Source: a bacterium (GTDB lineage: Bacteria; Auribacterota; UBA3054). Taken from it: 51,409 bases of DNA. A program made the position numbers and the translations under genes. Each line of letters opens with the position of its first letter. The first letter of the stretch is position 1. The DNA lies in assembly GCA_017650925.1 (NCBI GenBank), contig JAGCDY010000072.1, positions 1 to 51,409 on the forward strand. The letters run 5' to 3'. Positions 1 through 51,409 of this stretch are shown piece after piece. The notes beneath the pieces were generated by a model that did not search any database, was not told the origin of the DNA, and was given only the letters and a program-made list of their open reading frames with translations.

Positions 1-789
1 GAATTCGACGACGTCATGAACAAGCAGCGCGCCGTCATCTACGAATTTAGGACGCACCTTCTGATGGAGGACAACATCAGGGAAGACGCCCTGCAGTTCC
101 TGGACGACGCCGCCGGCAACATCGTCGACGACTTCATGGCCGCGCAGGGCGAATTCAAGGAAGTTACTTCCGGCATGGTCAACCAGTTCATCGCGAAAGT
201 CCTAACTCTCTTCCCCGTCAACTTAGTCAGGGACGACGTGGCGAAACTGATGAAGAATCCCGCGGAACTCCAGCATTATCTTAGGGACGCCGTCTGGGCG
301 GCCTACAATAGGAAGATCCAGATCGAAGGCGAAGAGAACGTCAGCAAGCTCGAGCACATCGTCTTCCTGATGACCATCGACAAGTTCTGGAAGGACCACC
401 TCTACGAAATGGACGGCTTGAGGGAGTCCGTCTATCTAAGGTCCTACGGCCAGAAAGACCCGCTGCTGGAATACAAGAAGGAAGCGCACGCCATCTTCAC
501 GACCATGATGGAAGGATTGGCGGGCGAGATCGCCAAGTCGCTCTTCAACCTCACCACCGTCAGGGACCCCCAGGCGCTGATGGATATGTCGAACGCCACC
601 TACAGCTACAACGAAGTCTCCGCTCCCAACGAGATACAGAACGACATGCACATGAGCGACGTGGCCTACAGCGGCGCCGGCGGAGCCTTGAAGCAGAAGA
701 CCATCGTCAGGACACAGCCCAAAGTTGGTAGAAACGACCCCTGCCCCTGCGGCAGCGGCAAAAAATACAAGAACTGCTGCGGAAAATAA
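1..789 (+). CDS. secA: Preprotein translocase ATPase SecA, C-terminal fragment (5' end cut by the window edge)
   Basis: The frame is open from nt 1. The protein ends with the SecA zinc-binding tail [20 protein letters not shown]. The upstream region reads [32 protein letters not shown], typical of the SecA helical scaffold. Confidence 0.9.
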
Positions 790-790
790 T

Positions 791-913
791 ATGAAAAAAC
801 TTATCTTCCTCATTCTTTTGGCGGCTTTCGCCCTAAGCGCCTGCCGTTTCCTGCCGGTCATTTCCGGCGAAAAAGAGAACGTCCGCTACCGCGAGACTTA
901 CGATCCGTTCTGA
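791..913 (+). CDS. Small (40 aa) predicted lipoprotein
   Basis: MKKLIFLILLAAFALSAC is a signal peptide plus lipobox. The ATG lies 1 nt after the secA stop. The longer 725 start overlaps secA and would bury the signal peptide. Confidence 0.45.
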   Translation: MKKLIFLILLAAFALSACRFLPVISGEKENVRYRETYDPF

Positions 914-918
914 TTCCT

Positions 919-1626
919 ATGGATCTTGCCGAGATCTTAAAAGGCGACCGCATCGTTTTCTTCGGCGGAGCCGGCGTGTCGACGGAGTCGGGGATACCCG
1001 ACTTTCGGAGCGTGGACGGCCTCTATAACCAGAAGTACGACTATCCTCCGGAAACGATACTTTCCCACTCCTTCTTCTTTGAGCACACGAAGGAATTTTT
1101 CCGCTTTTACCGCGACAAGATCTTGGTCGAGGGCGTCAAGCCCAACAAGGCTCATTTGGCTCTGGCTAAGCTCGAACAGGAAGGCAAGCTCATTTCCGTC
1201 GTGACGCAGAACATCGACGCCTTGCACACCAAAGCTGGCAGCAAGCGCGTCTGGGAACTGCACGGCTCGGTCGCCAGAAACCACTGCCTAAACTGCGGCA
1301 AAAGCTTCAGCCTCGACTATATCAAGGAAACGGACGGCATCCCCATCTGCTCCTGCGGCGGCTATATCAAGCCCGACGTCGTCCTCTACGAGGAATCTCT
1401 GGATGACGAGACGGTAAGGGGCGCCGTAATGGACATCAGCCGCGCCAAAACCTTGATCGTGGGCGGCACGTCCTTGAACGTCTATCCCGCCGCCGGTCTT
1501 CTCAACTATTTCCGCGGCGACACCATCGTGCTAATCAATAAGAGTGCCACACCCTTCGACCGCAAAGCCGACCTTGTCATAAGGGAACCCATCGGCGAAA
1601 CTTTAGGCAACGCTGTTGGGATCTAA
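919..1626 (+). CDS. cobB: NAD-dependent protein deacylase, Sir2/CobB family
   Basis: Contains the sirtuin motifs GAGVSTESGIPDFRS and TQNIDALH, and a zinc ribbon CLNCG...CSCGG. Confidence 0.85.
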   Translation: MDLAEILKGDRIVFFGGAGVSTESGIPDFRSVDGLYNQKYDYPPETILSHSFFFEHTKEFFRFYRDKILVEGVKPNKAHLALAKLEQEGKLISVVTQNIDALHTKAGSKRVWELHGSVARNHCLNCGKSFSLDYIKETDGIPICSCGGYIKPDVVLYEESLDDETVRGAVMDISRAKTLIVGGTSLNVYPAAGLLNYFRGDTIVLINKSATPFDRKADLVIREPIGETLGNAVGI

Positions 1627-1632
1627 GGAAAT

Positions 1633-1664
1633 AAAAAAACGGCCGCGGGTGCGGCCGTTTTTTT
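1633..1664. terminator. Bidirectional intrinsic terminator between convergent cobB and rpsD
   Basis: A7 run, stem CGGCCGC, loop GGGT, stem GCGGCCG, then a T7 run. Confidence 0.8.
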
Positions 1665-1689
1665 ATGGGTGTCAGTCGATTCCTGACTA

Positions 1690-2298
1690 CTACTGTCTGG
1701 CGTAGAATTCCACCACCAGCGACACGTCGCAGATGACGGGAACTTCGTCGCGCTGAGGCAGAGCGACCAGAGTGGCCTTCAATTCTTTCTCGTCAACGGA
1801 AAGATAGGCGGGCGCCGGATTGCGGCGTTCCATGGAGTCCTTGACGATCTGGAACTGTTTGGCTTTTTCGCAAACGCTGACCACATCGCCCGGCTTCACG
1901 CAGTAGGAAGGAATGTTGACTTTCTTGCCATTCACTTCGACATGCGCATGGGAGACGAACTGGCGGGCGGCGTAGACGGTCGGCGCGAAGCCGGCGCGGA
2001 GGACGACCGCATCCAGACGAGTCTCCAGAAGCTGGACCATGGTCTCACCGGTGTTGGTGGCCTTGGCGGCCGCCTTGCGGTAGTAGTTTACCATCTGTCG
2101 TTCGTGCACGTTGTACTGGCAACGCAGGCGCTGCTTTTCAATCAGCTGGCGCTTGTATTCCGACAGTTTGGAGCGTCTGGTGTTGCCGCCGTGCTGTCCC
2201 GGGGGATTGGGACGGCGTTCCATGACCTTGCCGGCCTTCGGAGTGATGGCCACGCCAAGGCGACGGGAGAGACGTACCTTAGGTCCTTTGTAATTCAT
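1690..2298 (-). CDS. rpsD: 30S ribosomal protein S4
   Basis: MNYKGPKVRLSRRLG... is the typical S4 N-terminus. An S4 RNA-binding domain is present. Length is 202 aa. Confidence 0.95.
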   Translation of the reverse strand: MNYKGPKVRLSRRLGVAITPKAGKVMERRPNPPGQHGGNTRRSKLSEYKRQLIEKQRLRCQYNVHERQMVNYYRKAAAKATNTGETMVQLLETRLDAVVLRAGFAPTVYAARQFVSHAHVEVNGKKVNIPSYCVKPGDVVSVCEKAKQFQIVKDSMERRNPAPAYLSVDEKELKATLVALPQRDEVPVICDVSLVVEFYARQ

Positions 2299-2374
2299 AA
2301 TGATTCCAAAGTGTTATCGTTAATTTCCACGCATTGCCTTACTGCTTTTCAGGCATAATTATACGTGGGCTAAA

Positions 2375-2404
2375 ATTCTAACAAATGAGGGCTTTAAAAG
2401 TCAA
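2375..2404 (-). promoter_or_regulatory. Candidate sigma70-type promoter of rpsD: TTGACT-N18-TAGAAT with a TGt extended -10
   Basis: The minus strand reads TTGACT (2399-2404), then an 18-nt spacer, then TGTTAGAAT (2375-2383). This lies about 75 nt upstream of the rpsD ATG. Confidence 0.4.
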
Positions 2405-2417
2405 GGCTGGGAACCCA

Positions 2418-3662
2418 TTAATGGATCGCCATGCGGAAGCCGATATTGTTGTTCCTGACGTTCTTGCCCATTCTCATGGCAATGCGGCAGTTGCCCGCCG
2501 GGTCGTTGTAATAAATACTGCCGCCCTTGACGACGTAGGGAGCCGAGAGGGAGCGGTTGCCGACGGGGTCGGTCAGAGGATTAGTGCCAAGGCGTTGGAG
2601 GTGGTGGTCAAGGCAGAGATCCCAAACGTTGCCGTGCATGTCGTAGAGACCGTTCAAGCCGGGCTGTTTCGTGCCCGCTTCGTGGGGACGGCCGAAGTGG
2701 TCTTGGCCGCGCGTATCGTTATGCCAGGCGAGAACGTCCAAATGAGACCAGTCGACGGCGTTCGTGCCGCCCTGCTCCCACTGGAAGGGAGTGCCGTCGT
2801 TCCAGACATAGTCGCCGTGGTAGGTGCCGTCGCCCTTGTCCCTGGCGGCCAGCTCCCACTGGCCTTCCGTGGGGAGGTCGAAGGTGAGGCCGTAGCCGGT
2901 CTTCTGGCGCAGTCTGCCGAAGAAACTGTTGGTGTCCACCCTGTAGTCTATCTTGTTGGGCCAGGTCTTGCCGTAATTGGTACCGCGCAGATCATCCATG
3001 TTGATCTGAACTCTGGACACCTTGCAGGTGGAGACCGTCTCGCTGTTTATTTTATCGAAGTGGGCTTCGGTGCACTCCAAAACGCCGAGATAGAAAGCTT
3101 TCGTTATCGTCACCTGGTGCTTGTCTTCACCGTTGCTGGCGGTCGGTTCTCTGCCGATCTCATCCGTGGCGGAGCCCTGGTAGCAGGTGCCGGCGTTTAT
3201 TCTCTTGAACCAGACCTCGGTGGTCTTGCAAGTATCCAGCGCAACGTTCGGGCCGACCTCGCTGTGGCTCATGGTGTAATCGTTGAGATTCAAGACAAGA
3301 TAATTAGCGGCGGAGGTGACGTCCAGGGCGACAACGGCGAACTTGGCCTCACTGGTGTCAAGGTTCGGGTAGTCTACGGAAGCGTCCCAGGTGATTTTTT
3401 TCGTGCCCGCGCCAAGGGTAACGCCGCAGGCGCCGTCGCCTTCAAGGTTGTTGAGGGTGATCGTAGAGCCGCCGATCTGGCCGTAGAAGGCCACGCGGAA
3501 GACCGGGTCGCTCTGGTTGGAGGTCAGGGTGTATACAATGTCTACTTTGCCGTTGAAGGGCCAACGCTGCTCGGCGGTGACGCTAGTCACCGTACTGTTG
3601 GCCAAAACGGATGAGGCAAGGACTAAAGACAGCAAAAACAAAAAGAAGGATCTGTTGTTCAC
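2418..3662 (-). CDS. Secreted FGE/SUMF1-like (sulfatase-modifying-factor fold) protein with an N-terminal beta-sandwich-like domain
   Basis: Signal peptide MNNRSFFLFLLSLVLASSVLA. FGE-fold motifs are present (GLYDMHGNVWDLCLD, KGGS....CR, IGFRMAI). It is a paralog of 4598-5890 and of the C-terminal part of 20083-21753. Confidence 0.8.
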   Translation of the reverse strand: MNNRSFFLFLLSLVLASSVLANSTVTSVTAEQRWPFNGKVDIVYTLTSNQSDPVFRVAFYGQIGGSTITLNNLEGDGACGVTLGAGTKKITWDASVDYPNLDTSEAKFAVVALDVTSAANYLVLNLNDYTMSHSEVGPNVALDTCKTTEVWFKRINAGTCYQGSATDEIGREPTASNGEDKHQVTITKAFYLGVLECTEAHFDKINSETVSTCKVSRVQINMDDLRGTNYGKTWPNKIDYRVDTNSFFGRLRQKTGYGLTFDLPTEGQWELAARDKGDGTYHGDYVWNDGTPFQWEQGGTNAVDWSHLDVLAWHNDTRGQDHFGRPHEAGTKQPGLNGLYDMHGNVWDLCLDHHLQRLGTNPLTDPVGNRSLSAPYVVKGGSIYYNDPAGNCRIAMRMGKNVRNNNIGFRMAIH

Positions 3663-3672
3663 TTTATATACC

Positions 3673-4578
3673 TCAGTTTAATTTTCTGGAGATGAGACCG
3701 AAGACGAGGAGCGCCAGGAGCGCGAGGGAAGGCTCCGGAGTGATCGTGATGGTCGCGACGCCGGTCACGTTTTGGAAGACCGTGGATTGGTCATCGTTGT
3801 CGAATATCGAGTAGTTGAGGGTGTAAGAGTCGCCCCTCGGCAGGACGCCCGGATCGACCTCGCTGTAATCCCACTGGTAGGTGCCCTCTCCCTCGACTGC
3901 GCTGGTCATGATCGTGTAGGTGTCGCCGGCGGATGAGGTCGAGGGGGAGAAGAAGCTCAGGATGCTGTTTTCGCCCTGGTCAACGGTGTAGAGCGTGATC
4001 TTCCTGTTGAAGCCTTGGCCGTTCAAGGCCCATTTGGCGCTGTAAGATATGGGAGTGTTCGGCTTGATCTCGATGCTCTTTCCGGGCGCGATGTTGAGGG
4101 TGTCAACGGAATAACCGTCTGACCAGACGGGATACAGGGGCTCGCCCTCGCCTATGGTGACGGGCGCCTCGTCGCGCAAGAGGACGGTGCCGTTTCCGTC
4201 TGTGACTTCATGCACCAAGGTGTACGTGATGCCCCTCGGCAGGGCTATTATGTCCTCGTCGGCGTAGTTCCAGAAACAGTAACCGTATTCATTGTTGAAA
4301 GGGTTGCGGTAGATGTAATACGGCCTGACCATGGAGGCGGTCGCCTTAACGGTCGATACCTTGTCATAACCGTAGGCCCAGTCCGAACCGTAAGGTATGG
4401 GATCGTAGACCTCGATCTTAAAAGGCGTTCCAAGGTCGGCGGTGTTGATGATGACGTCGTCGCTCCACATTGTCTCGGTCGCGGGATCGCTCATCCAATC
4501 ATTCGCGCCGGCCAAGGCAGGGGCGGCAATAAAGAGCGCCAGAGCGGTCAGAAGCGTTGTTTTAAAAATATCTCTCAT
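3673..4578 (-). CDS. PEP-CTERM-anchored secreted protein of unknown function
   Basis: N-terminal signal peptide ...AAPALAGA. The C-terminus TPEPSLALLALLVFGLISRKLN has the PEP motif, a hydrophobic helix and a basic tail. Confidence 0.75.
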   Translation of the reverse strand: MRDIFKTTLLTALALFIAAPALAGANDWMSDPATETMWSDDVIINTADLGTPFKIEVYDPIPYGSDWAYGYDKVSTVKATASMVRPYYIYRNPFNNEYGYCFWNYADEDIIALPRGITYTLVHEVTDGNGTVLLRDEAPVTIGEGEPLYPVWSDGYSVDTLNIAPGKSIEIKPNTPISYSAKWALNGQGFNRKITLYTVDQGENSILSFFSPSTSSAGDTYTIMTSAVEGEGTYQWDYSEVDPGVLPRGDSYTLNYSIFDNDDQSTVFQNVTGVATITITPEPSLALLALLVFGLISRKLN

Positions 4579-4597
4579 TATTCAATCTCAGTTGTTA

Positions 4598-5890
4598 TTA
4601 GAAAACGATAGCGATGCGGAAACCAATGTTGTCGTTCTTGACGTTTTTAGTCAATCTCATGGCCATGCGGCAGTAGTTGGGCGGGTCGTTCTTGTAGATG
4701 CTGCCGCCTTTAACTATGGCAAAATTGCCTATGTCTGAGCCGACAGGGTCGACTACGGGATCCGTGCCAAGGTGGTTCAGAAAGCGGTCCATGGTGTATT
4801 CCCAAACGTTGCCGTGTATGTCGTAAAGACCGTTGATGCCTGGCTTCTTCAAGCCCACTTCATGGACGACGCCCCTGGTGCCGGTCTGATCAGCGTACCA
4901 GGCAAGGTTGGTAAGATCGGAATAGTCGACGTATTGCGTGATGATCGGATTTTCAGGATCCGTATCGTCGATCTCGGTCTTCCAAAAAGTGGTGCCGTCG
5001 TTCCAGACATAGTCGTCGTGGTAAGTTCCGTCGCCCTTGTCCCTGGCGGCCATTTCCCACTGCGCCTCGGTGGGCAGGTCGAACTTCAGGCCGTAGCCGG
5101 TCTTCTGGCGCATTTTGCCGAAGAAGCTGTTGGCGTCCACCCTGTGGTCCGTATAGGCGGGCCAGGTTATCCCGTACTTGGAGCCGCGCAGATCCTCGTA
5201 TTTCAACTGAGTCTTGGGAAGCATGCTGGAACTGCTGGCGCCGGTAAGCGTCGCGAATTGGGCTTCAGTGGTCTCGAAAACGGCGATGTAGAAAGGCTTC
5301 GTTATGGTCACCTGGTGCTTGTCTTCGTAGTGCTTGGGGTTGGTCGGCTCCCTGCCCGGCTCGTCGGAGACGGAACCCATGTCGAAGGTCCCGGCCTTTA
5401 TCCTCTTGAACCAGATCTTCCAGGTCTTGCAGTTTTTGTGCGTGTCCTGCTCGATGTCGGGTCCGGCCATGTTGTAGCTCATGGTGAAGTTGTTCAGATC
5501 CAACACGAGATAGTCGGCCGCCTCGGTGACGTCAAGGGCGATGATGCCGAACTTCACGTTTTTGGAGTCGATGTTCGGCGCGTCTATGGAAGCGTCCCAG
5601 GTCACTCTTTTGACGCCGGACGCGAAGGTGACGCCGCAGGAGCCCTCGCCTTCCAGGGTGTTAAGGGCGAAAGGTTCGCCGCTGCCTATCTGGCCGTAGA
5701 AGGCCACGCGGAAGATGGGATTAGCCTCGTTGGAGGTAAGAGTGTAGTTGATGTCGACTTTGCCGTTCCACGGCCAGCGCTGGGCGGCGCTGATGTTGGA
5801 CACCACGTTGGTCGCGAGCGGATCGTCAGCGAAAGCCGGGACGACAAAAGCCATAGTCAACAAAAGCAGTAAAAGAGCTCTTCTGTTCAC
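4598..5890 (-). CDS. Secreted FGE/SUMF1-like protein (paralog)
   Basis: GTG start preceded by GAGGA. Signal peptide ...VVPAFA. It has the same N-terminal module (AAQRWPWNGKVDINYTLTS) and FGE-fold motifs (GLYDIHGNVWEYTMD, KGGS...YCR, IGFRIAI). Confidence 0.8.
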   Translation of the reverse strand: MNRRALLLLLLTMAFVVPAFADDPLATNVVSNISAAQRWPWNGKVDINYTLTSNEANPIFRVAFYGQIGSGEPFALNTLEGEGSCGVTFASGVKRVTWDASIDAPNIDSKNVKFGIIALDVTEAADYLVLDLNNFTMSYNMAGPDIEQDTHKNCKTWKIWFKRIKAGTFDMGSVSDEPGREPTNPKHYEDKHQVTITKPFYIAVFETTEAQFATLTGASSSSMLPKTQLKYEDLRGSKYGITWPAYTDHRVDANSFFGKMRQKTGYGLKFDLPTEAQWEMAARDKGDGTYHDDYVWNDGTTFWKTEIDDTDPENPIITQYVDYSDLTNLAWYADQTGTRGVVHEVGLKKPGINGLYDIHGNVWEYTMDRFLNHLGTDPVVDPVGSDIGNFAIVKGGSIYKNDPPNYCRMAMRLTKNVKNDNIGFRIAIVF

Positions 5891-6093
5891 GATGATTCCT
5901 CAGTTGATTTATTGCGTGGAAGTTGATTACTTTCTCTATATTCATTATACCGCGAAAATGGCATCAGCCATACCGCGGCACTTTGTCGCGAAGGTAAAAA
6001 TATACTTATTCAGTATTCGGATATGATACCAAAAACGACTTTCAAAAACAACCGAAGAATAATATTAGTCGATTTGTGTGTAGGAAACGATCT

Positions 6094-8109
6094 TCAGAGA
6101 TTGCGTTCGCTGCGGAAGAAGACGGCTATCTCGTTGATCCTGGCGCTTCTTTCCCTTGAGTCGTAAGTCCTGAGGCAGAGATTGTTTTCCGCGAATTCGT
6201 CGGGGCGCATTCTGTTTGTGTAAAGGATCTTGAACCTGACATAGCGGACCGGCTTGGCGCCGAAGGTGTATTCCTCGCAGGGCTTGTCGGGAATGCCGTT
6301 GTTTTTTAGGCCCACACGCTCCCAGTTCTCGCCGTCCAGGGAGATCTCGATGGTGTAGCGCTGGGCGGAAAGTCCGTCGCTGTATGGATATACCGCTATG
6401 GTGTCGCAGACGGTCGGCGCTTCAAGGTCGATGGTGGCGGTTTGTCCTAACCTCGTGCCTTCCCAGGCGTTGCCGTTGTCAATGACGCCGTCCGTAAGGT
6501 ATTCCGGACCGCAGTCCAGGTATGTTTCATAATTGGAGGTGACGGGTTTTCCGAAGGCGAGGTTGCCTTCAATAAGGCGAGTATCGAGCGTTGTGAAAGT
6601 ATTGGCGGAAAGACCAACGGAGTTCCTTAAGTTCGGGCGGTCGAGGAGGCCGCGGCCGAACTGCACATATTTGATGTTCTTTACTTCCGGAGCGGAGATC
6701 GTGACAGCGTCGGAAGATGTGATCTTCGCTTCGGCGGGATGGAAAACTTTGTCGGAGCCGGCAACCTCAAAGCAGTCGGGCGTTTTTCCGTCGCTGGTCG
6801 TGAGACCGTCGTAGACATTGTCGAAAGTAAGCTTAGCCTTGGCGCCCTCTAGTTCCACGCTTTTTATTTTCGGGAAATAAGGCTTGATGTCATTTTTCCC
6901 GTACTGCTCTTTGAGCGCGAGGTTGGCGAGCCTCACGGCCAGGGGCTTCTTGTCCATCGGATGGATGTTGGCAAGGTCGTCCGCGGTGTCGTAGGCGAGA
7001 GCCATCCCGGTATTGGGAATGTCGAGGGAGCGCGTCTGGGCGTCTATTATTTCGTTGCGGTGGGTGTATATGGCGACGTAGTGCCACGGGGCGATCTGAA
7101 CGTAGTAGAAGGGCAGGTTTTCATTCCAAAGCTCGCGCCAGCCCTCGACGAGGGCGTGCATCTTCTGGTAGTAGGATTCGGCGCAGGGACGGTCGATCAC
7201 GTCGTACTCCGCCTGGTACCAGAGGAAGCCCTTTATCGCAAAAGGAACGAGAGGATGAATCTGCGTGTTGTAGATGGAGCAGTTCTCGTAAGGAGTGGGG
7301 TATTTGGGAGGCTTGGGAGGAGGAGGCATTATTTCGCCTTCCTTTACGGAAACTTTAAGCTTTTCCGCCCATTCCTGGTTTTTCCTGTAGGTGTTGACAA
7401 GGGATGCTTCGTAAAGTTTCCTCTGCTTCTTGACGTCGTAGACGTTGCCTTCCATGCCCTTCACTTTTTCAAAGCCTATGGGCGGAATGTAGGATCTTAT
7501 CGGCGTGCCGCCCCAGGAGGAATTGATGACGCCAATTGGAGCGTCTATTTCTTCCATAAGGCGCCTGGCGAAGAAGTAGCCGATGGCGCAGAAGCCGCCG
7601 AAGGTTCCTCTGCCGGCCGTTTCCGGCGTGCAGACGTCCCAGGGACGGTCGATGTCGAAGCGGGGCGTATAGCTTGTCTTGTTTACAGTTGTCAAGATCC
7701 TGAGGAAGGGATGGTCGGCGTTCTTAACAAGCTCGTCTCCGTTGTAGCAGGCCTTGATGCCCATCTCCATGTTCGATTGCCCGGAGCAGAGCCAGACCTC
7801 GCCGATCAGTATGTCGTTTACGACGATCTCTTCGCCGGTCGAAGCCTTGATAGTCATGGTCTGCGGGACGAAAGTCTTTGTAAGAGGAGCGAGCCTGACC
7901 ATCCAGGAGCCGAAACCGTCGGCGGTCGTCTCCAGAGTTTGGTCTTGGAAGACGACGGTCACTTTGGCGCCCTTTTGGCAAAGGCCCCAAACCGGGACGG
8001 GCTTTCCCTGCTGCAGGACCATGTGGTCGCTTATTACTTTCGGCAGCCTCAATTCGTGATTGCCGGGCTCGATGCCAAGCTCTTTCTCAAAAGACAAAGG
8101 CGAATACAT
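6094..8109 (-). CDS. Sialate O-acetylesterase (SASA/DUF303 family) with a C-terminal discoidin/F5-8 type C-like domain; no signal peptide
   Basis: Contains the motif GEVWLCSGQSNME and SSWGGTPI. The C-terminal roughly 150 aa resemble a discoidin carbohydrate-binding module. It is a paralog of 27187-29133. The start overlaps the RND stop as TAATG. Confidence 0.75.
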   Translation of the reverse strand: MYSPLSFEKELGIEPGNHELRLPKVISDHMVLQQGKPVPVWGLCQKGAKVTVVFQDQTLETTADGFGSWMVRLAPLTKTFVPQTMTIKASTGEEIVVNDILIGEVWLCSGQSNMEMGIKACYNGDELVKNADHPFLRILTTVNKTSYTPRFDIDRPWDVCTPETAGRGTFGGFCAIGYFFARRLMEEIDAPIGVINSSWGGTPIRSYIPPIGFEKVKGMEGNVYDVKKQRKLYEASLVNTYRKNQEWAEKLKVSVKEGEIMPPPPKPPKYPTPYENCSIYNTQIHPLVPFAIKGFLWYQAEYDVIDRPCAESYYQKMHALVEGWRELWNENLPFYYVQIAPWHYVAIYTHRNEIIDAQTRSLDIPNTGMALAYDTADDLANIHPMDKKPLAVRLANLALKEQYGKNDIKPYFPKIKSVELEGAKAKLTFDNVYDGLTTSDGKTPDCFEVAGSDKVFHPAEAKITSSDAVTISAPEVKNIKYVQFGRGLLDRPNLRNSVGLSANTFTTLDTRLIEGNLAFGKPVTSNYETYLDCGPEYLTDGVIDNGNAWEGTRLGQTATIDLEAPTVCDTIAVYPYSDGLSAQRYTIEISLDGENWERVGLKNNGIPDKPCEEYTFGAKPVRYVRFKILYTNRMRPDEFAENNLCLRTYDSRERSARINEIAVFFRSERNL

Positions 8110-11100
8110 TAATGTTCCATCCTGAAGATGCGGTATTTGATGAATTCCCTAATTCTCTGCATGACGGCATAGAGGGCCGGAGTGAAGCAGATGCCTACTA
8201 TCGTCGCCAAAAGCATGCCGGAAAACGTCGTGATGCCGATGGACTGGCGGCTGGCGGCGCCGGCGCCGTTGGCGACGACCAAAGGCCAGACGCCGAACAA
8301 GAACGACCAGGCAGTCATAAGCACGGCTCTGTAACGCATGTTGGCGCCGTTGATGGCGGCTTCCGTGATGGGCACGCCGATCTCGTGTTCCTGCTTAGAG
8401 AATTCCACCATAAGAATGGCGTTCTTGCCGGCCAGACCGATCAGCATGACAAGTCCTAGCTGAGCGTAGATGCCGAGTTCGGAATGCGTGACCTTAAGGC
8501 CGATAAGGCCGCCCAGAAGCGCGATGACGACGGAGAGCATGACGGGCACGGGAATGCACCAGCTCTCGTATTGGCCGACCAAAAAGAGGTAGGCGAAAAG
8601 ACAGGCCAGTCCGATGAGCAGGCCAAGCTGGTTCTCGTTGTTCTTCTCCTGGTAGCTTAAGTCCACCCACTCGATGTGGTAACCCTTGGGCAAAGGCGTT
8701 TCCTCGATGACCTTCATCAGTTCGCCGCTCGTCACGCCGGGCGCGGCCATGCCGTTCATGCCGGCGCACATCAGTTTGTTCATGCGCTGGATGACCTTCG
8801 GGCCGACCGTATAGCGCATCGTGCCGAGCGAGGAAAGCGGGACCTCGCCGCCGGTGTTGCTGGGGATCATCAGTTCGTCGATGTTTTCTATCGAGCGGCG
8901 TTCCGCCGCGTCCGCCTGGATCTTGACGTAATAGTTCTCACCGTTCATGGTGAAGTCGTTGATGTAGAAGGAAGCCAGCTTGCTTTGCAGCGTCGCGAAA
9001 ACGTTGGCGACGGAGACGTTCAGGCTCTGGGCTTTCTCCCTGTCGAGGTCGAAGTAGATCTGCGGCGTGTTGGCGTTGAAACTCGACATGACGTAGAGGG
9101 TTTCAGGGCGCATGGTGAGTTCATAGGACATCTTCTGGGCGACGGCGGAAAGCTTAACCGGGTCGGAGTCGGAGTCCGAACAGATCTTGTAGGAAACGCC
9201 GCCCGTGGCGCCAAGGCCCATGATGGCCGGCGGAATGAAGCAGTTGACGCTCGCGCTCGGGATGGTCGCGGCGGCCAACTGGATGTTCTGCAGAATGGCG
9301 GTGTGGCTCAGCTCCTTGCTCTCGCGCTCGTTCCAGTCTTTCAGCTGGACGATGAGCATGCCGTAGTTCTCGCCGTTGCCGTTTATGATGTTCTGGCCGG
9401 AAACGGAGAAGCAGGACTTGATGCCGCCGATGTCTTTCACCTTGTCCCTGAATTCCGTCAGGGCCCTTTCGGTGCGGGCTAATGTGGCGCCCGGCGAGAG
9501 CTCGAGGTTGCAGAGAATGACGCCCTTGTCCTCCGTCGGAAGGAAGGCGGAGGGGATCATGCCGTGGACCTTCACAGCCAGCCAGCAGCAGACCGCGAAA
9601 AGGATGATCGTGATGAGGCCGCGGCGGACCAAAAGCTTCACGACGAAAAGATAGACGCCGCGGGAGCAGTTGAGGATAAGGTTGAAGGGCGCGAAGACCC
9701 AAAGCGCCTTCTTTCTCGGCGGCCTCAGGATCAAAGAGCAGAGAGCCGGCGAGAGCGTAAGCGCGACGAGCGTCGAAAAGCACAGCGACACGCACATCGT
9801 GACGGAGAACTGGCGGTAGATGTTGCCGACCATGCCGCCGTAAAAAGCCAGAGGCACGTAGCAGGCGACCGTCACCAGAGTCGTCGCGATAATGGCGCCC
9901 GTTATCTGCTGCATGGATTTCGAGGCCGCGTCGCGCGCGGAAAGGCCTTCCCTTTCCATCAGCGACTGGCAGTTCTCGACGACGACGATGGCGTCGTCCA
10001 CCAACGATCCTATGACAAGGATCAAGCCGAACATCGTCAAAACGTTGATGGAATATCCGAGAATGTAAATGACAGGGAAAGTCGCGAGCAGCGACACCGG
10101 GATGGCGACCGCGGGAACGATCGTGGCGCGCCAGTCCTGCAGGAAGAGGTACGTGATGACGATGACCAGGATAAGCGCGATAACGAGCGTTTCCACGATC
10201 TCCTTGATCGTCGTCTTGATGAACTTGGTCGGATCGTAGGCCACTTCGTAATGGACGCCTTCCGGGAAGCGGGGCTTGTATTCCTCCAAGAGCTTGTTGA
10301 TGTTGTTGACGGTGTCGAGCGCGTTGGCGTCGCTGGTTCGGAAAGCGGCCATACCGACGCAGGGCTTGCCGTCAAGAAGACCCATGCCGGAGTAGGAGCG
10401 CGAACCCAGTTCCACTCTCGCGACGTCACTTATCTTCACCATGGAGCCGTCGGCGTCCGTTCTCAAAACGATGTCGCCGAATTCTTCCGTCGTCAGAAGA
10501 CGGCCCTTCATGTCGATCTTGTATTCGACGTATTCGTTGCTAGATTCCGAGCCGATCGTGCCGGCGGCGGCCTGCAGGTTCTGGCTCTGGATGGCGGCGA
10601 TTATGTTGGCGGTCGTGATGCCCAAGCCGGCCATGCGGAAAGGATCGAGCCAGATACGCATGGAGTAGACGCGTTCGCCGAAGACCGCGACGGAGGAGAC
10701 GCCCTCCAAGCGCGAGATGCCGTCCTTGATGGTCGTGTTGACGAAGTTGTTGAGGTCCAGGAGCGAATAGTCGTCGTCGCTCAGGAAGGCGTAGATGGTA
10801 AGGAAGTCGCCTGAACGTTTGTGGATGTTGACGCCGACCTTTTTCACTTCCTCGGGAAGCTTCGCCTCCGCCCTTTTCACGGCGTTCTGGACGTTGACCA
10901 TCGCCATGTCGTAGTCGATGCCGGACTGGAAGACGATGGAGCAGCTGTAAGAGCCGTTGTCGTCGCAGGAGGACGTGAAGTAGAGGAGGTGCTCGACGCC
11001 GTTGATCTCGGCTTCCAGGGGCACCGCGACGGTCTCCTGGACCGCCTGGGCGGAAGCGCCGGCGTAGTTGCAGCCGACGAAGATCTGGGGAGGAGCGATC

Positions 11101-11213
11101 TCAGGGTATTCCGCTACCGGGATGTTCGGAATGGATATGGCGCCGGCGAAAAGCAAAACAAGGCTGATGACCATGGCCAGGCGCGGCCTTTCGATGAAGA
11201 TCTCGGAAAACAT
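8109..11213 (-). CDS. RND efflux transporter permease (AcrB/HAE1-like)
   Basis: Length is 1034 aa. The N-terminus MFSEIFIERPRLAMVISL... is characteristic. It has 12-TM architecture with two large periplasmic loops. Confidence 0.9.
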   Translation of the reverse strand: MFSEIFIERPRLAMVISLVLLFAGAISIPNIPVAEYPEIAPPQIFVGCNYAGASAQAVQETVAVPLEAEINGVEHLLYFTSSCDDNGSYSCSIVFQSGIDYDMAMVNVQNAVKRAEAKLPEEVKKVGVNIHKRSGDFLTIYAFLSDDDYSLLDLNNFVNTTIKDGISRLEGVSSVAVFGERVYSMRIWLDPFRMAGLGITTANIIAAIQSQNLQAAAGTIGSESSNEYVEYKIDMKGRLLTTEEFGDIVLRTDADGSMVKISDVARVELGSRSYSGMGLLDGKPCVGMAAFRTSDANALDTVNNINKLLEEYKPRFPEGVHYEVAYDPTKFIKTTIKEIVETLVIALILVIVITYLFLQDWRATIVPAVAIPVSLLATFPVIYILGYSINVLTMFGLILVIGSLVDDAIVVVENCQSLMEREGLSARDAASKSMQQITGAIIATTLVTVACYVPLAFYGGMVGNIYRQFSVTMCVSLCFSTLVALTLSPALCSLILRPPRKKALWVFAPFNLILNCSRGVYLFVVKLLVRRGLITIILFAVCCWLAVKVHGMIPSAFLPTEDKGVILCNLELSPGATLARTERALTEFRDKVKDIGGIKSCFSVSGQNIINGNGENYGMLIVQLKDWNERESKELSHTAILQNIQLAAATIPSASVNCFIPPAIMGLGATGGVSYKICSDSDSDPVKLSAVAQKMSYELTMRPETLYVMSSFNANTPQIYFDLDREKAQSLNVSVANVFATLQSKLASFYINDFTMNGENYYVKIQADAAERRSIENIDELMIPSNTGGEVPLSSLGTMRYTVGPKVIQRMNKLMCAGMNGMAAPGVTSGELMKVIEETPLPKGYHIEWVDLSYQEKNNENQLGLLIGLACLFAYLFLVGQYESWCIPVPVMLSVVIALLGGLIGLKVTHSELGIYAQLGLVMLIGLAGKNAILMVEFSKQEHEIGVPITEAAINGANMRYRAVLMTAWSFLFGVWPLVVANGAGAASRQSIGITTFSGMLLATIVGICFTPALYAVMQRIREFIKYRIFRMEH

Positions 11214-11216
11214 GTC

Positions 11217-12302
11217 TTACTCCTCGACAGGCACAACTTCTGATCCGGGGACGACTTTGAGCATACCGTCGGTGACGACCCGCTCGCCTGCCTTCAAGCC
11301 TTCCAAAATGATCTGCTTGTCGCCCTTCTGGACGCCTTCTTTGACGTTGCGGCGGCTGGGAATGTTCTTTTCGTCCAGGACGTAAACGTAGGAGGCGGCT
11401 CCGTCGTGCATGACGGCGCTAGGCAATACGCAGGGATAGGTGACGCTTTCGTTCTTCGTCAGAAGGACGGAGACCGTGGCGCCCGGGCTGAGCTTATATT
11501 CGGGGTTGGCGAAAACGGCGTAGAGGATCACCGTGTCCGTCGCCTCGTTTGACTGGTTTTCCGTAATGGTAACCTTGCCGGTCTCGGGATAAAGCGAGCC
11601 GTCGCCCAGTTTTACGCTCACTACTGCCTTTTCTTTCAGCTCTTTTTCGCTGCCGTAGTCTTTTAAGAAATCTTTGTTAGAGATGGCGAAGCGCACTCTC
11701 AAAGGATCCTGCTGGATGACGGAGGCGAGGATGCCGGAACTGGGAGTGATGTAGTTGCCTTTCGTGATGGCGGTGGTGCCGACTTTGCCGGCGATGGGGG
11801 AAGAGATGACAGTGTAGCTCAAATTCTCCTTGGCCTTTATTAGGTTCGCTTCCGCGGACTGGACCGCGGCGTTGGCCATCGCGAGCTGGCTTTTCGCGTT
11901 GTCGTAGTTGTCCTTGCTCGTCACCTGCTTATTGTAGAGGTCCTCCATTCTCTTGAAGGTCTGCTCGGCGTATTCCGCTTTGGCTTTGCATTCGGTGACC
12001 TTGCCTTCCGCAGCCATCACTTCAGCTTTGTAGGGGACGTCGTCGATCTTATACATGGCCTGGCCTTCCGTAACGAAAGTGCCTTCCTCGAAGCCGACTT
12101 CCATTATTTCGCCGCTGATCCTGGCGACGAGGTCGACCTTGGCCGGGCTTACGACGCGGCCGGTGTAGCGGTGCTGGGTGACGTTCTCGGTGGTCCCGAC
12201 AGTCCCGACGGAAACATAAACTTTCTGGGCTTGCGGCGTTTCCGCGGCCATAAGCCCCGCGCAGGTCAAAAAGACAAAAAGGGATAATTTCGCTTTGTTC
12301 AT
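11217..12302 (-). CDS. RND efflux periplasmic adaptor (membrane fusion protein)
   Basis: Shows an HlyD/AcrA-like coiled-coil and barrel pattern. I prefer the start at 12302 (MNKAKLSLFVFLTCAG, preceded by AGAGGAAAGAG). The ORF-track start at 12347 would lie only 12 nt from the predicted -10. Confidence 0.8.
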   Translation of the reverse strand: MNKAKLSLFVFLTCAGLMAAETPQAQKVYVSVGTVGTTENVTQHRYTGRVVSPAKVDLVARISGEIMEVGFEEGTFVTEGQAMYKIDDVPYKAEVMAAEGKVTECKAKAEYAEQTFKRMEDLYNKQVTSKDNYDNAKSQLAMANAAVQSAEANLIKAKENLSYTVISSPIAGKVGTTAITKGNYITPSSGILASVIQQDPLRVRFAISNKDFLKDYGSEKELKEKAVVSVKLGDGSLYPETGKVTITENQSNEATDTVILYAVFANPEYKLSPGATVSVLLTKNESVTYPCVLPSAVMHDGAASYVYVLDEKNIPSRRNVKEGVQKGDKQIILEGLKAGERVVTDGMLKVVPGSEVVPVEE

Positions 12303-12358
12303 CTCTTTCCTCTGTTGAGAATTGCTTATCGCGTTATATTTTTTCATTATTAACTAGT

Positions 12359-12367
12359 ATTATAGCA
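12359..12367 (-). promoter_or_regulatory. Candidate extended -10 promoter (TGCTATAAT) of the MFP-RND-esterase operon
   Basis: The minus strand reads a perfect TGnTATAAT about 55 nt upstream of the 12302 start codon. Confidence 0.45.
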
Positions 12368-12517
12368 ATTTTTGGGGTCGCGTTGATAGGGAAAAATCCC
12401 AAACGTTTTCAGCGCTTTTGCATTACGATGTGGAAATTGCTACTATATACGAAATTATGACTGGTTATATTTTATTATTCAACAATCAATTTAAAGTTAA
12501 TTAACACATTTTAATTT

Positions 12518-13246
12518 ATGGGAAACACTGATAATTTTAATGAGGAATCCTTTTCTGAGGAACAGGCGGTCGAAACCAAGACCGCGCAAAACGCTGAAAA
12601 GCCCCGCAAGAGCTTTTTCATCAGCGATCTCTTCAACCGTTTGAACGCCGGCATAATCGATTTTCTGATCTTTTTGGGCGGCGTGTGGCTGGTTCTGCTC
12701 ATAGCGGACAGGGTCAAGGTAGAGAAGGTGATAGACGGAGTGAATGTTCTGTCCGAGTCCGCTTTCGTAACCCAGCTGAAGTATTTCGTCATCGGGTTGT
12801 GGTTCTTCTTCGCAGTAATCATGCGCGACGCCTGGGGCTACAGCCGCAGCGTCGGCAAACGCTTCTGCAACCTTAAGATCTTCGCGGTGCGCTCTCCGAA
12901 GCCCCGTTTCTTCCACACCTTTTTGAGAAACCTGACGATCCTAATTCCCACTATCGTCATCTTCGTCGCCATGGCGCTGAATGAAAAAGGCTCGATCAGC
13001 AAGGGGGTGGAAAACGTGGTCGAATTGTCCGCTTTCGCCGTGATCCTTTTGGAGGCTTTCCTTGCCCTCATCGGCCTGAGAAGGATAGGCGACCTCATCG
13101 CCGGGACGAAGGTCATCTTCTTCAAGGAAAACGTCCAGAGGAACTACCGCTACAACAACCGTTTCTCAAACGACAACGGCGGCAATTATCAGCCGCGTTA
13201 CCGCAACAACAACAATTATTACCGCAACAATAACAATCGTTATTGA
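12518..13246 (+). CDS. RDD-family membrane protein with an Asn/Tyr/Arg-rich C-terminal tail
   Basis: Contains RLNAGIIDFLIF...RDAWGYSRSVGKRFCNLKI (RDD-domain pattern). It has 3-4 hydrophobic helices. The tail reads [34 protein letters not shown]. Confidence 0.55.
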   Translation: MGNTDNFNEESFSEEQAVETKTAQNAEKPRKSFFISDLFNRLNAGIIDFLIFLGGVWLVLLIADRVKVEKVIDGVNVLSESAFVTQLKYFVIGLWFFFAVIMRDAWGYSRSVGKRFCNLKIFAVRSPKPRFFHTFLRNLTILIPTIVIFVAMALNEKGSISKGVENVVELSAFAVILLEAFLALIGLRRIGDLIAGTKVIFFKENVQRNYRYNNRFSNDNGGNYQPRYRNNNNYYRNNNNRY

Positions 13247-14034
13247 TTGAGCGCGGATCCGCAGTCGGCCGCGAGCTTCTTTGCCTTCGCGGCCTTCTTT
13301 GCGGAGCTTAGTTTTTCATCCAGCTGGATCCTGACGAAGGCGGAGCCCATGACGACTCCGTCCGCAACTTTGGCGACCCGCTTCGCCATTAATGGGTCGC
13401 TTACGCCGAAGCCAGCCGCCACGGGAAGCTTTGACATTTTCTTCAGCTCGCGGACATTGTCTTTGAGATCCTTCGGCAGCTCCGTTCTTGTTCCGGTAAC
13501 GCCCTTATAGATAATGTAATAGACGAAACCGCCTATACCTTTCAATATCTCTTTGGCCCTTTCTTTGGGCGTGGCGGGAGAAATGAGCGGGATAAGGTCG
13601 AGGCCGTGTTTGTCGAGGACCGGTTTAATTTCCTTCCTTTCCTCCAAGGGAACGTCCACCACCAATATTCCGTCCGCGCCCGCTTCTTTGGCGGCTTTCG
13701 CGAACTTTTCCGGGCCCATATGGAAGATCAGGTTGTAATAGCTGAAGAGCACGAAGCCCTTTTCGGGATATTTGCGGCTCAGCTTTTTGCAAAGGGCAAA
13801 GACGTCCTTTAAGGTCGTTCCGGAAGACAAGGCTTTCTGCGAGGAGGCCTGGATCGTCGGGCCGTCCGCCATCGGGTCCGAAAAGGGCACGCCTATTTCG
13901 AGCACGTCGACGCCGCCACTTAGCATCGCGTCCATGAATTCAATACTTTCCTTAACGGTTGGGCAGCCAGCGGAAGCGAAGCCCACCAGTTTCTTTTTTC
14001 CGTCCGAAAATATCTTTCTCAGTTTGCCGCTCAT
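13240..14034 (-). CDS. trpA: Tryptophan synthase alpha chain
   Basis: Contains the TrpA motifs [22 protein letters not shown] and GFGVS. It overlaps trpB by 4 nt. Confidence 0.92.
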
Positions 14035-15221
14035 TGCTTTTTCTCCTGCATTTTGGCTTCGTAGTTCACGATGTTGTCCATATCCTTGTCGCCGCGCCCG
14101 GAAAGGCAGACGATGATGTTTTTGCCCTTGCCTAAACGTTTGGCGTTGATGATCGCCTGGGCCAGGGCGTGCGCGCTCTCAAGGGCCGGGATGATGCCCT
14201 CGTAAAGACAGAGAGAGTGGAAAGCTGATAGCGCCTCCTTATCGTTGATGGCGGTGTAAGTGACGCGCCCGATGTCGCCGAGGTAAGAGTGCTCCGGACC
14301 GACGCCCGGATAGTCGAGGCCCGCGGAAACGGAGTAGGCGTCAAGGATCTGGCCGTCAGAAGTTTGCAGCAAGTAGGTCTTGCAGCCGTGCAGGACGCCC
14401 ACTTCTCCGCCATTGATGCTGGCGGCGTGCGCCTTGGTCTTCAAGCCTCTGCCGCCGGCTTCCACGCCGAAGAGAGCGACGTCTTTGTCTTTCAGGAAAG
14501 CGTGGAAAATACCCATGGCGTTGGAGCCTCCGCCCACGCAGGCCACGACCTGGTCCGGCAGTTTGCCGGAGAGCTTCTTGAACTGGGCTCGCGCTTCCTT
14601 TCCGATGACTGACTGGAAATCCCTCACCATCGCGGGGTAGGGGTGCGGACCGGCCACCGTGCCGATGACATAGAAAGTATCCTGGAAGGTGGCGACCCAG
14701 TCGCGCAGAGCCTCGTTCATAGCGTCTTTCAGCGTTCCCGTGCCGGAGCTGACGCTTCTCACCTTAGCGCCCAGGGCGTGCATGCGCTGGACGTTCGGGG
14801 CCTGGCGCTTGATGTCGAGTTCGCCCATGAAGACTTCGCACTCGAAGCCCAGAAGCGCCGCCACGGTCGCTGTCGCGACGCCGTGCATGCCGGCGCCCGT
14901 CTCGGCGATCAGGCGTTTCTTGCCCATGCGCTTGGCCAGAAGGGCCTGGCCTATGGTGTTGTTGATCTTGTGCGCGCCGGTGTGGTTAAGGTCTTCGCGC
15001 TTAAGGTAGATGTTCGCACCGCCCACCTTTTCGGTCAATCGTTTGGCAAAATAGAGAGGTGACGTTCTTCCGACGTAATCTCTCAGCAGCGCTTTCATCT
15101 CCGCTTTGAAAGCGGGATCAGATTTAGCCTCGCTATAGGCATTTTCCAGTTCATGCAGCGCGGGCATGAGCGTTTCCGCCACGTACTGTCCGCCGTAAGG
15201 TCCGAAATGAGTTTTGCTCAT
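14031..15221 (-). CDS. trpB: Tryptophan synthase beta chain
   Basis: Begins [17 protein letters not shown] and contains the PLP-lysine region [13 protein letters not shown] and GGGSNAMG. Confidence 0.95.
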
Positions 15222-15814
15222 AAGTTTTTCCTTGCTTCTTTTATGAATGCTTTTATCTTATCTATGTCTTTTTTCCTAGGGTCAATCGCGCTTTCCACTC
15301 CGCCGGCCACGTCCACGCCGATAGGCTCTCCCAGCGCGATTGCACCGCCTACGTTTTCGGGCGTGAGTCCGCCCGCCAGGATCGTAGGCCTAATTTTGCT
15401 CAGTTCACCCGCCAGAACGCGGTCGCATGAGCGCCCGCCCTTTTCGCTGTCAATGAGGAGCGTGAGATCCTTGTAATTATCCTTCGCGAAATCAAAGCTC
15501 GCTTTGTCGACCACAGGCAGCGCCTTCCAGATCTCACAGGTAGTCTGGGAGCGCAGTTCGGCAATGTATTCCTCGCTTTCCGTTCCGTGCAGCTGGATGA
15601 CGTCGAGCTTGAAGGAGAGAACAAAGTCGATGGGCGCGTTGAGGAAGACGCCCACCTTTCTGCCGAAATCTATTCTCTCGAACTCCGCTTTTTCTATGGC
15701 GCGCCTCGCCCCCGGGATCAGGATGAAGCCCAGATAATCGGCGCCCGCCTCAAAGGCGGCTTTCGCGTCGGAATAGTTGGTGAGCCCGCAGATCTTTATG
15801 AATTTACCTGGCAT
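15218..15814 (-). CDS. trpF: Phosphoribosylanthranilate isomerase
   Basis: The sequence [25 protein letters not shown] is typical of PRAI. It is positioned between trpC and trpB. Confidence 0.9.
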
Positions 15815-16583
15815 TTACGAATCCTCTCAAAGCCTTGCCCGGGTCGTTTGACCTGACGAGTGTTTCGCCGATCAGAAAAGCGTCGGCGGCAGGGTACATC
15901 TTAAGGTCGGCCGGCGTTTTCAGGCCGCTCTCCGCCACCTTCGCGACATCTTTCGGCAGGACCTCTATCACCGCTTCCGACTTTTCCGGGAAGACCTGGA
16001 ATGTCCTGAGGTCGCGGCAATTCACGCCGATAACTTTGGCGCCGAGATCTGTGAGGCGCTTAGCCTCTTCCTCGGTGTGCGCTTCGCACAAAGCCTCAAG
16101 GCCGAGCTCGTGAGTGAGGCCTAAGAGCTCTTTCAAAAGCTTGTCGTTCAAGAGCGCGGCGATCAGCAGAAGCGCGTCGGCGCCCGCGGCCGCCGCTTCC
16201 AAGACCTGATAGCGGTCTATTATGAAGTCCTTCCTCAGAAGGGGAAGATCAGTTACTTCGCGGACCGCCTTCAGAACGTCCAGCGAACCGAGGAAATAAT
16301 TCTCCTCCGTCAGGACGGAAATGGCGGCCGCCCCGTTTTCGCTGTAGATTTTCGCGAAGCTAACGGGGTCGAGGTCGGCTTTGATAATGCCTTTGCTCGG
16401 CGAGGCCTTCTTTATCTCCGCGATGACGGAAACGCCCTTGCTTTTCAGAGCGGAGTAGAGGGAAAGCGGTCTTCTTTCCCGCCGCTCTATCGCCTTGAGC
16501 AATTCCGCTTCGGGGCGCGCAGCTTTTTTAGCTTTGAGACCGCGGGCCGACTTTTCGGCTATCTCCAAAAGAATGTCACGCAT
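15804..16583 (-). CDS. trpC: Indole-3-glycerol phosphate synthase
   Basis: Contains VIAEIKKASPSKGII and the LRKDFIID motifs. Confidence 0.9.
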   Translation of the reverse strand: MRDILLEIAEKSARGLKAKKAARPEAELLKAIERRERRPLSLYSALKSKGVSVIAEIKKASPSKGIIKADLDPVSFAKIYSENGAAAISVLTEENYFLGSLDVLKAVREVTDLPLLRKDFIIDRYQVLEAAAAGADALLLIAALLNDKLLKELLGLTHELGLEALCEAHTEEEAKRLTDLGAKVIGVNCRDLRTFQVFPEKSEAVIEVLPKDVAKVAESGLKTPADLKMYPAADAFLIGETLVRSNDPGKALRGFVNAR

Positions 16584-17589
16584 TTTTGCTGGCCGTCACT
16601 AGTTCGTCGAGTTTCTGTCTGGCGAAGCCTTTGTCTATCGATTCTTCCGCCATCTTGACGCCTTCCCTGAGATCCTTGGCCAGGCCGTAGATGTAGATGG
16701 CCGCGCCGGAATTGATGAGCGTCACGGCCCGGTTGGCGCCGCGGTCTTTGCCCTCCAGAACGTCGAGCAATATTTTGGCGTTCTCCTCAGGAGCGCCGCC
16801 GCCGATCTTGCCGCCCTCGAAATCCTCGAGGTAAAGCGAGGGCTCGAGGTCGTAGGTGCTGATGAGACCGTCCTTCAGTTCGGAGACGCGGGTGGGGACG
16901 TTGCAGCTGATCTCGTCCATGCCGTCCTCGGAATGCACGACCATCGCGCGCTTCACGCCGAGCTCACGAAGGGCGCCGGCCACCAGCTCCGTGATGGCGC
17001 CGTCGTAAACGCCCGTCAGCTGCGTGGTCGCGCCGGCAGGGTTCGTGAGCGGGCCGATCATGTTGAAGATCGTCCGGACGCCCAGGGCCTTTCTGAGCGG
17101 CGCCACGTTGCCGAGGATGGGGTGCATCTTCTGCGCGAAGAGGAAGCCGATGCGGTTCTCGCGGATGCTTTCCTCCATGCTTTCCGGGGAAGTCTCGAGG
17201 TTGAAGCCCAGGGCCTGGAGCACGTCCGCCGCGCCGCACTTACTTGAGACGGAGCGGTTGCCGTGTTTGGCGACAATCACGCCGGCGCCGGCCGCCACGA
17301 AAGAGGAGGTCGTCGAGATGTTGAAGGAATACGATTCGTCGCCGCCGGTCCCGACGATGTCCATGACTTCCGCCGCGCCGGTGTCGATGAACTGCCCTTT
17401 GCGCCTGAGGAAGCGCGCCGCGCCGGTCAGCTCTTCGACCGTCTCGCCCTTCATGCGCAAGGCGATCAGGAAGGCCGCCATCTGTTCCGGGCTTTCCGTT
17501 TTGGAAGCGAGCTTCGAGAGGATCTCCTCCATTTCCCCGGCGCTGAAATTCTGTTTTGCCAGAGCCTTGTTGATTTCTTTATTCAGCAT
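16576..17589 (-). CDS. trpD: Anthranilate phosphoribosyltransferase
   Basis: Contains the motifs GTGGDESYSFNISTTSSFV and KHGNRSVSSKCGAADVL. Confidence 0.93.
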   Translation of the reverse strand: MLNKEINKALAKQNFSAGEMEEILSKLASKTESPEQMAAFLIALRMKGETVEELTGAARFLRRKGQFIDTGAAEVMDIVGTGGDESYSFNISTTSSFVAAGAGVIVAKHGNRSVSSKCGAADVLQALGFNLETSPESMEESIRENRIGFLFAQKMHPILGNVAPLRKALGVRTIFNMIGPLTNPAGATTQLTGVYDGAITELVAGALRELGVKRAMVVHSEDGMDEISCNVPTRVSELKDGLISTYDLEPSLYLEDFEGGKIGGGAPEENAKILLDVLEGKDRGANRAVTLINSGAAIYIYGLAKDLREGVKMAEESIDKGFARQKLDELVTASKNA

Positions 17590-17590
17590 A

Positions 17591-18166
17591 TTATTTCTCC
17601 TTGTTTACTATCTCTATGAAGTTTTTCAGCTGTCTTTTTCCGGTCGTCGTCAGGATCGATTCGGGATGATACTGGATGCCGAAGATCGGTTTGGTCTTGT
17701 GGCGGATGCCCATGATCTCGCCGTCGTCGGATTCGGCGGTTATCTCAAGGCAATCCGGCAGCGTTTCCCTTTTGATGACAAGCGAATGGTATCTCACGAC
17801 CTTGGTCTGCTGCGGGATGCCCTGGAAGAGGTCTTCCCCGTTGTGCGTGATGGGGGAAAGCTTTCCGTGCATGAGGCGCTTGGCCCGCACGATCTCACCT
17901 CCGAAGCAGTAGCCGATCGCCTGGTGGCCTAAGCAGACGCCCAAGGTCGGAAGGTCGCCGATCATCGGGATAAGTTTCGGCATGATGCCGGCCGCTTCCG
18001 GGCGCCCCGGGCCCGGGGAGAGCACGAGGCCGGATAATCCGGAATTCAGAACTTCCTCCGGCGTCACTTCGTCGTTGCGTTTCACGACCACATCCTCGCC
18101 CAGCATCTCTATGTATTGGGCCAGATTGTAGGTGAAGGAATCGTAGTTGTCGAGTATGAAAAGCAT
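17591..18166 (-). CDS. trpG: Anthranilate synthase component II (glutamine amidotransferase)
   Basis: Begins MLFILDNYDSFTYNL. The catalytic region is GVCLGHQ...QYHPES. Confidence 0.9.
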   Translation of the reverse strand: MLFILDNYDSFTYNLAQYIEMLGEDVVVKRNDEVTPEEVLNSGLSGLVLSPGPGRPEAAGIMPKLIPMIGDLPTLGVCLGHQAIGYCFGGEIVRAKRLMHGKLSPITHNGEDLFQGIPQQTKVVRYHSLVIKRETLPDCLEITAESDDGEIMGIRHKTKPIFGIQYHPESILTTTGKRQLKNFIEIVNKEK

Positions 18167-18175
18167 AATTACTCC

Positions 18176-19663
18176 TTAGAGCGAAAGCCCCTGTGAAACG
18201 AAGCGCAGCGCTTTCATGATCGCCCCGGCTTTGTTCAAGGTCTCTTTATATTCGTTTTCAGGCACGGAATCGGCCACGACGCCGGCGCCCACTCCGAAGG
18301 AGAGCGTTCCGCCCTTAATTTCCAAAGTTCTTATCGTGATGGCGAGGTCCATGTTGCCGGTCGAGCTGAAGTAGCCGACCGCGCCGCCGTAGGCGCCGCG
18401 TCTTTCCGGCTCGAGCTCCTTTATTATCTCCATGGCCCGGATCTTCGGTGCGCCGGAAAGCGTGCCGGCCGGGAAGGAACTGGCGACCAGGTCGAAGGCG
18501 TCAAATTCCGGCCTCAATTCCGCCTCGATGTTGGAGACGAGGTGCATGACGTGCGAGTAGCGTTCCACCTGCATGAAGCTCTTCACCTGCACGCTGCCCG
18601 GCATGGCAAGGCGCCCGAGATCGTTCCTGCCGAGGTCCACGAGCATCAAGTGTTCGGCGCGCTCCTTTTCGTCCTTCAGAAGCTCGTCAGCCAGCAAAGC
18701 GTCTTCCTTTTGGTCAACGCCGCGGGGCCTTGTGCCGGCGATTGGGCGGATGGCCGCCGCGCCGTTTTCTAATTTCACCATCGTTTCCGGAGAGGAGCCT
18801 ATAAGGATGCGGTCGCCGTTCTTGATGTAGAAGAGGTAAGGCGAAGGATTGATGAGGCGCAGCGCGCGGTAGATCTGGAAACTGTTCTTCGGCGCGGGAG
18901 CGGAGAATTTCTGGGCCGGCACGACCTGGATGATCTCGCCTTCCGCGATGAGCTCCTTGGCTTTTTCGACCGCCTGGCAGTAATCCTCTTTCGTCATGTT
19001 GCTGGTCAGCTTGATCTCTTCAGACCTAGTCACTTCCGGCTCCAGTTCGGAAACTGGCAGCGGAGCGGTCATGCGCTCCCTGATCGCGGAGATCCTTTCT
19101 TCAGCGTATTTGTAAGCGCTTTTCGCGTCGCTGAAATCGTTTCTCCTGACGGAGACGACGATCATGACGGTGTGCTTCATCGTGTCGAAGACGATCATTT
19201 CCCTCGTCAGCATGAAGAGCGCTTCCGGCCTGTCTTCCTTTTTCTCCCGCAGCGGGATCTTCTCGAATTCGCTCACTACTTCGTAGTCGAGGCTGCCGAC
19301 GGCGCCCCCGAAAAGGGGAGGGAGTCCCGGGTAGGTGAGGGCTTCGGCCTCTTTCATAAGGGAGCGCAGCGCGAAGAAGCCTTTGCCCTTTTCGCCGAGC
19401 GCTTCTTTCGGTTTGCCTGGAGAGGAAAGGTAAGCTCTCCCGTCCTCCACCGTGAAGATGCCGTAAGGGTTGACGCCTATGATGGAGTAGCGTCCGAAGC
19501 GCTCGCCGCCTTCCACGGACTCAAGCAGGAAAACGTGCTTTTCTTCCGCGAAACGGCGAAGCACCGAGACCGGCGTCTCCAGGTCGGCCAGGAACTCCCG
19601 GTAAACCGGAACATATTCACTCCCGGTCCCCATCTTTGCGAATTCATCAAAACTTGGTTTCAT
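18176..19663 (-). CDS. trpE: Anthranilate synthase component I
   Basis: Contains LESVEGGERFGRYS, the chorismate-binding C-terminal motifs (GAYGGAVGYF) and the Trp feedback region. Confidence 0.93.
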   Translation of the reverse strand: MKPSFDEFAKMGTGSEYVPVYREFLADLETPVSVLRRFAEEKHVFLLESVEGGERFGRYSIIGVNPYGIFTVEDGRAYLSSPGKPKEALGEKGKGFFALRSLMKEAEALTYPGLPPLFGGAVGSLDYEVVSEFEKIPLREKKEDRPEALFMLTREMIVFDTMKHTVMIVVSVRRNDFSDAKSAYKYAEERISAIRERMTAPLPVSELEPEVTRSEEIKLTSNMTKEDYCQAVEKAKELIAEGEIIQVVPAQKFSAPAPKNSFQIYRALRLINPSPYLFYIKNGDRILIGSSPETMVKLENGAAAIRPIAGTRPRGVDQKEDALLADELLKDEKERAEHLMLVDLGRNDLGRLAMPGSVQVKSFMQVERYSHVMHLVSNIEAELRPEFDAFDLVASSFPAGTLSGAPKIRAMEIIKELEPERRGAYGGAVGYFSSTGNMDLAITIRTLEIKGGTLSFGVGAGVVADSVPENEYKETLNKAGAIMKALRFVSQGLSL

Positions 19664-19688
19664 TTTATTTTAGGTTTAAGGTTAAGCG

Positions 19689-19729
19689 AAAAAAGAAGAG
19701 GGCCCCGCTTTTTCAAGCGGGGCCCTCTT
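19689..19729 (-). terminator. trp attenuator: intrinsic terminator in the trpE leader
   Basis: The minus strand reads AAGAGGGCCCCGCTT-GAAA-AAGCGGGGCCCTCTT, a perfect 15-bp stem, followed by C and T6. It ends about 25 nt before the trpE ATG. Confidence 0.8.
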
Positions 19730-19753
19730 GCTTCAACTTCTCAGTGTACGCTT

Positions 19754-19831
19754 TCAGCTACGAGGAAACGTCCCGGCTTGAAAAAGCCCGGTAAAAGCGT
19801 ACCACCACCAGAAGTTCATTTTAGTGTTCAT
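19754..19831 (-). CDS. trpL: trp operon leader peptide with three consecutive Trp codons (MNTKMNFWWWYAFTGLFQAGTFPRS)
   Basis: A 25-codon ORF is read manually on the minus strand, with GAGGAA 9 nt upstream of the ATG. The codons TGG TGG TGG occupy 19802-19810. An alternative in-frame ATG lies at 19819. The ORF sits between the promoter and the attenuator hairpin. Confidence 0.75.
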   Translation of the reverse strand: MNTKMNFWWWYAFTGLFQAGTFPRS

Positions 19832-19861
19832 GAAGAATTTTTCCTCGATTGTTCGCCGAAA

Positions 19862-19890
19862 ATGTTAGCACTTATCTTTTTAATTTGCAA
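19862..19890 (-). promoter_or_regulatory. Candidate trp operon promoter: TTGCAA-N17-TAACAT with a TGc extension
   Basis: On the minus strand, the -35 TTGCAA lies at 19885-19890, followed by a 17-nt spacer and TGCTAACAT at 19862-19870. This is about 30 nt upstream of the leader ATG. Confidence 0.45.
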
Positions 19891-19976
19891 GTGGGCTTTG
19901 CCAAGCATCGCAAGCGCCCCTCAAAATCCGCATAAACAATGAAATTTTTCTAAATCGTTGCTTTTTTTTGACTTTT

Positions 19977-19985
19977 TGATAAAAT
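19977..19985 (+). promoter_or_regulatory. Candidate extended -10 promoter (TTTTTGATAAAAT) for gene 20083
   Basis: TGATAAAAT is preceded by a T-tract. The same motif occurs at 27139, 33368, 41924 and 48042. Confidence 0.35.
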
Positions 19986-20082
19986 ATTGTGCCGTATTTG
20001 ATTAAACCACATTGTATTTCCATAATGCAAACGGCGAATTCGAGGTACAACCTGAAACCATATAACCTTTAGGAGAGAAATA

Positions 20083-21753
20083 ATGAAAAAAGCGATTCTA
20101 TTTAGCATTGTCGCGCTTCTTTGCGTGACGGCGCTCTGTGACGAAGCCTGGTCTCAGGCCGGCAGCTTCGACGGAAGCGAGCTTACACAAGCTTCTTTCC
20201 TTTTACGTCCGACCGATTCTTTGTATTACAGCAGCGCTTTGGCGGACGGGACTCCCGTTTCCTTAACTATCGGCGCGGTCGATCAGTCGGATTCAACCAA
20301 GACTGACGCGATCTTTTCCGACAACAGCGGAACGGCAGTGGAAGGATATGCGACCTGGGATTACACCACTTCCGATCTGCCGAAGAACGACACCTACACC
20401 ATAACGGAAACGGTCGTCAGCTCGTATGAAACTAAATCGCTTTCACGCTCTGTTACGATCCTGCCTGAACCGGCAATTTTAGCTTTGCTAGTCATTGCCG
20501 GCTCGCTCTTCCTTCGCAAGCGCGTTAAAGCTCTCGTTGCAATCTTGGCGCTTGTGTCTGTTTCTGCCATCGGCGCCAAAGCCGACGTTGTAAGCGGAGT
20601 CGCTTTCCAGCAAATGCTGCCGTTCACCAGAGACGTAGCGATAACCTATACTGTGACCCCTGCCGCGAACACGATCTATGATGTTAAGTTCTACGGCTCT
20701 ACGGACAACGGCGCGACTGTATTCGATCTTCAGGACAGGGGAGAGCTTCATTTGTCAGTTGCCAACCTTAACGAGACCTTCTGCAGCGCCGGAACACACG
20801 AAGTCGTCTGGACGCCGGATGAAAGTTTTTATTCCACCAAAGTCAACAATTTCAAAGTCAAAGTTGAAGCGACGGCGATCTCCAGCGCAAGTAATTACCT
20901 GGTCATAGACCTTTCGGGCGGGACCCAAGCCGCAAGTTATCCTGTAAGCTATCTCAGTGACGTACCATCTGGCGGCTGGAGTGACGACTACAAGACCACC
21001 AAAATGGTCATGCGTCTGATTCCCGCAGGAACATATATTATGGGAAGCCCTGAAGGCGAAGTGGGAAGAAAGGACGGTGAAACTCAGCACAAAGTGACGT
21101 TGACGAAGCCGTTCTATGCCGGCGTTTTCGAGGTGACCCAGAACCAGTATGAATTGGTCACTGGCTCGACCCCTTCTGAGCATCAAGGAAATGCCAGGCC
21201 GGTGGAAAGAGTTTCATACAACATGCTCCGCGGAACGGATAAAGGCGCTGGCTGGCCTGCTAACAACGAAGTTGACGAAGATTCGTTCTTTGGCATTCTC
21301 CGCGACAAAACCGGTTTAAGCTTTGACCTTCCCACGGAAGCGCAGTGGGAGTTCGCCTGCAGGGCGGAAACGACCACAGCTTTGAACAGTGGGAAGAATC
21401 TGACCGGCACAAACGAAGATGCGAACATGAATGAAGTCGGTCGCTACAGTTACAATCAAAATGATGGGAAAGGCGGATATAGTCAGCACACCACCGTCGG
21501 CTCTTATCTTCCCAACGCCTGGGGATTGTACGATATGCACGGCAACGTGTATGAGTGGTGCCTGGATTGGTCTGGATCGTACGGTGGAAATGCAGTCGAT
21601 CCGAAAGGCGCAAGCGTTGGAACTAACCGTGACCAACGGGGCGGAGGCTGGAAGCTTAGCGCCCAATACTGCCGCTCTTCTTACCGCAGCGGTGACAGAC
21701 CCTTTGCCAACGGCAGCAATCAAGTCGGTTTTCGTGTGTTCCTGGTTCAATAA
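20083..21753 (+). CDS. Fusion protein: PEP-CTERM module (aa 1-147) joined in frame to a signal-peptide-like segment, a beta-sandwich domain and an FGE/SUMF1-like domain
   Basis: N-terminal signal peptide MKKAILFSIVALLCVTALC. An internal LPEPAILALLVIAGSLFLRKR lies at aa 127-147 (nt 20461-20523). It is followed immediately by VKALVAILALVSVSAIGAKA, then a domain homologous to the N-terminal domains of 2418-3662 and 4598-5890. FGE-fold motifs follow (GLYDMHGNVYEWCLD, RGGGW..YCR, VGFRVFL). Confidence 0.75.
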   Translation: MKKAILFSIVALLCVTALCDEAWSQAGSFDGSELTQASFLLRPTDSLYYSSALADGTPVSLTIGAVDQSDSTKTDAIFSDNSGTAVEGYATWDYTTSDLPKNDTYTITETVVSSYETKSLSRSVTILPEPAILALLVIAGSLFLRKRVKALVAILALVSVSAIGAKADVVSGVAFQQMLPFTRDVAITYTVTPAANTIYDVKFYGSTDNGATVFDLQDRGELHLSVANLNETFCSAGTHEVVWTPDESFYSTKVNNFKVKVEATAISSASNYLVIDLSGGTQAASYPVSYLSDVPSGGWSDDYKTTKMVMRLIPAGTYIMGSPEGEVGRKDGETQHKVTLTKPFYAGVFEVTQNQYELVTGSTPSEHQGNARPVERVSYNMLRGTDKGAGWPANNEVDEDSFFGILRDKTGLSFDLPTEAQWEFACRAETTTALNSGKNLTGTNEDANMNEVGRYSYNQNDGKGGYSQHTTVGSYLPNAWGLYDMHGNVYEWCLDWSGSYGGNAVDPKGASVGTNRDQRGGGWKLSAQYCRSSYRSGDRPFANGSNQVGFRVFLVQ

Positions 21754-21777
21754 AAAATCTCTTTGAACTGAGGTTGT

Positions 21778-21815
21778 AAAAAAACAAGCGCGCCCAACCG
21801 GGCGCGCTTGTTTTT
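21778..21815. terminator. Bidirectional intrinsic terminator between convergent genes
   Basis: A7 run, stem CAAGCGCGCCC, loop AACC, stem GGGCGCGCTTG, then a T5 run. Confidence 0.8.
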
Positions 21816-21847
21816 GGCAAAAATAAAGATGCTCGATCAAGTCTTTT

Positions 21848-22891
21848 TCAGGCGTTGGCAAGGTTGTTCTTCAGGAACTCTTTGTAGGCGTTCAAAACCT
21901 TGATGGGGCCGGCGATCTTGATTCCGCCCTGGAAATTTGTTAGCCAGCTGAAGAAGGTCGGGGCAACGGAGACGGCCACGACGGTCTCGGCTTCCGTTTC
22001 GCTGACTTCCTTGCATTCCAGTTTCTCGCCGAACTGGTCGAAGATCATTTCCGCGAGATCCTTTCGGAAGCGAAGATTCACGTTCTCGGTCTCGCCCGTA
22101 AACATGCCTATCACTTCCGACAGATATTTCGTGATGTCTTTCCTTATGTCAAGCTCCGACTTTTTGACGGGAAGCTTCTCCTCGACCGCGACGTCCGTCA
22201 TGCGGTCCACTCGGAATTTTATGATCCTGACTTCCTCGCCGCGGCACATGCAGTAGTATTTGTCGTCGTTGACCACCAGCGTCAGAGGAGTCGCACGGTA
22301 CCTTTCGCCGCCTTTCCTGGCCACGCGCTCGCCCTTATAGTTAAGGTCGTTGTAGATGAAGGAGATCTTTTTCTCTTTCGTCAGGGCCTGCCTTATGGCC
22401 TCTACGTTGTCGAATATCTCGACGTTGTTGCGCTTTTTGACATTGAAGAGGATGTAATTGTCCCTCACTCGCTTGGCCAGCTCCGTGCCGCCGATCCTGG
22501 AGAGCTTCTTGACGAAGAACTCCGTCATGCTGTCGGAGAGGAAGGAGGCCGCCTGGACCGTGTCGATGAGCATCTTTATCTCAGTGTCGTTCAGGGCTCT
22601 GGAGAGGATGTAGTAGCCGTTCTTGCGGCCGACTTTGGTCTTCTTCACATGGAAGGTCTCCATAAGAAGCTTCATGTCGTTGCCGAAAGTCCTCCTTTCG
22701 CACATGATGCCGTGCTTTTTAAGTTCAGCCGTGATGTCCTCCATGGTAAGGGGGTGCTTCTCGGTCGCAGAGCTGCGCAAAAGTTCCATCATGCGGAGGA
22801 GCTTAATTTTGTTTCCGTCTTTTTTTGTGCGTTCTGATTTCTTTGTCATGGTGCTACCTGATCTAATAGTGGTTGTATCCAATTCTACCAT
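21848..22891 (-). CDS. HTH-WYL-domain transcriptional regulator (BrxR/CapW/PafBC-like architecture)
   Basis: An N-terminal wHTH is present (IKLLRMMELLRSSATEKHPLTMEDITAELKKHGIMCERRTFGNDMKLL). A central WYL-like core follows (RATPLTLVVNDDKYYCMCRG...KFRVDRM), then a C-terminal extension. The true start may be the ATG at 22849 (MTKKSERTKK). Confidence 0.65.
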   Translation of the reverse strand: MVELDTTTIRSGSTMTKKSERTKKDGNKIKLLRMMELLRSSATEKHPLTMEDITAELKKHGIMCERRTFGNDMKLLMETFHVKKTKVGRKNGYYILSRALNDTEIKMLIDTVQAASFLSDSMTEFFVKKLSRIGGTELAKRVRDNYILFNVKKRNNVEIFDNVEAIRQALTKEKKISFIYNDLNYKGERVARKGGERYRATPLTLVVNDDKYYCMCRGEEVRIIKFRVDRMTDVAVEEKLPVKKSELDIRKDITKYLSEVIGMFTGETENVNLRFRKDLAEMIFDQFGEKLECKEVSETEAETVVAVSVAPTFFSWLTNFQGGIKIAGPIKVLNAYKEFLKNNLANA

Positions 22892-22918
22892 ATTTTAAAA
22901 AAAATCAATAGGCTTATT

Positions 22919-22934
22919 GGGAAAATATTTTCCC
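22919..22934. promoter_or_regulatory. Perfect 16-bp palindrome GGGAAAATATTTTCCC, a candidate operator
   Basis: The palindrome was read directly. It lies 28 nt upstream of the 22891 ATG of the WYL regulator. It is followed by the direct repeats AAAGGGGCT at 22941 and 22953. Confidence 0.35.
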
Positions 22935-22972
22935 ATTTAAAAAGGGGCTCTGAAAGGGGCTTTTTCAACCGG

Positions 22973-23026
22973 TTACTCACAAACTATTCACAGCTTATCC
23001 ACAGGAAAGTGGCTAAAATGTCCACA
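22973..23026 (+). promoter_or_regulatory. Cluster of four co-oriented DnaA-box-like 9-mers
   Basis: The 9-mers are TTACTCACA (22973), CTATTCACA (22984), TTATCCACA (22995, a perfect consensus) and ATGTCCACA (23018). Spacings are 11, 11 and 23 nt. AT-rich tracts lie at 22891-22912 and 23136-23172. Confidence 0.4.
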
Positions 23027-23122
23027 CTTAGCTTGACGCCGGGCTTACTTTTTAGCTTGTAGAGACTTAGATTGGGAAACGCGCGGAAACTCAAAATCAA
23101 CCTTTACTTTTATCCCGCGCTA

Positions 23123-23131
23123 TGGTAGAAT
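23123..23131 (+). promoter_or_regulatory. Candidate extended -10 promoter (TGGTAGAAT) of lptD
   Basis: A TGnTAGAAT motif lies about 60 nt upstream of the 23193 ATG. Confidence 0.35.
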
Positions 23132-23192
23132 GACCCATATAATTTTGAACTAAAATTTGACTTAAAAATTCCACCCCCCTTTCGGGAATATC

Positions 23193-25898
23193 ATGAGTGA
23201 TCGCATATTGAGTTTTATCCTGGCGATGGGCCTAGCCTGCCTTTCGCTTACGGCCGCCGAAGAGTCGGCCTATGAGGCCGGCAATGGCGCGCCGGCTGAC
23301 TTTGCCTTGGGAACCGAACCCTGGTTCATCACTCCCGTGCCCGAAGGGGAACAGGCGGTAGTGGAAGCTTTGGAATTTTCTTACGTGAGCAATACGGTCC
23401 TGCGCGCCACAGGAAACGTCGTCATGGCTTACGGAGACTACCGCGTCTATTCCGATTCCGTCGAATACAACACCGTAACGAAGATCCTGACTTCACCCGG
23501 CTGGACCAGGGTCACCTATACCGCGCCTGAAGATCTTTACGAGGCGATGAACAAGACTTCTATCGCCGTCGACAACGAGATGGGTCCCTTCTGTTACGAG
23601 ATCCTGGGCGAGAACGTCATCTTCAACCTTGAGAACTACGCCGGCCAGTTTGAGAACGCCCACGCCAAGGTCGACTTCGGCAATTTCAAGGATCTTGAGG
23701 AAGGCCGTTGGTACGAGAAAAAATGGTACATCTACGGCAAGACGCTCGTGAAAGACCCCTACGAGAACGTCCTGCACGTGACGGACGGCCGCTGCACGAC
23801 TTGCCCGCCGGAATACCAGTCCGCCCTGTACAGTTTTGAGGCGAAAGACATCACCGTCGCTGTCCCGGACCTCAACAATCCCATGGAGCAGAGCCGCGTC
23901 ACCGCGAGGAACTGCCTCGTCAAGTTCGAGGGCATTCCCTTCCTCTGGCTGCCGCAGGTGACTTACACTCCGAGCGAGGACGACAATCCCTTCCCCGTCC
24001 AGGTCAAGGCCGGCTACGATTCCAGGAAGGGCGGCTTTTTTGATCTGGCCTTGGACGTCTACCACAGCAAAGAGCTTAGGCTGACGCCGCACATCGGTTA
24101 TTACACCAAGCACGGCGTTTCCTTCGGTCTCGACGGTTCCTACAACGTCGTCTTCACGAACGTCACGACGATCGCTGGCGAATGGGAATCCTTCTTCATC
24201 GACGACACCGCCCGCCGCTTCATCCAGGAAAAGGACAAGCACAACAAGAAGGACGAAAAGCAGTTCCGCTACCGCTTCCTTTGGGAGCACGTCCAGACCT
24301 TCGGACCGGGCGCCGGCTGGCTCAACAGGGGATTGCTCTCCTGGCAGATCGACGTCATGAAGGACATGGACGTCGTGCATGAATTCTACCGCGAGGATTA
24401 CAACAGGTACGGCCAGCGCGACACCTGGCTCGACTTCACGATCCCGATCGGCGAGGACAACGAGGTCAGCTTCTACGCCGTCAAGCAGGTCAACAGCTTC
24501 TACACGACCTACGAGCGATTGCCTGAACTTAGGCACGTTTTCAGAAAGCGGAGGGTGATGGAGCTTCCGGCCTTGAAAGTGCCCGTTTACTACGAGAGCA
24601 AGACGACGGCGGGCTACTACCATTACGTCCAGAGCGACAAGCAGGACGCCCACGCCAGCTACACCATGTGGCAGGCTCAGACGGACCATAAGATCTCGAT
24701 GCCGAAGCGTTACTTCAACTTCCTGAACATCGAGCCTTACCTGGGCTTCACGATGGACTTCGGCAACATCAACAACTACAACGACGGCGAGGAATACGAC
24801 TACGTCTGGAAGCGCGGCAGGATCAATCCGTCCAGGCCTTCCGGCTTCAACAGAAGACTCTTTCTGCGCCACAAGACCGTGAACTTCCCGGTCAACCATT
24901 TCAACCAGAATTACAATCGCTACACGAGAATGGCCATCGACGCCTATCGTCCCCAGGACGAGGGCGCTTTCTTCCGCGCCATGCCTTACGGCGGCGTCGA
25001 CGTGAACTTCAAGCTGCACCGCACGTATAATCTCGAGGGCACCTACGCCGGCGAGCTGCTGAGGAAATACGTACAGTCCGACAGCGAGAAGATCAGGCAC
25101 TTGATCGAGCCCAAGGCCGGCGTCTTCGGCAACGCGGCCTTCGGCACCGAAATGGGCCTGGCGGCCGGCGCCGACATCGGCATCAGGAACGCTTTCCAGA
25201 TCGAAAGGAAGGGCAACAACGCCAATCTGCTGGATCTCACGGCTTATATCAGCCAGCGCTACTATCACGACGAAGTTTACAAATCTCAGGATTACCGCCA
25301 TCATTACACGCACCGCGGCAAATACACCGAGGGCAAGGCCTTCAGGGAATACCAGGCCAGTACGGCCGTCGGCTTCGCTTTCCAGTCCGATCCCACCGAC
25401 TGGCTCAACATCCAGGGCGACCTGCTTTGGGATCTGGACAAGTATAAACGCATAACGTTCGCGAACCTCGGCGCCAACATGGACGCCACGCGCGTTCTCC
25501 AGAAAGCTCTCTCCCATCCCTCGCTGCCGCGCTGGCTGAGAGGCAGGAAGGACGAGCTCATCCTGAACGTCAGCTACCGTTATCTCTACGATTACTCCAA
25601 CCTCATCTCGGCCGGCGGCCGCTTCTGGTTCGACGACTTCACGCCCTGGCTCTCGCTGGAGATGCAGCAGAAGACCTGGGCCCGCGAGCTCACCAGGGGA
25701 TGGGGCTTCGGCAGCTATATGCGCTTCGAGGCGCAGCACGGCGACCTTCAGGAGATGGAGTTCACTCTCTACAAGAACTGGAAGAAGTGCATAGATACTT
25801 CCGTTTCCTACCGTCTGAGAGACAACAACGACCATTCGGTCTACGCCACCTTCTGGCTGACCGCCTACCCGAAGAGCAAGCTCAATTTGGGCAACTAA
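23193..25898 (+). CDS. lptD: LptD/OstA-family outer-membrane LPS-assembly protein (large beta-barrel)
   Basis: A signal peptide is present. There is an OstA-like N-terminal segment (LRATGNVVMAYGDYRVYSDSVEYNTVTKILTSPG). The remaining roughly 650 aa are rich in aromatic residues and alternating beta-strand pattern. The C-terminus ends in an aromatic-rich strand. Confidence 0.55.
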   Translation: MSDRILSFILAMGLACLSLTAAEESAYEAGNGAPADFALGTEPWFITPVPEGEQAVVEALEFSYVSNTVLRATGNVVMAYGDYRVYSDSVEYNTVTKILTSPGWTRVTYTAPEDLYEAMNKTSIAVDNEMGPFCYEILGENVIFNLENYAGQFENAHAKVDFGNFKDLEEGRWYEKKWYIYGKTLVKDPYENVLHVTDGRCTTCPPEYQSALYSFEAKDITVAVPDLNNPMEQSRVTARNCLVKFEGIPFLWLPQVTYTPSEDDNPFPVQVKAGYDSRKGGFFDLALDVYHSKELRLTPHIGYYTKHGVSFGLDGSYNVVFTNVTTIAGEWESFFIDDTARRFIQEKDKHNKKDEKQFRYRFLWEHVQTFGPGAGWLNRGLLSWQIDVMKDMDVVHEFYREDYNRYGQRDTWLDFTIPIGEDNEVSFYAVKQVNSFYTTYERLPELRHVFRKRRVMELPALKVPVYYESKTTAGYYHYVQSDKQDAHASYTMWQAQTDHKISMPKRYFNFLNIEPYLGFTMDFGNINNYNDGEEYDYVWKRGRINPSRPSGFNRRLFLRHKTVNFPVNHFNQNYNRYTRMAIDAYRPQDEGAFFRAMPYGGVDVNFKLHRTYNLEGTYAGELLRKYVQSDSEKIRHLIEPKAGVFGNAAFGTEMGLAAGADIGIRNAFQIERKGNNANLLDLTAYISQRYYHDEVYKSQDYRHHYTHRGKYTEGKAFREYQASTAVGFAFQSDPTDWLNIQGDLLWDLDKYKRITFANLGANMDATRVLQKALSHPSLPRWLRGRKDELILNVSYRYLYDYSNLISAGGRFWFDDFTPWLSLEMQQKTWARELTRGWGFGSYMRFEAQHGDLQEMEFTLYKNWKKCIDTSVSYRLRDNNDHSVYATFWLTAYPKSKLNLGN

Positions 25899-25904
25899 GG
25901 AAAT

Positions 25905-27083
25905 ATGGAAAAATACCGCGAGCTGGTCGACTATCTGCTTAGCAGCTATCCCAATATCATCAGGCCGGCTTGCGGCGCCATACCCAATCCCTACCTTATT
26001 CCCGGAGGCTTCTATACCCAGCAGTGGGACTGGGATGCCTATTTCATGGCCAACCATCTCTGCAACAGGAAGGAGCCGCGGCCGCAGTATTTGAAGTATT
26101 GGGTGGACAATTTCCTCTCCATCTTCGATCCCAACGAGGACACGCCCGCCTGCGTCAGGGCCGACGAGAAAGTGATCCGCCATCCTTCACTTATCCTGAA
26201 GCCTTTCTTCGCGAGAGGCGCCCTGCGCGCCATGAAGGACAATCACGACGAAGCTTGGGGAAGGGAAGTTTTCCCGAAAGTTGAGAACACGATCCTCCGC
26301 TGGGAAAAGGTAAGACGCGACGAGCCTACGGGACTTTTCTTCTGGTACGATTCCATGATGTCCGGCGCGGACAACAACCCCGCCGTCGGCGACGCTCCCG
26401 AAGACACAAACCAGGTCCTTTCCTGCGACGTCAACGGCTACATTTACGCCGAGTATCTCGCCCTTTCCGAAATGGCGGAGATCCTCGGCTATAAAGAGAA
26501 AGCGGAAGAGAACAGGAAGAAAGCGGAAGCTTTAAAGGAAGCAATCATAAAGCATCTCTATCACGCGGACGAAAACATGTTCTGGAACAGGAGAAGGGAC
26601 GGGAATGTCGTGAGAAGGAACGCTTTCAGCAACTACATTCCTTTGACCTACGGCGTCCTTCCTATTGAGGAGGGCCGCAAGGTCCTTCAAGAGCATCTTA
26701 TGAATAAGAACATGCTCTCACCCTACGGTGTGAGAAGTTTGGCCAAGGACGATCCCAGTTACAACAACGAGTGCATGATCGTTCCGTATTCCAACTGGCA
26801 GGGACCGATATGGGTGGTCGCCAACTATCTTCACATAACTGCGCTCAACCGTTACGGGCTTCATGAGGAAGCGAGGGAAGTGACGAAGAGAGTGGCCGAT
26901 ATTCTTCTAAAGGACCTGCACAACTGCGGCAGCCTGCACGAGAATTACTGCGCCGACTGCGGCGGGGGACTGGCGCCCAACGCCGACATGAACAACGGAA
27001 AGGAGGGCGGCTTCATCAGCTGGAACCTTCTCATTGTCGACATGCTGGAAGAAAACTTCCCGGAGGTTTTCCCGAAAGCCTGA
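25905..27083 (+). CDS. GH63/GH37-like (alpha/alpha)6-barrel glycoside hydrolase; no signal peptide
   Basis: Contains GGFYTQQWDWDAYF, WYDSMMSGADNNP and SPYGVRSL...NWQGPIWVVANYL, which resemble MGH1/trehalase-like six-hairpin glycosidases. Confidence 0.65.
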   Translation: MEKYRELVDYLLSSYPNIIRPACGAIPNPYLIPGGFYTQQWDWDAYFMANHLCNRKEPRPQYLKYWVDNFLSIFDPNEDTPACVRADEKVIRHPSLILKPFFARGALRAMKDNHDEAWGREVFPKVENTILRWEKVRRDEPTGLFFWYDSMMSGADNNPAVGDAPEDTNQVLSCDVNGYIYAEYLALSEMAEILGYKEKAEENRKKAEALKEAIIKHLYHADENMFWNRRRDGNVVRRNAFSNYIPLTYGVLPIEEGRKVLQEHLMNKNMLSPYGVRSLAKDDPSYNNECMIVPYSNWQGPIWVVANYLHITALNRYGLHEEAREVTKRVADILLKDLHNCGSLHENYCADCGGGLAPNADMNNGKEGGFISWNLLIVDMLEENFPEVFPKA

Positions 27084-27085
27084 CG

Positions 27086-27117
27086 AAAAAGCCGCCCTCA
27101 TGTGAGGCGGCTTTTTT
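27086..27117 (+). terminator. Intrinsic terminator
   Basis: AAAAAGCCGCCCTCA-TG-TGAGGCGGCTTTTTT forms a stem with a single-C bulge, followed by a T6 run. Confidence 0.75.
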
Positions 27118-27138
27118 ATTAAAGGGAAGCGTATTTTT

Positions 27139-27147
27139 TGCTAAAAT
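27139..27147 (+). promoter_or_regulatory. Candidate extended -10 promoter (TTTTTTGCTAAAAT)
   Basis: TGCTAAAAT preceded by a T-tract lies 40 nt upstream of the 27187 ATG. The AAGGGA Shine-Dalgarno is at 27177. Confidence 0.45.
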
Positions 27148-27186
27148 ATAGAAGATAACAATAACCTTCCAAAATTAAGGGATCAT

Positions 27187-29133
27187 ATGCAGGCTCTCTT
27201 CGCTTTTCTTGTTTCCATCGGCGTCGCCTTAGGCACGCAGCCTCTTTCCACTTCGACCGTCTTTTCCGACCACATGGTCCTTCAGCAGGGAAAGCCTGTG
27301 GCCGTCTGGGGTCAGGGCACGAAAGGCTCTACCGTTGAAGTGACCTTCATGGACCAGACGAAAAAGACGACCGTTTCAGACGAAGGTTTGTGGAGAGTCG
27401 ACCTTGACCCCATGCCGGTCGTGAGAGAAGGAAAGACGCTGACGATAAAGTCTGATAAAGGCGAAAAACTAGAATACAACGACGTGCTTGTCGGCGAAGT
27501 CTGGTTCTGCTCCGGACAATCCAACATGGAGATGGGCTTGGGCGCCGTTGAGAACGGTGAAGAAGAGATCAAGAACGCCACTGATCCCTTGATCAGAGTC
27601 TTCGAGCCGAAGGTCAGGGCGAGGTATCTAATTGCCACCGACATCGACGCGGATTGGAAAGTCTGTTCCCCGGAAGTCGTGAGGGAAGGAGCCTTCAACG
27701 GTTTCGGCGCCATCGCTTATTTCTTCGCGCAGAGACTGAGAGCCGAGCTGGATGTGCCGGTCGGCGTCATCAACAGCTCTTGGGGCGGCACGCCCATCAG
27801 AGCTTACATTCCGCCCGAGATCTTTGACGAATATCCAGAGGTCAAAGGCAATTCCGACACCTTCTACAGAGAGAGGAAAGAGTACCTTGACAGAGCCAGG
27901 TGGTTCGTTCAGAGCTCCCAGACCTGGATCAACGGGCTGAAAGGCAAACTCGCCTCCGGACACAATGAGATCAAATACCCGCCCTCCTTCCCGGAAGACC
28001 CCGGTTCGAGCGACCCCTGCGCCATCTACAACGCCATGATCGCCCCCTTGGTTCCCTACACCATAAAAGGCTTCCTTTGGTACCAGGGCGAATACGAAGT
28101 CATTGAGCGCGCCTGCGCCCGCGCGTATTACTACAAGATGCACGCTCTCGTGGAAGGCTGGCGCAAAATTTGGGGCGAGGAACTGCCCTTCTATTACGTC
28201 CAAATAGCCCCCTGGGCGCACTCGGGGGTCTACCAGAACAGGCCCGACATCATAGACGCCCAAATGAAGGCCCTGGACATCCCCAAGACCGGCATAGCGC
28301 TTAGCTACGATCTCGTCGATGATCTCGGCGACATCCATCCTAAGAAGAAGCGCCAGCTGACCGAGAGGCTCTCTAACCTCGCGCTCAAGGAAGTCTACGG
28401 CTATGAGGATCTGAAGCCCTACAGCCCCGTTATGGAAAAAGTCGTACTTGGCAGCGCGGAAGCGAAAGTCTATTTCAGCAACGTTTACGACGGGCTGAAG
28501 ACTTCGGACGGCAACGATCCCGACCTTTTCAAGGTCGCGGGTCCCGACGGCAAGTTCGTTCCTGCCGCGGCGGAGATTTCAGGCTCCAATGTCGTCACAC
28601 TTACGAGCGCCGAGCTTCCCGAGATCAAGTACGTGAGCTACGGCAGAGGTCTGACCGATCAGCCGAACTTAAGAAACAGCGAAGGTCTGCCGGCCAGCAT
28701 CTTCACGACCTACGACGCAAGGGTCAAAAATCTGGCTTATCATCAGCCTGTTGAAGCGGAATGCTACCTCGACTGCGACGGCTATTATCTGACGGACGGC
28801 CTCATAAACCGCCACAACGGCTGGGAAAGCTACAAGAAGAACGAAGGCGAAGCCATCGTTAAGATGAAGGAGCCCAAGGAAGCCGACACGGTCGTCCTTT
28901 ATCCCTTCAGCGACGGCAAGGACTGGCAGCGCTTTATCGTCAGCGTAAAAGGATCTGACGGCGAATGGAAGGAAGTCGGCAAAAAGGACGACTACAAAGC
29001 CACGCAGGAAAAATACGTCTATAAATTCAACAGGCAGGAAGTGAGCGAAATCAAGCTCCAGTGCATCCAGACCTTGAACTGGCAGCGCTCCCGCTTTAAC
29101 GAAATACAGCTTTACGACGGTTATGAGGAATAA
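27187..29133 (+). CDS. Secreted sialate O-acetylesterase (SASA family) with a C-terminal discoidin-like domain
   Basis: A signal peptide is present. Contains GEVWFCSGQSNME and SSWGGTPI. It is collinear along its length with 6094-8109. Confidence 0.75.
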   Translation: MQALFAFLVSIGVALGTQPLSTSTVFSDHMVLQQGKPVAVWGQGTKGSTVEVTFMDQTKKTTVSDEGLWRVDLDPMPVVREGKTLTIKSDKGEKLEYNDVLVGEVWFCSGQSNMEMGLGAVENGEEEIKNATDPLIRVFEPKVRARYLIATDIDADWKVCSPEVVREGAFNGFGAIAYFFAQRLRAELDVPVGVINSSWGGTPIRAYIPPEIFDEYPEVKGNSDTFYRERKEYLDRARWFVQSSQTWINGLKGKLASGHNEIKYPPSFPEDPGSSDPCAIYNAMIAPLVPYTIKGFLWYQGEYEVIERACARAYYYKMHALVEGWRKIWGEELPFYYVQIAPWAHSGVYQNRPDIIDAQMKALDIPKTGIALSYDLVDDLGDIHPKKKRQLTERLSNLALKEVYGYEDLKPYSPVMEKVVLGSAEAKVYFSNVYDGLKTSDGNDPDLFKVAGPDGKFVPAAAEISGSNVVTLTSAELPEIKYVSYGRGLTDQPNLRNSEGLPASIFTTYDARVKNLAYHQPVEAECYLDCDGYYLTDGLINRHNGWESYKKNEGEAIVKMKEPKEADTVVLYPFSDGKDWQRFIVSVKGSDGEWKEVGKKDDYKATQEKYVYKFNRQEVSEIKLQCIQTLNWQRSRFNEIQLYDGYEE

Positions 29134-29920
29134 GTTTTTTCTTCTCGTTTTCTTACTTCCCCTCTGCGCACTAGGCAGCGAAGTTCCCACGCGCGCGGAT
29201 TTCGATCCGGCCAGCCTGCTTGAGAAAGCCGAAGCCAAGAAGCCTCCCATGAAGGCCCCCGCGCAGGAACCAATGCGCATGCCCAAACCGGTCGCTCCTC
29301 CCGAGGGCGCGGAGGAAGTCTCCGCCAATTACCCCAACGGCAATCTTCTGGTCCACGGCTTCACCATCAAGGACAAGAAGGTCGGCTACTGGTATTTCTT
29401 CCATCCGAACACTAGGATCAAAGCCGAGGGCGAGATGAAAAACGATCTCAGAGTCGGCTTCTGGGTCTACTACCACGAGAACGGCAAACGCTCATCGGAA
29501 GGCGAGTTCGACGAAGCCGGCAAGGCAAGCGGCGAGTGGAAGCGCTATCACGTTAACGGCGTGCTCGCTGGCACCGGCTCCTACCGCGACGGAAAAGAGG
29601 AAGGACTCTGGACCCAGTACAACACCAACGGCTATTTGGCCGCGACCACCATCTACAGAGGGGGACGCCAGGAGGGTGTCTGCTACATGTACGCGCCGGA
29701 CGGCTCCGTAATTTCCAAAGGCAATTACGAAAAGGGCGAGCGCTGCGGTATCTGGGAGCTGCACGACCCCGAGAACGGTTCGGAACTGAAGGGCGAGATG
29801 AAGGGCGGACTGCGCGTGGGCGAGTGGGAAATGAAAGACAACGCCAACAAACTGACGGTCAGATTCCAGTATGACGAGAAAGGTCAGATGAAGAGCGCCG
29901 TTACCAACCGCTGGGAATAA
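29123..29920 (+). CDS. Secreted MORN-variant repeat protein (YwqK-like repeats)
   Basis: Signal peptide MRNKFFLLVFLLPLCALG. The G-x-W-x-x-Y/F-x-x-N-G repeat pattern recurs (GYWYFFHPNT, GFWVYYHENG, GEWKRYHVNG, GLWTQYNTNG, GIWELHDPENG). Confidence 0.6.
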   Translation: MRNKFFLLVFLLPLCALGSEVPTRADFDPASLLEKAEAKKPPMKAPAQEPMRMPKPVAPPEGAEEVSANYPNGNLLVHGFTIKDKKVGYWYFFHPNTRIKAEGEMKNDLRVGFWVYYHENGKRSSEGEFDEAGKASGEWKRYHVNGVLAGTGSYRDGKEEGLWTQYNTNGYLAATTIYRGGRQEGVCYMYAPDGSVISKGNYEKGERCGIWELHDPENGSELKGEMKGGLRVGEWEMKDNANKLTVRFQYDEKGQMKSAVTNRWE

Positions 29921-29922
29921 GC

Positions 29923-31278
29923 ATGCGAAATTTACTGCTTTTACTTTTAATCATCTGGACGGGAACTTCCATGGCAGTTTTCACCAACTACGTCGCCGAC
30001 ACGGAAAAAGTCGTGAACGGCGAATTTTCTAAAGAGCTTCAGGAAAAATATTACAACGCGGCTTTCGAGATCGCGCGCAAAAAAATGAGGGAGGGCGAGG
30101 AGGCCCTCAAGAGGAATCCCCCGAAAAGGGAGATCCTGCCCCGTTTGGCCACGGGAGGCGGCTTCTCGGGCCTTTTCGTCTGGGACACCTGCTTCTGCGT
30201 CATGTGGGCCAAGTACGACATGACGCTCCCGGTCACGACCTCGCTGGACAACTTCTACAATCTGCAGACCGAGGACGGCGCCATCTGCCGCGAATTCAGC
30301 TATGACGGCAAGCCGGCCTGGAACGGCTGCCATCCCATTTCCTGGAACCCGCCGCTTTTGTCCTGGGCCGAGTGGGAGCTCTACTCCAATGGCAAGACAG
30401 GGAAGGAACGTCTTAAAAAAGTTTATCCCTCCCTGAAGAAGTTCTATCTCTTCTGCGAAAAGACTTACCGCCAGCCGGACGGCCTCTACTTCGGCGACGC
30501 CTTGGGCTGCGGCATGGACAACCTTCCCAGAATGCCGGAGAATTGGAAGGACGACATCGAGAGCGGCATCAAGTTCAAGCCGGAGTACTGGCTCCTTGAC
30601 AATCATTTCGGCAAGGCGGTGGCTGGGAACCCGCTCTACTCCTGGAACAAGCAGATGGACTGGATCGACATGAGCTCTCAGATGGCCCTGAACGCTTTGT
30701 GCATGAGCCGTATCGCGGAAGTGATCGAGCTTCCCGAGGACGCCAAGGAATTCAAAGAACGCCACGCCGCCCTGAAGAAAGCCATCAACGAATTGTGCTA
30801 CGATCCGGAATTGGGCTTCTACTTCGACAGCTATAAAGGAAAGCCTATCCCGCGCTACCACGTCGGATCGCTCTGGGTGCTCGTCGCCCAGGTCGTTCCG
30901 CCCGAACGTTTGCCGGGAATCATCAAGGTCCTGATGGACGAAAAGATCTTCAACCGCCCGGTGCCTTTCCCGTGTCTTCCGCCCTGCGAAACTCCCTACG
31001 AACCGGAGACAGGCTACTGGCTCGGCTCCAACTGGCCCTGCACGACTTATATGGCCCTGAGAGGCCTTAAAGAGAACGGAGCGGTCAAAGAGGCGAAATA
31101 TTTCGCCAAGCGCTATTACAACGCCTGCCTCAATCTCTTTTTGAAGACCGGCACGGTCTGGGAGAACATCTCTCCCGAGCAGTGCCTGGAACCGAAGAAG
31201 GCCGGAGCGGGAAGCGATTTCGCCGGCTGGGGCAATCTGACGCCGATCGCCGTTTACAAGGAATTCATAGAGGAGTGA
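29923..31278 (+). CDS. Secreted GH63-like (alpha/alpha)6-barrel glycoside hydrolase
   Basis: A signal peptide is present. Contains GGGFSGLFVWDTCF, GCGMDNLPR and YWLGSNWPCTTYMALRGL. Confidence 0.6.
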   Translation: MRNLLLLLLIIWTGTSMAVFTNYVADTEKVVNGEFSKELQEKYYNAAFEIARKKMREGEEALKRNPPKREILPRLATGGGFSGLFVWDTCFCVMWAKYDMTLPVTTSLDNFYNLQTEDGAICREFSYDGKPAWNGCHPISWNPPLLSWAEWELYSNGKTGKERLKKVYPSLKKFYLFCEKTYRQPDGLYFGDALGCGMDNLPRMPENWKDDIESGIKFKPEYWLLDNHFGKAVAGNPLYSWNKQMDWIDMSSQMALNALCMSRIAEVIELPEDAKEFKERHAALKKAINELCYDPELGFYFDSYKGKPIPRYHVGSLWVLVAQVVPPERLPGIIKVLMDEKIFNRPVPFPCLPPCETPYEPETGYWLGSNWPCTTYMALRGLKENGAVKEAKYFAKRYYNACLNLFLKTGTVWENISPEQCLEPKKAGAGSDFAGWGNLTPIAVYKEFIEE

Positions 31279-31279
31279 C

Positions 31280-32356
31280 ATGAGAAAATTCATAAAAGAA
31301 TTGCGCGAAGGGGACAGAGTTGACGATTTTTTCGTGGTCTTGCAAAGAGAGAAAAGGGAAGCCAAGAACGGCAACCCGTATCTGAGCGTCGCGTTTTCAG
31401 ACGCTTCCGGGACCATCGGCTCCACTATTTTCGATGATGTGGAACGACTTTTTGTCGTGCTCGAGCCGAACACCATCGCCAAAGTTACGGGCAGCGTCTC
31501 TTCCAGAGAGGGCAAAGCGCAGCTGAAGATCTTCGACGCCCGCACCGTCACGGAAAACGACGAAATCGATTTTTCCGCTCTGCGCCCGGTCTCTCCCTAC
31601 GACCGCAAGGCGATGTTCGCGGAATTGGAAAGCTACCGCGCGAAAGTGAAGGATCCCTTCGTCGCGAAGCTTCTGGCCTCTTTCTTCGAAGACGCTGAAT
31701 TTGTCAAGGAATTCAAGACGCACACCGCCGCCAAGGCCATGCACCACGCGACCGTGGGCGGGCTTTTAGAGCACACCTTGGGCGTCGTCAGATTGGCCGA
31801 CGCTTTCAGCGACCTCTACCCGAAACTGGACCGCGACCTTATGATCGCGGGCGCCATGCTTCACGACATCGGAAAACTCTATGAGATGGGCGGCTTCGTC
31901 GCTACGGAATACACGACCGCGGGGCGCCTTTTGGGCCACATCGTAATCGGCAGCGAACTAGTTGGCAAAGCCTGCGACAAAATTGAAGGCTTCCCGGAAA
32001 GCTTAAAACTTCAGCTGCAGCATATAATAGTGAGCCACCACGGCAAGCAGGAATTCGGCTCTCCCTGCCTTCCCCAGACGCCGGAAGCGATGGCCCTCTT
32101 CAGGGCCGACGAATTCGACTCCCACATTTTCCAGGCTTTCCGCGCCATATCAGATGAGAGCGAACAGCCGGGCGACTTCACCGCCAGGGTGAAGGGACTC
32201 GACACCGCGCTCTATAAAACGGAAGCGGCCAAGGGAAGCGGACTTTATTCCATGGCCTTCCCGGAAGGCGGCAAAATAGAGGAGCCTTCCCCAAAAGAAA
32301 AAGAGCCGGAAGTCCAAACATCCTCACCAAGGCAGGAAGACCTTTTAAGTTTATGA
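31280..32356 (+). CDS. yhaM: OB-fold plus HD-domain 3'-5' exoribonuclease, YhaM-like
   Basis: An N-terminal OB fold is present (REGDRVDDFFVV...NGNPYLSVAFSDASGTI). HD motifs follow (HHATVGGLLEHT, LHDIGK). Confidence 0.75.
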   Translation: MRKFIKELREGDRVDDFFVVLQREKREAKNGNPYLSVAFSDASGTIGSTIFDDVERLFVVLEPNTIAKVTGSVSSREGKAQLKIFDARTVTENDEIDFSALRPVSPYDRKAMFAELESYRAKVKDPFVAKLLASFFEDAEFVKEFKTHTAAKAMHHATVGGLLEHTLGVVRLADAFSDLYPKLDRDLMIAGAMLHDIGKLYEMGGFVATEYTTAGRLLGHIVIGSELVGKACDKIEGFPESLKLQLQHIIVSHHGKQEFGSPCLPQTPEAMALFRADEFDSHIFQAFRAISDESEQPGDFTARVKGLDTALYKTEAAKGSGLYSMAFPEGGKIEEPSPKEKEPEVQTSSPRQEDLLSL

Positions 32357-33363
32357 AAATTGCGGTTGCGATAAGCGGCGGAGTCGACTCCGCGGTCAGC
32401 GCCCTGCTTTTGAAAGAGGCCGGGCACGACGTTTTGCTCTGTCACTTTTTGATGAGCGACGCGGGAAGTTTGGGAGCGGAGGACGCCAAGCGCGTGGCCG
32501 AGCATCTCAAGCTGCCCTTTTTTCTCCTCGACCTTAGGAGCGAATTCGAAAGCTGCGTCGTCAAGCCTTTCATAGATGAGTATCTTTTCGCGCGTACGCC
32601 GAACCCTTGCGTCAACTGCAACCCGAATTTCAAATTCAAAAACCTGATCGCTTTTGCAGACAGGGAAAGCTGCGATAAAGTTGCCACCGGACATTACGCC
32701 GTCGTAAAGGACGGCCGTCTCTTCCAGGCGAAGAACATAAAAAAAGACCAGTCGTACTTCCTTTCCCGGCTCTTTCCCGAGCAAATAAGAAGGATCGTCT
32801 TCCCGCTCGGGGAGTACGTTAAAGAGGAAGTGAGGCGGATCGCGGGCGAAAAAGGCATCCCGGTGGCCGCCAAGCATGACAGCCAGGAGATCTGCTTCAT
32901 TCCCGGCGACGACTACGAAGCTTTCCTGAGGGAGAGAGAGCCGGGATCGTTCGTTCCCGGTGACATCGTAGACACCGAAGGGAACGTCGTAGGGGAGCAC
33001 GTCGGCCTTCCCTCCTACACCATCGGGCAGAGGAAAAAGATAGGCGCCCATTTGGTCAGAAAATACGTCGTCAGGATCGACAAGGAAAATAACAGCGTCG
33101 TAATAGGCGGCAACGAAGACCTGGAGCAGAAAATCGTGACGCTAAGCGACACGCGCTGGCTGGTTAAGCCCGAATCAGAGACCTTCGAGGCGGAGGCCAA
33201 GATAAGATCCGTAAGCACTCCCAAAAAGTGCCTTGTCAGAGTCCTCCCGGAAGGCCAAACAGAACTGGAATTCGCCCTTCCGGAGCGGGCCGCGGCCGCC
33301 GGCCAGGCCGGCGTCATCTACCGTTCCGGCGAAGTTCTGGGAGCGGGTATCATAACGATCTGA
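32353..33363 (+). CDS. mnmA: tRNA-specific 2-thiouridylase
   Basis: The PP-loop reads AISGGVDSAV. Also contains NPCVNCN and KDQSYFL. There is an ATGA overlap with yhaM. Confidence 0.9.
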   Translation: MKIAVAISGGVDSAVSALLLKEAGHDVLLCHFLMSDAGSLGAEDAKRVAEHLKLPFFLLDLRSEFESCVVKPFIDEYLFARTPNPCVNCNPNFKFKNLIAFADRESCDKVATGHYAVVKDGRLFQAKNIKKDQSYFLSRLFPEQIRRIVFPLGEYVKEEVRRIAGEKGIPVAAKHDSQEICFIPGDDYEAFLREREPGSFVPGDIVDTEGNVVGEHVGLPSYTIGQRKKIGAHLVRKYVVRIDKENNSVVIGGNEDLEQKIVTLSDTRWLVKPESETFEAEAKIRSVSTPKKCLVRVLPEGQTELEFALPERAAAAGQAGVIYRSGEVLGAGIITI

Positions 33364-33367
33364 TTTT

Positions 33368-33376
33368 TGCTAAAAT
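33368..33376 (+). promoter_or_regulatory. Candidate extended -10 promoter (TTTTTGCTAAAAT) of panB
   Basis: The motif is identical to those at 27139 and 41924. It lies 39 nt upstream of the panB ATG. Confidence 0.4.
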
Positions 33377-33414
33377 AAATATTCTCAAAACTAGTAGAAT
33401 TTTATTTTGCAAAA

Positions 33415-34203
33415 ATGAGTTGCTTAAAGAAACTTAGAGAAAAATATCTCGCGGGCGAGAAACTGGTCTTCCTGACCGGTTACGACGCCCTGATGGCTGA
33501 TATCCTGGCGGAAGCCGGCGTCGACTTTATATTGGTCGGCGACTCGCTTTCCAACGTCATCGCCGGATACGACAGCACGCTGCCCATTACGATGGAGCAG
33601 ATGCTCTGGCACACCCAGATGACCGTGCGCGGAGCCAAAGGCGTTCCCGTTGTGGCCGACATGCCGTTTTTGTCCTACGAGGTCAGCGTCGAGCAGGCTC
33701 TCATCAACGCCGGGCGCTTCATCAAGGAAGGCGGCGCCGCGGCGGTGAAGCTCGAAGGCGGAACATCCGCCGAGCCTGTCATCAAGGCTTTGACGGAAGC
33801 CCACATTCCGGTCTGCGGACACGTCGGCCTTCAGCCCCAGTCCGTTCTGACGCTGGGCGGCTATTCCGTCCAGGGCAAAAGCAAGGACGACGCCGAAAGG
33901 ATCAAAAGGGACGCCCTGGCCGTCCAGGAAGCGGGCGCTTTCGCGGTCGTCCTTGAGATGATCCCCTCCAAGCTCGCGGCCGAGATAACGGATATGCTCA
34001 GCATTCCGACGATCGGTATCGGCGCCGGTCCGCATTGCTCGGGCCAGGTTTTGGTCACTCATGACCTTCTCGGTTTCAACGAAAGGAAGCTCAAAATTGC
34101 CAAACGTTACGCTGAAATGCGCGAAGTCGCTTTATCCGCCCTCAAGAGTTATGTCAGCGATGTGAAGAAGGGGGCGACGCCTTCCGAGGAGAATTCTTTC
34201 TAA
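33415..34203 (+). CDS. panB: 3-methyl-2-oxobutanoate hydroxymethyltransferase
   Basis: Contains LTGYDALMADILAEAGVDFILVGDSL, VADMPF and GHVGLQPQ. Confidence 0.92.
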   Translation: MSCLKKLREKYLAGEKLVFLTGYDALMADILAEAGVDFILVGDSLSNVIAGYDSTLPITMEQMLWHTQMTVRGAKGVPVVADMPFLSYEVSVEQALINAGRFIKEGGAAAVKLEGGTSAEPVIKALTEAHIPVCGHVGLQPQSVLTLGGYSVQGKSKDDAERIKRDALAVQEAGAFAVVLEMIPSKLAAEITDMLSIPTIGIGAGPHCSGQVLVTHDLLGFNERKLKIAKRYAEMREVALSALKSYVSDVKKGATPSEENSF

Positions 34204-35864
34204 TGAAAAAACTGGCTTTCGCTTTATTCATAATGATCTGCGTAGGCGCTTTCATGCTGGTCTCGGCCTGCCGGGATTCCGCCTCCAACCTTAAGAGCTC
34301 GCTGGACGAAGCCCAGAGGGCTATCAATCTGGGCGACTACGGCAGAGCCCAGCAGATCTACTACGAGCTGAAACAGAAATTCCCGGAAGAGCAGAAGATC
34401 CGCCTAGGATTGGGCTACTGCTATCTGAAGCAGAACCACGACGAGTACGCCGGCGGCGAGTTCTCGAAAGTATTGGCGCTTTCCCAGCAGACGAACGGCC
34501 TTGCCTGGATGGGCCTGGGCGCCTATTACCAGCGCCTGAGGAAATCCGAGGAAGCGAGGATCTGCCTCGAGAACGCCGTTTTCTGCATGCCCGACAACAA
34601 GGAGGCTCTCTGCGACCTCGGCAACGCCTACTTCCGCCAGGGCGACTATGAGAAGGCGGCGGACGCTTACATCAAGGCGATCAAGGCCGGGGACACCAGG
34701 GGCGAATTGTACGCCGTCATCGGCAACTGCTACAAGCGCGCCAAGAACTGGCGCGAGGCCGTGCGCTATCTCGAGAAAGCCGGCGCCGAGCTCCCGAAGA
34801 ACAAGAAGATCCCGCTGCAGCTCGCCTACATTTACCGCGAGAATTTCGACGACCCCGTGAAGGCGGCCGACAGTTTCAGGAAATACGCCGAACTCGATCC
34901 CCAGGGCGCCAGGGCGCTCTATACGACTTTCAGGCTGCCTGAAAAGAACGTGGAGGAAGAGGAGCCCGAGAAGAAGGAAGGCGCCGCTTCCGTGACGATA
35001 GTCGACAAGCCCGATCCGCCCCCGGAAGAGGTCGATCCCAAGACCAAGGCCAAGGCTGACGCCGACACCTTCGAGCACGACGGCAGGCTCTGCCGCCTGG
35101 AAGGGAAGATGAAGGAAGCCATCAAAAATTACGAGAAGGCCCTGAAGGCCGACCCAGCCAGAGGCTACCTCTACGGCGAAATTGGCGACATCTACTCCAC
35201 GGAATTCCAGGATGAGGAACTCCTGAACGCCCTGAGAAGCTACCAGTCCTACGCGACCTGGTGCCAGAAGGACAGCGAGGCTTTCGCCGCCGCCAACCAG
35301 AAGGTCAAGGAGATCCAGGCCCGCTACAACCAGGCCGAGACTCAGCTGAGGCAGATGCGCGAGAAAGAGGAGGAAGCCAAGAAGCTGGCCCAGAAGGAGG
35401 AGGAGGAGAGGAAGCAGGCCCTCGAGAAAGACGTCGAGCAGAAGCTTTCCCAAGCCAAATCCTACGATCAGCTCCTGGCGGAAGGCACGCGCTTCATGAA
35501 CCAGAACAAATATGAGGAAGCCCGCGACGTCCTGCAGAAGGCGGTCGCCATGAACGATGACGATTACAGGGCCTACTATCAGCTCGGTCTGAACGCCTTC
35601 ACCCAGATAAAGGGCGGAGGCGACGAGAACATGAACAGAGCCAGATGCGAGGAAGCCATCCAGTATTTCGACGTCGTCACGGAAAAGAAAGGCACGTACC
35701 CCAACAGCTACGCCTTGAAAGGCGTGGCCTATGAGCTGCTCGGACAGGAAGAGAAGGCTCTGGAGAACTTCTCCTACTATCTGGAACTCGTCGATGAAAA
35801 CGACAACTCAACCCTCACAAAGCAAGTTACCGCCCGTTATCAGAGACTGGCGGGCGCTCGTTAA
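34203..35864 (+). CDS. TPR-repeat lipoprotein
   Basis: The lipobox is MLVSAC. Multiple TPR units are present (A..Y..AL..DP pattern). There is a central acidic/Pro-rich linker and a coiled-coil segment. The start overlaps the panB stop as TAATG. Confidence 0.7.
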   Translation: MKKLAFALFIMICVGAFMLVSACRDSASNLKSSLDEAQRAINLGDYGRAQQIYYELKQKFPEEQKIRLGLGYCYLKQNHDEYAGGEFSKVLALSQQTNGLAWMGLGAYYQRLRKSEEARICLENAVFCMPDNKEALCDLGNAYFRQGDYEKAADAYIKAIKAGDTRGELYAVIGNCYKRAKNWREAVRYLEKAGAELPKNKKIPLQLAYIYRENFDDPVKAADSFRKYAELDPQGARALYTTFRLPEKNVEEEEPEKKEGAASVTIVDKPDPPPEEVDPKTKAKADADTFEHDGRLCRLEGKMKEAIKNYEKALKADPARGYLYGEIGDIYSTEFQDEELLNALRSYQSYATWCQKDSEAFAAANQKVKEIQARYNQAETQLRQMREKEEEAKKLAQKEEEERKQALEKDVEQKLSQAKSYDQLLAEGTRFMNQNKYEEARDVLQKAVAMNDDDYRAYYQLGLNAFTQIKGGGDENMNRARCEEAIQYFDVVTEKKGTYPNSYALKGVAYELLGQEEKALENFSYYLELVDENDNSTLTKQVTARYQRLAGAR

Positions 35865-35882
35865 GCCAAAAGAGGAAACAAT

Positions 35883-37571
35883 ATGCGAATCACCCTACTT
35901 TTGTTAGCGCTCCTTTTGGGCCTCACGGCCTGTAAGAAAGAGCTCCCCGAGACCGACAAAGCCATGAACGCCGGCGACCTTCTCCTGACTACCCAGAGAG
36001 ACTACCAGGGCGCCAGGGAGCAGTACGCCAAGGCTATCGCCATCGACCCCAATTACGACAAAGCTTATCTGGCCATGGCCCAAGCTTACGAGGAAGAAGA
36101 CGATTACAAGAACGCCGCCAAATGGTACGGCAAGTTCATGGAAGTGACGAAATCCGAGGATATGCGCCGCCAGGCCCAGGCTTGGAAGCAGGACGCCGAG
36201 CACAACCTGGAGCTCTTCGCCAAGTCCCAGAAGAAAGAGGAGAAAGCCTCTACCAAGAACGTTGAGGAAACGATAAAGGAAGAGCGTGAGAAAGCCGTGG
36301 CCGCCGCGGTGGCGGAAGCCAACGAAAAGAACGCCAAGCTTCTCGACGAGAGCAAAGAGGAAGCCAAGAAGCTCAAACGCGAAATAACGGAACTGAAGGA
36401 TCAGGTCTCCCTCTTGAACGAGCAGAAGGAAGGGCTTGAAAAACGCCTCATGGCCTTGAAAGACACTGACGACGTGGCCGCCCTCTTAAAGAACCTCGGC
36501 TCCGCCGAACTGGGCCCCGAACTGGCCCAGCAGGTCATAAAGCTTAAAAACGACAACGGCAGCCTGGCCACCAGGGTCAGGAGCCTCGACGAGGTCAACG
36601 CCAGGCTCAGGGAGGAGAACGCCTCCCTAAAGGCCCGCATAAAGAACGGCGAGGCCGGCAAGGCCCAGACGAAGGAACTCGAGCTTCTGAGAAGCAAGTA
36701 CGCCGAACTGGCCACCCAGAAGGCCGCCACGGAAGCCCAGCTCCAGTCTTTGAGAGCGGAGACGGCCCAGGCGCTCTCTGAAGCGAAATCCTCCCAGGAC
36801 AGCGCCGAGAAAGCCCAGGCTCTCGCCCTGGCTTTGGCTGACAAGAATTCCGAATACGCGGCTCTCGAAAAACAGCTGGCTATCAAAGACGCCAGAGTAA
36901 AAGAGCTCGAGAGCCAGACCGCGGCTCTGACGCTTCCCGACGGCGTGGCCGCCAAGGACATCTCAGAGGAGATCACGTCGCTTAGGAAAGACATTGCCGC
37001 CCTCCAGAAGCAGAACACCGCCAAGGACACCCAGATCGCCTATCTGCGCGGCGAGCTGAACAAGGAGAACGGCGGAGTCACCCGCATCGAAGCGGAGGAC
37101 ATCAAGCGCGAGAACGCGGAACTTCAGAGAAGGATCGCGGCCGCCAACGAAGCTGTCAATGACGAGAAAGCCAGAAGAGAGGAAGTTCAGCAGCAGCTCG
37201 CGGCCCAGGAAAAAGCCCTGCGCTCCCTGCCTCCTGTGCCGATGGACAATCAGCTCGAGTCTAAGCCTGTGACCGTCGCCAGCAGCGCCTTCGACACCCC
37301 TCAAACGACCGCTAAGGACAGTTTCACGCCCCTGCCCGGGTCCCAAGTCATCCAGAGCTACAAAGCCGCTCCTGCGAATCCCACGCCGCAGCCCAGGCCC
37401 ACCCGCCGTCCGAAGGTCTACCAGGTCCAGCGCGGCGACACGCTCTACGGCATAGCCCAGAAATTCTACGGCGATTCCCAGCAGTGGAAGAAGATCCTGC
37501 GCTACAACAAGGACGAACTTAGAAACGCCAACGCCCTCAAGGTCGGCCAGCGCCTTTACATCCCGGATTAA
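35883..37571 (+). CDS. Lipoprotein with N-terminal TPR, a long coiled coil, a Pro-rich linker and a C-terminal LysM domain
   Basis: The lipobox is LGLTAC. About 350 aa show heptad-like A/E/K/L-rich sequence. The C-terminus YQVQRGDTLYGIAQKFYGDSQQWKKILRYN...LKVGQRLYIP is a LysM domain. Confidence 0.7.
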   Translation: MRITLLLLALLLGLTACKKELPETDKAMNAGDLLLTTQRDYQGAREQYAKAIAIDPNYDKAYLAMAQAYEEEDDYKNAAKWYGKFMEVTKSEDMRRQAQAWKQDAEHNLELFAKSQKKEEKASTKNVEETIKEEREKAVAAAVAEANEKNAKLLDESKEEAKKLKREITELKDQVSLLNEQKEGLEKRLMALKDTDDVAALLKNLGSAELGPELAQQVIKLKNDNGSLATRVRSLDEVNARLREENASLKARIKNGEAGKAQTKELELLRSKYAELATQKAATEAQLQSLRAETAQALSEAKSSQDSAEKAQALALALADKNSEYAALEKQLAIKDARVKELESQTAALTLPDGVAAKDISEEITSLRKDIAALQKQNTAKDTQIAYLRGELNKENGGVTRIEAEDIKRENAELQRRIAAANEAVNDEKARREEVQQQLAAQEKALRSLPPVPMDNQLESKPVTVASSAFDTPQTTAKDSFTPLPGSQVIQSYKAAPANPTPQPRPTRRPKVYQVQRGDTLYGIAQKFYGDSQQWKKILRYNKDELRNANALKVGQRLYIPD

Positions 37572-37579
37572 TGAATTAA

Positions 37580-39202
<1,623 letters not shown>

Positions 39203-39216
39203 GCTTACCGCTTATT

Positions 39217-39326
39217 GCGGAGCGAAAAAGAAGAACGCACCCCCAAGCGAACTCACGGAGGACGCAAATCAAGGCAATGCACGCGTAGTCCGTGAGCGGG
39301 GGGTGCGTTCTTTTTTTCGCGCAGCG
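39217..39326. repeat. Copy A of a roughly 110-nt palindromic terminator-like element, inverted relative to copy B
   Basis: Its reverse complement matches 40402-40509 with 2 substitutions and 2 one-nt indels. It folds as a long imperfect hairpin flanked by A5 and T7 runs. It lies between the pgi stop (14 nt away) and the hydE stop (0 nt away). Confidence 0.85.
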
Positions 39327-40382
39327 TCAAGCGATTTTATGATCGCCGCGGTCGACTACGATCTCGTAGCCCGCGCAGGCTACCCGGGCGGAAAGACACT
39401 TGATGCATTCCGCCGATTCGCTGCCGGTGCAGATCTTCCCGTCATAGATCGCGTATTTGTCACGGACGCTTACCGGCGACAGATTCGGCATGACGACGTT
39501 CGCGCCGTGCCTTAAGCCTTTTTCGCGGCCCTCGGGATCGATCGTGCCAAGCGCGGTGGTGGCCGGCAGCAGAACGTCAGGGACCAGAAGGCGGATGATG
39601 GAAAGGAGCTTCAGCGTCAGCATCAGTCCGCCCTGCGGCTCATCTTTGAAGATCGTGTCTTTATGGGGAATGAAAGGACCGATGCCGCACATGTCGGGTT
39701 TGAATTCAGAGATGAAACGAAGGTCAGCGATAATGTTTTCTGTCGTTTGGAAAGGGGAACCGACCATCATGCCGCAGCCTACCTGAAAGCCTATTTCGCG
39801 TAGCGTTTTAAGGCAGTTCATGCGGTTTTCCCAAGAGAGATTGGCGGGATGCAGTTTCGCGTAATGCTCGGGCGAGGCGGTCTCGTGGCGGAGAAGATAG
39901 CGGTCGGCGCCCGCTTCAAAGAAAGCGCGGTAGCTCGCTTCGCTTTTCTCTCCAATGGAAAGCGTCACGGCGCAATCCGGATGCATCGCCTTTATCTCGC
40001 GAACCAAATAGATGATCTTGTCGTCGGTGTAATATGGATCCTCGCCGCCCTGCAGGACGAAAGTTCGGAACCCGAGTTCATATCCCTCTTTAACGCAGCC
40101 CAATATTTCTTCATCGCTGAGGCGGTAGCGGTCGGCTTTCGTATTTCCGCAGTTGATGCCGCAGTAGTAGCAGCCGTTTTTGCAATAGTTCGTGAACTCG
40201 ATGAGGCCCCTTACGTATACGGCTTTTCCGTAGATCTTCTCGCGGACTTCCCTGGCGCAGGCGGCAAGATATGAAACAGCGTCAGTGTCTTCTGTCGACA
40301 GAAGAGCTTCCAGCTCGGCATCCGAGACGCCGCGCGCCGCTTTAAGCTTGTTGATAATCGCTTTGATATCCATCGATTTCAT
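39327..40382 (-). CDS. hydE: [FeFe]-hydrogenase H-cluster radical SAM maturase HydE
   Basis: The radical SAM motif is CKNGCYYC. It is collinear with HydE throughout (YLLRHETASPEHYAKLHP, GIGPFIPHKDT, LPATTALGTI, GANVVMPN). The C-terminal Cys triad reads C-x8-C-x2-C (CTGSESAECIKC). Confidence 0.8.
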   Translation of the reverse strand: MKSMDIKAIINKLKAARGVSDAELEALLSTEDTDAVSYLAACAREVREKIYGKAVYVRGLIEFTNYCKNGCYYCGINCGNTKADRYRLSDEEILGCVKEGYELGFRTFVLQGGEDPYYTDDKIIYLVREIKAMHPDCAVTLSIGEKSEASYRAFFEAGADRYLLRHETASPEHYAKLHPANLSWENRMNCLKTLREIGFQVGCGMMVGSPFQTTENIIADLRFISEFKPDMCGIGPFIPHKDTIFKDEPQGGLMLTLKLLSIIRLLVPDVLLPATTALGTIDPEGREKGLRHGANVVMPNLSPVSVRDKYAIYDGKICTGSESAECIKCLSARVACAGYEIVVDRGDHKIA

Positions 40383-40401
40383 TGTAGCAGAAAACGCTGT
40401 T

Positions 40402-40509
40402 CGCTGCGCGAAAAAAGAACGCCCCCCCGCTTACGGACTACGCGTGCATTGCCTTGATCTGCGTCCTCCGTGAGTTCGCTTGGGGGTGCGTTCTTCTTTT
40501 TCGCTCCGC
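40402..40509. repeat. Copy B of the palindromic terminator-like element, inverted relative to copy A
   Basis: See copy A. It lies 19 nt upstream of the hydE ATG and about 110 nt downstream of the guaA stop. On the minus strand it reads as a hairpin followed by T6. Confidence 0.85.
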
Positions 40510-40536
40510 GAGAATTTGCGATGAACGCGCTCTGAG

Positions 40537-40606
40537 CCAAATGTGGCGTGTATCCCGTAAGCAAACTTAGCGAAGCCTGTTTGCCAAGGGATATACGCCA
40601 ATTTGG
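40537..40606. repeat. Second, unrelated long hairpin immediately downstream of guaA
   Basis: The stems are CCAAAT/ATTTGG, GGCGTGTATCCC/GGGATATACGCC (1 mismatch) and GCAAAC/GTTTGC, around a 12-nt loop. There is no T-run. Confidence 0.6.
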
Positions 40607-40618
40607 CGAAGAATGCGG

Positions 40619-41842
40619 TTATTCAAATTCGATCGTTGACGGCGGTTTCGGCGTGATGTCGTACAGCACGCGGTTCACGCCAGGAACCTCAGCCACGATG
40701 CGGACCGCCACCTTGCGGAGCAGCTCGTAGGGGATCTGCGCCACTTCCGCGCTCATCGCGTCGGAAGACAAGATCGCGCGCAGGCAGATGGCTTCCGCGA
40801 ACGTGCGGCGGCCGTCTTTTACGCCAGTAGACTTGAAGCCGGGGCAGACCGCGAAATACTGCCAGATCTGCTTGTCGAGACCGGCGTTCTTGATCTCCTC
40901 ACGCCAGATGGCGTCGGCTTCGCGGACGGCCGTGAGCTTTTCCCTGGTGATCGCGCCGACGACTCGGACGCCGAGTCCGGGGCCCGGGAAGGGCTGGCGC
41001 CAGACCTGCTCCTCGGGGAGGCCGAGGGCGGTGCCGACGTTTCTAACTTCGTCTTTGAAGAGCCATTTAATGGGCTCAAGGAGCTGGAAGTCGACATCCT
41101 CGGGCAGGCCGCCCACGTTGTGGTGCGATTTGACCATGCCTTTTTTGGAGAAGCTCTCGATGATGTCGGGGTAGATGGTGCCCTGAAGTAGGAAGTCCAT
41201 TTTGCCTAATTTGGCGGATTCTTCCTCGAAGACTCTGATGAATTCCTCGCCGATGATCTTGCGCTTCTTTTCCGGATCGTCAACGCCGGCCAGCTTAGTG
41301 AGGAAGCGCTCCCTGGCGTCGATCATGATGAGGTTCATCTTGAAGGTCTCCTTGAAGATCTTCTCGATGGATTCAGGCTCATTCTTGCGCATAAGGCCGT
41401 GGTCGACGAAGACGCAGGTCAGCTGGTCGCCGATGGCGCGGTGCACCAGCGCGGCGCACACTGAGCTGTCGACGCCGCCCGAGAGGGCGCACAAGACTTT
41501 CTTGTCGCCGACGGTCTTTTTGATCTCCTCAACGGCGTTCTCAATAAAGGATTCGACCGTCCAGTCCTGCTTGAAGCCGCAGGAAGTTATGAAGGAGAGG
41601 AATTCCTCGTTGGACTTGACGTTGCCCTCCGCCAGGACGGGAACGTTGTAGCTTTTGAGGACGCTCAGGTCGCAGGCGGCCTCGTCGTCGCCGATGGCGA
41701 CGATGGCTTTCGGTTTCAGTTCAGCGGTCAGTTTTTCCACGGGCAAAACTTCGCAGTAGACCTTGGCGGACCTGGCCTGTTTCGCCACTTTCTGGTTGTT
41801 GTGGGCGCCGAAATCGGCGATCAGAAGAAGTTCTTTGTTCAT
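40619..41842 (-). CDS. guaA: GMP synthase ATP-pyrophosphatase plus dimerisation domains, with a vestigial N-terminal amidotransferase remnant
   Basis: The PP-loop reads SGGVDSSV. Also contains [23 protein letters not shown] and the C-terminal KPPSTIEFE. Only about 93 aa precede the ATP-PPase domain, against about 200 in canonical GuaA. Confidence 0.85.
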
Positions 41843-41872
41843 ACTCTTGAAAAGTGCGTTGGTTACCCTTAA

Positions 41873-41881
41873 ATTATGTCA
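41873..41881 (-). promoter_or_regulatory. Candidate extended -10 promoter (TGACATAAT) of guaA
   Basis: The minus strand reads ATTTTGACATAAT about 30 nt upstream of the guaA ATG. Confidence 0.35.
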
Positions 41882-41923
41882 AAATCGCCCCGAGCATTCA
41901 AGTGGCACTCCGTCTCGATTTTT

Positions 41924-41932
41924 TGCTAAAAT
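41924..41932 (+). promoter_or_regulatory. Candidate extended -10 promoter (TTTTTTGCTAAAAT) of cdaA
   Basis: The motif is identical to those at 27139 and 33368. It lies 26 nt upstream of the cdaA ATG at 41958. Confidence 0.4.
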
Positions 41933-41957
41933 TATTATTAACAATGAAATCAGAACT

Positions 41958-42737
41958 ATGACGGGACATTTGTTTTCCATAGCGCAGCTGCGCCGCTACA
42001 TGGCGATCCTGCACCCGGGGGTGTGGGACATCGTCGAGATAGTGATAATGGCGGTGGTCTTTTACCTCATTATCTCCTTCGCTTCGAGGACGCGCACGGT
42101 CTCTCTCCTTAAGGGCCTGTGCGTTCTGGCTCTGGTCTATATCCTGGCGAATGCGCTGCCTCTGATGACGATCAGGACGCTCATTTCCGACCTGCTGCCC
42201 TCCATCGTGATCTGCATTGTCATCCTTTTCGCCCCGGAGCTGCGCCGCGGCCTTACCGAGCTTGGCAAGAACACGACCTTCAAGAGGACGAAGCAGACGA
42301 ACGCTCCCGTAAGGGAGATCTACAACGCCGTCACAGCCCTTTCCGAGCAGAAGTGCGGCGCCCTCATCGCCATTGAAAGGCACGTGGGGCTGCACGGCTA
42401 CGTCGCTCCTTCCGGCGTCGTCATAGACGCCGATGTTTCCACCCCGCTGCTTCTGAACATCTTTTACCCCAAATCGCCTCTGCACGACGGCGCGGTCCTC
42501 GTCATCGGCAGGAAGATCCACGCGGCGGCCTGCCACGTGCCTCTCAGCACAAAGCAGCTCGCCCAGCTTATGGGAACGCGTCACTGCGCGGGCCTCGGCT
42601 TGAGCGAGGAGACTGACGCTCTCGTTATCTGCGTTTCCGAGGAGACCGGGCACATCTCGCTTTTCGAGGACGGCCGCTGGGACAGGAACGTCCCGCCCTC
42701 CAATCTTTTGAAGCGCCTTTTGGAAGTTTACGCCTAA
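41958..42737 (+). CDS. cdaA: Diadenylate cyclase (c-di-AMP synthase), membrane-anchored CdaA type
   Basis: Three N-terminal TM helices are present. The DAC-domain motifs are GALIAIER, PLHDGAVLV and GTRHCAGLGLSEETDALVICVSEETG. The start is placed at the internal ATG 41958, because the longer 41763 start overlaps guaA and the promoter. Confidence 0.85.
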   Translation: MTGHLFSIAQLRRYMAILHPGVWDIVEIVIMAVVFYLIISFASRTRTVSLLKGLCVLALVYILANALPLMTIRTLISDLLPSIVICIVILFAPELRRGLTELGKNTTFKRTKQTNAPVREIYNAVTALSEQKCGALIAIERHVGLHGYVAPSGVVIDADVSTPLLLNIFYPKSPLHDGAVLVIGRKIHAAACHVPLSTKQLAQLMGTRHCAGLGLSEETDALVICVSEETGHISLFEDGRWDRNVPPSNLLKRLLEVYA

Positions 42738-44153
42738 ATGCTCTATCACCGACAGTATTCCTATCTCCGTCTGATGATGTGGAGCGACGCGGCTTGCGCC
42801 GCGCTGGGATTGCTTCTGGCCTACGGAGTGCGTTTCGCGCTCTCAAGCTGGTACGCTTACAACGCCACGGGGCTTCCCGGATGGTTCCCCGACATTTCCC
42901 CTTACGCCGAGGGCTTCTTCCTGAAGGAGCTTTTGTGGACGCTCCCGGCCTGCATGCTGGTGTGGCCTTTCTGCCTGGGGCACTACGGTCTGTACGCGCC
43001 TGAAAAGCAGCATGACTGGAAGGCGAGGAGGATATTGCTGCTCAAAGGTTCGCTTCTCAGCACGGTCGTTTTGATGACGCTCATTTTCGTCTTCAAGCTG
43101 GAATACACCGCCCGTATCGTCGTGGTCGGTACCGGACTTTTTACCGCCGGGATCCTGGAGCTGAAGGAGCTCTTTTTGAAGCGCTACCGCGTCATAAAGG
43201 ACAGGCAGGACGATTTTCATCTGCTCATTCTGAGGAAAGGACCCGAGAGCGAGGAGGAAAGGAAGACGCTCGAGCATTACAGCGAATGGGGCGCGAAACA
43301 GGTCTGCGTCCTCAATTTGGAAGGCTTGGACGAGGAGACGCTGACGAAGGCTCTGATCGACGGCGAGGTCGACGAGATCGCCTGCTTCTGCCCCTTGGAG
43401 GAACTGTTCCGTTTCCTTAGCCTCATAAAGGCCGGCGGCATAATGGGCCTGCAAACCGTCTGCTATTTCCCGACCGGCAAGGGCTTCGAGAAGATCAGAG
43501 TCTCCAGGAACGAGGGAGTGAACGCTCTCTCTCTGAACAAAACTACGCCGGATCTCGGCGCGCTCACGCTTAAGCTCATTTTCGACAAAGTTTTCGCCTT
43601 TTTGCTGCTAATTCTGCTCTCGCCGCTTTTCCTTATCATCGCGATACTCGTGAAGCAGAGCAGCCCCGGACCCGTATTCTGGCGGCAGACGAGGGTGGGC
43701 CGCAACGGACACCTTTTCACGCTCTACAAGTTCCGTTCCATGGTCGCCGACGCCGAGGAAAAGAAAGAGGAGCTTTTAGATAAAAACGAAGTGGACGGCT
43801 GGGCCTTCAAGATGGAAAGGGATCCGAGGGTGACGCCAGTGGGCCGCTTCCTGCGCCGCTTCTCGCTTGACGAGCTGCCGCAGCTCTGGAACGTCGTCTT
43901 GGGCTCCATGAGCCTGGTTGGTCCCAGGCCCTCTCTTCCAGAGGAAGTCGAGCATTTCGCCCCGGGCGAAAGGCGCCGCCTTTCCATGAAGCCCGGCATG
44001 ACAGGCCTCTGGCAGGTCTCTGGGCGGCACACGCTGCCGATAGAGCGCTGGATAAGCCTTGATCTGGAATACATTGACAATTGGACGCTTCTGCTGGACG
44101 TCAAGATACTTTTCAAAACGATCGTCGCGGTGCTGCGCGGCTCCGGGAGATGA
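42738..44153 (+). CDS. Polyprenyl-phosphate hexose-1-phosphate transferase (WbaP/WcaJ/EpsB-type EPS priming enzyme)
   Basis: The C-terminal bacterial sugar transferase domain is present (KRxFD-like LIFDKVFAFLLLILLSPLFL, LYKFRSM, DELPQLWNVVLGSMSLVGPRP). There are N-terminal TM helices. The ATG directly follows the cdaA TAA. Confidence 0.85.
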   Translation: MLYHRQYSYLRLMMWSDAACAALGLLLAYGVRFALSSWYAYNATGLPGWFPDISPYAEGFFLKELLWTLPACMLVWPFCLGHYGLYAPEKQHDWKARRILLLKGSLLSTVVLMTLIFVFKLEYTARIVVVGTGLFTAGILELKELFLKRYRVIKDRQDDFHLLILRKGPESEEERKTLEHYSEWGAKQVCVLNLEGLDEETLTKALIDGEVDEIACFCPLEELFRFLSLIKAGGIMGLQTVCYFPTGKGFEKIRVSRNEGVNALSLNKTTPDLGALTLKLIFDKVFAFLLLILLSPLFLIIAILVKQSSPGPVFWRQTRVGRNGHLFTLYKFRSMVADAEEKKEELLDKNEVDGWAFKMERDPRVTPVGRFLRRFSLDELPQLWNVVLGSMSLVGPRPSLPEEVEHFAPGERRRLSMKPGMTGLWQVSGRHTLPIERWISLDLEYIDNWTLLLDVKILFKTIVAVLRGSGR

Positions 44154-44542
44154 TTATGAGACGCCTTACGCTTTTCCTTTTCGCTCTATTGCTCTTCGGC
44201 TGCGCTTCCGCGCCGCAGGAAAATGAAAACTACAACAAGATCTACATGGAGAGCTGCCTTAAGAGCGGCATGATGGCCGTGGGGCTCGACGACGTCCTCA
44301 GGGAAGAGGAGGGTTTGCCCGCCGTTGACGGGATGTACATCTCCAACGTCGAGCCCGGCTCGGCCGCCGCGGCCGCCCACATCAAGGCCAGGGATATCCT
44401 TCTGCAAGTTGGCGAAGTCCAGGTCTACGACAGGGAGACTTTCGCCAAAGCTTTCCTTTCCGAGGAAGGCAACAAGGAAACGAAGGTGAAAGTGTACCGC
44501 GGCGGCGGCATCCTAACCCTAACCCTGCCGTTGACTCTCTGA
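44150..44542 (+). CDS. PDZ-domain lipoprotein
   Basis: The lipobox is MIMRRLTLFLFALLLFGC. A PDZ-like core follows (GMYISNVEPGSAAAAAHIKARDILLQVG). There is an ATGA overlap with the upstream gene. Confidence 0.6.
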   Translation: MIMRRLTLFLFALLLFGCASAPQENENYNKIYMESCLKSGMMAVGLDDVLREEEGLPAVDGMYISNVEPGSAAAAAHIKARDILLQVGEVQVYDRETFAKAFLSEEGNKETKVKVYRGGGILTLTLPLTL

Positions 44543-44543
44543 A

Positions 44544-45314
44544 ATGATCCTGACCGTCGACATAGGCAATACCAGGGTAGCCTGCGGTTTTTTTGAAAAG
44601 GGCGAAATAGTGGGAAGGGGATTTCTTTCCGACCTGGACTCAGCGTCCCTTAAGGCCGCTTTCGGGGAAAGAGTTTTCGAAGGCTGCGTCTTCGCTTCCG
44701 TCGTGCCAGAACTGAGCGCCAAATTTTTAGCCTCCTTTTCCTCCTTTTATCCGGGTGTTTGCATTTCGCAGCTGACCTGGGAGAAGGTCGCCAAAAAAGT
44801 TCCCAATTCCATCGTCGTTAAAGGTATGGCGCCGGGAGCTGACAGGGCCGCCAACGTCTACCTTCTTCACAGAAGGGGCCTTTTCCCAGCCGTGAGCGTC
44901 GACGCCGGCACGGCTCTGACTACGGAGATCCTCGACGCGGAAGGAAGGTTTGTCGGCGGTACCATCGTTCCCGGCGCTAGGCTGCAGTGGAACAGTTTGA
45001 GGGAGAAAGCGGCTCAGCTCAAAGATCTCGAGTTCCCGGAAAAGACGGACGGACTCATCGGCTCCTGCTCGGAATCCTCGATGGCCAACGGCATAGGCGG
45101 AATTCTGACGTTCGGACTGATCGAGCTTTTGAAAAAGGCCGAGAGGGAACTCTTAGGGGAAAGCTTCAAAAGCGTGGTGTTCACGGGCGGCGGCTCGAAG
45201 CTTTTCCATGACGCCGCGAAAGAGGTCTTCCCGAATTCCGAATTCGACCCCGATTTTACCCTGAAAGCGCTCTGCGCCTTCTATGACGAGGAAAAAAATG
45301 AGCCTAAGGCTTGA
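44544..45314 (+). CDS. coaX: Type III pantothenate kinase
   Basis: Begins MILTVDIGNTRV. Contains the ASKHA-fold motifs VDAGTALT and GG. Confidence 0.85.
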   Translation: MILTVDIGNTRVACGFFEKGEIVGRGFLSDLDSASLKAAFGERVFEGCVFASVVPELSAKFLASFSSFYPGVCISQLTWEKVAKKVPNSIVVKGMAPGADRAANVYLLHRRGLFPAVSVDAGTALTTEILDAEGRFVGGTIVPGARLQWNSLREKAAQLKDLEFPEKTDGLIGSCSESSMANGIGGILTFGLIELLKKAERELLGESFKSVVFTGGGSKLFHDAAKEVFPNSEFDPDFTLKALCAFYDEEKNEPKA

Positions 45315-46353
45315 AGACGTCAAAAAAAGTTTCGGCGCGCAGCAGATCCTTAAAGGCCTTTCCTTCGAAGTCGAGAAGGGCGAGTTCTTCTTTCTGCTCG
45401 GCTCTTCGGGCTGCGGGAAATCCACGCTTTTAAGGATCATCTCCGGCCTTACGGACCCGGACGGCGGCAGGATCTTTTTCGAGGGCGAGGACGTGACCGA
45501 AGTTCCCGCGGAAAAGCGGGGAGTGGGACTCGTCTTCCAGAATTACGCGCTCTGGCCGCACATGACGGTCTACGACAACGTGGCCTTCGGACTGCAGGTC
45601 AAAAAGCTTGGCAAGGACGAAGTTAAAAGCAAGGTCGCGAAAGTCCTGAAGGACGTAAGGCTGGAAGGGTTGGAAAAACGCTATCCCGCCGAATTGAGCG
45701 GCGGCCAGCAGCAGAGGGTGGCCCTTGCCAGGGCGCTCGTCATTGAGCCTAAGCTCGTGCTGCTCGACGAACCGCTCTCAAACCTGGACGCCAATCTTAG
45801 GCTCGAGATGCGCTCCGAATTAAGGCGCATCCACAAAGAGCTCGGACTGACCATGATCTACGTCACGCACGATCAGAAGGAGGCGCTGTCGCTGGCCGAC
45901 AGGGTCGCCCTTATGCACGAAGGAAAGCTGGAGCAGCTGGGCAGTCCGACGGAGCTTTACAGAAGGCCTGCCAGCAAATTCGCCGCGGGCTTTCTTGGCG
46001 AGACGAATTTTCTGAAAGGGAAGGCCCTGAGTAAGAAAGAGACCGCTTGGGAAATAGAAACGCCCTGGGGCGTCTCCGAAATCGACTTTGACCAGGCCGT
46101 AGGCTTGGAAGAGGGGAAGGAGATCACGATAAGCATCCGTCCCGAAGATCTGGTCTTGTCCGGCAATGAGAATGCTCCGCGCTTTTTGGCAAAGGTGAAA
46201 GAAAACAATTTCCTCGGCGACACCACCCAGCTCGTTCTGGAAGCGAAGGGAGGCACACTTCTTCTGGAAACGCTCTCCGCGTCTGACCTCAAAGTTGGCG
46301 AAGAGATAAAGGTTTGGCCAAAAGAAAAGGACATCATGGTCTACGGGGAATAA
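45298..46353 (+). CDS. ABC importer ATP-binding protein (FbpC/PotA-like)
   Basis: Walker A is GSSGCGKST, the signature is LSGGQQQR and Walker B is LLLDEP. A C-terminal TOBE-like domain is present. The start is chosen at MSLRLEDV, preceded by GAGGAAAAAA. Confidence 0.85.
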   Translation: MSLRLEDVKKSFGAQQILKGLSFEVEKGEFFFLLGSSGCGKSTLLRIISGLTDPDGGRIFFEGEDVTEVPAEKRGVGLVFQNYALWPHMTVYDNVAFGLQVKKLGKDEVKSKVAKVLKDVRLEGLEKRYPAELSGGQQQRVALARALVIEPKLVLLDEPLSNLDANLRLEMRSELRRIHKELGLTMIYVTHDQKEALSLADRVALMHEGKLEQLGSPTELYRRPASKFAAGFLGETNFLKGKALSKKETAWEIETPWGVSEIDFDQAVGLEEGKEITISIRPEDLVLSGNENAPRFLAKVKENNFLGDTTQLVLEAKGGTLLLETLSASDLKVGEEIKVWPKEKDIMVYGE

Positions 46354-46354
46354 G

Positions 46355-48019
46355 ATGCGCAAAGCGCCCTTTTATGTTTTCGTTTCAGTTTTAGCGCTCT
46401 TCTTTTTCGCTTTCCTGATCTTTCCCCTGTTCGGGATCTTGAAGTCTTCAGTCTGGGACGGAGAGCATTTTACCTTCGCTTACCTTGCGGCGGTCTTCCA
46501 GAACCAGAGCATCAGGGCTTCCTTTTTAAACAGCCTTTTCATCGGCGTTGCCGTAACGATCCTCACGACTTTTATAAGCTTGCCTTTGGCTTATTTTTTC
46601 ACCAGGACGACCTTCCCTCTGCAGCGGCTTTTTCAGGGGCTCGTGCTTCTGCCGATGATCATGCCGCCTTTTGTGGGCGCGCTGGGAATGCGCTACCTTT
46701 TCGCGCGCTGCGGTTCCGTCAATATGCTTCTGGGAACGGATATCGACTGGCTGGGCGGCGGGGGACTCTTCGGCGTAGTGCTTTTGGAAGCGCTGCACCT
46801 TTACCCCATCATGTACCTTAACGTGACGGCTTCCCTTGCCAGCCTTGACGAATCGCTCTTAGAGTCGGCGAGGATGACGGGCGCCAAACCTCTGACCATC
46901 TGGCGCAAGATAATTCTTCCGCTCTTTCTGCCGGGCTATTTCGCGGGCGCCATACTAGTCTTCATCTGGGCTTTCACGGATCTGGGAACGCCTTTGATCT
47001 TCGAATTCCGCAATTGCCTGGCCGTCAACATTTTCGACCGCGTGACCGACATGCACTCCAACGCCGTGGGCTACGCTCTGGTCCTCCTTATGCTTCTTGC
47101 CACCTGCGTATTCTTCCTTATCAGCAAGGCGCTTTCCAAGGATGTTAGGGTGATCTCCACTTCCAAGGGAGCGCAGGGAACGGCCGGCAAAAAGCTCTCC
47201 GCGCCCACGCTTGTTTTCGTCTATGCTTTGCTTGCGGTGATCACAGTTCTGGCGCTTCTGCCGCATATCAGCGTCATTCTCGTGGCCATATCCGACAAGT
47301 GGTTCATGTCGGTCCTGCCGGAAAGCTACACGACCCGCCATTTCGTCGGGGCTTTCACGCACAAGCTCGCCGTGTCCGGCATCCGCAACTCCCTTTTCCT
47401 TAGTTCGGCGGCCACGGCCTGCGACATAATTTTGGGCATAATGGTCGGCTATCTATTGGCCCGCAACAAAGGCTGGTGGCGCGAAGCGCTTGACGCGCTC
47501 ATCATGCTGCCTTTGGCGGTGCCGGGCATCGTTCTGGCCTTCTCTTACCTTTCCACCTTCTCAGGAACGAGATTAGACCCCCTCAAGGATCCGACCGCGC
47601 TGCTAATAATCTGCTACAGCGTAAGAAGGCTTCCCTATATAGTGCGTTCCGTCTACGCCGGCTTCCAGCACATAGGCGAGGCGATGGAAGAGGCGGGCAG
47701 AAGCCTGGGCGCCGGATTCGCCCGCGTTACGAGGGATATCACGCTCCCTCTGCTCTCTACGCACATAGCGGCCGGGGCGATCCTGACCTTCGCTTTCTGC
47801 ATGTTCGAGGTTGGCGCCACGATCCTTCTGGCGGCCAGGGAATGGGATTACCCGATATCCAAGACGATCTACACCCTCAACATGCGGTTGGGGGACGGGC
47901 CCTGCGTAGCCTCGGCCATGGGCGTCATAGGAATGGTCCTTTTAGGCGCTTGCCTTCTAATTTCCGGCGCGCTGCTTGGCAAGAAAATGGGCGAGATCTT
48001 CCGGGGTTCCTCCAACTAA
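46355..48019 (+). CDS. ABC importer permease, duplicated 6+6 TM type (FbpB/ThiP-like)
   Basis: Length is 554 aa. Two EAA-loop-like segments are present (ESARMTGAKPLTIWRKIILP and EAGRSLGAGFARVTRDITLP). Confidence 0.8.
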   Translation: MRKAPFYVFVSVLALFFFAFLIFPLFGILKSSVWDGEHFTFAYLAAVFQNQSIRASFLNSLFIGVAVTILTTFISLPLAYFFTRTTFPLQRLFQGLVLLPMIMPPFVGALGMRYLFARCGSVNMLLGTDIDWLGGGGLFGVVLLEALHLYPIMYLNVTASLASLDESLLESARMTGAKPLTIWRKIILPLFLPGYFAGAILVFIWAFTDLGTPLIFEFRNCLAVNIFDRVTDMHSNAVGYALVLLMLLATCVFFLISKALSKDVRVISTSKGAQGTAGKKLSAPTLVFVYALLAVITVLALLPHISVILVAISDKWFMSVLPESYTTRHFVGAFTHKLAVSGIRNSLFLSSAATACDIILGIMVGYLLARNKGWWREALDALIMLPLAVPGIVLAFSYLSTFSGTRLDPLKDPTALLIICYSVRRLPYIVRSVYAGFQHIGEAMEEAGRSLGAGFARVTRDITLPLLSTHIAAGAILTFAFCMFEVGATILLAAREWDYPISKTIYTLNMRLGDGPCVASAMGVIGMVLLGACLLISGALLGKKMGEIFRGSSN

Positions 48020-48041
48020 ATTAGGACCTGATTTGAATTTA

Positions 48042-48050
48042 TGGTAAAAT
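48042..48050 (+). promoter_or_regulatory. Candidate extended -10 promoter (TGGTAAAAT)
   Basis: A TGnTAAAAT motif lies 34 nt upstream of the 48084 ATG. Confidence 0.35.
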
Positions 48051-48083
48051 GATAAAGATAATCTTAAAAATCTGGAGATAAAC

Positions 48084-48854
48084 ATGAAAAACTTTTTACT
48101 TATCGTTCTTTCCCTGCTCTTTGTCCTGTCCGGCTGCAAAGCCAAGACCGCCGATGAAAACGCCCAGGCTCCCGAAGCCGTGAGCGCTGAAACGGAAGTC
48201 GCCGAGGAGACCCAATTTTCCGACGACCCCAACGAAAAGCTCCTGCAGATCTCCATGGACATCATGCAGTCTCTGAAAGACGCCCTTGAGACGGACGACT
48301 ACAAGGCTCTGAACGAGAAGATCGACGCTCTGAACGAGCAGAACGCTTCCAACGAGCTCATAAAGAAGCAGCTCCTCGGGGCCAAGTTCACTGCTCTGCT
48401 CTTCGCCGGGGATACCGAAGGGGCCGAGAAACTCATAGACTCCCTGCCCGATGACGAACTGAAAGCGCAGATCGTGGAGAAAAAGGAACAGGCCTTCTCA
48501 AAAGGCAACATCGATCTGACGAAGGCCAATCTCTGCTACCAGTTCGGACTGGAAGATAAGGGCGACACCCTCGTCGAATCCGTGATCGCGCAGGAAAAGG
48601 ACAAGACCACCCTTCAGATGGCCATGGTCCTTAAAGCCAGAAAGTTCTTCTCGAAAAAGGACATTGAAAACTTCAACAAGACTATGCAGGAAGCCATCGA
48701 CGTCGACCCCGAAAGCGAGCTTTCCAAGAATCTCTCCTCCCAGCTCACCGCCGTCAGCCAGATGTTGAAGGCCCAGGAAGAGACCGAGCAGGAAGAGACC
48801 GAACAGGAAAAGAGCGAAGAAGAGGAAGAAGCTATCAAAGAACCGGCTGAGTAA
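48084..48854 (+). CDS. Helical (TPR-like) lipoprotein with an acidic tail
   Basis: The lipobox is LFVLSGC. A C-terminal motif EAIDVDPESELSKNL is shared with the next two genes. The tail reads QEETEQEETEQEKSEEEEE. Confidence 0.6.
   Translation: MKNFLLIVLSLLFVLSGCKAKTADENAQAPEAVSAETEVAEETQFSDDPNEKLLQISMDIMQSLKDALETDDYKALNEKIDALNEQNASNELIKKQLLGAKFTALLFAGDTEGAEKLIDSLPDDELKAQIVEKKEQAFSKGNIDLTKANLCYQFGLEDKGDTLVESVIAQEKDKTTLQMAMVLKARKFFSKKDIENFNKTMQEAIDVDPESELSKNLSSQLTAVSQMLKAQEETEQEETEQEKSEEEEEAIKEPAE
48774..48818 (+). repeat. Three imperfect in-frame 15-nt tandem repeats encoding QEETE-QEETE-QEKSE
   Basis: The repeats are CAGGAAGAGACCGAG, CAGGAAGAGACCGAA and CAGGAAAAGAGCGAA. Confidence 0.7.
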
Positions 48855-48858
48855 CACT

Positions 48859-49521
48859 ATGAACAAATTTCCGTTATTGCTGCTGTCCGGACTGCTCCTG
48901 ATCCTGACAGGCTGCGCGTCCACCGGCGAATCCGGAGATGCCGAAGAAGCCAATGCCGATCTGCAGAAACTCAAAGAGCTGATGTACGAACCGGAAGAGG
49001 TGAAGCTTAACGACATCATGAAAAAGGCCGTGGAAAAGGAAGACTGGCTCGGCGCGGTTCCCAAGATCGAAGAGCTTATCACAAAAGGCTTGGCCAACGG
49101 TGACTTCGCGGAGGACTCTATTCTCTGTGAGGAAATGAGCAAAAACGAGTTCCACTGCCTCCTTATCGCGAGAAAGTACGACGAGGCCATGAAGTTCGCG
49201 GAAAGGCTTCCATATGTCCAGGAAGAGATAAAGGCGGGGAAGAATTACCGTAGCGAGAGCAATACGGTCATTTTGGAAGCGGGCACTATCGGCAAGTACG
49301 GCTCGTGGAAGAAAGCCACTGCGAAGCTGGACGCTTACCTCAAAAAGTCCGACATCACGAAAGAGGACAGGCAGAAGGTCATGTACTTCAAGGCTCTTGC
49401 CTCAAGCGAAGGCGATCCCAAAAAATGCATAAAGCTTCTGAAAGAGACCAAGGCTGTCGACCCTGAAAGCAAGATCTCGGAACTTATCGACAGCCAAATC
49501 GAGGCTATGGAAAGAAAATAA
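48859..49521 (+). CDS. Helical lipoprotein (paralogous C-terminal module)
   Basis: The lipobox is LILTGC. The C-terminal motif is KAVDPESKISELIDSQIEAMERK. Confidence 0.6.
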   Translation: MNKFPLLLLSGLLLILTGCASTGESGDAEEANADLQKLKELMYEPEEVKLNDIMKKAVEKEDWLGAVPKIEELITKGLANGDFAEDSILCEEMSKNEFHCLLIARKYDEAMKFAERLPYVQEEIKAGKNYRSESNTVILEAGTIGKYGSWKKATAKLDAYLKKSDITKEDRQKVMYFKALASSEGDPKKCIKLLKETKAVDPESKISELIDSQIEAMERK

Positions 49522-49543
49522 CAATTAATCAAGGATAAACAAT

Positions 49544-51196
49544 ATGAAATCTATTTTAGTCTTACTGGCTATGCTCCTTACTTTGACCGCTTGTCAGAAA
49601 GGGCAGGATAAGAACAAAATCGAAGTTAAAACTCCCACTCAGGAAGAAACCGCCGCTGTGGATCAGGCCGTTGAGCAGACCGAAGAGGAAGTGACCCCCG
49701 AAGAGGGAATGGTCATGCCGGAAGACGACGGCATCTGGCTCGTCAACGTCGATTTCGCCAAGAAGATCGCGAAGGAAAAAGACCTGAAGATCCTCTTCTT
49801 CTTCACCGGCTCCGACTGGTGCGGCTGGTGCCAGCGCCTGCACAAGGAAGTATTGGACGATGAAAATTTCCAGCAGGAGCTGGTCAAGACTTTCGTGCCC
49901 GTAAAGCTGGATTTCCCCAGCAAGATCAAGTTCCCCGAAGCGGTCAACAACAGCTACCGCGCCGAGATGAAGCGCTACAACGTCAGGGGCTTCCCGACCC
50001 TCGTTTTGACGGACGCGGACGGCAACGCTTTCGCTACCTGCGGCTACCAGCAAGGCGGCCCGGAGCCCTATCTGGAACTTCTGAAAGAGCTCGTGGACGG
50101 CAAAGCTGAGCTCGACGCCAAGGCGGCCGAAACAAAGAACGGCGACGCTGCCGCGGGACTTGAACTCTACAAGGCTCTCGAAGAGTACTCCGAAAGATTC
50201 AAGGACGCCCCCTGCGTAAAGGAAGGCTTGAAGCCGTACTACGACATCTGCCGTGAAAAGTGCCCGGAAGTCTCCAGGACGCTTGAAAGGGCGGAAAAGG
50301 TCAAGGCCCGCCTCGACGAGCTCGACGAGCAGTACAAGCTGGGCGAAGGATACGATCCCTCCGAAGCGAATCCGGAGCTGGTCGCTCAGGCCGCGGCTGA
50401 TTACAAGGCCGTGATAGATTCTTTCAAGCTCGAAGGCGAAATGAAGCAGGAAGTCCTTTTGAAGATCGCTTTCGCCTACGCCGTCATCCAGGAGGATGAA
50501 AAGGTCCAGGAATACGTCGACCAGGCTGTCGAGGCCGCTCCGGAATCCGAACTGGCCATGAGGATCAAGGCGGACCGCGACGCCCAGGCTATCGGGGATC
50601 TGATGGAGGAAACCAGACAGCTTATCGTGGACGACAAAAAGGACGAAGCCTTAAAAGCCATCGACGAGCGTCTCGCCAACGAAGAAGACATGAACAACAA
50701 GATCATGCTGACCAGCATGAAGGCCGAGATCATGGTCTTCTTCAACGACATCGAAGGCGCCAAGGAAAATTTCCAGAGCTGCATGGACATGTGCGGCAAC
50801 GAAGAGGCCAAAGAACAGTTCAAGGTCTGCCTCGAAGAGCTCGATCCCTTCGGCGTGGCTTTGACCCAATCCCGTCTTTTCATCATGCGTGAAGACGCCG
50901 ACGGCGCCGTCGCGGCCATTGAAAAAGCCATCGAGGAATTCAAACCGGAGGGCGCCAAGCTTCAGGAAGCCCGAATCGTTCAGGCTCAGTACTGCGCCCA
51001 GTCCGGCAAGCAGGCCGAGTTCACGGATTACATGAAGAAAGCCGTCGAGGCCGATCCCGAGAGCGAGCAGGGCAAAGCCATAAGCGAGGAGCTCGAGAGA
51101 ATGGAAAGGGTGCAGGCTCAGATCCAGGCGCAGCTGAAAGCTCAGAAAGCGACGGCTGACGACAATGCTGAAGAAGAGTCCGAAAAGACCGAATGA
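49544..51196 (+). CDS. Lipoprotein with an N-terminal thioredoxin-fold domain (WCGWC) and C-terminal TPR-like helical repeats
   Basis: The lipobox is LTLTAC. A thioredoxin_7-like segment is present (ILFFFTGSDWCGWCQRLHKEVL...VRGFPTLVLTDADGN). Two copies of the AVEA(A/D)PESE motif occur. Confidence 0.7.
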   Translation: MKSILVLLAMLLTLTACQKGQDKNKIEVKTPTQEETAAVDQAVEQTEEEVTPEEGMVMPEDDGIWLVNVDFAKKIAKEKDLKILFFFTGSDWCGWCQRLHKEVLDDENFQQELVKTFVPVKLDFPSKIKFPEAVNNSYRAEMKRYNVRGFPTLVLTDADGNAFATCGYQQGGPEPYLELLKELVDGKAELDAKAAETKNGDAAAGLELYKALEEYSERFKDAPCVKEGLKPYYDICREKCPEVSRTLERAEKVKARLDELDEQYKLGEGYDPSEANPELVAQAAADYKAVIDSFKLEGEMKQEVLLKIAFAYAVIQEDEKVQEYVDQAVEAAPESELAMRIKADRDAQAIGDLMEETRQLIVDDKKDEALKAIDERLANEEDMNNKIMLTSMKAEIMVFFNDIEGAKENFQSCMDMCGNEEAKEQFKVCLEELDPFGVALTQSRLFIMREDADGAVAAIEKAIEEFKPEGAKLQEARIVQAQYCAQSGKQAEFTDYMKKAVEADPESEQGKAISEELERMERVQAQIQAQLKAQKATADDNAEEESEKTE

Positions 51197-51409
51197 CGTC
51201 TCCTAGGAAAATTGAGCTTCCCCTTACTAAGGATATTGCGGGAGATCTTAGAGCCGGAGAGTATGTTCTGCTCTCCGGCACTTTATACACCGCAAGGGAC
51301 GCCGCTCACAAAAGGCTCGTCGAAGCCTTGGAGAGAGGCGAACAGCTTCCTTTCCCCCCGGAAGGGGCGACCATCTATTACACCGGCCCGACGCCGGCCC
51401 CTCCCGGGC
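51193..51409 (+). CDS. Fe-S hydro-lyase beta subunit (class I fumarate/tartrate dehydratase C-terminal-domain type), 3' truncated by the window edge
   Basis: Manual translation gives MTSPRKIELPLTKDIAGDLRAGEYVLLSGTLYTARDAAHKRLVEALERGEQLPFPPEGATIYYTGPTPAPPG, which matches the beta-subunit N-terminus pattern. There is an ATGA overlap with the upstream stop. It is absent from the ORF track because no stop lies within the window. Confidence 0.7.
   Translation, partial: MTSPRKIELPLTKDIAGDLRAGEYVLLSGTLYTARDAAHKRLVEALERGEQLPFPPEGATIYYTGPTPAPPG

Follow-up and report, generated by a model that had tools for sequence, protein, structure and literature searches.

In the window, the whole 51,409-nucleotide stretch of bacterial DNA that was analysed, hydE was found to lie in a block that an insertion in the ancestor of the clade placed between pgi and guaA. 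The block contains a ~110-nt hairpin unit (copy B) followed by a promoter-like motif, hydE and, where it is present, a second copy of the unit (copy A). With a confidence somewhat better than even, the build and position of the two copies suggest that both would act as locus-specific, bidirectional Rho-independent terminators, copy B being the ancestral insulator and copy A a secondary copy.

The gene pgi was found at 37589..39202 on the + strand, convergent with hydE, with copy A situated 3′ of its end. The hydE CDS was found at 39327..40373 on the - strand and contained 348 aa from its predicted start, followed upstream by guaA at 40619..41842 on the same strand. The guaA product of 407 aa was found to contain the ATP-pyrophosphatase part only, without the GATase (glutamine amidotransferase) domain. 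The initial annotation had named these genes pgi, hydE and guaA, and the domain and ORF analysis gave the same names, with hydE matching TIGR03956 at 562 bits. The named relatives of pgi belonged to Kiritimatiellales and Pontiellaceae, and the best named matches of hydE and guaA belonged to Clostridia. A second, unrelated long hairpin, H2, was found at 40531..40613 (no strand assigned) between the guaA stop codon and copy B, the order 3′ of guaA being H2 followed by copy B. H2 was 103/103 identical in the related locus L006 and 97% identical in L007, and was absent from L004, L005, L008 and L029. It was considered as a diverged relative of the 110-nt unit and was rejected, its 32-34 bits against the model of the unit being a level that a generic long hairpin would also reach. 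A replication terminus or dif-like site was also rejected, the GC skew having no switch at the hydE locus, and the tRNA/tmRNA scan gave no useful result.

Copy A (39217..39326, + strand) in the convergent pgi/hydE gap and copy B (40402..40509, - strand) between guaA and the hydE promoter motif were found to be reverse complements of each other, with 96.4% identity over 110 columns (blastn within the window, E ~1e-45). The differences consisted of 2 substitutions and 2 one-base gaps, in agreement with the ~96% identity, 2 substitutions and 2 indels described in the initial annotation, and it was copy B that departed from the unit consensus, with two bases substituted and two single bases deleted. 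An ungapped repeat search placed the arms at 39212-39320 and 40406-40514 with 89% identity. The similarity had also been described as ending abruptly, which was found to hold on the distal side, whereas on the hydE-proximal side a weak similarity was found to run ~11 nt past the repeat end (39312-39337 against 40391-40416, 85%). No third copy of the unit was found in the 51-kb window by blastn with 39217-39326.

Copy A contained GCGGAGCG...CGCGCAGCG on the + strand and was found to span the gap from 15 nt past the pgi stop to the hydE stop codon, from which it was separated by 0 nt. Copy B, read on the - strand, is sense to guaA and hydE, and in both copies the direction from GCGGAGCG to CGCGCAGCG is the sense direction of the preceding gene, which is pgi for copy A and guaA for copy B. 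The abutment of copy A on the hydE stop and the end of copy B 19 nt before the first in-frame ATG had both been reported earlier and were both reproduced. Every copy was found directly 3′ of a stop codon, that of guaA for copy B and those of pgi and hydE for copy A, and in all lineages copy B was located 12-110 nt downstream of the guaA stop. The last hydE codons were found to resemble the inner flank of copy B, and a duplication creating the HydE C-terminus was considered; it was rejected, the HydE of the thiC-hydE clade also ending in ...DHKNA.

The unit was found to contain the outer stem AAGAACGCACCCCC/GGGGGTGCGTTCTT and the inner helix CTCACGGA/TCCGTGAG, together with the apical loop AAATCAAGGCAATGCAC of 17 nt. 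In the predicted fold, a compound hairpin, the basal helix contained 24 pairs, AGCGAAAAAGAAGAACGCACCCCC..GC with GC.GGGGGGTGCGTTCTTTTTTTCGC, and an asymmetric internal loop AAGCGAAC and a further 4-bp helix ACGC/GCGT were also present. For copy A the RNA minimum free energy was -67/-69 kcal/mol, with z about -8, and for copy B it was -53/-61 kcal/mol, with z from -5 to -6; overall the z-scores against dinucleotide shuffles ranged from -5 to -8.5, and 0 shuffles folded equally well. After the basal stem GAACGCACCCCC/GGGGGTGCGTTC, one strand was found to have T7 and the other TTCTTTTT, which gives the stem and U-tract of an intrinsic terminator, and the A-run and T-run flanking the basal helix thus give a GC-rich stem with U-rich sequence on either strand. 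Both copies were located where a transcription unit ends, as intrinsic terminators are. The stems, the loop and the flanking A-run and T-run named in the initial annotation were all found in the sequence, and the terminator-like build proposed there is supported. The stem of an ordinary terminator measures ~10-18 bp in these genomes, and the unit was found to contain 37 pairs with a conserved 54-nt interior; its GC content was 0.59 against 0.555 for the genome.

The basal helix was 100% paired in 6/6 sequence variants, and 3 fully compensatory G:C to A:U changes were found in the basal helix of copy A of L007 and L032. The inner helix was found to tolerate mismatches, with no strand preference. 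The G.U and A.C stem changes were considered as an indication of the strand of action and were found to be balanced, with 4 cells in which a G.U pair on one strand corresponds to no pair on the other and 4 cells with the strands exchanged, so that the strand is not inferable from them.

A promoter-like extended -10 motif for hydE, TTTCTGCTACAAT, was found at 40381..40393 on the - strand, ending 7 nt before the ATG at 40373. This contradicts the earlier claim that the position of copy B leaves no room for a hydE promoter. For the motif TTTBTGHTAHAAT, 5 sites were found in the window where 0.01 would be expected, and each of the 5 precedes a gene and is correctly oriented to it. The motif followed by exactly 7 nt and an ATG was found before hydE in the window, in L004-L007 and L029 and in the thiC-hydE clade. 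The ORF listing extends hydE to an ATG at 40382 (39327-40382), and this ATG overlaps the -10 motif; the HydE homologues P0003-P0009 contained 348 aa, beginning at the Met equivalent to the 40373 ATG, the second of the two. For these two reasons, the hydE start is likely to be at 40373 and not at 40382. The short distance between motif and start points to a hydE mRNA that is probably leaderless or near-leaderless, which would explain the missing Shine-Dalgarno sequence. A literature search on hydE combined with leaderless transcription gave nothing relevant.

The distribution of the unit was examined by two exact-pattern scans and a covariance model. The first scan, with the outer stems and a free interior (GAACGCACCCCC N35-65 GGGGGNGCGTTC), covered 185,579 species with one genome each and gave matches at 4 loci, all 4/4 in the orthologous guaA/hydE gap of ruminant-gut metagenome-assembled genomes, with one pattern match in each of the 4 species genomes. 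The second scan, with the apical-loop motif, covered 241 million metagenome records and gave only a copy-B site in L008, a copy-A site in L010 and, by chance, a match within a CDS. The covariance model was built from six distinct variants, and no further copies were found with it in ~380 kb of the window and related loci. The unit was also not found in the plasmid, phage and viral collections, and Rfam gave 0 matches at gathering thresholds over the whole window, with only chance-level matches (<=22 bits) at a permissive threshold. In the exact-pattern scans and the ~380-kb model search, the known range of the unit is thus a small clade of ruminant-gut bacteria, probably Kiritimatiellota, where it occurs beside hydE, and over the same searches the unit is locus-specific and low in copy number and is not a dispersed REP/MITE family. 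The dispersed family that had been suggested for it earlier is not supported, the two scans having returned hydE-locus copies and the one chance CDS match.

Copy B was found in every clade member examined (the window, L004, L005, L006, L007, L008 and L029-31), in the same orientation to hydE. Copy A was found to be inverted relative to copy B in the window, and copy A of L010 had the orientation of the window. In L007 copy A was direct relative to copy B, and copy A of L032 had the L007 orientation relative to hydE; in both L007 and L032 the whole unit was flipped, the non-palindromic ends included. The sequences GCGGAGCG and GCGCAGCG, which flank the hairpin like a direct repeat, were identical at both sites and were flipped with the unit in L007. 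In L004 and L029-31 copy A was deleted, the pgi-hydE gap being 22 nt with 11 nt of the unit left, and these retained nucleotides give the 'empty' site of L004/L029 the appearance of a deletion. L005 and L006 contained no copy A beside hydE, and unrelated genes follow hydE there; these genes, which replace the neighbourhood of copy A, gave no Pfam or PADLOC matches. Copy A is thus evolutionarily unstable, and since it has four different states among the relatives, the 'bracket' around hydE is a lineage state and not a conserved design.

The sequence of the unit was found to be strongly conserved. The four-fold degenerate sites of hydE and guaA were 58-77% identical among clade members, whereas the unit was 110/110 identical in copy A of the window and in copy B of L005, L006, L007 and L008, and the copy A of L010 was 85/85 identical to this pristine unit. 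Across 3.4 kb of a multi-species alignment, the 60-nt block of highest conservation (0.94-0.96) was copy B. The pristine copies did not vary in the apical loop of 17 nt or in the internal loops. The non-pristine copies contained 4 changes (window copy B), 8 changes (copy B of L004 and copy A of L007) or 10 changes (copy B of L029 and copy A of L032). It looks as if each genome kept one pristine copy beside a second, decaying one, with the L004/L029 lineage as the exception.

HydE proteins 79-84% identical to that of the window were found in a thiM-thiE-thiD-thiC-hydE context. Downstream of hydE lay feoAB, a marR-family regulator gene or small ORFs lacking annotation, and the hairpin unit was absent from these thiC-hydE loci. 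The sister lineage L038/L039 (79% protein identity for pgi and 83% for guaA) was syntenic on both sides and contained neither hydE nor the 110-nt unit; its pgi and guaA were directly convergent, ~145 nt apart, with an ordinary 18-bp hairpin of -24 kcal/mol in the gap. The direct convergence of pgi and guaA in this lineage identifies the promoter-hydE unit as an insertion. Of the earlier proposal that hydE was mobilised like a cassette, the relocation is supported, the sister lineage lacking hydE and the hydE of the thiC clade carrying the same promoter motif. Nothing points to the hairpins as its vehicle: no target-site duplication was visible at the outer flanks of the unit, no transposase or recombinase domain was found among the large ORFs of the window and no such flanks were present at the thiC locus.

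In the explanation proposed here, copy B, ancestral and constant, would end the transcription of guaA and shield the hydE promoter, which starts 11 nt further on; its T-run would lie at about -43 to -37 of this promoter. Copy A would be a secondary and replaceable copy of B which stops the convergent pgi and hydE transcripts, the copying having presumably run from B to A. The role as terminator accounts for the basal helix and for the A/T runs. It does not account for the invariant loops or for the degree of conservation, and it gives no account of the flip of copy A as a whole unit, non-palindromic ends included.

These features bear on a different explanation, which we regard as unlikely: that the unit is an undescribed structured RNA or RNA-protein site at the 3′ end of a housekeeping mRNA in a rumen Kiritimatiellota lineage, under near-absolute purifying selection, of which the terminator would be only the outer shell. 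An example would be a stable sRNA of ~110 nt released by cleavage from the guaA or pgi mRNA at its 3′ end, with the 17-nt loop pairing with a target or binding a protein; selection would keep one intact copy per genome and leave the second copy free to decay. The identity of the unit, loops included, against the much lower identity of the four-fold sites is in its favour, as is the finding that copies are either pristine or contain 4-10 changes, with exactly one pristine copy in most genomes. In every pristine copy, the direction from GCGGAGCG to CGCGCAGCG is also the sense direction of guaA or pgi. However, the unit has no Rfam match and its stem changes have no strand preference, and the L004/L029 lineage contains only a copy with 8-10 changes. 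Somewhat more doubtful is the view that the unit is a mobile palindrome, MITE-like and low in copy number and comparable to SPRITE or ERIC, or that the pair is left over from a composite element by which promoter and hydE were brought into the pgi/guaA gap. The unit does behave as a discrete module, being present or absent at the same site and found in both orientations with exact ends, and it has terminal inverted repeats, as MITE, REP and ERIC elements do, in the form of long arms with 24 bp of pairing. It adjoins H2, a second palindromic block that is also present or absent, hydE has been inserted when compared with the sister lineage, and some pristine copies lie beside diverged genes like a recent arrival. 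However, no copy was found other than beside hydE in the exact-pattern scans, the ~380-kb model search and the plasmid, phage and viral collections, and neither a transposase nor a cognate RAYT was found among the ORFs of the window. The outer flanks without visible target-site duplication and the thiC-locus hydE without such flanks also argue against mobility, and the copy B variants are common to the related L004 and L029, as vertical descent predicts. No integron attC core sites (RYYYAAC ... GTTRRRY) were seen by eye in the unit, and no integrase was found in the window.

Compared with known kinds of element, the unit resembles bidirectional intrinsic terminators in its GC-rich stem between an A-run and a T-run directly after stop codons. 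It differs from them in being several times longer (~110 nt, 37 pairs) than the hairpins of 10-18 bp elsewhere in these genomes, in its two near-identical copies and in a conservation far beyond the prediction from neutral sites. SPRITE, a pneumococcal terminator-like repeat, is AT-rich and has 30 dispersed copies per genome (PMC3049150). The unit shares with it the terminator-like structure of more than normal length, AAAA/TTTT-type ends and a location at gene 3′ ends with convergent pairs favoured, and a target-site duplication could be established neither for SPRITE (PMC3049150) nor for the unit. The unit, however, has 1-2 copies, always at a single locus, and its GC content slightly exceeds that of its genome. 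A genome contains tens to hundreds of ERIC copies (PMC10969869). The ERIC/IRU palindromes are likewise imperfect palindromes of ~110-130 nt with a sequence highly conserved between species, and related genomes may have them in either orientation, or lack them, at one and the same intergenic site (PMC10969869); unlike them, the unit was found to have no dispersal in the exact-pattern scans and the ~380-kb model search. The unit is thus a long terminator-like palindrome that shares the build and the site preference of the known kinds and not their dispersal.

The initial annotation had also suggested an invertible or read-through switch, and we consider it very improbable that the inverted pair flips hydE by recombination or that copy B is a regulated attenuator of guaA-driven hydE transcription. 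Inverted repeats of 110 nt at a distance of 1.1 kb are a possible substrate for inversion, and copy B does lie between the co-directional guaA and hydE. However, all 6/6 contigs with an identical HydE had the orientation of the window, the 3 contigs that were read being 99.99-100% identical, and hydE had one orientation in all relatives. The inverted state is not conserved, as the repeats were direct in L007, with copy A of L032 in the same orientation to hydE, and copy A was missing beside hydE in L004, L005, L006 and L029; no recombinase gene was found in the window. An inversion would also carry the promoter along with hydE, because the promoter-like motif lies inside the bracketed segment. 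No alternative anti-terminator pairing, as an attenuator would have, was seen in the folds. The locus resembles invertons of the PhaseFinder type in that inverted repeats bracket a short segment in the window, but the recombinase gene, the second orientation and the conserved arrangement are lacking here, and inside the segment is a complete gene together with its putative promoter instead of an outward-facing promoter.

The result removes the idea of a hydE switch and leaves an ordinary setup, in which a relocated hydE with its own putative promoter is fenced by long terminator-like hairpins. The locus is a clean natural case of a single gene that has moved with its promoter and is putatively insulated on both sides. 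The hairpin itself may be a new non-coding element under conservation, of which one copy per genome is kept letter-perfect in lineages whose neutral sites differ by a quarter to two-fifths.

A second long hairpin (H2), with the arms GCCAAATGTGGCGTGTATCCC and GGGATATACGCCAATTTGGC, was found at positions 40531-40613 of the window, between the stop codon of guaA and copy B of the inverted hairpin unit flanking hydE. Among the related loci of the ruminant-gut clade, H2 was identical to that of the window at 103 of 103 positions in L006 and at 97% in L007, and the entire block of about 100 nt was absent from L004, L005, L008 and L029, where 12 nt were found in its stead. The presence and absence of H2 was patchy when set against the gene trees.

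The adjacent genes hydE and guaA were found to give conflicting pairwise similarities among L004, L005 and L007, the closest pair being L005 and L007 for guaA (92.5% nucleotide identity) and L004 and L007 for hydE (89.3%). These conflicting similarities suggest recombination between lineages inside the hydE/guaA locus. The hydE-pgi junction contained four ORFs of 299-673 aa within a low-GC stretch in L006 (1995-7448) and three ORFs in L005 (51-3401), for which no Pfam or PADLOC matches were found, and this junction looks like a gene-gain hotspot. In some same-sample contigs of the sister lineage, the convergence of pgi and guaA was interrupted by AT-rich sequence, which began within the 3′ end of guaA in L039 (6815-6930) and came after guaA in L033 (7230-7401); it represents either strain variation or an insertion.

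The guaA of the window (40619-41842) was found to encode a protein of 407 aa that lacks the glutamine amidotransferase domain, and no partner GATase subunit was found nearby. Its best named relatives were Clostridia (Anaerovoracaceae, 73-75%), as were those of hydE, whereas the relatives of pgi (37589-39202) were Kiritimatiellales. An old lateral transfer may lie behind the Clostridia affinities of guaA and hydE.

Several diverged paralogues were also present in the window. Three proteins contained the FGE-sulfatase domain (2418-3662, 4598-5890 and 20083-21753), two of them encoded in tandem with 71-81% nucleotide identity, and two SASA/F5_F8-type-C esterase-like paralogues in inverted orientation (6094-8109 and 27187-29133) were about 71% identical.

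The TTTTTGCTAAAAT-type motif (TTTBTGHTAHAAT) was found five times in the window against 0.01 expected, at 19973-19985, 27135-27147, 33364-33376 and 41920-41932 on the forward strand and at 40381-40393 on the reverse strand, each time upstream of a gene and in the correct orientation. It is probably the main -10 promoter signature of the organism. The same motif, with 7 nt between it and the ATG in both cases, was found at hydE of the window (39327-40393) and at hydE of the related thiC-hydE clade (L011-L028), where hydE is the last gene of the thiamine-biosynthesis cluster thiM-thiE-thiD-thiC-hydE, followed directly by feoAB in several lineages. hydE lies in the thiamine cluster in the related clade and at pgi/guaA in the clade of the window, and it has therefore moved to another chromosomal address between the clades.
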